From a virus (Duplodnaviria; Heunggongvirae; Uroviricota; Caudoviricetes): DNA of 10,990 bases. Position numbers and translations under genes: made by a program. The notes beneath the pieces are model-generated. The model did no database searches and had not been told where the DNA came from. It saw only the letters and a list, made by a program, of their open reading frames with translations. The stretch lies in IMG/VR virus record IMGVR_UViG_2617270964_000005; one strand, given 5' to 3'. Of this stretch, positions 1-10,990 are shown piece after piece (positions within the stretch are counted from its first letter, which is position 1; the number at the start of each line of letters is the position of its first letter).

Positions 1-344
1 TGTATGCGCGAGGTTACCGACTGCGGCCTGAGTTTTTTAAATGGCGGAAAATCGTGTTGAGGCCAACGCCCATAATGCGGGCGGTTGCCCGGCATCCAAC
101 GCCATTCATGGCCATATCAATGATTTTCTGGTGCGTACCGGGTTGAGAAGCGGTGTAAGTGAACTGCAGTTGCCATGTTTTACGGCAGTGAGAGCAGAGA
201 TAGCGCTGATGTCCGGCGGTGCTTTTGCCGTTACGCACCACCCCGTCAGTAGCTGAACAGGAGGGACAGCTGATAGAAACAGAAGCCACTGGAGCACCTC
301 AAAAACACCATCATACACTAAATCAGTAAGTTGGCATCATCACC
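1..344 (-). mobile_element. IS1 insertion sequence, partial (left ~344 bp including the terminal inverted repeat; remainder lies beyond the window start)
   Basis: Reverse complement of 1..344 matches the IS1 left end as recalled, including the terminal repeat GGTGATG(A)TGCCAACTTACTGAT at 322..344 (one mismatch to the canonical end) and the full insA reading frame. IS1 is about 768 bp, so insB and the other end are outside the window. Confidence 0.9.
14..289 (-). CDS. insA: IS1 InsA protein (transposition regulator, N-terminal part of the InsAB' transposase)
   Basis: 91-aa product [91 protein letters not shown] is essentially identical to IS1 InsA as recalled (zinc-finger CxxC...CxxC motif, 91 aa). 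Confidence 0.92.
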
Positions 345-738
345 ACATCTCGTATGTAATGGAATAAGTCAGATCTGCAGAACTCCATAACGCCATATCG
401 TCATCACGACGATACTCATAGCCCTGCGTAACCATCGTGGTAATCAGTCCTGCCAGTGCCGGGATCGCGGTCATCGCCGGGTAAATCCGGCTTTCCATCC
501 ACTGATCAAGCTCTGAATCCGGTACCTGTGCCGGTAAAAACACCTCAATATGCAGCGTGGCCCGCCAGGTATCTGCATCCAGCTCTTCACCGGTATACTC
601 TGCATCCGTCAGATAAACCGCGATCGCAGGAAAATCCTCTTCGTCAAAAACAACGGGGCGACCATCAAACAGCGTCGCCCCGTGTTCATGCTGCTCGAGT
701 GCATCCAGCACTGCGGCACGAATGTCAGTGTGTTTCAT
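340..738 (-). CDS. U: Tail tube terminator protein, lambda gpU homolog (132 aa); the last sense codon and the stop codon are supplied across the IS1 junction
   Basis: Translation MKHTDIRAAVLDALEQHEHGATLFDGRPVVFDEEDFPAIAVYLTDAEYTGEELDADTWRATLHIEVFLPAQVPDSELDQWMESRIYP... aligns along its length with lambda U (131 aa) as recalled. ATG at 736..738. Overlaps the Z stop in an ATGA arrangement, as in lambda. Confidence 0.85.
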   Translation of the reverse strand: MKHTDIRAAVLDALEQHEHGATLFDGRPVVFDEEDFPAIAVYLTDAEYTGEELDADTWRATLHIEVFLPAQVPDSELDQWMESRIYPAMTAIPALAGLITTMVTQGYEYRRDDDMALWSSADLTYSITYEMW

Positions 739-1310
739 CGTTTTATCGCAATCCTCAGTTGTTGTTTCAGCGCGGATGCCAGTTCTCCGGGCAGGCGTTC
801 ACGCCGGATACGGTCAACATTCTCATCAAATGCCTGTTTCAGTGGGGCCGCCATCGGGATTTTCACCACCTGAATGGGAAGGCGATTACGCTTTTTCCTT
901 CCCTTGTCGTCATTGCCCTCCTCATATCTGGCCTGGGGAAGACGTTGCATAACATGCCAGCGCCCATTATTTAATCGCTGGATAAATGCCCGCTGATAAC
1001 GATGCTGACCGGCTTTGAGTATGCTGTTCGGACGACGCCCCAGCATTCTGATCCCCAGCTTAATCACAGGGAGATCACCGCGGTTAACGATAATTCTGGC
1101 ATTCGGATTTCTGACCGTCGCCCGTTTCAGTCTGGACCGTTCCTTTACCAGTTTCCGTCTCACCCTGGTTTCCCGGGCAACCTGTGACGAAGACTGATTA
1201 ATCGCCGTTGTGGCCACGCGGTTAATGGTCATTGCAGAAGCAGCCGGAATGGCGTTTTTACGAACCCGGCTCAGATTATCAATCGCCTGATCAAGCCCTT
1301 TTATCGCCAT
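735..1310 (-). CDS. Z: Tail completion protein, lambda gpZ homolog (191 aa)
   Basis: 191 aa versus 192 aa for lambda Z; basic Arg/Lys-rich protein in the lambda position between FII and U. ATG at 1308..1310 with a GGGTGA Shine-Dalgarno-like sequence upstream. Confidence 0.8.
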   Translation of the reverse strand: MAIKGLDQAIDNLSRVRKNAIPAASAMTINRVATTAINQSSSQVARETRVRRKLVKERSRLKRATVRNPNARIIVNRGDLPVIKLGIRMLGRRPNSILKAGQHRYQRAFIQRLNNGRWHVMQRLPQARYEEGNDDKGRKKRNRLPIQVVKIPMAAPLKQAFDENVDRIRRERLPGELASALKQQLRIAIKR

Positions 1311-1325
1311 AATTTCACCCTGCGT

Positions 1326-1679
1326 TTATCGTCGCCGGTTAACAGCGGGTGGTTGCCCACGGTTGAGCCAGAGATAACAGCTTCCCCCGTCATCCGGAGA
1401 AACACGATCCACCCAGAACATCTCGCCGTTAATGGTCAGCGTGTCACCACGCCGCACGGCACGCACCGTATCCGTCCGCACAAATAATGACGGGCTGCTT
1501 CCTTCAATACGGACCCCGCCACCGGCAAAACCCAGCGACTCCGGATCGTCAAAAACCCCCTGAACTTCGCCGCCACGTTGTGCTCCGGAGGTGAACTGCG
1601 CACGGATCCCCATCACTTCAACGATCGTACTGTCCACCCCGGCAAGGGCAGCATCAAAGGCATTCTGAAAATCACGCAT
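1326..1679 (-). CDS. FII: Head-tail connector / tail attachment protein, lambda gpFII homolog (117 aa)
   Basis: Product ends ...TLTINGEMFWVDRVSPDDGGSCYLWLNRGQPPAVNRRR, near-identical to the lambda FII C-terminus as recalled (...FWVDRVSPDDGGSCHLWLGRGVPPAVNRRR). Same length as lambda FII. Confidence 0.9.
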   Translation of the reverse strand: MRDFQNAFDAALAGVDSTIVEVMGIRAQFTSGAQRGGEVQGVFDDPESLGFAGGGVRIEGSSPSLFVRTDTVRAVRRGDTLTINGEMFWVDRVSPDDGGSCYLWLNRGQPPAVNRRR

Positions 1680-2055
1680 ATTCAGCCGTTCCGTGCTGTA
1701 TCATGGCCGTTGCCAGTGATGATGGCACCAGAACACGCATACCCCGTAACGCCAGCTCAACGGGACGACCTGTCTCCGGGCAATACCCCATTACTTGCAG
1801 GCACTTCCGTACCCGGACGGCTTTAACATCATCCGGAGCATCCGTGTTGTTCAACTGCTCACCATCGTCTGTGTGATTTTGATCAGCCCCGCTCTCATCA
1901 GAGTGCATAATGCCCTCCGGGGAAACAGCAAGCTCCTCTTCCCACTCAGACACACGTTGAGCAATATCCGCAGCACTCCCCGACATATCCGCCTCGCGCC
2001 CCAGCAGGCCAGCCAGTTGACGAAGACGATTCAGATTTTCTTCTTTTGTTGCCAT
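1672..2055 (-). CDS. FI: DNA-packaging / head assembly protein, lambda gpFI-like (127 aa from the ATG at 2055)
   Basis: Acidic protein in the lambda FI position between E and FII. ATG at 2053..2055 is preceded by a strong AGGAGG Shine-Dalgarno with a 5-nt spacer. The track ORF start at 2103 is a GTG lying inside the terminator hairpin and is unlikely to be used. Similarity to lambda FI is weaker than for the neighbouring genes. Confidence 0.65.
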   Translation of the reverse strand: MATKEENLNRLRQLAGLLGREADMSGSAADIAQRVSEWEEELAVSPEGIMHSDESGADQNHTDDGEQLNNTDAPDDVKAVRVRKCLQVMGYCPETGRPVELALRGMRVLVPSSLATAMIQHGTAEYA

Positions 2056-2067
2056 CTCAGCCTCCTG

Positions 2068-2098
2068 TGAAAAAAGACACGGGGGCATTTCGCCCCCG
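2068..2098 (-). terminator. Candidate intrinsic terminator or RNA-stabilising hairpin between the major capsid gene and FI (minus-strand transcript)
   Basis: Perfect 7-bp GC stem (CGGGGGC at 2080..2086 pairing GCCCCCG at 2092..2098) with a 5-nt loop; the minus-strand RNA then reads UGUCUUUUUU, immediately followed by the FI Shine-Dalgarno. No T-tract follows on the plus strand. Confidence 0.5.
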
Positions 2099-2106
2099 CT
2101 CACGGA

Positions 2107-3135
2107 TTATTTCACCTGCACCACCACAAACTCATCCGGATCCGGCAGCACCATCAGCGGTGCGGACTGCGTCATGGTGAATTCACGGGCCGGATCGCCC
2201 ACAGTCAGCCAGTGTTTCGGATAACGGGAAGAGGCCACCACACCTTCGGACAACGCCTGCGCATCCTGAATGGCACCATAGCAACGAATGCCCTCTGCTG
2301 CCGTATTCCCCAGGACCAGTGTGCCCTCCGGCAGATAACGTTTTTCGGTACCGTCGTCTGCCACATAAGACGTTTTCGCCACCACAATGGCCAGATCACC
2401 GTAATACCCTTTGAAAGACACCACCGCCCCCAGGTCTTTCACTGCCGTTTCGAGTTGTGAATTTGAGCCGCGACGGGTATCCAGTTTTTCGCGGAACAGC
2501 TTAAAGCCATTCAGCAGACGCCAAACCGTACCGTCCATAATGGCAATATTCACAAGACCGCTGGCCTGATCGCAGTAAAGGTCAATATCATGCGTCGGAT
2601 CAAACGTATCACGGTCCTGCTCAGACCATTTTTTACCGTCGGCCTGCTCAATGTTATTTCCTTCAGAGCGTCCGAAATCCACCTCGACCGTGTCAAACTG
2701 TTCCCCTTCCATGGTGTATTTGCCATACAGCACGGCATTCACCGCCTGCATTTCTTCCACCTGGACAATAGCGTGCTCTTCCTGTTTGAGGTTATCGGTA
2801 ATGATACGCAGACGACGGTAGGCCGGGTCGTTCAGCTGAGCCGGATCTTCACCGGGAAGGCGCTCAACCGCCTGCTGGTAATTAAATTCGTGTTTCGGCT
2901 TGACGTAGCCCGGACGCAACACGCGGGTTTCACCACCACGATGGCGCAGCACTTTTCCTTCAACGATCGGGGAGACATAGGCCGCCACCGGCGTTTTTCC
3001 GGTAATTTTGTCCAGCATCACCTCTTCGGTGTGGAAATTCACCGTACGGCGGAAAAACAGCTCCAGAAATAGCGCACGGAATTTAACTTTTTGTTCGGTA
3101 TAACCGAGTAACTGGCGGGTCGTAAACAATCCCAT
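2107..3135 (-). CDS. E: Major capsid protein, lambda gpE homolog (342 aa)
   Basis: 342 aa versus 341 for lambda E, in the lambda gene order directly after D. ATG at 3133..3135 with an AAAGGA Shine-Dalgarno. Confidence 0.92.
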   Translation of the reverse strand: MGLFTTRQLLGYTEQKVKFRALFLELFFRRTVNFHTEEVMLDKITGKTPVAAYVSPIVEGKVLRHRGGETRVLRPGYVKPKHEFNYQQAVERLPGEDPAQLNDPAYRRLRIITDNLKQEEHAIVQVEEMQAVNAVLYGKYTMEGEQFDTVEVDFGRSEGNNIEQADGKKWSEQDRDTFDPTHDIDLYCDQASGLVNIAIMDGTVWRLLNGFKLFREKLDTRRGSNSQLETAVKDLGAVVSFKGYYGDLAIVVAKTSYVADDGTEKRYLPEGTLVLGNTAAEGIRCYGAIQDAQALSEGVVASSRYPKHWLTVGDPAREFTMTQSAPLMVLPDPDEFVVVQVK

Positions 3136-3163
3136 AAATCAGTTCCTTTCATTCAGAAATCAG

Positions 3164-3185
3164 TCAGGCCACCATGGTGGCCTGA
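3164..3185. repeat. Perfect 22-bp palindrome TCAGGCCACCATGGTGGCCTGA in the D-E intergenic region
   Basis: Read directly from the sequence; self-complementary over the full 22 bp, centred on CCATGG, located between the D stop (3193) and the E start (3135). Confidence 0.6.
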
Positions 3186-3192
3186 TAACGTG

Positions 3193-3540
3193 TTACGGCA
3201 GAGCCGCGTGACTCAGGGCTGTGCCGGCAAAGGCATTTGCCTTTTTGTGTTCATCCACACTGTCAGGCCAGCGGATTGCCTCCGTCGCAAAGGTCCCCGA
3301 CTTGTAATAGGTCAGCACCGTCTCTGTGCCTTCAAGCGGCAGTACCAGTATGCCAACCGCACTACCGGCTTTCTGTCCATCCCAGACCACCAGTTTCCCG
3401 GTGGCTTCATCCAGCATCAGGGGCGTCAGAGCCGGTGTTGCAGAAGAAATCCCGCTGCTGCCTGTGGCGGTATGAGCCGGATCATTACCGGCAAAAATAC
3501 GTACTTCCGCACGCTGTTCAGTGATGGTTTTCGTCACCAT
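3193..3540 (-). CDS. D: Head decoration protein, lambda gpD homolog (115 aa)
   Basis: Contains ...DPAHTAT...TPLMLDE...KLVVWDG...AVGIL...YKSGTF...AFAGTA..., matching conserved blocks of lambda D as recalled. 115 aa versus 110. Confidence 0.88.
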   Translation of the reverse strand: MVTKTITEQRAEVRIFAGNDPAHTATGSSGISSATPALTPLMLDEATGKLVVWDGQKAGSAVGILVLPLEGTETVLTYYKSGTFATEAIRWPDSVDEHKKANAFAGTALSHAALP

Positions 3541-3576
3541 TTTGTTAAAACCTCATATTGATGGTCAGCACTGACT

Positions 3577-5082
3577 TCATGGCATGGCCATGAGCATTTT
3601 CACGTCCGCATCACCGTCTGCTGACGTCTGTGACACGCCACCCCGCACCGCTGCCGGTGAATGATTCGCCATGAAATGTTCAAACAGGGCGGTTGTGGAT
3701 GCAGAGACCGGTTCGGCCTTACCTGATCCCGCAGCCAGCACAGCCCGGGCGTTCTCCACGGTCATTCCCGGGCAGGCCGCCAGTTTTTCAGCCTGCGCTT
3801 CTGCCCCTTTTGCCTCATCCAGGGCCATGATCTGATCACGAAGTGAGGGCCCGGCATCCGCCAGTGGTGCAGCCGCCAGGATCGGGCGGGCTTTTTCCAC
3901 CGTCATCTCCGGCATCGCCGCCAGCGTTGCCGCCAGTTGTTCACGACCGTTCGCTTCTTCACACGCCATAATGCGATCGGCTTCACTCTGCGCGGATGCC
4001 ACCGGCTGCTGCGGTGCCGCCGCGGCCAGAATCGCCCGGGCCTGTTCAACGCTCATGCCCTGTTGCCCTGCCAGCATCGTGGCAAGCTGTTCACGTCCTT
4101 TCGCTTCCTGGCATGTCAGGATCCCCATCACTCGCTGGTTCTCCTGCACGGCGGCTTCCGTTGCAGTTAATTGCGGCATAGTGCCTCCTCTGACATTACT
4201 GTTCAGCGCCGTGGCCATCACACTGATGGCATCCGACGCATTGATTAATTCATCCGCCAGCCCGGCCTCAATGCCGGACTGACCTTCAAAAACGGCGGCC
4301 TCTGTTCCCGTGACTGCATCAACAGACAGACCGGTAAACATCGCCACTTTTTCGGCAAACATCCGGCGCGCCGCATCAATCCGCTGCTGCATGTCCTGGC
4401 GAACCTCTGCCGGCAACGCTTCAAACTGATTGCCATCCACCTTGTGCGCCCCTGAGTAAATCAGCGTGATATCCACACCGGCCTGCGCCAGATGACCGGC
4501 ATAGCTGACATGGCTCATCATCACGCCAATGGAGCCGATACGGGATGTCTGGGTAACCAGCCGTCGGGAGCAGGCAGACGCCAGCAGCATGGCTGCAGAA
4601 CAGGCCGTGTCATTGCACAGTGCCCAGACCGGCTTCTGCTGACGGAGGCGGTAAATCATGTCAGCGCAGTCAAACGCGCCGGCGGCCTGCCCGCCCGGAC
4701 TGTCAATGTCCAGCAGTACGCCCCGCACCTGGCTATCCGCCATTGCCTGCTGAAGACAGGCGACAATGCCGTCATAGCCTGTCATTCCGGAAAATGGCCG
4801 CATACCACCCAGCCGGTGCACCAGCGTGCCGGTCACCGGCAGTACAGCAATACCGTTCACCACCCGGTAAACACGGGCCGGTCGTTTACCTCCGGCCATA
4901 TACTCGTCCGTTTCAGCCAGCATTCCGGGAGCATCAAGCTGTACCTGCTGTTGTGGTACCGAAAGACTTGCTGCCCCCATCTCGCGCCCGAGCGCGCAAA
5001 AGAAAACCCGCGCATAGGCGGGCTCCAGAAGCAGCGGTTCATTGAATGCTGCGGCAATAATGTGTGAAAGATTACGTCTCAC
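3577..5082 (-). CDS. C: Head maturation protease / scaffold, lambda gpC homolog (S49/ClpP-like peptidase domain with a Nu3-like scaffold C-terminal region); 501 aa, GTG start
   Basis: N-terminal two thirds align with lambda C as recalled (AFNEPLLLEPAYARVFFCAL..., VNGIAVLPVTGTLV, GMTGYDGI, DSPGG, AGAFDCADMI, KPVWAL, RRLVTQTSRIGSIGVMM, ITLIYSGAHKVDGN). Longer than lambda C (439 aa) because of a repeated C-terminal motif. Start codon is GTG at 5080..5082 and overlaps the end of B. Confidence 0.88.
   Translation of the reverse strand: MRRNLSHIIAAAFNEPLLLEPAYARVFFCALGREMGAASLSVPQQQVQLDAPGMLAETDEYMAGGKRPARVYRVVNGIAVLPVTGTLVHRLGGMRPFSGMTGYDGIVACLQQAMADSQVRGVLLDIDSPGGQAAGAFDCADMIYRLRQQKPVWALCNDTACSAAMLLASACSRRLVTQTSRIGSIGVMMSHVSYAGHLAQAGVDITLIYSGAHKVDGNQFEALPAEVRQDMQQRIDAARRMFAEKVAMFTGLSVDAVTGTEAAVFEGQSGIEAGLADELINASDAISVMATALNSNVRGGTMPQLTATEAAVQENQRVMGILTCQEAKGREQLATMLAGQQGMSVEQARAILAAAAPQQPVASAQSEADRIMACEEANGREQLAATLAAMPEMTVEKARPILAAAPLADAGPSLRDQIMALDEAKGAEAQAEKLAACPGMTVENARAVLAAGSGKAEPVSASTTALFEHFMANHSPAAVRGGVSQTSADGDADVKMLMAMP
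3727..4134 (-). repeat. Three diverged tandem copies of an approximately 40-47-aa motif inside the gpC/Nu3-like scaffold region
   Basis: Protein-level repeats RVMGILTCQEAKGREQLATMLAGQQGMSVEQARAILAAAAP, RIMACEEANGREQLAATLAAMPEMTVEKARPILAAAP and QIMALDEAKGAEAQAEKLAACPGMTVENARAVLAAG. The underlying DNA copies are diverged, not identical. Confidence 0.6.
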
Positions 5083-6664
5083 GTGGTGTTGTCTCCTCTT
5101 CCGGCCTGCGACTCTCCGCTATCTGCTGCTGATACGCCTGCGCTATCCACACCGGACGTGAGAGTCCGGCTTTTTGCCGCTCAGCAGATTCCCTGACCTG
5201 CTGGCGGAAAATGTCCTGATAATCCTCGCCCATCAGCGCCAGCTCTTTCTCATACGTGCTCAGTCCGGCCTCAATGCGCATCACTGATTCCTGGACTTCC
5301 TTGAGCCCGTCAATGGCCATTCTTCCGGCACCAATCCACTCTGCCCGTGACCAGGCTGATCGCGCCTGATAAAAATCAAAACGTGCCCGTGGCGGACGAA
5401 TAATCCCCCGAAGAAGTGCCTCTTCCAGCCAGCAGGAAAACATCTGCGTGGCCAGCCGGGCCGCAATAAATTTTCGCCGCCCCATAAAATAGCGCCACGA
5501 CTCATTGGCGGAGGCGCGGGCACTTGAGTAACTGACCTTCGAGTAATCACGGGACAACTGTTCGTAGGAAACGCCAAGACCGGCGGCGATATACCGCAGC
5601 AGCGCCTGTTCAAGCGCAGAAAATCCATTGTCTGAATCCTGCGCAGTCTGTAGTTTCAGATCATCACCAGGGAAAAGGTGCGGAATTTTGACACCGCCCA
5701 GTGTCACGTTATTCGTGTCATACCAGCTGGAGAACTTCTCCAGAATATTAATAAGCGGATTATCCTTCTGCTCCTGTGGCGCGCCGGCGATATATTCAAA
5801 GGCCTTTTCGGTATCAAGTTCACTTTCAATCGTCGCTGCATACATCGCCTTCACTATGGCCGACTGAAGCTGTGTTGCCTGCAGGGAATCGAGCATCTTC
5901 AGCCGTTCCATGACGCTGTAAAACTGATTAGCCCCACGGGTCTGCCCGTCCTCCACCGGCTCGAAAATATGCAGCATGGCCGGACGCCCGGTGGGAAGTT
6001 CACGCGGGATCCGTTCCCATCGTCCACTACCAGAGAACGGAAAATCATCCTCACAGATATGGTACGCGACGGCACGGCCATATCGATCGACCTCCACACC
6101 GGCCCGCAGAAAACGGTTCCCGATACCGTGTCCTGGCGTGTCCACCCGTTTCGGACTCACGGCTTTAAAACGCGTACGAAACAGTTGCGTACTCTCCGTA
6201 TCCCAGACCGGCTGCACAAAGATTTCGCCGTTAAACGCATGAACGCCCACACCTTCACGGATAAATTCCGTAAACGTGCGTTTCCCTTCCACGTCGATCT
6301 CACCAAACATCCCTTCTGCGTATTCTGACCAGGCCGCCTCCACCTCATCGACAAAACTTTTTGCCGCGGTCTCCCGCATCCCCAGCCAGCGCCAGTTCGG
6401 ACGGTAGCTAATCAGAAACATATGCCCGACAATGTGATCCTTATGCAGGGCCACCGCATTGGCCGCTATTCCGTTATTGCGCACCAGATCATCTGCACGG
6501 GCATTCCCCAGACGCAACGCGGGCAGCAGGGCCGCATCGGCACTCTGCGCCGGTGGCAACCACTCTGCCATTTGCCCGCCAAATCCTGCACCGCCACCGG
6601 TGTAGCTGAGGCTCTCCCGAAGCGGAACGCCGTTCACATCAATCAGGACAGGCGTTCGTTTCAT
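5072..6664 (-). CDS. B: Portal protein, lambda gpB homolog (530 aa)
   Basis: Long conserved blocks shared with lambda B as recalled (GNARADDLVRNNG, HIFEPVEDGQTRGANQFYSVME, QLQSAIVKAMYAATIESELDT, LLRYIAAGLGVSYEQLSR, ARASANESW, GSGRMAIDGLKEVQE, EAGLSTYEKE). 530 aa versus 533. ATGA overlap with W. Confidence 0.93.
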   Translation of the reverse strand: MKRTPVLIDVNGVPLRESLSYTGGGAGFGGQMAEWLPPAQSADAALLPALRLGNARADDLVRNNGIAANAVALHKDHIVGHMFLISYRPNWRWLGMRETAAKSFVDEVEAAWSEYAEGMFGEIDVEGKRTFTEFIREGVGVHAFNGEIFVQPVWDTESTQLFRTRFKAVSPKRVDTPGHGIGNRFLRAGVEVDRYGRAVAYHICEDDFPFSGSGRWERIPRELPTGRPAMLHIFEPVEDGQTRGANQFYSVMERLKMLDSLQATQLQSAIVKAMYAATIESELDTEKAFEYIAGAPQEQKDNPLINILEKFSSWYDTNNVTLGGVKIPHLFPGDDLKLQTAQDSDNGFSALEQALLRYIAAGLGVSYEQLSRDYSKVSYSSARASANESWRYFMGRRKFIAARLATQMFSCWLEEALLRGIIRPPRARFDFYQARSAWSRAEWIGAGRMAIDGLKEVQESVMRIEAGLSTYEKELALMGEDYQDIFRQQVRESAERQKAGLSRPVWIAQAYQQQIAESRRPEEETTPRET

Positions 6665-6867
6665 AACCTCACTCCCAGCGGACGACGGCGACGCCGGGTT
6701 GTCCCCAGTACCGACTCCGCATCATTGATCGCCCGGTTAAGCTCATCCAGAGAAGCCGCCGTATATTCAATTCTGCGACCATCTTTCTGGACAGACACCA
6801 CCCGTTTACCGGTTAATAAATCAAGGCGCGCCTGACGCAGCGCCTGCAGTTCAGCGACTGTAACCAT
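6661..6867 (-). CDS. W: Head-tail joining / DNA stabilisation protein, lambda gpW homolog (68 aa)
   Basis: 68 aa, same length as lambda W, with the shared core LLTGKRVVSVQKDGRRIEYTAAS (lambda [22 protein letters not shown] as recalled). Sits between A and B as in lambda. Confidence 0.85.
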   Translation of the reverse strand: MVTVAELQALRQARLDLLTGKRVVSVQKDGRRIEYTAASLDELNRAINDAESVLGTTRRRRRPLGVRL

Positions 6868-8779
6868 TCACTCCTCCGGACAGCTTCGCTGCCAGTTCTT
6901 TAAGGGTTGGCCGGGTCGTCTCTTCTTCCCGGGATTTTGCCAGTACAGCCAGATCAAGCTGCCAGCGTTGCACGGACACACGTAATGCCGCGTAGGCATA
7001 CACCAGGCAGTCCAGCGCTTCGTTACGCCGCTTTTTGTTATCCCACAGCAGACGCATCTTTCCTTTTTCCCACTTCTCCACAAGCTCTTCCGCGACCAGT
7101 TGCTGCGCCTCTGTCTGCGAAAAAATCTCCGGATCATCAGGAAAACGGATGGCATACGACGTGGCTTCATCCACAGGCGTGGGATCGGCTTTCATACGGG
7201 CATAGAGAATTTCTTTTGCGGTGTCCGTCCCCACTTCACACAGATACACGCCCCGCTGATTGCGGGTTTTTGGCATGGTGATCACCGGCTTGCCATAGAC
7301 AGATGCGCCTTTTACCGGCAGCACCCGGAAAACACCGTGTTTTTTTGACCTCTGATAAACGATTTCGCCATCGATCCCCCCGATGTCCCAGCAGACACGG
7401 GAAATAGTCATTTCGGTTCCGTCTGCATGGCGGTATTTTTTGTTGATCGCCGCATCCAAACGTAACAGCGTCTCTTCCTCATCGGGACGCCCCATAATGA
7501 TGATTTTATCTACCAGAAAGGCTTCCTCTCCCGGAGCCCATCCCCAGACATACATCTCGAAACGGTTTCGCTGCGAGTCAATGCCCGCCGTCAGATAAAC
7601 CACCCGGGCAGGCACCGCCGCCGTGTAACGCACAACCTTATCCATCAGTACCTGGTGATCGAGTTTTTCGCCCACGGCCTCTTCCCAGGTCTCGCCCAGC
7701 GTGGTGTTCACAAAGGTTTTCAGGCCGTTGGGATCTTTCAGTGCATCCAGCCAGTCATAGACAATCTGTACCCAGGTGGTGAACGGACTGTACGCCGTCC
7801 AGATATGGAAAGTGATGGAACGCGGCGGCGGAATTTCATCACCCCGGGCGCTGAAAAACATCAGGCCGTCACGGGTCCACATGCCCGTGTTTTCACAGAT
7901 CCACCGCCCGTTACTCTGGTCAAGCTCAGACTGATGGATCACACAGCCATGATGCTCACAAAGGTAGAAAACACTTTCTGGTTTATTCTTCTCCCACTTA
8001 AGACCGAAAGGCGAGGCATCATCGCCAAATTTCAGATACTGCTCCTCCCCACAGTGCGGACAGGGCACATAAAAACGCATGAAGTGTGCCGACTCGTTAG
8101 CGGCTTTTTCGATCTGGCAGGAGCCTTTGATTTTAGGCGTCGAGCCGCGAATGGATTTTGGCCATACAGAGCCCTCAATACGTTTATCCCCCAGCAGGGT
8201 TGGCGAACCCTCTTTTTCAACATCCGGTTCGAACGAGGAAAGCTCGTCATAACAGACCACATCCACGGATTTTTCACGGTAGTTTTTTGCTGCCGCACCA
8301 CCCAGACACCAGAACCCCACACCGGAGGAAAAACGCTTCAGGGTGAGCGTATTATCGCGGTGTTTTCTTCCGAACCATGGAGCCAGCTCCAGCAATGCAG
8401 GAACATCCCTTATCGTTGGCTCAACATGAGATTTCATAAAATCTTCAGCAGCTGAGTCCGTGGGCTGAAAAAGAAGGCTGTTGCGTGATTTATGCTCAAT
8501 AAAATAAGCCTCCACTCCCAGCAACATCTTTGTATAACCAACACGGGCAGATTTAATCAGGTTAACCGTGCGAATCAGATCGTTGCCCATACAGTTCATG
8601 ATGCCAACCTGAAACGGCAGTGTTTCCCACCGCCCGGGGGTATAAGACGACTCTTTAGGAAGGTAATAATGTTTATTGGCCCACTGAACTGTCGTCAGTG
8701 GAACAGGAATAATGAGAGATAAAAGCCCTGTAGCTATCGCACCGGCTGCATTAGCTGCCTTCTGCGCGTCTGAAATCAT
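6851..8779 (-). CDS. A: Terminase large subunit, lambda gpA homolog (642 aa from the ATG at 8779; an upstream in-frame ATG at 8821 would give 656 aa)
   Basis: Extensive identity to lambda A as recalled ([23 protein letters not shown](T/S)[18 protein letters not shown](A/K)[92 protein letters not shown]). The 8779 start has a GGGTGG Shine-Dalgarno and gives a 29-nt overlap with Nu1, as in lambda. Confidence 0.93.
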
Positions 8780-9299
8780 CGATCCACCCGCCCACGTTTT
8801 CACCGGCCTTAGCTGCAACATTGGAGGCTTTCGCGATTTCAGTTTTCACCACATCAAGGTGTGATGGTGAAATGTCCGGATATTTACGCTGTAATGTCAA
8901 CGGCACACGCACAAGTATCCCCGAAATCTCCTGTGCCACACGTTGCAGAATGAAGGTAAACAGTTCAGTTTCCAGCACTACTCCGTCTTCACGGGCATTT
9001 TTCAGTTCCTGCGCATCTGCCTGCGCTTTTGTGAGCCGGTAGCGTTCATAGTCAATGGTGCCGGGTTGTAAATCTGACTCCGCTGCCGCACGCAAATCGT
9101 CCAGTTCTTTGCGGAGCTTTTCGTTTTCGATATCAGTTTCCCTCTGCGCATACCACTGAATTGCCATGGCAGTATCAAATACAGATTCAATGCCCTTACT
9201 ACCTTTGGAGGCGCAAGGGAGTCCCTGAGACTGCCAGCGTTCAATCGTCCGCGGGTCCACGTTGAAAATTTCGGCAAGCCTCTTTTTATTAACCTTCAT
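8751..9299 (-). CDS. nu1: Terminase small subunit, lambda gpNu1 homolog (182 aa)
   Basis: [12 protein letters not shown]...[12 protein letters not shown]...[56 protein letters not shown] aligns with lambda Nu1 as recalled (MEVNKKQLADIF...NWQEQGMP...[55 protein letters not shown]). The C-terminal 35 or so residues diverge. Confidence 0.92.
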
Positions 9300-9475
9300 G
9301 AAAACAACCCATTATCAAATACAAGGCCCGACATGAAAACGCCAGAAAAAGGCATTTTCGGACACTTTCATGTCGGACCTTTACGGATGTAATATTAAAA
9401 AAAACAAAAAGTTATATTCGAGAAGTACCGACACGATTTTCCCTGAAAAATTTTCATAAATAGTGAAAAACCGCG
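9296..9475 (-). promoter_or_regulatory. cosB-like terminase binding region containing three copies of a CATGAAA-type repeat (candidate R sites) and an AT-rich segment
   Basis: Lies between cosN and the nu1 start. CATGAAAAC occurs at 9297..9305 and 9332..9340 as direct repeats, with an inverted imperfect copy (CTTTCATGTCG) at 9365..9375. The first 45 or so bp next to cosN resemble the lambda left end as recalled. Confidence 0.5.
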
Positions 9476-9487
9476 AGGTCGCCGCCC
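9476..9487 (-). other. cosN, the 12-nt cohesive-end site (minus strand reads GGGCGGCGACCT)
   Basis: Plus strand AGGTCGCCGCCC at 9476..9487 is the exact reverse complement of the lambda 12-nt cohesive end. Flanking sequence on both sides resembles lambda as recalled (right end ...GGTCCTTTCCGG(T/C)GATCCG...GTTACG, left end CTCGCGG(G/T)TTTTC(G/A)CTATTTATGAAAATTTT). Confidence 0.85.
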
Positions 9488-9510
9488 CGTAACGGCCCGG
9501 ATCGCCGGAA

Positions 9511-9517
9511 AGGACCT
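9511..9517 (-). other. cosQ-like element (minus strand AGGTCCT versus lambda GGGTCCT as recalled)
   Basis: Position and sequence relative to cosN match the lambda cosQ region as recalled. The exact cosQ boundaries are from memory and uncertain. Confidence 0.4.
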
Positions 9518-9519
9518 GC

Positions 9520-9542
9520 AAAATGATAATGGTTATCATTTT
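9520..9542. repeat. Perfect 10-bp inverted repeat with a 3-bp spacer (AAAATGATAA tgg TTATCATTTT) immediately next to the cosQ-like element
   Basis: Read directly from the sequence. A second inverted repeat (AGTCCGGT at 9549..9556 and ACCGGACT at 9572..9579, 15-bp spacer) lies just beside it. Confidence 0.6.
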
Positions 9543-9739
9543 CAATGTAGTCCGGTTTCTTCCACCATCGCACCGGACTGGCGACTATGAGGGGACAACG
9601 CCGCGCTCCGTTAACGCGGTAAACCCCGGTGTGTATCGTTTTTGATTATCCCCGCACACTCGCGCAGAGGAGTCTCCCTGTCGGGCTGCGGTCTCTGTTA
9701 ATGAGGGAATACAGCGACGATACGGCGCATCAGCAAAAC

Positions 9740-10207
9740 TTAGTTCAGGCACTGAGTGCGGATATAGTCCTGTGCCCCTTCCAGCTGCTTCTGCATTGTC
9801 ATCAACCGTTCTCTGAGGATGAAATAATCCCGTTCAGCGGTGTCTGCCAGTCGGGGGCCGGTTGCATTATCCACGCCGGAGGTGCCGGTGGCTTCACGCA
9901 CGGTACCGGAGCAGGTGGCGTTGATCCGCAGGCGCTTACGACCAGCGGCAACATCAGCACGCAGAGTTTCATTTTCAGCTCTCGCATCGGCTAATTCCCT
10001 CGAGTATCTGGCATCAAGTTCAGCGACATCACGCTGGCGTATCTGCATATCAGTAATTGTCGCGTTCGCCAGTTTCAGCTCACTGACTTTTTTATCGCGC
10101 TGCGCTTTGTAGGTGATGGCGTTATCGCGGTAATGATTCAGCCCCAGACTAAGCACACCACAGGCTACCAGCAGGACAATAATCACCACACACAGAACAC
10201 GGTTCAT
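9740..10207 (-). CDS. Rz: Inner-membrane spanin Rz (155 aa from the ATG at 10207)
   Basis: [95 protein letters not shown]...[22 protein letters not shown] is highly similar to lambda Rz as recalled. The track ORF extends to 10291, but that extension has no similarity to Rz and overlaps a separate small ORF. Confidence 0.92.
9802..9987 (-). CDS. Rz1: Outer-membrane lipoprotein spanin Rz1, embedded in the +1 frame of Rz (61 aa)
   Basis: [61 protein letters not shown] is similar to lambda Rz1 as recalled, with a lipobox (VSAC), a Pro-rich segment and a conserved WIMQP...[11 protein letters not shown]-terminus. ATG at 9985..9987. Confidence 0.88.
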
Positions 10208-10208
10208 A

Positions 10209-10295
10209 TCACCACCAACGGATTGCCCAGACCAGAACAGCAATGGCCACAATACGAATGGCAAATGCCATTGCCCGAATAAGTTCAGCACTCAT
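10209..10295 (-). CDS. Hypothetical 28-aa hydrophobic peptide (small ORF 3); its stop lies 1 nt before the Rz ATG
   Basis: Manual translation from the ATG at 10293..10295 gives [28 protein letters not shown], then TGA at 10209..10211. Not in the ORF track (too short). Core [14 protein letters not shown] resembles RALAFAIKWVAVGIAV in small ORF 2. No obvious Shine-Dalgarno. Confidence 0.3.
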
Positions 10296-10306
10296 CTTTT
10301 TAAAGT

Positions 10307-10429
10307 TCACGATTTCAGCGCAATGACCAGTTTTGCCAGCCCATACAGCATCGGAGACACAGCAATACCAACAGCCACCCACTTAATAGCAAAAGCCAGC
10401 GCTCTGCTGATGTCATCAGTCACTGTCAC
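10307..10429 (-). CDS. Hypothetical ~40-aa hydrophobic peptide (small ORF 2), GTG start assumed
   Basis: In-frame GTG at 10427..10429 (or 10421..10423) gives VTVTDDISRALAFAIKWVAVGIAVSPMLYGLAKLVIALKS, stop TGA at 10307..10309. It is the C-terminal part of the track's 90-aa ORF 10307..10579, whose own start is a TTG and whose N-terminal part overlaps small ORF 1 in another frame. A GGGG run lies about 7 nt upstream of the GTG. Confidence 0.3.
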   Translation of the reverse strand: MTVTDDISRALAFAIKWVAVGIAVSPMLYGLAKLVIALKS

Positions 10430-10557
10430 CCCAGCAGCCCCGACGAAGACAACATCACCCAGGCGAGGGACAGAAAAAGAGCAACCAGCATTAGTGAAAA
10501 TGAAATACCGACAATCACACACAGGACCTTTGCCGGCGTTATGAGTTTGTCTGACAT
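10426..10557 (-). CDS. Hypothetical 43-aa single-pass membrane peptide (small ORF 1) resembling the N-terminal membrane anchor of Rz
   Basis: ATG at 10555..10557 preceded by a strong AAGGGG Shine-Dalgarno with a 5-nt spacer. Product MSDKLITPAKVLCVIVGISFSLMLVALFLSLAWVMLSSSGLLG, stop TGA at 10426..10428. Shares GTCCTGTGTGTG...ATTGTC and GGGGCTG DNA strings, and the peptide motif (K/R)VLCV, with the 5' end of Rz at about 10150..10200. Confidence 0.45.
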   Translation of the reverse strand: MSDKLITPAKVLCVIVGISFSLMLVALFLSLAWVMLSSSGLLG

Positions 10558-10720
10558 AGCTACCCCTTAATTGCCACAATTAACTGGGATACTACCCATA
10601 AAAAAGGGATGCTCCAGACCAGCAAAAATTTCCAGTTTGGTAATTGACTAATCATGAGTCGCAACTCCCTAATCAGTTTGCTAAAATCAATCAAGGCAGC
10701 CTCCCATAGCTTACTGCCAT

Positions 10721-10760
10721 AAAAACAAAACCCCGCTTGCTGCCAACAAACGGGGTTTTT
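10721..10760 (-). terminator. Rho-independent terminator (strongest on the minus-strand transcript; possibly bidirectional) between the endolysin gene and the small ORFs
   Basis: Minus-strand RNA: 9-bp stem CCCCGUUUG / CAAGCGGGG (one G-U pair) with a 7-nt loop, followed by UUUUGUUUUU. On the plus strand the same hairpin has one C-A mismatch and is followed by TTTTTACTTTTATT. Confidence 0.6.
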
Positions 10761-10849
10761 ACTTTTATTCACTTACATTTTGCCAGTTCGCAGGATTTCG
10801 TGTTATCCGTCCGCCTTGGCCAACGTCATTTATTAGCAAAATATTCTGC

Positions 10850-10990
10850 TTATCTGTCGATTCCCCAGCACGCCAGCGCGCTCTCCTGGTCACGACGGGA
10901 TACCTGACCGTAACAGTTATTTGAGCGAATACGGCAGTCCCTGCCACCGTCCTTAATCCACCAGCGAATCGCCTCACACGCTCCCCTGCG
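10850..10990 (-). CDS. 3' end of an endolysin gene (T4-lysozyme-like, phage 21 R / RrrD type); the 5' part lies beyond the window end
   Basis: Open frame running in from the window edge with stop TAA at 10850..10852. It encodes ...RRGACEAIRWWIKDGGRDCRIRSNNCYGQVSRRDQESALACWGIDR, which resembles the C-terminus of phage 21 / DLP12 lysozyme as recalled (...[36 protein letters not shown]). Not in the ORF track because no start codon is in the window. Confidence 0.5.
   Translation of the reverse strand, partial: RRGACEAIRWWIKDGGRDCRIRSNNCYGQVSRRDQESALACWGIDR

What the first reader, a model, noticed from the sequence alone, without database searches (positions are those of the whole stretch)
322..345. 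IS1 is inserted at the stop codon of the tail gene U, separating the head genes from the rest of the tail operon
The IS1 terminal repeat ends at 344. The U frame runs ...Y-E-M-W-stop, where the W codon straddles the junction (345 from phage, 343..344 from IS1) and the TGA stop (340..342) is bases 3-5 of the IS1 end. My recollection is that lambda U ends ...YEM-stop, so the insertion landed in or next to the native stop and IS1 now supplies it. Downstream tail genes (V, G, T, H...) must lie beyond roughly 420 bp more IS1, so late transcription from the lysis/cos side probably suffers polar termination. This prophage is probably tail-defective or depends on IS1-borne readthrough.
Basis: partly seen in the sequence, partly recalled or inferred. 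Interest (0 to 1): 0.5.

Follow-up and report, generated by a model that had tools for sequence, protein, structure and literature searches.

The report
IS1 inserted at prophage U stop codon
A common bacterial jumping gene (IS1) has landed inside the stop codon of the tail-terminator gene U of a lambda-like prophage in one E. coli draft genome, which is an ordinary kind of event whose effect on the phage cannot be judged because the contig ends inside the IS1.

Summary
Window 1..344 is the left end of IS1: terminal repeat, insA, and the A6C frameshift site. It is 99.7% identical to a complete IS1 copy. The minus-strand U gene (738..340) reads ...ITYEMW-stop. W comes from phage base 345 plus IS1 bases 1-2, and TGA is IS1 bases 3-5.

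Uninterrupted relatives, one of them 100% identical over window 344..1400, and lambda gpU itself end ...ITYEM-TGA. V starts 7 nt later behind a GAGGA ribosome-binding site that overlaps the stop. So IS1 sits between the T and the GA of the native stop.

The +W allele occurs on a single contig in about 15 billion proteins, and the junction is in none of 5,426 complete E. coli genomes.

The window is a whole draft contig (JHDG01000009.1) that stops inside IS1. The other IS1 end, the target duplication and V are therefore not visible, and I could not retrieve them.

- Late transcription is Q-antiterminated, and Q is a documented polarity suppressor.
- A full IS1 copy shows no intrinsic terminator in this orientation.
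- V's ribosome-binding site would survive a simple insertion.

Overall this is an ordinary IS insertion in a prophage, of low interest.

The parts
1..344 (-). Left 344 bp of IS1 (IS1 bases 344..1 when read on the + strand). The contig ends inside the element, and about 424 bp of IS1 lie off the window.
   Evidence: 99.7% identity over 345 aligned columns to the complete IS1 of phage RCS47. Full element length of 768 bp derived.
322..344 (-). IS1 left terminal inverted repeat: GGTGATGATGCCAACTTACTGAT, with A at base 8 instead of the commoner C (the commoner base is from memory).
   Evidence: Read directly from the sequence. Identical end in the RCS47 IS1. The 23-bp extent of the repeat is my recollection of the IS1 literature.
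310..337 (-). Promoter-like site inside the IS1 left end (ATGCCA-16-TATGAT). It points into insA, the same direction as the phage late operon.
   Evidence: Consensus scan, with the same site in the RCS47 copy. Its identification with the known IS1 P_IRL promoter is from memory.
14..289 (-). insA, 91 aa, GTG start, intact.
   Evidence: ORF list. Pfam Zn_ribbon_InsA and HTH_Tnp_IS1 hits.
32..38 (-). A6C programmed -1 frameshift motif of IS1 (AAAAAAC), in the normal A6 form.
   Evidence: Sequence. Comparison with the A7 variant of RCS47. The role of the motif is established knowledge.
340..345 (-). New end of U: TGG (345,344,343; Trp132) and TGA (342..340). Base 345 is the surviving first base of the native TGA.
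345..353 (.). Predicted 9-bp target site: ACATCTCGT on the + strand, ACGAGATGT in gene orientation. It should be repeated at the unseen IS1 right end if this is a simple insertion.
   Evidence: Inference from the junction and from the usual 8-9 bp IS1 duplication. An 8-bp duplication is visible around the RCS47 copy. Not observed here.
340..738 (-). Tail terminator gene U, 132 aa instead of 131.
   Evidence: Pfam Phage_tail_U, 1e-61. End-to-end alignment to lambda gpU, 1e-68.
735..1310 (-). Tail completion gene Z, 191 aa. Its stop overlaps the U start.
   Evidence: Pfam Minor_tail_Z, 2.2e-49.
1326..9299 (-). Head and packaging genes FII, FI, E, D, C, B, W, A and Nu1 (phage 21 type). All have the same lengths as in the uninterrupted relative.
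   Evidence: Gene calls and Pfam families, compared with the annotation of L006. 96% identity to phage 21.
9476..9487 (-). cosN cohesive-end sequence GGGCGGCGACCT.
   Evidence: Exact match. The phage 21 record begins at this point (H94).

Best explanation
A copy of the insertion sequence IS1 has transposed into a lambda/phage-21-like prophage of an E. coli strain (draft assembly GCA_000601135.1).

The insertion point, seen from the head-gene side, lies between the first and second base of the TGA stop codon of the tail-terminator gene U. IS1 is oriented with its left end and insA next to U, so it is co-directional with the phage late operon.

Because the IS1 end reads GGTGATGA..., the U frame now reads ...ATG TGG TGA TGA. 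U gains one C-terminal tryptophan and stops on IS1 bases 3-5.

The contig ends 344 bp into IS1 because short-read assemblers cannot bridge a multicopy element.

Most likely (inferred, about 0.7) this is a recent simple insertion. The remaining 424 bp of IS1 would then be followed by a duplicated ACGAGATGT and by GAGGACGAT-ATG, that is, V with its own ribosome-binding site, then G, T, H and the rest.

In that case the expected consequences are modest:
- U carries one extra residue.
- U-to-V translational coupling is lost.
- The genome is 777 bp longer.
- Transcription is at most partly reduced, because Q-modified polymerase resists termination.

Whether the phage is still viable is not known.
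For: Shown:
- IS1 identity and its end at 344.
- The U reading frame and its new stop.
- The native ...YEM-TGA-GGACGAT-ATG(V) arrangement in relatives, one of them 100% identical over window 344..1400.
- Lambda gpU is 131 aa and ends in YEM.
- The junction appears in two assemblies.
- The window is a whole 10,990-bp contig.
- The +W protein is on one contig only, and the junction is absent from 5,426 complete genomes. A private allele fits a recent event.
- All 11 genes from Nu1 to U keep the lengths seen in the intact relative, and the region is 99.2% identical to it in one collinear piece.
- insA and the A6C motif are intact.

Bearing on polarity:
- Q is a processive antiterminator and a polarity suppressor.
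- No intrinsic-terminator-like site in the sense direction of a full IS1.
- The untranslated part of IS1 is G-rich.
Against: - The other IS1 end, the target-site duplication and V were not seen, so 'simple insertion' rests on prior expectation.
- A related prophage in strain 131 is cut off next to a 122-bp IS1 remnant. IS1-associated deletions therefore do occur in this prophage family.
- The C-terminal residue of U is almost invariably the Met of Y-E/D-M, and all 131 residues are ordered in the virion (PMC10721106). An extra Trp could matter.
- IS1 insertions are classically strongly polar in bacterial operons (from memory). No measurement exists for a Q-dependent transcript crossing IS1.
Confidence: 0.72

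Rival explanations
1. The IS1 marks a rearrangement, not a simple insertion. After inserting at the U stop, or by recombination with another IS1 copy, the DNA beyond it was deleted or inverted. The tail genes V to J are then absent or lie elsewhere, and the prophage is a head-genes-only remnant.
For: - The left flank is unknown because the contig ends in IS1.
- In strain 131 the same prophage type is truncated after FII by a 122-bp IS1 left-end remnant abutting the chromosomal gene panM.
- IS insertions and deletions are common defects of lambdoid prophages (PMC2669165).
Against: - At least 344 bp of the IS1 here are intact, with a complete insA.
- The 10.6 kb next to it is collinear with, and gene-for-gene as intact as, a complete relative. 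That fits a young event.
- Most IS copies in genomes are simple insertions (general knowledge, not tested here).
Confidence: 0.25
2. The insertion is simple but strongly polar. Late transcripts terminate inside IS1, V to J are not expressed, and induction yields DNA-filled heads without tails.
For: - IS1 insertions are classical polar mutations in the gal and lac operons, in both orientations, through Rho (from memory).
- After the insA stop, about 430 nt of IS1 RNA are translated only rarely (frame analysis).
- Uncoupling of translation from transcription exposes transcripts to Rho (PMC12360218).
Against: - Late transcription in lambdoid phages is Q-antiterminated.
- No intrinsic-terminator-like hairpin in the sense direction of IS1.
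- The untranslated stretch is G-rich, with C/G of 0.64-0.86.
- V keeps its own Shine-Dalgarno sequence in the predicted product.
Confidence: 0.2
3. The junction is an assembly artefact that joins a prophage contig end to IS1 reads from elsewhere.
For: IS1 is multicopy in most E. coli: 5,113 of 5,426 genomes matched a query that includes the IS1 part. The contig also ends inside it.
Against: - Two different assemblies (NCBI contig and Logan contig) give the identical junction with 0 mismatches.
- The break falls exactly at IS1 base 1, as transposition requires.
- The homology to uninterrupted relatives stops exactly there.
Confidence: 0.02

Closest known systems
IS1 (IS1 family insertion sequence of Enterobacteriaceae), and its classical polar insertion mutations in bacterial operons
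   Same: - Same element: 99.7% identity, terminal repeat, insA, A6C frameshift site.
- It lies inside an operon, between two cistrons.
   Different: - Here the operon is transcribed by Q-antiterminated polymerase, so the classical polarity may not apply.
- Only one end of the element is visible.
IS insertions in lambdoid prophages of pathogenic E. coli, e.g. nu1 of O157 Sakai prophage Sp4 disrupted by an IS (PMC2669165)
   Same: An IS inside the morphogenesis region of a lambda-like prophage, as part of ordinary prophage decay.
   Different: The Sp4 insertion destroys a coding sequence. This one leaves every visible reading frame intact and adds only one residue to U.
Phage P1 and P1-like RCS47, which carry a resident IS1 and remain viable
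   Same: - IS1 as a passenger in a phage genome.
- P1 insA and insB score as non-essential (PMC10695390).
- The RCS47 IS1 has the same A-at-base-8 end.
   Different: In P1 the IS1 does not sit in a long late operon between essential structural genes.
Lambda gpU tail terminator (PDB 1z1z, 3fz2, 3fzb, 8iyd, 8k37)
   Same: The 131 aligned residues cover the whole protein at E = 1e-68, with the same ...ITYEM end, and the gene order is Z-U as in lambda (V seen only in uninterrupted relatives).
   Different: One extra C-terminal Trp, encoded partly by IS1.

Membership tests
IS1 insertion sequence | Terminal inverted repeat starting GGTGATG / GGTAATG | tested here: met
   The left end GGTGATGATGCCAACTTACTGAT lies at window 344..322 and is identical to the left end of the complete RCS47 IS1. 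The right end is off the contig.
IS1 insertion sequence | insA encoding a zinc-ribbon plus HTH protein of 91 aa | tested here: met
   Pfam PF03811 (3e-21) and PF12759 (1.7e-30) on window 289..17(-).
IS1 insertion sequence | A6C -1 frameshift site linking insA to insB' | tested here: met
   AAAAAAC at window 38..32(-).
IS1 insertion sequence | Complete 768-bp element with insB' and a right inverted repeat | not testable with these tools
   The contig ends at IS1 base 344. Other contigs of the assembly could not be reached.
IS1 insertion sequence | 8-9 bp direct duplication of the target | not testable with these tools
   Only one junction is visible. Scans for the predicted second junction found nothing in genome contigs or metagenome contigs.
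Phage minor tail protein U (tail terminator, PF06141) | Full-length match to the family profile and to lambda gpU | tested here: met
   PF06141 at 1e-61 over profile positions 1-130 of 130. Lambda gpU residues 1-131 align at 1e-68.
Phage minor tail protein U (tail terminator, PF06141) | Gene position between Z and V in a lambda-type late operon | tested here: inconclusive
   Z lies immediately upstream. V follows in uninterrupted relatives, but here it lies beyond the IS1 and is unseen.
Polar IS insertion (Rho-dependent transcriptional polarity) | Reduced expression of genes downstream of the insertion | not testable with these tools
   This needs RNA or protein measurements. Indirect arguments point against strong polarity.

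The most novel reading that the evidence does not exclude
The insertion may be functionally silent. By landing in the stop codon, bringing its own stop and leaving V's ribosome-binding site intact, IS1 could ride as a passenger in the Q-antiterminated late operon of a still-viable lambdoid phage. The phage would then package IS1 and spread it between hosts.
Probability: 0.2. Interest if true: 0.3.

Novelty: already known. Interest (0 to 1): 0.1.

Why it matters
It matters little beyond this strain. It is one more example of IS-driven change in a prophage.

Two practical points follow:
- The 132-aa 'U' protein in the databases (WP_032234061.1) is an IS1-junction product, not a natural variant.
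- A contig that ends in IS1 should not be read as evidence that the tail genes are present or absent.

If the phage turned out to be viable, it would be a neat natural test of how well Q antitermination overrides IS1 polarity.

Tried and rejected
1. I looked for the same junction elsewhere, to read across the IS1. Megablast of window 1-1400 and 285-405 against 5,426 complete E. coli genomes, and of 285-405 against 50,697 phage records, found no place that spans the junction. The exact pattern CATCACCACATCTCGTATGTAATGG gave 0 hits in genome contigs and metagenome contigs.

2. I looked for the predicted far junction: IS1 right end, then an 8-10 bp duplication, then the V leader. It gave 0 hits in genome contigs and metagenome contigs. 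These negatives say little, because the source assembly is not in those collections.

3. An exact-protein look-up of the +W U protein found only the window's own contig and a Logan contig of the same run. Both stop in IS1.

4. I considered looking up V to find the neighbouring contig and rejected it. The strain's V sequence is unknown, the look-up is by exact sequence, and it lists only the 10 places with the longest flanks. No junction-specific ORF is predicted on the far side either: by my reading of the reconstructed far-side junction (built from the sequences, not a tool result), the V frame has a TAA 18 nt inside the IS1 right end.

5. Literature searches for the assembly, WGS and run accessions found nothing.

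6. The idea that relatives naturally end in ...EMW is rejected.

7. The idea that the IS1 similarity is only local is rejected.

Full report
**What the window is**

The window is the complete 10,990-bp contig JHDG01000009.1 of the draft E. coli assembly GCA_000601135.1. The protein in question is annotated in NCBI as WP_032234061.1 / EYD95113.1, 'phage minor tail U family protein [Escherichia coli]'.

On the minus strand the window carries the start of a lambda-type late operon:
- the 3' part of an endolysin gene and an Rz-type lysis gene;
- cosN (GGGCGGCGACCT, exact, at 9476..9487);
- then Nu1, A, W, B, C, D, E, FI, FII, Z and U.

The head genes are 96% identical to phage 21. More than 1,270 of 5,426 complete E. 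coli genomes hold at least 80% of this region. The closest is strain 100416, at 99.2% in one collinear piece.

**Checking the observation**

IS1. Window 1..344, reverse-complemented, aligns along its whole length to bases 1..345 of the complete IS1 in phage RCS47. Identity is 99.7%, and the single difference is A6 here against A7 there. The stretch contains:
- the terminal repeat (344..322);
- a promoter-like site pointing inward (337..310);
- an intact 91-aa insA with both InsA Pfam domains;
- the AAAAAAC frameshift motif (38..32).

IS1 base 1 is window 344. The complete element is 768 bp, taken from the 769-bp RCS47 copy with its extra A removed.

The U frame. The U ORF (738..340, minus strand) gives 132 aa ending ...LTYSITYEMW*. 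In gene orientation the junction reads ...GAG ATG T|GG TGA TGA TGC C.... The Trp codon is made of phage base 345 plus IS1 bases 1-2, and the stop is IS1 bases 3-5. Because this IS1 copy has A at base 8, a second in-frame TGA follows. Every coordinate in the finding is right.

**What was there before**

Uninterrupted relatives read ...TAC GAG ATG TGA GGACGAT ATG GCA.... One of them, strain 100416, is 100% identical to window 344..1400. There U is 131 aa and ends YEM-TGA. V starts 7 nt later, and its GAGGA Shine-Dalgarno sequence overlaps the U stop.

Lambda gpU (PDB 1z1z and five further entries with the same sequence; 3fz2 and 3fzb carry longer constructs) is 131 aa and aligns 1-131 to 1-131, ending ITYEM.

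Of the 120 cluster representatives listed for the U family, which reach down to about 70% identity, 112 end in Y-E/D-M, one each ends in YEV and YVM, and none ends in EMW.

IS1 therefore entered between the T and the GA of the native stop codon. BLAST homology to relatives runs to 344 rather than 345 only because IS1 base 1 (G) happens to equal the second base of TGA.

The +W protein is found on one contig in a collection of about 15 billion proteins. The junction is absent from all complete E. coli genomes, from the phage records, and from the species-representative and metagenome collections. It is a private allele, which fits a recent event.

The junction is also present, with 0 mismatches, in the independent Logan assembly of run SRR1186660. 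It is not an artefact of one assembler.

**What cannot be seen**

The contig stops inside IS1, as short-read contigs do at multicopy repeats. The Logan contig stops 25 bases into IS1. The right end of IS1, the target duplication, and whether V follows are all outside the data.

If the insertion is simple with the usual 9-bp duplication, the far side should read ...GGAGTCATTACC ACGAGATGT GAGGACGAT ATG(V). V would then keep its ribosome-binding site. I scanned for this sequence, allowing an 8-10 bp duplication, and found nothing. The source assembly is not in those collections, so the negative result is uninformative.

A caution comes from strain 131. There a prophage of the same type is cut off after FII by a 122-bp IS1 left-end remnant next to the chromosomal gene panM. 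IS1-associated deletions do happen in this family.

Against a deletion here:
- At least 344 bp of the IS1 are intact.
- All eleven genes from Nu1 to U have exactly the lengths of the intact relative.

I put a simple insertion at about 0.7 and a rearrangement or deletion at about 0.25.

**Mechanism and consequences**

Shown: U gains Trp132 and uses an IS1 stop, and IS1 is co-oriented with the late operon.

Inferred: U-to-V translational coupling is lost, and the genome grows by 777 bp.

That transfers the classical behaviour of IS1 in the gal and lac operons (from memory) to an operon that is transcribed differently. Four points bear on this:
- Lambdoid late genes are read by polymerase carrying Q. 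Q stays bound, narrows the RNA exit channel and makes the enzyme resistant to pausing and termination.
- Lambda Q is described as a proven polarity suppressor, and Q21 forms a strong antitermination complex on its own (PMC12360218; see also PMC10695390).
- A consensus scan of a full IS1 copy finds no intrinsic-terminator-like hairpin in the sense direction.
- The rarely translated insB' part is G-rich, with C/G of 0.64-0.86. That is not what Rho loading sites look like, although this is only a crude heuristic.

The IS1 promoter in the left repeat points toward V. From memory it is weak and repressed by InsA, so it would not replace late-level transcription.

The effect of the extra Trp is unknown. 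All 131 residues of gpU are ordered in the virion. The described contacts use the O-loop (residues 25-37, to gpFII) and the E-loop (residues 45-58, to gpV), not the C-terminus (PMC10721106). On the other hand, the near-invariance of the terminal Met leaves room for an effect.

**Comparison with what is known, and verdict**

This is IS1, a gpU-family tail terminator, and an IS insertion in the morphogenesis region of a lambdoid prophage. That class of event is well documented, for example in the O157 Sakai prophage pool (PMC2669165). Nothing here lies outside known kinds.

The functional part (polarity, tail defect) is unsupported and, on current knowledge of Q antitermination, more likely wrong than right.

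Interest is low. The only mildly interesting possibility is that the insertion is silent and the phage carries IS1 as a passenger.

Noticed in passing
window 9476..9487 (-): Exact lambda/21-type cosN cohesive-end sequence GGGCGGCGACCT, between the Rz-type lysis gene and Nu1. The phage 21 genome record starts at this base.
   Followed up: partly
window 9585..10990: The Logan assembly of the same run breaks at 9584. The NCBI contig's right end (10990) falls inside the endolysin gene of the closest relative. The lysis region is therefore probably repeated in other prophages of this genome, and both contig ends are repeat boundaries.
   Followed up: partly
window 337..344 (IS1 bases 1-8): This IS1 copy has A instead of the commoner C at base 8 of the left repeat (GGTGATGATGCC; the commoner base is from memory). 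That creates a tandem TGA TGA in the U frame. Only 456 of 9,473 matching E. coli records had a best place at 99% identity or more to window 285..405.
   Followed up: no
L005 (phage RCS47) 492..1260: The IS1 of phage RCS47 carries A7 instead of A6C at the frameshift site, which fuses insA and insB' into one annotated insAB gene. It is flanked by an 8-bp duplication, AAATTTTA.
   Followed up: partly
L002 (E. coli strain 131) 4347..4468: A 122-bp IS1 left-end remnant borders a truncated prophage of the same type. The tail genes through FII are kept and the head genes are lost, next to the chromosomal gene panM. This is an IS1-associated deletion in a relative.
   Followed up: partly
protein cluster of U (P0002, P0130, P0131, P0134): The 90% cluster that holds U also lists V proteins (241-249 aa). 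Its representative P0002 is a stop-loss read-through form, U+LGRYGYTKSP, from a 743-bp contig. This looks like a clustering artefact, not biology.
   Followed up: partly
window 345..10990 compared with H62-H73: Several otherwise close relatives, including the O104:H4 outbreak strains, span about 600-1,000 bp more than the window over the same interval and align in 4-5 pieces. There is a variable insert somewhere between the lysis genes and the head genes.
   Followed up: no

What the first reader, a model, noticed from the sequence alone, without database searches (positions are those of the whole stretch)
3727..4134. The C-terminal scaffold (Nu3-like) region of the head protease gpC carries three diverged tandem copies of a motif I recall as single-copy in lambda
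Three consecutive segments share the pattern R-(I/V)-M-x-(I/L)-x-x-(Q/E)-EA-x-G-(R/A)-E-x-(L/A)-A-x-x-LA-x-x-(P/Q)-(G/E)-M-(T/S)-VE-x-AR-x-(I/V)-LAA. Lambda C, as I recall it, has one such unit (RIMGILNCEEAHGREEQARVLAETPGMTVKTARRILAAAP). This explains most of the extra length (501 versus 439 aa). The copies are diverged at the DNA level, so this is an old intragenic triplication, not a recent slippage. In lambda this region overlaps the nested scaffold gene Nu3, so the repeat number may alter scaffold valency or length and capsid assembly.
Basis: partly seen in the sequence, partly recalled or inferred. Interest (0 to 1): 0.5.

Follow-up and report, generated by a model that had tools for sequence, protein, structure and literature searches.

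The report
Phage 21 "Tri box" scaffold repeats
The head protease/scaffold gene of this E. coli prophage really does carry three old, diverged copies of a roughly 38-residue helical module that phage lambda has once, but the repeats are already annotated as the "Tri boxes" of phage 21 genes 5 and 6, so this is a correct rediscovery rather than a new feature.

Summary
The 501-aa gpC-like ORF (window 3577-5082, minus strand) has three tandem units at aa 316-354, 369-405 and 416-452. A profile built only from the single lambda and phi80 units hits all three (i-E 9e-17 to 4e-13; best shuffle score 7.4). Lambda C and phi80 have one unit.

The units lie inside a nested 200-aa Nu3-like ORF (GGAGG, 4 nt, ATG at 4179). 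Third codon positions between units are only 32-41% identical, against 71-82% at positions 1 and 2. The three-unit layout is shared by Salmonella, Klebsiella, Lelliottia and Trabulsiella homologs.

It is not new. The gene is 97.9% identical to phage 21 gene 5, and GenBank M81255 annotates "Tri1 box", "Tri box" and "Tri3 box" ("function unknown") at these positions in nested gene 6.

Added here:
- Copy number ranges from 1 to 5 across relatives; rare E. coli alleles carry hybrid or truncated units.
- AlphaFold predicts each unit as a separate three-helix mini-domain joined by flexible linkers.
- The units are more conserved than the linkers and tail.

The best guess for function, which is inferred and not shown, is a multivalent protein-binding module of the scaffold, most likely binding the major capsid protein.

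The parts
3577..5082 (-). gpC-like head maturation protease / scaffold gene (501 aa, GTG start). It is the counterpart of phage 21 gene 5.
   Evidence: ORF. PHROG 53 head maturation protease, E 2e-228. 97.9% nt identity and equal length to phage 21 gene 5. It lies between the portal gene (5072-6664) and the decoration protein gene (3193-3540).
4204..4647 (-). Peptidase S49 (SppA/ClpP-like) domain, aa 146-293.
   Evidence: Pfam PF01343, E 1.5e-34.
4184..4188 (-). Shine-Dalgarno GGAGG, 4 nt upstream of the internal in-frame ATG.
   Evidence: Read directly from the sequence. Lambda has AGGAGG plus 4 nt before the aligned ATG. An RBS is annotated at the same place in phage 21.
3577..4179 (-). Nested Nu3-like scaffold ORF (aa 302-501 of gpC; 200 aa, 20.5 kDa, pI 4.7). 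It is the counterpart of phage 21 gene 6.
   Evidence: A Met 14-17 aa upstream of the first unit is present in diverged homologs, and gene callers produced stand-alone products starting there (P0125).
4021..4137 (-). Unit R1 (aa 316-354), equivalent to Tri1 box. It is the ortholog of lambda's single unit and keeps the longer 'RVMGILxC' first helix.
   Evidence: AlphaFold2 model of this unit alone: pLDDT 85, pTM 0.60, three helices.
3979..4020 (-). Linker 1 (aa 355-368), rich in Ala, Pro, Gln and Ser. Low model confidence and poorly conserved.
   Evidence: pLDDT 65-67. Mean identity 0.47 with gaps in 44 diverged homologs.
3868..3978 (-). Unit R2 (aa 369-405), equivalent to Tri (Tri2) box.
   Evidence: pLDDT 80-84.
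3838..3867 (-). Linker 2 (aa 406-415).
   Evidence: Mean identity 0.42. pLDDT 69.
3727..3837 (-). Unit R3 (aa 416-452), equivalent to Tri3 box. The otherwise conserved G-R-E reads G-A-E here.
3580..3726 (-). C-terminal tail (aa 453-501). It opens with a helix-1-like segment 'TTALFEHFM' and ends in 'DADVKMLMAMP'. It is the least conserved part.
   Evidence: A short DNA similarity between 3668-3682 and 3824-3838 (family D4) links the tail helix to the first helix of R3.
3929..3936 (-). First copy of the 8-bp direct repeat CTGGCGGC (codes L-A-A). It is one end of the 57-bp deletion that produces the 482-aa allele.
   Evidence: Alignment with E. coli STO_Bone2.
3872..3879 (-). Second copy of CTGGCGGC, the other end of the 57-bp deletion.
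   Evidence: sequence read.

Best explanation
Shown:
- This is the phage 21 type of the lambdoid head protease / scaffold gene pair (21 genes 5 and 6, equivalent to lambda C and Nu3).
- Its C-terminal part is also made on its own from an internal start. In it, the one conserved module of lambda Nu3 was multiplied to three copies by an ancient in-frame tandem duplication.
- All three copies have since been kept by selection on the protein sequence.

Predicted from the model: each copy folds on its own as a three-helix mini-domain of about 38 residues. The copies are joined by flexible Ala/Pro/Gln-rich linkers, like beads on a string.

Inferred, not shown:
- The module is the protein-binding element that ties scaffold (and the protease that carries the same C-terminus) to the inside of the assembling shell.
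- The most likely partner is the major capsid protein.
- Three copies would make the 21-type scaffold multivalent, where the lambda scaffold has one module on a longer leader.
For: Identity with phage 21:
- 97.9% nt identity and equal length to phage 21 gene 5.
- The GenBank Tri1, Tri and Tri3 boxes fall on R1, R2 and R3.

One unit in lambda and phi80, three here.

Nested start with SD at the lambda-aligned position.

Age and selection:
- Third codon positions are 0.32-0.41 identical between units, against 0.71-0.82 at positions 1 and 2.
- Units at the same position in different homologs are more alike than different units of one protein: clear for R1, weaker for R2 and R3.
- In 44 homologs below 75% identity, the units average 0.77, 0.67 and 0.61 identity without gaps. 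The linkers average 0.47 and 0.42, and the tail 0.27.

Structure:
- The 200-aa model has pLDDT 80-85 in each unit, 55-69 in the linkers, and pTM 0.29, so there is no fixed arrangement between units.
- R1 alone gives pLDDT 85 and pTM 0.60 with three helices.

Breadth:
- The module occurs in 317 representative proteins (E <= 1e-3) of a 1.84-billion-protein library. Typically there is one copy about 41 aa before the C-terminus of S49 fusions.
- Duplications arose independently in other lineages (P0168, P0268, P0225).

Isolated phages carry the three-copy form: 21, ev017, 4A7, D2, 1W, 3W, the PhiR series and Gifsy-1.

A yeast two-hybrid map of lambda reports Nu3-E, Nu3-Nu3 and Nu3-C interactions (PMC3224144).
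Against: - No experiment or solved structure assigns a partner to the module. GenBank itself says 'function unknown'.
- There is no detectable relationship to the P22 scaffold coat-binding domain (hhalign probability 3.6%).
- The extreme C-terminal tail, rather than the units, could be the shell-binding element.
- An allele with a truncated R2 (482 aa) is seen on at least 1000 contigs, and two-unit alleles exist. Three intact units may therefore not be strictly needed, or those prophages may be defective.
- From my own knowledge, lambda and 21 both build T=7 heads, so copy number has no obvious effect on capsid size.
Confidence: 0.6

Rival explanations
1. The units are self-association (oligomerisation) modules of the scaffold, and the acidic C-terminal tail binds the shell. 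Three units would then give higher-order scaffold networks rather than more capsid contacts.
For: A Nu3-Nu3 interaction and dimerisation are reported for lambda (PMC3224144). The tail carries two predicted helices. A unit followed by a tail of about 41 aa is the common architecture in single-copy homologs.
Against: The tail is the least conserved region (0.27 identity), which is unexpected for the main shell contact. The AlphaFold model shows no confident packing between units (pTM 0.29).
Confidence: 0.2
2. The extra copies are functionally neutral padding. They would be tolerated duplications in a disordered scaffold that drift and are gained or lost without consequence.
For: Close E. coli relatives carry 2, about 2.5, 3 and 4 units, with junctions inside units. 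One allele arises by a 57-bp deletion between 8-bp direct repeats. The 482-aa allele is frequent.
Against: All three units are kept without gaps and are more conserved than the linkers and tail across genera, while synonymous sites are saturated. About 57 of 60 evenly sampled complete E. coli genomes have the full three-unit span as their best match. Isolated phages carry three units.
Confidence: 0.12
3. The 'boxes' act at the DNA or RNA level, for example as binding sites, recombination signals or translational control elements, rather than as protein modules.
For: The GenBank record lists them as repeat_region 'boxes'. A later phage 21 record marks CII-consensus pattern matches inside gene 6.
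Against: Tandem Repeats Finder detects no DNA repeat, and only short direct repeats of 22 nt or less are found. Similarity is concentrated at codon positions 1 and 2 and is lost at position 3. No significant promoter-like sites were found.
Confidence: 0.03

Closest known systems
Phage 21 genes 5 and 6 (head protease / scaffold) with Tri1, Tri and Tri3 boxes, GenBank M81255.1 and OL657228.1
   Same: Same gene length (1506 nt), 97.9% nt and 97.6% aa identity. Same nested 603-nt gene with an RBS. The three annotated repeat regions coincide with R1-R3.
   Different: There are a few substitutions, concentrated in the R2-R3 part (block identities 0.90-0.96 there, 0.99 elsewhere). The window copy sits in a prophage that is interrupted by IS1 just downstream of gene U.
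Lambda C / Nu3 (NC_001416 4418-5737) and phi80 gp5
   Same: S49 protease domain, position between portal and decoration/capsid genes, nested C-terminal scaffold frame behind a strong SD, and a homologous conserved unit (54-56% identity to each window unit).
   Different: Lambda and phi80 have one unit, not three. Their leader before the unit is longer (about 50 aa against 14 aa). The nested product is 131 aa against 200 aa. The protease part is about 54% identical.
Four- and five-unit gpC homologs of E. coli, Citrobacter and Salmonella prophages (535-544 aa and 568-578 aa types, e.g. P0295, P0314, P0282)
   Same: Same architecture and the same unit. R1 is 82% identical to the window R1.
   Different: They have four or five units, and the downstream units are nearly identical to one another. 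That points to recent expansion or homogenisation rather than an old, diverged triplication.
P22 gp8 scaffolding protein, C-terminal helix-turn-helix coat-binding domain
   Same: Small helical element near the C-terminus of a scaffolding protein. It is an analogy for how a scaffold can hold coat protein (role of the P22 domain as described in 10.1101/2022.12.13.520362).
   Different: No detectable homology (hhalign probability 3.6%). The unit here is predicted to have three helices, not two, and is repeated three times. P22 scaffold was not returned by the fold searches.
Staphylococcal protein A tandem three-helix-bundle domains

Membership tests
Lambdoid gpC/Nu3-type S49 prohead protease with nested scaffold | Peptidase S49 (SppA-like) domain in the N-terminal two thirds | tested here: met
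   PF01343, E 1.5e-34, aa 146-293. PHROG 53, E 2e-228.
Lambdoid gpC/Nu3-type S49 prohead protease with nested scaffold | Gene sits between the lambda-family portal gene and the decoration (D) and major capsid (E) genes | tested here: met
   Phage_portal_2 at 5072-6664, HDPD at 3193-3540 and Phage_cap_E at 2107-3135, all on the minus strand.
Lambdoid gpC/Nu3-type S49 prohead protease with nested scaffold | In-frame internal start with ribosome-binding site that would give a C-terminal scaffold product | tested here: met
   GGAGG, 4 nt, ATG at 4179. This aligns with lambda's AGGAGG, 4 nt, ATG at Met-309. It is annotated as gene 6 in phage 21. Actual translation from this start cannot be tested with these tools.
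Lambdoid gpC/Nu3-type S49 prohead protease with nested scaffold | C-terminal conserved Nu3 unit homologous to lambda's | tested here: met
   BLASTP E 3e-17, 2e-11 and 2e-08 for the three units against the one lambda unit. The lambda/phi80-only profile hits all three.
Lambdoid gpC/Nu3-type S49 prohead protease with nested scaffold | Proteolytic activity and self-removal of scaffold during maturation | not testable with these tools
   Needs biochemistry. Catalytic residues were not examined individually.
Phage 21 gp5/gp6 with Tri boxes | Three annotated repeat regions (Tri1, Tri, Tri3) inside nested gene 6 | tested here: met
   M81255 features 5542-5645, 5682-5792 and 5823-5936 map to window 4009-4112, 3862-3972 and 3718-3831, with near-identical peptides.
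P22-type scaffold helix-turn-helix coat-binding domain | Sequence or profile homology to the gp8 C-terminal domain | tested here: not met
   hhalign probability 3.6%, with only 14 aligned columns at gp8 residues 215-228.
P22-type scaffold helix-turn-helix coat-binding domain | Direct binding to the coat protein | not testable with these tools
   No complex prediction or binding assay is available here.
Recent slippage-type tandem DNA repeat | Head-to-tail DNA copies with high nucleotide identity | tested here: not met
   Tandem Repeats Finder finds no array with a period near 150 nt. Nucleotide identity between unit cores is 0.60-0.68, with position 3 at 0.32-0.41.

The most novel reading that the evidence does not exclude
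The Nu3 unit is a self-contained capsid-protein-binding three-helix domain, and its copy number sets the scaffold-to-coat valency. That number ranges from 1 to 5 in natural lambdoid prophages and changes through in-register hybrid units. It would therefore be an evolvable control on procapsid nucleation or fidelity, and the lambda/21 pair would be a natural experiment on scaffold valency that has not been exploited since the Tri boxes were annotated as 'function unknown'.
Probability: 0.3. Interest if true: 0.4.

Novelty: already known. Interest (0 to 1): 0.2.

Why it matters
As a finding it adds nothing new. The triplication is written into the GenBank record of the phage 21 head operon, and the gene is in about a third of complete E. 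coli genomes.

It is still a tidy open problem. The function of the unit has never been assigned, and no solved structure was found by sequence search of the PDB. This analysis shows that it is the most conserved part of the lambda-type scaffold. It also shows that the unit is predicted to be an autonomous three-helix domain, and that nature offers alleles with one to five copies. A simple copy-number series in phage 21 or lambda could therefore test how scaffold valency affects procapsid assembly.

Tried and rejected
- DNA-level repeat detection gave nothing of the right period, so a recent slippage repeat or a DNA 'box' function was rejected.
- Pfam and NCBIfam have no model for the unit. 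The only Pfam hit was DUF7178 at E 0.06, far below its cut-off.
- phmmer of the 200-aa product against all PDB sequences gave only chance-level LacI matches (E 0.24).
- Foldseek against the PDB found nothing at E <= 0.001, either with the 200-aa model or with the single-unit model.
- hhalign against P22 gp8 was negative.
- Literature searches for Nu3, gpNu3, phage 21 and the Tri boxes found no paper in the held library that describes the repeat or its function.
- The gpNu3 biophysics paper (PMC3247018) is not held. I recall that the phage 21 head-gene sequence paper is Smith and Feiss, Gene 1993. That attribution rests on memory alone; no search in the held library retrieved it.
- E. coli 042 matched gene C at 100%, but its prophage differs from the window outside the head genes. 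It is therefore not the source.

Full report
**What is there**

The window is a lambda-type head and packaging module, all on the minus strand:

| Gene | Window coordinates |
|---|---|
| Nu1 | 8751-9299 |
| Terminase A | 6851-8821 |
| W | 6661-6867 |
| Portal | 5072-6664 |
| Protease/scaffold gene in question | 3577-5082 |
| Decoration protein | 3193-3540 |
| Major capsid protein E | 2107-3135 |
| FI | 1672-2103 |
| FII-like | 1326-1679 |
| U | 340-738 |

The 501-aa product has a Peptidase_S49 domain at aa 146-293. It matches the PHROG head maturation protease family end to end.

**Check of the observation**

The translation shows three consecutive units:

- R1, aa 316-354: QRVMGILTCQEAKGREQLATMLAGQQGMSVEQARAILAA
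- R2, aa 369-405: DRIMACEEANGREQLAATLAAMPEMTVEKARPILAAA
- R3, aa 416-452: DQIMALDEAKGAEAQAEKLAACPGMTVENARAVLAAG

These correspond to window 4021-4137, 3868-3978 and 3727-3837.

Several tests show the repeat is far beyond chance:

- Pairwise local alignment scores are 12.7-19.7 standard deviations above shuffles.
- To avoid circularity I built a profile from the lambda and phi80 units only. It hits this protein three times (i-E 8.9e-17, 2.7e-13, 3.8e-13), whereas 1000 shuffles of the C-terminal 200 aa never scored above 7.4 bits.
- BLASTP against the lambda C-terminal product gives three HSPs that all map to the same lambda segment.

Lambda C (439 aa; identical sequence in phage O276) and phi80 (447 aa) have one unit each.

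**Nested scaffold gene**

On the coding strand the sequence reads gtcaGAGGAGGcactATGccg. That is a GGAGG (4188-4184), a 4-nt spacer and an ATG at 4179.

Lambda has AGGAGGgcgaATG at the aligned codon, Met-309. From there the lambda product is 131 aa and 13.39 kDa. RefSeq lambda still annotates nu3 from Met-239, which has no Shine-Dalgarno sequence.

The product from the window's internal start is 200 aa, 20.5 kDa and acidic, with pI 4.7. Diverged homologs keep a Met 14-17 residues before the first unit.

**It is already described**

A tblastn of the 200-aa product against phage genomes found phage 21 at 95% identity. The old GenBank record M81255 (phage 21 head gene operon) lists 'Tri1 box', 'Tri box' and 'Tri3 box' under the match. 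That record annotates:

- gene 5, 1506 nt;
- nested gene 6, 603 nt, with an RBS;
- three repeat_region features, each noted 'function unknown; putative'.

The window gene is 97.9% identical in DNA to gene 5 and has the same length. The three boxes project onto window 4009-4112, 3862-3972 and 3718-3831, which are R1-R3. The 2021-era record OL657228 calls the pair 'capsid protease/scaffolding protein' and 'scaffolding protein'.

The finding is therefore a correct rediscovery. I recall that the sequence paper is Smith and Feiss, Gene 1993. That attribution rests on memory alone; searches of the held library did not retrieve it.

**Age and selection**

The repeat cannot be seen at the DNA level. 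Codon-aligned unit cores are 0.71-0.82 identical at positions 1 and 2 but only 0.32-0.41 at position 3. Synonymous sites are therefore saturated while the peptide is maintained.

R1 carries the longer first helix ('RVMGILxC') also seen in lambda's unit. It is closer to R1 of other lineages (0.79-0.82) than to R2 or R3 of its own protein (0.56-0.62). R2 and R3 show the same trend more weakly.

Among 113 relatives of a diverged homolog (P0123), the unit counts were as follows:

| Units per protein | Proteins |
|---|---|
| 2 | 2 |
| 3 | 71 |
| 4 | 38 |
| 5 | 2 |

These relatives come from Salmonella, Klebsiella, Citrobacter, Lelliottia, Trabulsiella and Escherichia.

In 44 three-unit homologs below 75% identity, conservation by region was as follows:

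| Region | Mean identity to the window | Gaps |
|---|---|---|
| R1 | 0.77 | none |
| R2 | 0.67 | none |
| R3 | 0.61 | none |
| Linker 1 | 0.47 | present |
| Linker 2 | 0.42 | present |
| Tail | 0.27 | present |

The first BLASTP HSP runs past lambda's unit into 'APQSAQARSDTALDRLM', which aligns with linker 1 plus the start of R2. The window's tail also opens with a helix-1-like 'TTALFEHFM'. This fits an internal tandem duplication in which the outermost pieces keep the ancestral ends.

**How common and how variable**

The gene is found in 2032 of 5426 complete E. coli genomes. The repeat region is found in 1870 of them.

In an even sample of 60 records, about 57 have the full three-unit span as their best match. 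Two have a 57-bp deletion. That deletion lies between two 8-bp CTGGCGGC direct repeats and removes half of R2. It gives the 482-aa allele, which is seen on at least 1000 contigs.

Other close alleles:

- In-register R1/R2 hybrids (451 aa, with two different junctions).
- A 472-aa form.
- A four-unit 551-aa form.

Across a 50%-clustered library of 1.84 billion proteins, the unit profile found 317 proteins at E <= 1e-3. Among the best 150, counting units with a five-unit profile that also includes lambda and phi80:

- 130 have one unit, 15 have two and 5 have three.
- Among those of at least 380 aa, 50 have one unit, one has two and one has three.
- Independent duplications appear in unrelated short scaffold-like proteins.

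Single copy is therefore the general rule. The multi-copy state marks an enterobacterial clade that happens to be very abundant.

**What the unit looks like**

AlphaFold2 on the 200-aa product, with 53 homologs, gave pLDDT 80-85 within each unit and 55-69 in the linkers. The pTM was 0.29, so there are three confident small helical domains with no defined mutual arrangement.

R1 alone gave pLDDT 85 and pTM 0.60, with helices at residues 2-11, 20-27 and 34-44 of the 47-residue segment. The invariant E-A-x-G-R-E and P-G-M-T motifs fall in the two inter-helix turns.

**How it most likely works**

Shown:

- Nested protease/scaffold architecture.
- An ancient triplication.
- Purifying selection on each unit.
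- Variable linkers.

Predicted: independent three-helix domains.

Inferred: the unit is the scaffold's protein-binding element inside the prohead. It is shared by the protease, which carries the same C-terminus, so that the protease is co-packaged.

The most likely partner is the major capsid protein, by analogy with the small helical coat-binding elements of other scaffolds. A yeast two-hybrid study of lambda also reported Nu3-E as well as Nu3-Nu3 and Nu3-C contacts (PMC3224144). Three units would make the 21-type scaffold multivalent.

Rival readings are scored separately: self-association modules, neutral padding, and a DNA-level function. The last is effectively excluded by the codon-position pattern.

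**Verdict**

- The novelty is nil, because the repeats are the annotated Tri boxes of phage 21.
- The residual interest is that their function is still unassigned, and that natural alleles with one to five units make it easy to test.

Noticed in passing
window 1-343 (ORF 14-289, minus strand): The left end of the window is IS1. The 91-aa ORF matches the InsA N- and C-terminal domains (E 3e-21 and 1.7e-30). No complete E. coli genome in the collection continues the prophage across position 343/344; the best match covers 344-10990. IS1 therefore sits immediately downstream of gene U, where the major tail gene V would be, and this prophage copy is probably defective.
   Followed up: partly
window 3872-3879 and 3929-3936; locus L006: A common 482-aa allele is this exact allele with a 57-bp in-frame deletion between two 8-bp CTGGCGGC direct repeats (coding L-A-A). 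The deletion removes half of unit R2. It is a microhomology deletion rather than an exchange between whole units.
   Followed up: yes
proteins P0091, P0084, P0108, P0107, P0002 (close E. coli relatives of the window protein): Rare alleles have in-register hybrid units. R1/R2 fusions at two different junctions give 451 aa, and an R3/R2 junction gives a four-unit 551-aa protein. This points to occasional unequal exchange between the diverged units. Several are single-contig observations and could be assembly errors.
   Followed up: partly
L007 (lambda NC_001416, 5132-5737 versus 5342-5737): RefSeq lambda annotates nu3 from Met-239 of C (201 aa, 20.8 kDa), which has no Shine-Dalgarno sequence. 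The AGGAGG-preceded Met-309 gives 131 aa and 13.39 kDa, and it is the position that aligns with phage 21 gene 6. The RefSeq start looks outdated.
   Followed up: partly
L003 (Escherichia phage D2, gene C at 1486-3003): The D2 protease/scaffold is a mosaic. Its first 108 or so residues are identical to lambda C, and the rest, including the three units, is of the phage 21 type. The recombination junction lies inside the gene, just before the protease core.
   Followed up: no
proteins P0001 (657 aa) and P0274 (743 aa): Two database proteins carry large internal duplications that repeat part of the protease domain together with the repeat region. They could be real rearrangements or mis-assemblies across the repeats.
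   Followed up: no
proteins P0295, P0314 and P0282 (535-544 aa and 568-578 aa types; E. coli, Citrobacter, Salmonella): A separate, abundant clade has four or five units, and the downstream units are almost identical to one another (e.g. DQIMALPEAKGREQLAQ(M/A)LA(G/E)QPGMTV(E/D)QAK). This indicates recent expansion or homogenisation, in contrast with the old, diverged triplication in the window.
   Followed up: partly
locus L008 (E. coli 042) compared with window 9300-10990: E. coli 042 has a gene C 100% identical to the window's but differs outside the head genes. It has V after U instead of IS1, and it has YlcI/YnfO and DUF1398 genes between Nu1 and the lysis genes that the window lacks. Head modules of this type are shuffled among prophage backbones.
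   Followed up: no

Follow-up and report, generated by a model that had tools for sequence, protein, structure and literature searches.

Sequence comparisons point to a phage 21-type cosB subsite with its matched small terminase in a lambdoid element

Among the subsites that make up cosB in phage lambda, R3 is the most critical. Although cosQ and cosN do not differ between lambda and phage 21, either phage favours its own DNA over that of the other by a factor of more than 1000 in packaging (PMC4669245), a discrimination that has been attributed to base pairs 56 and 59 of the R boxes on the DNA side and to residues 20 and 24 of the small terminase subunit (TerS) on the protein side (PMC4669245; PMC9026076). 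The R boxes have been assigned to TerS binding by genetic and biochemical work, and the segment of the lambda R3 box contacted by TerS comprises bp 55-63 (PMC9026076). In the mismatched situation Glu24 of the lambda protein clashes with the G:C pair at bp 56 of the phage 21 R3 box (PMC4669245). The matched pair of TerS and cosB from phage 21 itself has also been described (PMC4669245; PMC9026076), and the divergence of these two partners between lambda and phage 21 counts as a classic example of protein and DNA specificities that co-evolve, one that has been dissected by experiment.

The locus considered here lies in a 10,990-bp stretch of DNA from a viral record in IMG/VR (hereinafter the window), whose minus strand is the coding strand of the phage genes. 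In the cos numbering used below bp 1 corresponds to window position 9487, such that the window coordinate equals 9488 minus the cos position. A megablast search of the region 9250..9620 against phage records recovered phage 21 (X02501, OL657228) at 99.6% identity from the cohesive end onward. Direct alignment showed that 237 of the 238 bases of cos bp 1-238, a span ending 50 bp inside the small-terminase gene, are the same as in phage 21 (OL657228, X02501). The single mismatch (A versus G at bp 98) falls between I1 and R2, where no site is annotated. Furthermore, R3, I1, R2, R1 and I0 of the window coincide in position and sequence with those of phage 21 (OL657228, X02501, M81255), and the head genes across the window are ~96% identical to those of this phage. 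Read along the minus strand, the elements follow one another in the order cosQ, cosN, I2, R3, I1, R2 (inverted), R1, I0 with the ribosome-binding site (RBS), and gene 1. When the cosB regions of lambda, phage 21 and phi80 are compared with it, the match is to phage 21. Judged from these sequence comparisons, the interval is almost certainly the cosB subsite of a phage 21-type cos site on a lambdoid element, and none of the evidence contradicts this identification. Sequences related to the query were found in 2083 of 5426 complete E. coli genomes, with at least 80% of the query covered in 52 of them. Given that cosQ, cosN and cosB are contiguous, the window would derive from an integrated or circular form rather than from virion ends, and its carrier is most likely an E. 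coli prophage. The positions of the sites (Table 1) were taken from two independent phage 21 GenBank annotations (OL657228, M81255) and mapped onto the window.

Table 1. Elements of the cos region and the adjoining terminase genes, in window coordinates
Feature	Position	Strand	Cos bp	Basis
cosQ, packaging-termination subsite	9511..9517	minus		homology to lambda 48473-48479 and phage 21 cosQ annotation
cosN, 12-nt cohesive end GGGCGGCGACCT	9476..9487	minus		same in lambda and phage 21; annotated in OL657228
I2 segment TATGAAAATTTTTCA, between cosN and cosB	9444..9458	minus		M81255 annotation
cosB R3, putative TerS (gp1) box AATCGTGTCGGTACTT	9423..9438	minus	50-65	identical to annotated phage 21 R3
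cosB I1, predicted IHF site between R3 and R2	9402..9416	minus	72/74-86	phage 21 annotation
cosB R2, putative TerS box TTTCATGTCGGACCTT, inverted relative to R3 and R1	9366..9381	plus	107-122	phage 21 annotation
cosB R1, putative TerS box TTTCATGTCGGGCCTTG	9322..9338	minus	150-165/166	phage 21 annotation
I0, putative weak IHF-like site over the gene 1 RBS	9302..9316	minus	172-186	M81255 annotation
Gene 1 ATG	9297..9299	minus	189	start codon
Gene 1, terminase small subunit (TerS, 182 aa), winged helix-turn-helix N-terminal domain	8751..9299	minus		ORF
Gene 2, terminase large subunit (TerL)	6851..8779	minus		ORF 6851..8821; start by homology to phage 21 gene 2 (709-2637 in OL657228)

The initial annotation of this DNA had described non-lambda repeats beside a lambda-type cosN, laid out as an inverted pair plus one further copy, and this general picture is correct, the actual arrangement being R3-I1-R2(inverted)-R1. 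The repeat unit is a 16-bp box (TTTCATGTCGGnCCTT) present at R1 and R2, of which R3 constitutes a diverged third copy. The sequence CATGTCGGNCCT is exact at R1 (minus strand) and R2 (plus strand) and has two mismatches at R3 (minus strand), which a pattern search showed to hold the core TCGTGTCGG. The shorter pattern TCRTGTCGG occurs three times in the entire 10,990-bp window, each time in cosB and in the orientations minus, plus and minus, against 0.24 occurrences expected; three matches were reached in 2 of 200 shuffles. A repeat finder likewise detected a 27-nt inverted repeat with 81% complementarity, its arms lying at 9323-9349 and 9355-9381; these arms enclose the second and third repeat copies of the initial annotation. 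The R3 box has a G at bp 56 (as a G:C pair) and a G at bp 59, the 21-type state of both specificity positions. R3, the inverted R2 and R1 all share the 21 consensus, and hence the locus displays the tripartite organization typical of phage 21. A search for the IHF consensus recovered I1, whose core AAACAAAAAGTTA (plus strand, 9402..9414), adjoined by an A-tract, is a consensus match only, with one mismatch to WATCAANNNNTTR; lambda carries AAACATTAAGTTA at the corresponding position. The I0 site contains AAACAACCCATTA at 9302..9314, again with one mismatch to the IHF consensus.

Comparison with lambda shows an identical 12-nt cohesive end, as had been recognized earlier, embedded in lambda-like flanks that are identical at 36 of 45 positions on the cosQ side and 41 of 48 on the cosB side (cos bp 1-48); across bp 49-188 the identity is 63 of 140 positions in a comparison without gaps. 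The R boxes of the two phages are nevertheless positioned alike: R3 is at bp 50-65 in both, R2 at about bp 109-124 in lambda and 107-122 in the window, and R1 at about bp 151-166 in lambda and 150-166 in the window. Each box is thus within 1-2 bp of its lambda position, which contradicts the earlier suggestion of a spacing tighter than that of lambda. The R3 boxes agree at 11 of 16 positions, differing at bp 51, 52, 56, 59 and 62. In terms of the consensus, the lambda R box is CGTTTCCtTTCT and that of the window C[A/G]TGTCGGnCCT, with T replaced by G at bp 56 (T:A in lambda, G:C in the window) and C by G at bp 59. At the level of sequence, then, the window boxes are homologous variants of the lambda R boxes and not unrelated elements. 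The possibility that lambda-type R sites are hidden elsewhere in the interval, which the initial annotation had itself raised, was rejected by consensus searches allowing up to two mismatches: neither the lambda R consensus CGTTTCCNTTCT in the cos region nor boxes of the CGTTTCCtTTCT type in 9300..9500 were found at this threshold. The window R3 has three mismatches to the CGTTTCCtTTCT consensus, which in the window has just two matches at this threshold, both in coding DNA and at chance level.

The TerS protein encoded by gene 1 is 100% identical to gp1 of phage 21 over 182 aa and 52% identical to Nu1 of lambda. It matches the Pfam profile Phage_Nu1 (PF07471) with an E-value of 1.9e-81 and 271.9 bits (cut-off 30) over profile positions 1-163 of 164. 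Over residues 1-54 it does not differ from chain A of PDB 7LWR, a solved structure for which a literature search recovered no accompanying paper. The proteins of lambda and the window belong to the same fold and family (Phage_Nu1, with matches to PDB 1J9I and 6HN7), and to this extent the earlier characterization of the DNA-binding domain as lambda-like holds. However, it does not extend to the recognition helix (residues 17-24), which reads RTIERWQS, with Glu20 and Ser24, as against RTIQNWQE, with Gln20 and Glu24, in lambda. The window accordingly has the full 21 set of G at bp 56, G at bp 59, Glu20 and Ser24. As TerS and cosB are both of the phage 21 type and matched, the apparent paradox of a foreign cosB beside a lambda-like Nu1 disappears; the non-lambda cosB specificity that had been proposed was rightly perceived, yet it is the classic lambda/21 difference accompanied by its matched TerS.

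By analogy with the mechanism put forward for lambda and phage 21, IHF would introduce a bend of about 180 degrees into the DNA at I1 and a dimer of the TerS winged helix-turn-helix domain would dock across the bend; TerS might then anchor TerL, leading to accurate nicking at cosN, a packaging initiation complex and the start of packaging (PMC4669245; PMC9026076). Specificity relative to lambda would arise from the matched differences at R-box bp 56/59 and TerS residues 20/24, and a 21-specific terminase would be expected to initiate at this site and a lambda-specific one not to do so.

A pattern scan of IMG/VR for lambda-like cosQ-cosN sequences yielded at least 120 loci, for which the R3 box was cross-tabulated with the N-terminus of the downstream TerS. 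Among the matches listed, the type of R3 box tracks the TerS helix in a clean association: the lambda type, GTTTCCGTTCTT, occurs with RTIQNWQE at more than 60 loci, and the 21 type, AATC[G/A]TGTCGGTACTT, with RTIERWQS at a minimum of about 14 loci in addition to the window. N15-like forms make up another group among these listed matches. At least two further pairings of R3 box and helix are seen among the IMG/VR loci L012-L131 (e.g. L115, L049 and L008, the last being PhiR5_1), with AATCAGATCCGTTCTT accompanying RTITAWQS and AAGCATGTCAGTTCTT accompanying RTIDRWQT (the PhiR5_1 type) among the matches listed. These two may correspond to cosB packaging specificities beyond the lambda and 21 types in lambdoid prophages of E. 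coli. A conservation set was also assembled from 11 distinct 21-type or near-21-type cosB sequences, including that of the window. In the strict 21-type members the CATGTCGG cores of R1 and R2 are constant, save one base in one R2, with variation in the spacers and flanks, and the PhiR5_1-type relatives retain only CATGTCG.

These comparisons bear directly on the initial annotation's own model, in which the functional TerS sites are CATGAAAAC-type 9-mers at 9297..9305, 9332..9340 and 9365..9375 within a compact cosB. The 9-mers do exist: two exact direct copies, the only mismatch-free ones in the window, lie on the plus strand at 9297..9305 and 9332..9340, an imperfect inverted copy with 7 of 9 bases matching is found at about 9364..9375 (ACTTTCATG / CTTTCATGTCG), and a search tolerating one mismatch shows a mild excess of the pattern in the window (8 matches versus 3.3 expected). 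However, as a repeat unit they are out of register with the boxes. Written on the phage strand, the 9-mer is GTTTTCATG; its copy at 9332..9340 consists of two flanking bases and the first 7 bases of R1, the inverted copy at 9365..9375 is only the outer edge of R2, and the copy at 9297..9305, which overlaps I0, combines six leader bases with the ATG of gene 1. Two of the CATGAAAAC repeats thus represent the TTTCATG edge of an R box (R1 or R2), and the remaining one is an unrelated match over the start codon of gene 1. The model also omits R3, the site of greatest importance in lambda; R3 and I1 both lie outside the interval given in the initial annotation and were missed there. Moreover, the phage 21 annotation puts the boxes elsewhere than the 9-mers, which reach just 2 of the nine positions corresponding to the TerS-contacted segment bp 55-63 (PMC9026076). 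Some exact 9-mer direct repeat arose in 380 of 2000 (19%) dinucleotide-preserving shuffles of 9250..9500, a test that is weakened by A/T runs and does not measure the significance of the true R boxes, which rests on the TCRTGTCGG pattern count and homology; the exact 9-mer pair is thus not significant alone. In the conservation set the start-codon copy of GTTTTCATG is not intact in 7 of the 10 remaining members, which have the same or a near-identical recognition helix, and also in PhiR5_1. Absence of the repeats from close relatives with the same Nu1, which had been named as grounds for abandoning the model, is accordingly seen for the start-codon copy and not for the true R boxes. The overlap with the start codon is real, but this copy is not an R site, and its interpretation as a fourth R half-site was rejected on conservation. 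It is extremely improbable that the 9-mers are the functional sites, and no less so that, as this model would allow, the promoter-proximal copy over the nu1 start couples packaging to translation of gene 1; the comparative data largely refute the model.

The phage 21-type assignment of the R boxes must also be weighed against the potential of the R2/R1 pair to act as a nucleic acid. The segment comprising R2, the spacer and R1 (9316..9388, minus strand) is predicted to form a 26-bp hairpin of -35.5 kcal/mol (z = -9.3 versus shuffles), with complementarity running through the spacer beyond the R boxes, and it is followed by a U-rich tail that was flagged as terminator-like and lies just upstream of the gene 1 RBS. 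Comparable hairpins, with self-complementary spacers of different sequence, are present in four classes of cosB, namely the lambda, 21, PhiR5_1 and L115 types. It might be supposed from this that the inverted repeat is mainly a terminator-like or mRNA-stabilizing hairpin upstream of gene 1 and not a pair of protein sites. Yet two inverted sites for one protein would fold in this manner by construction, and quasipalindrome correction could maintain the spacer complementarity without selection. Neither the cos regions of the PhiR12 and N15 types nor the loci L040 and L060, whose R3 boxes are of the lambda type, have the hairpin. When the hairpin regions of 12 cosB sequences were aligned with MAFFT, which aligned the spacers poorly, and analysed with RNAalifold, support was confined to base pairs inside the R boxes; protein binding alone would lead one to expect covariation there, and this outcome is thus neutral as to a structural role. 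The genetic and biochemical studies cited above ascribe these boxes to TerS binding (PMC9026076). A predominantly nucleic-acid role is therefore very unlikely, although an additional role for the hairpin is possible.

A different kind of alternative accepts the phage 21-type cosB but questions whether the cos site as a whole still works. cosQ of the window reads AGGTCCT, the variant base at 9517 being a G-to-A change of the first cosQ base, as opposed to GGGTCCT in lambda, phage 21, PhiR5_1, PhiR12_1 and the nearest E. coli prophage (strain 100416), from which the window differs in 371 bp by this base alone. The first cosQ base is G in 119 and A in 1 of the IMG/VR lambda-like cos sites among the matches listed, a scan of the whole of IMG/VR for the A form in that flanking-sequence context gave one contig (L018), and natural variation of cosQ is not apparent in the literature (PMC4669245). 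The change may have arisen as a private mutation with an effect on packaging termination in the prophage and, if it impairs termination, cos may not be fully functional despite the intact cosB. Nevertheless, the head-gene ORFs in the window are all intact and cosQ is not required for initiation at cosB (PMC4669245), and it is unlikely that the prophage is partly disabled, with the cosB sites surviving as a relic in a termination-defective cos. This reading in any case concerns whether the site still works and not its identity. Also unlikely are the proposals that the R2/R1 pair and its spacer have been selected for something beyond TerS binding and, separately, that the G-to-A change defines a natural termination-defective or altered-specificity cosQ. 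Were the former true, the hairpin could act in RNA or single-stranded DNA, for instance as a terminator insulating the head operon from prophage read-through, or alternatively it could modulate translation of gene 1.

The likeness to phage 21 ends to the left of cos: from 9488..9620 and on towards 10990, on the lysis-gene side, the matches are to PhiR12-type and Stx-converting phages. Left of cosN the flank is like that of other E. coli prophages and of Stx phages and unlike that of phage 21, with which it shares 28 of 45 positions, with cosQ as GGGTCCT in phage 21 and AGGTCCT in the window. At the sequence level, a mosaic junction is thus indicated at cos or close to it. Immediately left of cosN (9488..9497, minus strand) the window has GGGCCGTTACG, lambda GACAGGTTACG and phage 21 AACAGGTTACG; the GGGCC form of this flank is common to PhiR12_1 and 6 of 120 IMG/VR loci among the matches listed, and therefore represents a natural variant of the spacer between cosQ and the left side of cosN. 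Just upstream of cosQ there is a palindrome at 9525..9543 (GAAAATGATAACCATTATC on the minus strand) with two mismatches to the 19-bp Fur box consensus GATAATGATAATCATTATC, for which 0.01 matches are expected in the window; lambda has TGATAATCATTATCA in its place. A literature search for a link between cosQ and Fur recovered nothing.

Thus, in conclusion, cosB-21 and its cognate small terminase are already known, and the main finding contains nothing new. Its significance is small beyond correct annotation, the mildly new elements being the rare cosQ variant, the recurrent R2-R1 hairpin and the further pairs of R box and helix in IMG/VR. Such an annotation has value in showing which helper phages, or terminase-hijacking phage-inducible chromosomal islands, could package the element. 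With respect to the remaining lambdoid systems, phi80 has a complex cosB with three R boxes, a cohesive end identical to that of the window and a gene 1 start at bp 190, but its R boxes are of the lambda type (CGTTTCCGTTCTT / GGAAAT / CGTTTCCTTTCT) and not of the TGTCGG type. N15 likewise possesses cohesive ends of a lambda-like system, and its TerS recognizes, through the winged helix, an R3 at approximately the same distance from cosN (PMC4669245). However, its R sequence is unrelated and its recognition helix different, and its cosB is a simple one, with a single critical R3, an additional rR2 inside the TerS gene and no IHF site, whereas the window possesses a full tripartite cosB.

Follow-up and report, generated by a model that had tools for sequence, protein, structure and literature searches.

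Few gene sets have been studied as thoroughly as the lysis cassettes of lambdoid phages, for which S-R-Rz/Rz1 is the usual depiction. The current locus, part of an E. coli prophage, raises the question of what lies between R and Rz when the two genes are not adjacent, where this material came from, and what it might do. Within the window (the whole 10,990-nucleotide stretch of viral DNA that was analysed), the stop codon of R lies at 10850-10852, and the R-Rz interval therefore measures 642 bp, in agreement with the original prediction of about 640 bp. That prediction had also placed there three small ORFs of 43, ~40 and 28 aa in three different frames, the last one ending 1 nt ahead of the Rz ATG. 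The sequence bears this out, with all three on the minus strand (43, 40 and 28 aa) and the TGA of the last one 1 nt ahead of the Rz ATG (10207). As an inventory of the interval, however, the count of three was incomplete, as it missed a fourth small membrane protein ORF (ORF0) as well as a conserved hairpin. The features of the locus are as follows.

10850..10990, minus strand: endolysin gene R (rrrQ/R21-like lysozyme), 3' end, terminating with a TAA at 10850-10852
10727..10759, no strand assigned: GC-rich, conserved, intrinsic terminator-like hairpin with a T-run on both strands, forming the 5' boundary of the cassette
10560..10694, minus strand: ORF0, 44 aa, TTG start, MIDFSKLIRELRLMISQLPNWKFLLVWSIPFLWVVSQLIVAIKG, phrog_6632
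10426..10557, minus strand: ORF1, 43 aa, ATG start, MSDKLITPAKVLCVIVGISFSLMLVALFLSLAWVMLSSSGLLG, phrog_4906
10307..10429, minus strand: ORF2', 40 aa, GTG start, N-terminally truncated gene of the phrog_1115/4493 type
10209..10295, minus strand: ORF3, 28 aa, chimeric, phrog_4493
9740..10207, minus strand: Rz (i-spanin), 155 aa in the ORF list, annotated as "lysis protein" or "endopeptidase Rz"
9802..9987, minus strand: Rz1 (o-spanin lipoprotein), inside Rz in another frame; its sequence contains a lipobox, and the mature part is rich in proline

The R translation ends in RRGACEAIRWWIKDGGRDCRIRSNNCYGQVSRRDQESALACWGIDR, and identical R DNA in E. coli genomes carries the RefSeq annotation "lysozyme", while PF03245 is present in the Salmonella homologue of Rz. 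The small genes are closely packed: the TAG of ORF0 precedes the ORF1 ATG by 2 nt, the ORF2' GTG (10429-10427) overlaps the ORF1 TGA (gGTGA), ORF2' and ORF3 are separated by 11 nt, and ORF3 and Rz by 1 nt. GC content in the cassette is 46% vs. 54-59% in its flanks. Each ORF contains a single strongly hydrophobic stretch of 15-19 residues (mean Kyte-Doolittle 1.9-2.9), consistent with the one transmembrane helix per ORF originally predicted. Two other candidate ORFs were rejected. The first, a 70-aa ORF at 10560-10772 (labelled "TPR_REGION" in one phage record), overlaps the hairpin and its N-terminal half is interrupted by stops in relatives, with conservation restricted to the last 44 codons, which are ORF0. 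The second, a 33-aa alternative-frame ORF at 10315-10416, has no PHROG match and is off-frame of ORF2.

Intact genes and shortened relatives

ORF0 and ORF1 are very probably real protein genes under selection. ORF1 matches phrog_4906 (E 4.5e-21, profile positions 7-49 of 49), and its 31 distinct DNA variants, which diverge to ~57% amino acid identity, are all intact at 42-44 aa with an ATG and a Shine-Dalgarno sequence. In the window, the latter is AAGGGG located 7 nt upstream of the ATG. The pN/pS ratio of ORF1 is 0.38 (bootstrap 0.25-0.55). Its predicted topology is N-in with a single transmembrane helix, and the AF2 model consists of one helix spanning residues 3-38 (pLDDT 84). ORF0 matches phrog_6632 (E 1.3e-12, profile positions 2-43 of 45) and initiates at a TTG preceded by GGGAGG 5 nt upstream; a TTG or GTG in place of an ATG, with GGGAGG/GGGAGA 5-6 nt ahead of it, has been kept in four lineages of this gene, homologues of which are known from at least six genera. 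Among 8 distinct DNA variants of ORF0, pN/pS is 0.41 in frame vs. 0.69 and 1.71 off frame, and one copy (locus L213) is interrupted by an in-frame TGA. The predicted layout of ORF0 is a basic amphipathic N-terminal helix followed by a C-terminal transmembrane helix, which the AF2 model renders as a helix-break-helix (residues 4-16 and 21-43, pLDDT 82).

Similar constraints are evident when the families are compared. Frame, length, start, and Shine-Dalgarno sequence are held across the diverged relatives of ORF1 (31 distinct DNA variants), ORF2 (20-26), and ORF0 (8), and the in-frame pN/pS values (0.38, 0.22, and 0.41, respectively) compare with 0.55-8.7 for the other sense frames. The ORFs are separate conserved small ORFs encoding single-helix hydrophobic peptides, as had been proposed, each with a family of its own. 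A decayed single gene with frameshifts was rejected as an explanation, since each ORF has its own family, start, and stop kept in relatives. The peptides belong to no named family, which likewise agrees with the original prediction: the matching PHROGs have no assigned function, a Pfam/NCBIfam search of ORF0-3 returned nothing at E <= 10, holin families included, the PADLOC defence models gave no match at E <= 1, and a PDB sequence search gave no match.

ORF2' and ORF3 are of a different kind. ORF2' is a copy of a 48/60-aa gene (MEKYKRILLRLTMKNGLELKAPVTDDISRAVAFAIKWVAVGIAVSPMLYGMAKLIIAVKS) shortened at its N-terminus. It matches phrog_1115 with E 6e-25, but over positions 30-67 of 67 only, while the 60-aa form aligns with the entire profile; relative to the canonical gene, the first 10-22 codons, the Shine-Dalgarno sequence, and the ATG are missing. 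Two loci (L084 and L085) carry a complete ORF2 alongside a truncated ORF2' copy. The ORF2 family has a pN/pS of 0.22 (0.11-0.40), and the ORF2 copies at loci L230/L231 are disrupted by a 2-nt insertion. PGAP annotates ORF2' as a 51-aa protein starting from a CTG at 10462, a start we reject, as it has no Shine-Dalgarno sequence and the upstream part is unconserved as protein.

ORF3, in turn, is a chimera of two small genes. By DNA alignment, its 5' two-thirds resemble P0048 (MNAELLRAAAFAIKW...), a short ORF2-type gene, and its last codons (..IRWW and stop) together with the 1-nt Rz junction match the 3' end of the ORF0-type genes of H-19B and SPN3UB. It matches phrog_4493 with E 3.8e-6, has no Shine-Dalgarno sequence, and occurs as only 4 distinct variants among near-identical loci. 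The motif likeness between ORF2 and ORF3 that had been pointed out previously is above chance (p <= 0.0005, 2000 shuffles), and since both also match phrog_4493 and phrog_3246, a paralogous relationship is supported by these comparisons. Their source is a separate 38-60-aa gene family, to which, in the case of ORF3, the 3' end of an ORF0-type gene was added. As a side note, the 90-aa phrog_3246 seems to be a product of over-long ORF calls, which run across ORF1 in a different frame. Between the ORF0-type and ORF2-type genes there is a weak likeness (hhalign probability 3%, E 0.015); their common slot, common leader, and similar termini hint weakly at kinship, which is not established statistically.

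It is quite conceivable, at somewhat less than an even chance, that ORF2' and ORF3 are inert recombination scars, i.e. gene fragments with little or no translation. This is what one might expect of an ORF2' stripped of its original start region and of an ORF3 that is chimeric, has no Shine-Dalgarno sequence, and comprises only 28 aa. Among window-type loci, the synonymous to nonsynonymous counts for the two ORFs are 2:1 and 2:2, a variation too low to show constraint. However, neither frame is disrupted in essentially any of the ~140 window-type loci or in 589 genomes with at least 80% of the region covered, and the GTGA overlap and short gaps would permit re-initiation. Furthermore, P0048, a 38-aa relative of ORF3 that starts at an ATG, is a normal coupled gene elsewhere, and the ..RWW ending of ORF3 is a true family C-terminus.

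Distribution, expression, and possible function

Full-length ORF1 occurs in 276 phage records, the majority of them from Stx phages. Of the 5426 complete E. coli genomes, 1702 (31%) carry ORF1, of which roughly 4600 E. coli copies exist, and proteins identical to WP_001280935.1, WP_042004856.1, and WP_032140280.1 are each present on at least about 1000 contigs. The slot between endolysin and spanin genes is occupied in Escherichia, Salmonella, Enterobacter, and Citrobacter, in combination with five endolysin types: rrrQ-type R (this locus and H-19B), a 180-aa lysozyme related to it (SPN3UB), a 161-aa lysozyme (Salmonella), a GH108 endolysin, and a GH19 endolysin, which in Enterobacter and Citrobacter is accompanied by spanins of 92 and 61 aa. 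The small genes in this slot abut or overlap the i-spanin start. In reference phages such as H-19B, phi24B, and SPN3UB, the small genes are unannotated, and they mostly lack annotation in Stx phages as well.

The hairpin at the head of the cassette forms 15 pairs in a terminator scan (fold z = -4.8), and its AAAACCCCG...CGGGGTTTT core, followed by a T-run and a Shine-Dalgarno leader, precedes the first small gene at the loci examined, which come from E. coli, Salmonella, Enterobacter, Citrobacter, Pantoea, and Brenneria. In Pantoea and Dryocola, the unit of hairpin, leader, and ORF0-type gene is also located amid baseplate genes, between a gpV-like one and Baseplate_J, and in Brenneria and Symbiopectobacterium it follows an LPD38 protein; it is therefore not tied to lysis genes. 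Likewise, the varying holin, endolysin, and spanin partners argue against a specific phage partner. The small genes are absent from related cassettes such as that of K-12 Qin, and are therefore dispensable. In Stx phages, the same slot is occupied by ant. The cassette is also much more uniform than the neighbouring R 3'UTR, suggesting recent lateral spread.

Several inferences can be made regarding expression. Firstly, a consensus scan of the coding strand, which weak promoters could escape, found no sigma-70-like promoter near the cassette, and its sole hairpin is located upstream of the first small gene rather than downstream. With a terminator-like hairpin ahead and no promoter of its own, the cassette would need a Q-antiterminated late RNA polymerase. 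It would presumably be transcribed by this polymerase alone, along with S, R, and Rz/Rz1, and be translated serially through the tight coupling of its genes up to Rz. Secondly, its products would enter the inner membrane. ORF0, with its conserved basic cytoplasmic helix and C-terminal anchor, is an intact member of a family "A" and ORF1 an intact member of a family "B"; both would act as non-essential accessory factors of the late programme, most probably adjusting when or how efficiently the envelope is disrupted. ORF2' is a 5'-truncated member of a family using the same slot as A, and the 3' end of ORF3 corresponds to the normal A-to-Rz junction; the two could be weakly expressed short paralogues or, alternatively, recombination scars. 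A full-text literature search for expression data, which covered the Sakai ribosome-profiling paper and the phi24B expression paper, found none.

Our preferred interpretation, which we hold with not quite an even degree of belief, is that the R-Rz interval constitutes a horizontally mobile mosaic cassette of single-pass inner-membrane micro-genes with late accessory or lysis-tuning roles, for which Mu releasin gp25 and P2 LysA are precedents. A function in lysis proper is a more tentative proposition, albeit a plausible one. In size, predicted transmembrane helix, and lysis-cassette location, ORF0-3 would also be compatible with a holin or antiholin. That the ORF0/ORF1-type micro-proteins form a fourth class of lambdoid lysis component, coupled to the i-spanin and tuning final envelope disruption, is more doubtful still, at perhaps one chance in several. 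If they do, they would tune the timing and amount of phage and Stx release in H-19B, phi24B, and the O104:H4 phage, and in GH108-type cassettes that have no Rz-like gene they might even help to disrupt the outer membrane, jointly with the downstream small lipoprotein.

The main rival, rather unlikely but still to be reckoned with, is that these are moron-type accessory genes unrelated to lysis, encoding small inner-membrane proteins of use to the lysogen or directed against competitors, for example by superinfection exclusion of incoming phage DNA, and that the R-Rz junction is simply a permissive slot. The baseplate and LPD38 placements of the hairpin-leader-gene unit can be read in this manner, as can the presence/absence polymorphism between related cassettes, the use of the same slot for ant, the low GC relative to the flanks, and the uniformity suggestive of recent lateral spread. 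There is also a precedent in HK97 gp15, a small inner-membrane moron protein encoded within a late operon (PMC3594210). However, in the Juhala/Hendrix definition a moron has its own promoter, a downstream terminator, and expression from the repressed prophage (PMC3594210), whereas the consensus scan showed no promoter-like site on the coding strand near the cassette, and the only hairpin lies upstream. Moreover, the small genes are tightly coupled to Rz, five endolysin types in Enterobacteriaceae share this position between endolysin and i-spanin, a more regular pattern than expected of random insertion, and a PADLOC match is absent.

Conserved and selected micro-genes thus reside inside the lysis cassette; about one third of the complete E. 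coli genomes contain them, as do most Stx-converting phages sequenced so far. As lysis modulators, they would have consequences for burst timing and Shiga toxin release; as morons that exclude other phages or modify the membrane, for prophage competition. In addition, the locus illustrates how small-ORF annotation errors (a wrong CTG start, over-long calls, and missed TTG/GTG starts) conceal real genes.

Antisense and Rz-derived explanations

One complication in assigning the selected product is that the antisense frame sharing third codon positions with the sense genes is also open and has a pN/pS of 0.39-0.45, and the strand is therefore not fixed by pN/pS alone. This leads to the idea that selection acts upon an RNA or DNA element or upon an antisense ORF or sRNA; alternatively, the locus could be a type I toxin-antitoxin-like pair whose antisense RNA terminates at the hairpin. 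A T-run flanks the hairpin on both strands, a plus-strand promoter-like site (10551-10580) faces it, and short hydrophobic peptides do resemble type I toxins. Nonetheless, we consider this explanation very unlikely. In the sense frames, pN/pS is lowest, variable columns are fewer, and amino acid replacements are more conservative than in the antisense frame; sense start, Shine-Dalgarno sequence, stop, and length are stable across contexts, whereas antisense ORF lengths vary from 40 to 76 aa. The promoter-like sites are at chance level (2 found vs. 1.9 expected), and there is no match to an Rfam family.

According to the original prediction, all three of its ORFs go back to the Rz 5' membrane anchor, which would have been amplified in tandem and then have diverged; it cited DNA strings and a (K/R)VLCV motif common to ORF1 and the Rz N-terminus. 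There is indeed a (K/R)VLCV(I/V) match between ORF1 residues 10-16 and Rz residues 3-9, accompanied by a common 11/12-nt string, but we regard this origin as extremely improbable, as the match is at chance level (7 residues, shuffle p = 0.03 uncorrected; hhalign probability 0.3-1.5% over 6-7 columns), the DNA string is one among 11 similar short repeats in the region, the DNA-level alignment (p = 0.04 among six comparisons) is not significant, and ORF1 belongs to its own 43-44-aa family while ORF2 and ORF3 derive from a different one. Some ORF1 relatives are followed by an Rz that does not contain the motif (P13374, Salmonella-type Rz), and others precede a lipoprotein without any Rz. When 1.84 billion representatives were searched exhaustively with a profile, no protein of spanin length turned out to begin like ORF1; the 29 matches were all close relatives, fragments, or read-through artefacts. 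The idea that ORF1 is a remnant of an i-spanin was likewise rejected, with an hhalign probability below 2% and no match in the profile search to a longer protein beginning like ORF1. With high confidence, we conclude that the cassette is of mosaic origin and not Rz-derived. This is based upon the architecture census, the intermediates at L084 and L085, the junction sequences, and the ORF3 chimera alignment, from which the arrangement appears to have arisen via recombination among allelic or paralogous cassettes.

Relation to known systems

The Rz N-terminal anchor (PF03245) does resemble the ORFs in having a single transmembrane helix, N-terminal in Rz, and in being encoded by the adjacent gene. 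Unlike Rz, the peptides have no periplasmic coiled-coil, are too short to cross the periplasm, and show no significant sequence relationship to it. Direct HMM membership assigns ORF1 to phrog_4906, ORF0 to phrog_6632, and ORF2 and ORF3 to phrog_1115/4493/3246. These PHROGs correspond to the RefSeq "hypothetical protein" entries WP_001280935.1, WP_042004856.1, and WP_032140280.1, and are sequence clusters only, without a described function, name, or literature.

In phage P2, lysA is flanked by K, which encodes the endolysin, and by lysB/lysC, which encode the spanins. Its product, LysA, is a protein of ~141 aa with several transmembrane helices that is reportedly a non-essential membrane protein affecting lysis timing, as shown genetically (Ziermann et al. 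1994, J Bacteriol). The arrangement is like that of the cassette in placing a membrane protein gene between endolysin and spanins, although there is no sequence relationship. Another point of comparison is the releasin gp25 of phage Mu (DUF2730). Encoded a few genes past the endolysin, this small non-holin protein is membrane-tethered through one transmembrane helix and accompanies endolysins of different classes (PMC9239132). Of the 99 aa of Mu gp25, 73 make up an acidic cytoplasmic domain, and its helix is N-terminal (N-out/C-in) (PMC9239132), whereas ORF0 has 44 aa and the reversed layout: its N-terminal helix is basic and cytoplasmic, and its anchor lies at the C-terminus. ORF0-3 have no DUF2730 match, and position is the sole feature of a releasin that they share.

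Lastly, HK97 gp15 is a small inner-membrane protein of superinfection exclusion, encoded between essential genes of a late operon, laterally mobile, and divergent in GC; it is YebO-like and is produced by the prophage, with a promoter and a terminator of its own (PMC3594210). The cassette has no sequence similarity to gp15 and differs from it in having no detected promoter and in placing its hairpin upstream. The features of a moron that the cassette does exhibit are extra DNA in comparison with related phages, atypical GC, and lateral mobility.

Small membrane ORFs of the R-Rz interval

The minus strand carries every gene at this end of the window, where the endolysin gene R and the i-spanin gene Rz are spaced 642 bp apart and cos, Nu1 and the terminase gene A follow in this order past Rz. 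According to the original prediction, three small ORFs lie between endolysin and Rz, and ORF1, ORF2 and ORF3 are present exactly as described, each with one strongly hydrophobic segment. The interval further contains a fourth small membrane ORF (ORF0) and a structured element, both absent from that prediction.

Features of the R-Rz interval (window positions)
10850-10852 (-): stop codon of R, endolysin
10727-10759, upstream of ORF0: GC-rich hairpin, stable (fold z = -4.8), T-runs on both strands
10560-10694 (-): ORF0, 44 aa, TTG start, GGGAGG 5 nt upstream, stop 2 nt before the ORF1 ATG
10426-10557 (-): ORF1, 43 aa, AAGGGG 7 nt before the ATG
stop at 10307 (-): ORF2 (ORF2' in its window form), 40 aa if started at the GTG at 10429-10427, which overlaps the ORF1 TGA
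10209-10295 (-): ORF3, 28 aa, TGA separated from the Rz ATG by 1 nt
start at 10207 (-): Rz
9802-9987 (-): Rz1, o-spanin lipoprotein, embedded in Rz

Stop-to-start spacings are 2 nt for ORF0-ORF1, a GTGA overlap for ORF1-ORF2', 11 nt for ORF2'-ORF3 and 1 nt for ORF3-Rz. The lambda cohesive-end sequence GGGCGGCGACCT (cosN; 9476-9487, minus strand), located between Rz and Nu1, was flagged as a hairpin by the terminator scan and agrees with the lambda-like Nu1/A terminase genes downstream.

RefSeq entries for ORF1, ORF2 and ORF3 already exist, all as hypothetical proteins. Pfam, NCBIfam, PADLOC, PDB and Rfam gave no family match for the small ORFs, the peptide sequences were not found in any paper of the searchable literature, and the families are present solely as unnamed PHROGs and "hypothetical protein" entries. 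ORF0 matches phrog_6632 (PHROG HMM search), ORF1 matches phrog_4906 and ORF2 matches phrog_1115/4493/3246, with ORF3 weakly matching the latter families. The RefSeq/PGAP call of ORF2 (10307-10462, minus strand, 51 aa, CTG start) overlaps ORF1 by 37 nt, and phrog_3246 (90 aa) seems to have been assembled from calls that extend this frame further still; the CTG-start call and these longer calls are both likely annotation artefacts.

Coding capacity was assessed with diverged copies taken from the protein collection and IMG/VR. ORF1 is intact in 31/31 distinct DNA variants, which extend to ~57% amino-acid identity and retain 42-44 codons, the ATG and the Shine-Dalgarno sequence (SD); locus counts are non-independent, the first two IMG/VR scans sharing some contigs. 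By pairwise Nei-Gojobori estimates, ORF1 has a pN/pS of 0.38 (codon bootstrap range 0.25-0.55) and canonical ORF2 one of 0.22 (0.11-0.40), with 0.55-8.7 in their remaining sense frames. The antisense frame sharing third positions is also open, with a pN/pS of 0.39-0.45, so the strand call rests on further points: the sense frame has the lower pN/pS, shows fewer replacements, more conservative in kind, and keeps its starts, SDs, stops and lengths, whereas antisense ORFs range from 40 to 76 aa depending on context. These features argue strongly, if not absolutely, for the sense strand. Pseudogenised copies are few (loci L230/L231 and L213). For ORF0, pN/pS is 0.41 in frame vs 0.69 and 1.71 off frame, and four lineages keep both its SD and a TTG or GTG start in place of ATG; a 70-aa reading of the frame was discarded, since stops interrupt it in relatives. 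AlphaFold models (pLDDT 82-84 for ORF0 and ORF1) consist of a single helix for ORF1 and of helices 4-16 and 21-43 for ORF0.

In all contexts examined, across genera, the first small gene is preceded by a hairpin, a T-run and an SD leader with the consensus ..TTTCTGCACCTTGA..GGCAAGGGAGAAC. At 10700-10730 (minus-strand RNA), in the MFE fold, the terminator U-tract GUUUUUAUGG pairs with the ORF0 Shine-Dalgarno region CUAUGGGAGG, which could limit ORF0 translation. At the Salmonella locus L170, an 8-codon upstream ORF (2979-3005, MCREVYSL-stop) begins at the conserved leader SD, and its end shares a GTGA with the GTG-started gene of the 60-aa ORF2 homologue, suggesting coupled re-initiation.

Origin of the small ORFs

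In most relatives, the ORF2 product has 48 aa (MKNGLEL...) or, where read from the conserved SD, 60 aa (MEKYKRILLRLTMKNGLEL...), and the 60-aa form matches the PHROG profiles end to end. ORF2' of the window matches the C-terminal 38 profile positions only, its 5' part being replaced by the end of ORF1, and two loci (L084 and L085) carry full ORF2, ORF1, truncated ORF2' and ORF3 in series, which looks like an intermediate. Over its 5' two-thirds, ORF3 aligns with P0048 (MNAELLRAAAFAIKW...), a 38-aa ATG-started relative that elsewhere is an ordinary gene, coupled through an ATGA overlap. The last ORF3 codons (..IRWW-stop) together with the 1-nt Rz junction align with the 3' end of the ORF0-type genes of phages H-19B and SPN3UB; ..RWW is the genuine C-terminus of the ORF0-type family in Enterobacter, Citrobacter and Klebsiella. 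On this evidence, ORF2' is a truncated copy and ORF3 a chimera. Among window-type loci of 97-100% identity, synonymous/nonsynonymous variants number 2/1 in ORF2' and 2/2 in ORF3. The previously noted similarity between ORF2 and ORF3 reflects real paralogy (shuffle test, p <= 0.0005), and a shared slot, a shared leader and similar termini suggest, below statistical significance, that the ORF0 and ORF2 types are homologous as well.

The further proposal that the three ORFs are amplified copies of the Rz membrane anchor is rejected: the ORF1/Rz match covers 6-7 residues at chance level (p = 0.03, uncorrected; hhalign profile-profile probability < 2%), the shared DNA string (11/12 nt) is one of eleven comparable chance repeats, ORF1 relatives lie upstream of motif-less Rz proteins or of a lipoprotein gene without any Rz, and an exhaustive ORF1 profile search of 1.84 billion representatives returned close relatives and fragments only.

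Distribution and genomic contexts

The 841-bp region is found at >= 99% identity in 108 complete E. coli records and at >= 80% coverage in 589/5426 genomes. ORF1 DNA is present in 1702 genomes, at up to 11 copies per genome, and 276 phage records contain ORF1 at full length, most of them from Stx-converting phages, among these O104:H4 phage P13374, where it is "ORF53". These small genes are missing from the deposited annotation of reference phages: the ORF0 type from Stx1 phage H-19B (L266 1495-1632; 45 aa, GTG start, stop 1 nt before Rz) and Salmonella phage SPN3UB (L267 1801-1938), and the ORF1 type from phi24B (L268 1586-1732), where its ATG overlaps the ant stop.

Gene orders around the small ORFs
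Window: R, ORF0, ORF1, ORF2', ORF3, Rz
R, ORF2, ORF1, Rz
R, ORF0, ORF1, Rz
R, ant, ORF1, Rz
Salmonella: lysozyme, ORF2, Rz
GH108: endolysin, ORF2 (or a 65-aa ORF then the 38-aa gene), ORF1, small lipoprotein, no Rz
GH19 (Enterobacter, Citrobacter): endolysin, ORF0 type, 92-aa i-spanin/61-aa o-spanin
K-12 Qin: R, Rz, with nothing between them

Two E. coli prophage cassettes (L164 2259-3486 and L262 1571-2961) encode Phage_holin_8, Phage_holin_3_7 and a GH108 endolysin; no Rz-like spanin was recognisable in these lysis cassettes, and ORF1 is directly followed by a 51-60-aa lipoprotein (lipobox LVGC, phrog_7528).

The unit of hairpin, leader and gene is not confined to lysis cassettes. In Pantoea stewartii (L272 2501-2638) and Dryocola (L274 2070-2593), the small-gene family lies between a gpV-like spike gene bearing an Apex motif and baseplate W/J genes; the former locus has the same upstream hairpin and leader as the lysis-cassette loci, and the latter has three tandem small membrane ORFs, one of them ORF2-like. 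In Brenneria and Symbiopectobacterium, the unit follows an LPD38 large polyvalent protein. Such baseplate and LPD38 contexts argue against a strict link to lysis. Furthermore, the GC content of the cassette is 46% vs 54-59% in its flanks. The R 3'UTR immediately preceding the hairpin (10776-10834) is hypervariable in loci that are otherwise 97-100% identical, with 27 distinct variants in ~60 nt vs ~17 in the next 550 nt, so the cassette is by far the more uniform of the two. This stretch resembles a boundary at which recombination joined diverse R alleles to a cassette that has spread recently.

Expression and possible roles

A terminator-like hairpin stands in front of the cassette, and the promoter scan found no promoter-like site on the coding strand nearby. 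ORF0-ORF3 would be transcribed only by Q-modified late RNA polymerase, along with R and Rz, and would be translated by coupling, their products presumably being inserted in the inner membrane. On the plus strand, a sigma-70-like site (CTGACA-18-CACAAT with TG, 10551-10580) is directed towards the bidirectional hairpin at 10727-10759 and could yield an antisense RNA of ~180 nt over ORF0; the site is within chance expectation and its -10 is not kept in other ORF0 alleles.

The most conserved part of ORF0 across genera is its predicted cytoplasmic N-terminal helix (IDFSKLIRELR..LPNW), while the partner holins, endolysins and spanins vary, suggesting that its target is the host or the membrane and not one specific phage partner. 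We tentatively favour a non-essential accessory role of the predicted small proteins in the late or lysis programme. P2 LysA is a precedent for such a role. Mu releasin is another (PMC9239132). In the main rival reading, they would act like morons, for instance in superinfection exclusion, for which HK97 gp15 is the precedent (PMC3594210); this reading would agree with the non-lysis contexts, the GC difference and the patchy distribution, but the missing promoter and the hairpin upstream of the cassette are at odds with it, and we regard it as slightly less probable than the accessory role. The small ORFs probably belong with the small accessory membrane proteins of phage late operons.

Follow-up and report, generated by a model that had tools for sequence, protein, structure and literature searches.

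The hairpin on the minus strand at positions 10727-10759 of the window (the whole 10,990-nt stretch of DNA that was analysed) is probably a canonical Rho-independent terminator, which would block RNA polymerase lacking the antiterminator Q and be read through after induction. [quoted passage not shown] This is an ordinary, previously undescribed but standard late-operon terminator of the Q-overridden class, and no description of a terminator between R and Rz was found in the literature on Stx or lambdoid phages. The value of the observation lies mainly in annotation, as a very common unannotated terminator of E. coli prophages, and it leaves the understanding of lambdoid late transcription unchanged. 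The features discussed below, all on the minus strand, are the following:

10850-10990, minus: 3' end of R, which encodes the endolysin (SAR-type lysozyme), truncated at the window edge; the translation ends in ACEAIRWWIKDGGRDCRIRSNNCYGQVSRRDQESALACWGIDR before the stop
10761-10849, minus: untranslated spacer (R 3' UTR), 89 nt, common to all variants of this R lineage
10727-10759, minus: putative terminator stem-loop, AAAACCCCGUUUGUU-GGC-AGCAAGCGGGGUUUU, 15 pairs including 3 G.U
10717-10726, minus: U-rich tail, GUUUUUAUGG
10700-10705, minus: Shine-Dalgarno GGGAGG, read from the sequence, 5 nt before the TTG of ORF a
10560-10694, minus: ORF a, 44 aa, TTG start at 10694, LIDFSKLIRELRLMISQLPNWKFLLVWSIPFLWVVSQLIVAIKG, predicted single-pass membrane protein; full-length match to phrog_6632, E = 1.4e-13
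10426-10557, minus: ORF b, 43 aa, hydrophobic; phrog_4906, E = 4.5e-21; annotated as hypothetical protein WP_001280935.1
10307-10429, minus: ORF c, 40 aa, GTG start; phrog_1115, E = 6.4e-25, profile positions 30-67
10209-10310, minus: ORF d, 33 aa (GTG start) or 28 aa (ATG at 10295); phrog_4493, E = 4.4e-07
9740-10207, minus: Rz (i-spanin); Pfam Phage_lysis PF03245, E = 7.5e-50
9987-9802, minus: Rz1 (o-spanin lipoprotein), embedded in Rz; lipobox LVVSAC
3185-3164, minus: hairpin after the D-like gene, -17.4 kcal/mol
2099-2079, minus: hairpin after the E-like major capsid gene, GCGGGGGCGAAAUGCCCCCGU + GUCUUUUUUC, -19.8 kcal/mol

Position and Folding of the Hairpin

Read on the minus strand, positions 10759-10727 are AAAACCCCGTTTGTTGGCAGCAAGCGGGGTTTT, which forms 15 pairs (6 G-C and 3 G.U) around a 3-nt loop. 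Directly 3' of the stem on this late strand follows GUUUUUAU, positions 10726-10717 being GTTTTTATGG; with the paired UUUU of the stem counted, the U-tract is UUUUGUUUUUAU (10730-10719), and in other cassette classes the tail is UUUUGUGUUUC. The gap from the endolysin stop codon TAA (10852-10850) to the stem is 89-90 nt, and the hairpin lies in non-coding DNA, downstream of R and co-oriented with it. As a 49-nt piece, the minus-strand RNA folds at -21.1 kcal/mol, compared with -9.9 +/- 2.5 kcal/mol for shuffled sequences (z = -4.46, with 0 of 200 shuffles as good); 91-nt versions were also folded for both strands. Position and fold agree with the preliminary description, which had placed a strong hairpin and a U-tract on the late strand about 90 nt past the endolysin stop. 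The site thus combines the features by which intrinsic terminators are recognised, namely a stem with a short loop, an adjoining U-tract, a non-coding and co-oriented location and a stem that is kept in relatives.

In a consensus scan of the whole window, 31 terminator-like sites were found (10.9 +/- 2.6 in shuffles), and the minus-strand site ranks second among them. Terminator prediction had been suggested for both strands; the scan did not flag the plus-strand form. The plus-strand transcript also ends in a U-rich tail (UUUUUACUUUUAUU) and folds at -14.2 kcal/mol (z = -2.99), in line with the earlier remark that folding on this strand is poorer; it is the weaker of the two because A.C mismatches take the place of the three G.U pairs present in the minus-strand RNA.

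The A-tract upstream and U-tract downstream of the stem, together with the plus-strand fold and the tail that follows it, also bear on the idea that the hairpin is chiefly bidirectional, stopping antisense plus-strand transcription that would otherwise enter R and S from the side of Rz and the small ORFs. Such transcription could start at a plus-strand promoter-like site at 10551-10580 (CTGACA-18-CACAAT, 9/12 matches, TG-extended), about 150 nt upstream of the hairpin. This idea is quite improbable, since the three G.U pairs favour the minus-strand RNA (-21.1 vs. -14.2 kcal/mol) and the scan passes over the plus-strand form. In addition, promoter-like sites are fewer in the window than in shuffles (3 vs. 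7.0), and this one sits at the junction of ORFs a and b, so it is possible only in the cassette classes that have that junction. The antisense RNA that this site would yield measures about 185 nt.

Conservation of the Stem and Its Association with the Endolysin Gene

Conservation was measured in 19 haplotypes whose choice took no account of the hairpin; one sublineage with a decayed hairpin (-10.6 kcal/mol) was excluded post hoc. In these haplotypes the basal 13 pairs are invariant, with 0 of 26 basal stem positions varying compared with 26 of 89 spacer positions (Fisher p = 0.0009), and variation within the hairpin is found at 3 of the 7 apical positions. Compensatory double changes were absent from the stem in the 19 haplotypes, so the pattern is one of conservation and not of covariation. 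The sequence comparison indicates that the hairpin is more than a chance structure, and its conservation agrees with a function.

Of 5426 complete E. coli genomes, 1965 contain the 56-nt hairpin region, with up to 7 copies in one genome and 3142 occurrences in total; it is also found in Stx-converting and other phages of Escherichia and Shigella. The preliminary description had counted a standard structure of the phage lineage, with no effect on downstream expression, against its reading; these counts bear out the first half of this, for a very large lineage. The longer 841-nt segment from R to Rz is found at a coverage of at least 80% in 589 of the 5426 genomes.

Among 124 sequences with the exact end of R, 81 have the hairpin at the same offset, in 5 of them in the decayed form (-10.6 kcal/mol), while most of the remaining 43 have another, less stable hairpin with an antirepressor-type gene (ant) behind it. 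The order R-ant-Rz is a known layout of Stx phages. The hairpin of these cassettes reaches -16.2 kcal/mol at best and -5.6 kcal/mol in some variants, and it was not flagged in prophage Sp12 of strain Sakai. The idea that every R-distal junction has a terminator was considered and discarded, given how weak or broken the ant-type hairpin is among variants and that it goes unflagged in Sp12. The weaker hairpin of the R-ant-Rz cassettes also counts against necessity, suggesting that a terminator at this place is not indispensable.

The DNA on the two sides of the hairpin differs in constancy. Of 132 loci retrieved by way of the hairpin, all 132 have the end of the R spacer as the 30 nt directly upstream. 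Past the U-tract, 140 hairpin-found loci have at least four different ORF cassettes, namely a-b-c-d (47), a single a'-type ORF (about 46), c' followed by b' (34) and a single d'-type ORF (13). The constant R spacer upstream and the varied cassettes downstream therefore place the hairpin, as far as sequence comparison can assign it, in the endolysin module as its end and not with the small ORFs, the exchangeable DNA beginning past the U-tract. Phage PhiR5_1 has the same small ORFs after an ant-like gene, without this hairpin. The earlier linking of the hairpin to the small ORFs does not hold up against the 132 of 132 loci with the R spacer upstream and the four or more cassettes downstream. The hairpin would accordingly mark a mosaic junction, with R, spacer and hairpin conserved and the DNA from the hairpin to Rz exchangeable. 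Between the hairpin-type and the ant-type cassettes, homology breaks exactly past the invariant last block of the spacer. The small-ORF modules are shuffled among prophages as a-b-c-d, a' alone, c'+b', d' alone and ant+b.

The Late Operon and Its Predicted Terminators

On its minus strand, the window carries the late operon of a lambda-like prophage, beginning inside R. The gene order from Pfam matches is Rz (10207-9740, with Rz1 embedded), Nu1, terminase A, portal B, protease C, D, E, FI, FII and Z, where D is the decoration protein and E the major capsid protein according to the Pfam assignments in the window. A prophage that is 99.9% identical to the window over 3991 nt (L296) has a gene for a Q-family antiterminator 7 kb upstream. 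On the late strand of this near-identical prophage, terminator-like hairpins were found at 4280, 4611, 6138, 6359, 8947 and 11117, the last corresponding to the studied hairpin, so that five others lie between Q and it. Their contexts are past Q, past a small ORF, past tRNA genes, in the accessory region and before the holin gene. The hairpin at 4280, just past Q, is probably tR', and the one just before the holin gene (8947) has a folding energy of -17.0 kcal/mol. The block S-ydfR-R is flanked by hairpins on both sides.

RNA polymerase loaded with Q resists terminators and blocks the formation of terminator hairpins (PMC9388147, PMC7547250). The hairpin after R would thus be one of a series of terminators passable only by the Q-modified polymerase. 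Because several terminators precede it, the genes downstream should already be Q-dependent, and the hairpin by itself would not make them so. The strong hairpin just upstream of the holin gene weighs against the main reading to this extent, since it could already stop Q-independent transcripts before they reach the studied site.

The mechanism proposed here follows what is established for intrinsic terminators and for antitermination by Q. On reaching the U-tract, RNA polymerase moving along the late strand without modification would form the G+C-based hairpin, and the transcript would be released near 10725-10719. Without Q, the genes further downstream, namely those for the spanins, the small membrane proteins and the head, would then stay silent. 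After induction, polymerase coming from the late promoter with Q could not form terminator hairpins and would pass this site like the other terminators of the operon, so that the small ORFs and Rz/Rz1 would then be made as ordinary late genes. The hairpin would act as a polarity barrier to Q-independent transcription and not as a phage-specific regulatory switch. The preliminary description had likewise seen a terminator that cuts the small ORFs, Rz/Rz1 and all head genes off from upstream transcription unless antitermination is active, and the late-strand site does have all the sequence features for such a role.

The nearest known systems are the Q-overridden late terminators of lambdoid phages (lambda, 82, 21, and tR' with downstream sites in Stx phages). 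The studied hairpin resembles them in being a late-strand hairpin with a U-tract, in having a Q-family gene and a tR'-like hairpin in the near-identical prophage, and in that the genes beyond it would be expressed only by Q-modified polymerase. It differs from tR' in being located 7 kb from Q, past the endolysin gene and not beside the late promoter. To our knowledge, no short RNA product comparable to 6S RNA or StxS comes from this hairpin. A more distant analogy may be drawn with an insulator terminator of Tn916 that, as far as outlined in PMC11658703, blocks premature expression of element genes from outside transcription and is overcome by antitermination; element, host and antitermination system are unrelated.

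Within the window, the hairpins after D (3185-3164) and E (2099-2079) are similar to the studied one in strand, operon, stability (-17.4 and -19.8 vs. -21.1 kcal/mol) and placement in a gap past a stop codon, although they follow highly expressed structural genes in conserved order, whereas the studied hairpin is at the edge of an insertion. Both occupy short gaps past the stop codons inside the late operon, with FI, FII and the tail genes lying downstream of them, and both would likewise have to be read through. The strong hairpins directly past these abundant head proteins, and those that flank S-ydfR-R in the near-identical prophage, could point to a main role in tuning or stabilising RNA, either by partial termination despite Q or by protection of the 3' end, which would raise the S-R message relative to the genes downstream. 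As the main role this is rather unlikely, since the structural genes downstream need high expression and a costly attenuator past R is not obviously useful. It is, however, compatible with the terminator reading and not opposed to it, and the terminator probably also protects the 3' end of the S-R message.

Other parts of the late region were also inspected. The 440-nt gap between Rz and Nu1 (9300-9739 of the window) has no long ORF and lacks the ynfO-like gene and the HnrS locus of Sakai Sp12 (L204); it presumably holds cos. Weak hairpins accompany a late-strand promoter-like site that directly precedes Nu1 (9339-9311). In relatives (L003, 5230-5502; L296, 10050-10364), an opposite-strand ORF annotated as hypothetical or DUF1823-containing lies between the ydfR-like gene and R, a part of the cassette outside the window. 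In prophage Sp4 of O157:H7 strain Sakai (L297, NC_002695.2, 1183365-1186375), the block of holin, endolysin, hairpin, small ORF and Rz has the opposite orientation to the remaining late region and adjoins IS629 copies and pchA; this lysis module is therefore disconnected from its own late promoter.

The 3' UTR of R and a Possible Small RNA

R is annotated as lysozyme or rrrQ in genome copies that are 100% identical, and the R protein of phage 933W has been used as a SAR endolysin (PMC9239132). The ends of the spacer that follows R are nearly invariant (first 15 nt GCAGAATATTTTGCT, last 15 nt AAGTGAATAAAAGTA), with a hypervariable centre of about 25 nt that has no indels. Mean nucleotide diversity of the spacer is 0.103, and in the last 107 nt of R it is 0.018, 0.017 and 0.156 at codon positions 1, 2 and 3; these values come from the gap-free end of the gene, the alignment of the whole of R being gapped. 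A weak hairpin of 6 pairs is found at the R stop codon, in the first 15 nt of the spacer. A conserved structure in the spacer was not convincing in RNAalifold (-8.96 kcal/mol with one compensatory pair).

Two reading frames in this region were tried and rejected. The mini-ORF in the centre of the spacer (ATG ACG TTG ... GGA TAA) has ATA in place of ATG in many variants and has no three-base periodicity, and a 70-aa ORF at 10977-10765, which takes in the last part of R as well as the spacer, is broken at different places among variants.

The near invariance of the 15 nt ahead of the stem (AAGUGAAUAAAAGUA) invites the suggestion that the R 3' UTR and hairpin give rise to a small Hfq-binding RNA, by processing or from a weak TG-extended promoter in the spacer, with a role like that of StxS, HnrS or the anti-sRNAs. 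These 15 nt and the A-tract include five consecutive A-R-N triplets beside a terminator with a U tail, and A-R-N triplets next to such a terminator are the layout of Hfq binding (PMC4104026). In its fullest form, R, the 89-nt 3' UTR and the hairpin would be a selected unit giving a stable, induced and Hfq-bound RNA (about 125 nt if derived from the 3' UTR, or about 50 nt) that acts on host or phage messages; the window variant ATAACA-18-TGgCAAAAT (8/12 matches) would give the RNA of about 50 nt. If true, the riboregulators already known near the lysis genes (StxS, AgvB/AsxR, Pas and HnrS) would be joined by one more multicopy prophage RNA of this kind.

Both the small RNA and the selected unit built on it are, however, highly improbable. 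The -10-like hexamer lacks its final T in most hairpin-bearing variants (CAAAAC, CGAAAC, CAAAAA), and the spacer has no structure supported by covariation. The Rfam scan of 9000-10990 (E <= 1) gave no match at the site and two chance-level matches elsewhere. In Hfq-crosslinking data, no peak is listed at the Sakai copy of the hairpin (NC_002695.2, 1184828-1184856; Table S2 of PMC4104026), a copy that lies in the inverted lysis module of the uninduced prophage Sp4, nor at the R-ant spacer of Sakai Sp12 in the same table. For strain Sakai, Term-seq data are deposited as GSE143631 (cited in PMC7547250).

The known families of prophage small RNAs (AgvB, AsxR, StxS, HnrS/EcOnc10, Pas, STnc100 and Esr41) were considered and rejected, on the grounds of no Rfam match and of different positions. 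AgvB/AsxR and Pas map upstream of the holin gene, and HnrS/EcOnc10 maps downstream of Rz on the opposite strand, beside the ynfO-like gene that the window lacks.

Insertion between R and Rz

R and Rz overlap in relatives from E. ruysiae, E. albertii, Mangrovibacter, Citrobacter and Enterobacter and in the Qin prophage of K-12, in which rrrQ and rzpQ overlap and the hairpin element is absent. Among 75 R homologues of other species, the hairpin was found only at an Escherichia locus, and at least 33 of the 75 have their next long ORF beginning at most 25 nt from the R stop, in most cases with an overlap. The E. ruysiae locus has an R of 92% identity that directly abuts an Rz with 73% identity to that of the window. 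The GC content is 40% in the spacer, 38.5% in ORF a and 46% across ORFs a-d, compared with 59% in R and 54% in Rz. Because R and Rz abut in relatives from other species and the interposed DNA has a lower GC content, the spacer, hairpin and small ORFs are best read as a derived, lower-GC insertion between a cognate R-Rz pair.

The departure from a contiguous R-Rz arrangement that had been pointed out at the outset is borne out by these relatives with overlapping genes. The further suggestion of a recombination remnant of two lysis modules finds no support, the flanking R and Rz being cognate and abutting in E. ruysiae at the identities given above. The gap between R and Rz is thus an insertion site, occupied by an antirepressor-type gene in some prophages and by arrays of tiny membrane proteins, read here as late genes, in others.

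Small ORFs between the Hairpin and Rz

The four ORFs between the hairpin and Rz are all hydrophobic. They have no match in Pfam, and the PHROG families that they match (6632, 4906 and 1115/3246/4493) have no assigned function. ORF a starts 33 nt after the stem, and its N-terminal motif DFSKLIRE(L/I)R is kept in the a' variant; in the other cassette classes, an equivalent AAAGGAG/GGGAG site is found before the first ORF. ORF c looks like a member of a 67-aa family that is shortened at the N terminus; the long form of this family is found in other cassettes, and ORF d is a paralogue of ORF c. The ORFs are closely packed, with 2 nt from the end of ORF a to the ATG of ORF b, GTGA overlaps between the stop of ORF b and the GTG of ORF c and between the stop of ORF c and the GTG of ORF d, and the stop of ORF d (TGA, 10211-10209) located 1 nt ahead of the ATG of Rz.

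A 70-aa ORF that runs across the hairpin (10772-10560) was also considered and rejected, since it is interrupted by a stop codon in the a'-type cassettes. In public records it is annotated as 'TPR_REGION domain-containing protein' (ON470597.1) or as the hypothetical protein WP_001043230.1 (NZ_CM128593.1). This frequently annotated 'hypothetical' or 'TPR_REGION' protein is probably an over-call of the 44-aa ORF a.

A search for a promoter of the small ORFs, which had been called for earlier, gave no late-strand site with at least 9/12 matches in 10540-10990, nor elsewhere from R to Rz, by consensus scan; the best relaxed late-strand match has 8/12, lies upstream of the hairpin and is not conserved. 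The window scan likewise gave no hairpin between the small ORFs and Rz. Because their frames overlap or abut and no late-strand promoter-like site precedes them, ORFs a-d are read here as late genes translationally coupled to Rz and not as a separate transcription unit.

These results bear directly on the proposal of a moron-like unit with the hairpin as its 5' boundary, in which the small ORFs would have their own promoter and be shielded from late transcription. The interposed DNA does behave as expected of such a unit in being an insertion relative to the contiguous relatives, of lower GC content and modularly variable. It is accessory DNA present or absent between homologous neighbours and with a base composition unlike that of its flanks, so the 'inserted' part of the earlier wording stands. 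The 'moron' part does not fit, as neither a promoter of its own (by consensus scan at 9/12 or more) nor a terminator past the accessory genes was found. The 33 nt between hairpin and ORF a have no late-strand promoter-like site and include the Shine-Dalgarno sequence, and ORF d runs up to 1 nt before the start codon of Rz. Moreover, the hairpin co-occurs with the R spacer and not with a particular cassette, and in PhiR5_1 the same ORFs follow an ant-like gene in its absence. Together, these points make a moron boundary very unlikely. The comparison with the morons of HK97 and HK022, as far as they are represented by Juhala et al. 2000 (cited in PMC4104026), leads to the same view: the likeness is a terminator at a junction of conserved late genes and lower-GC accessory DNA. 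In those morons, however, the terminator is past the accessory gene and a promoter is before it, whereas the studied hairpin precedes the accessory ORFs, has no promoter in sight and travels with the upstream R.

If the tiny membrane proteins of this variable array modulate lysis by the SAR endolysin or a pinholin, the tight Q-dependence of their expression would be relevant. Their position beside the SAR-type endolysin invites the suggestion of a role in lysis control, by analogy with the releasin of phage Mu (PMC9239132).
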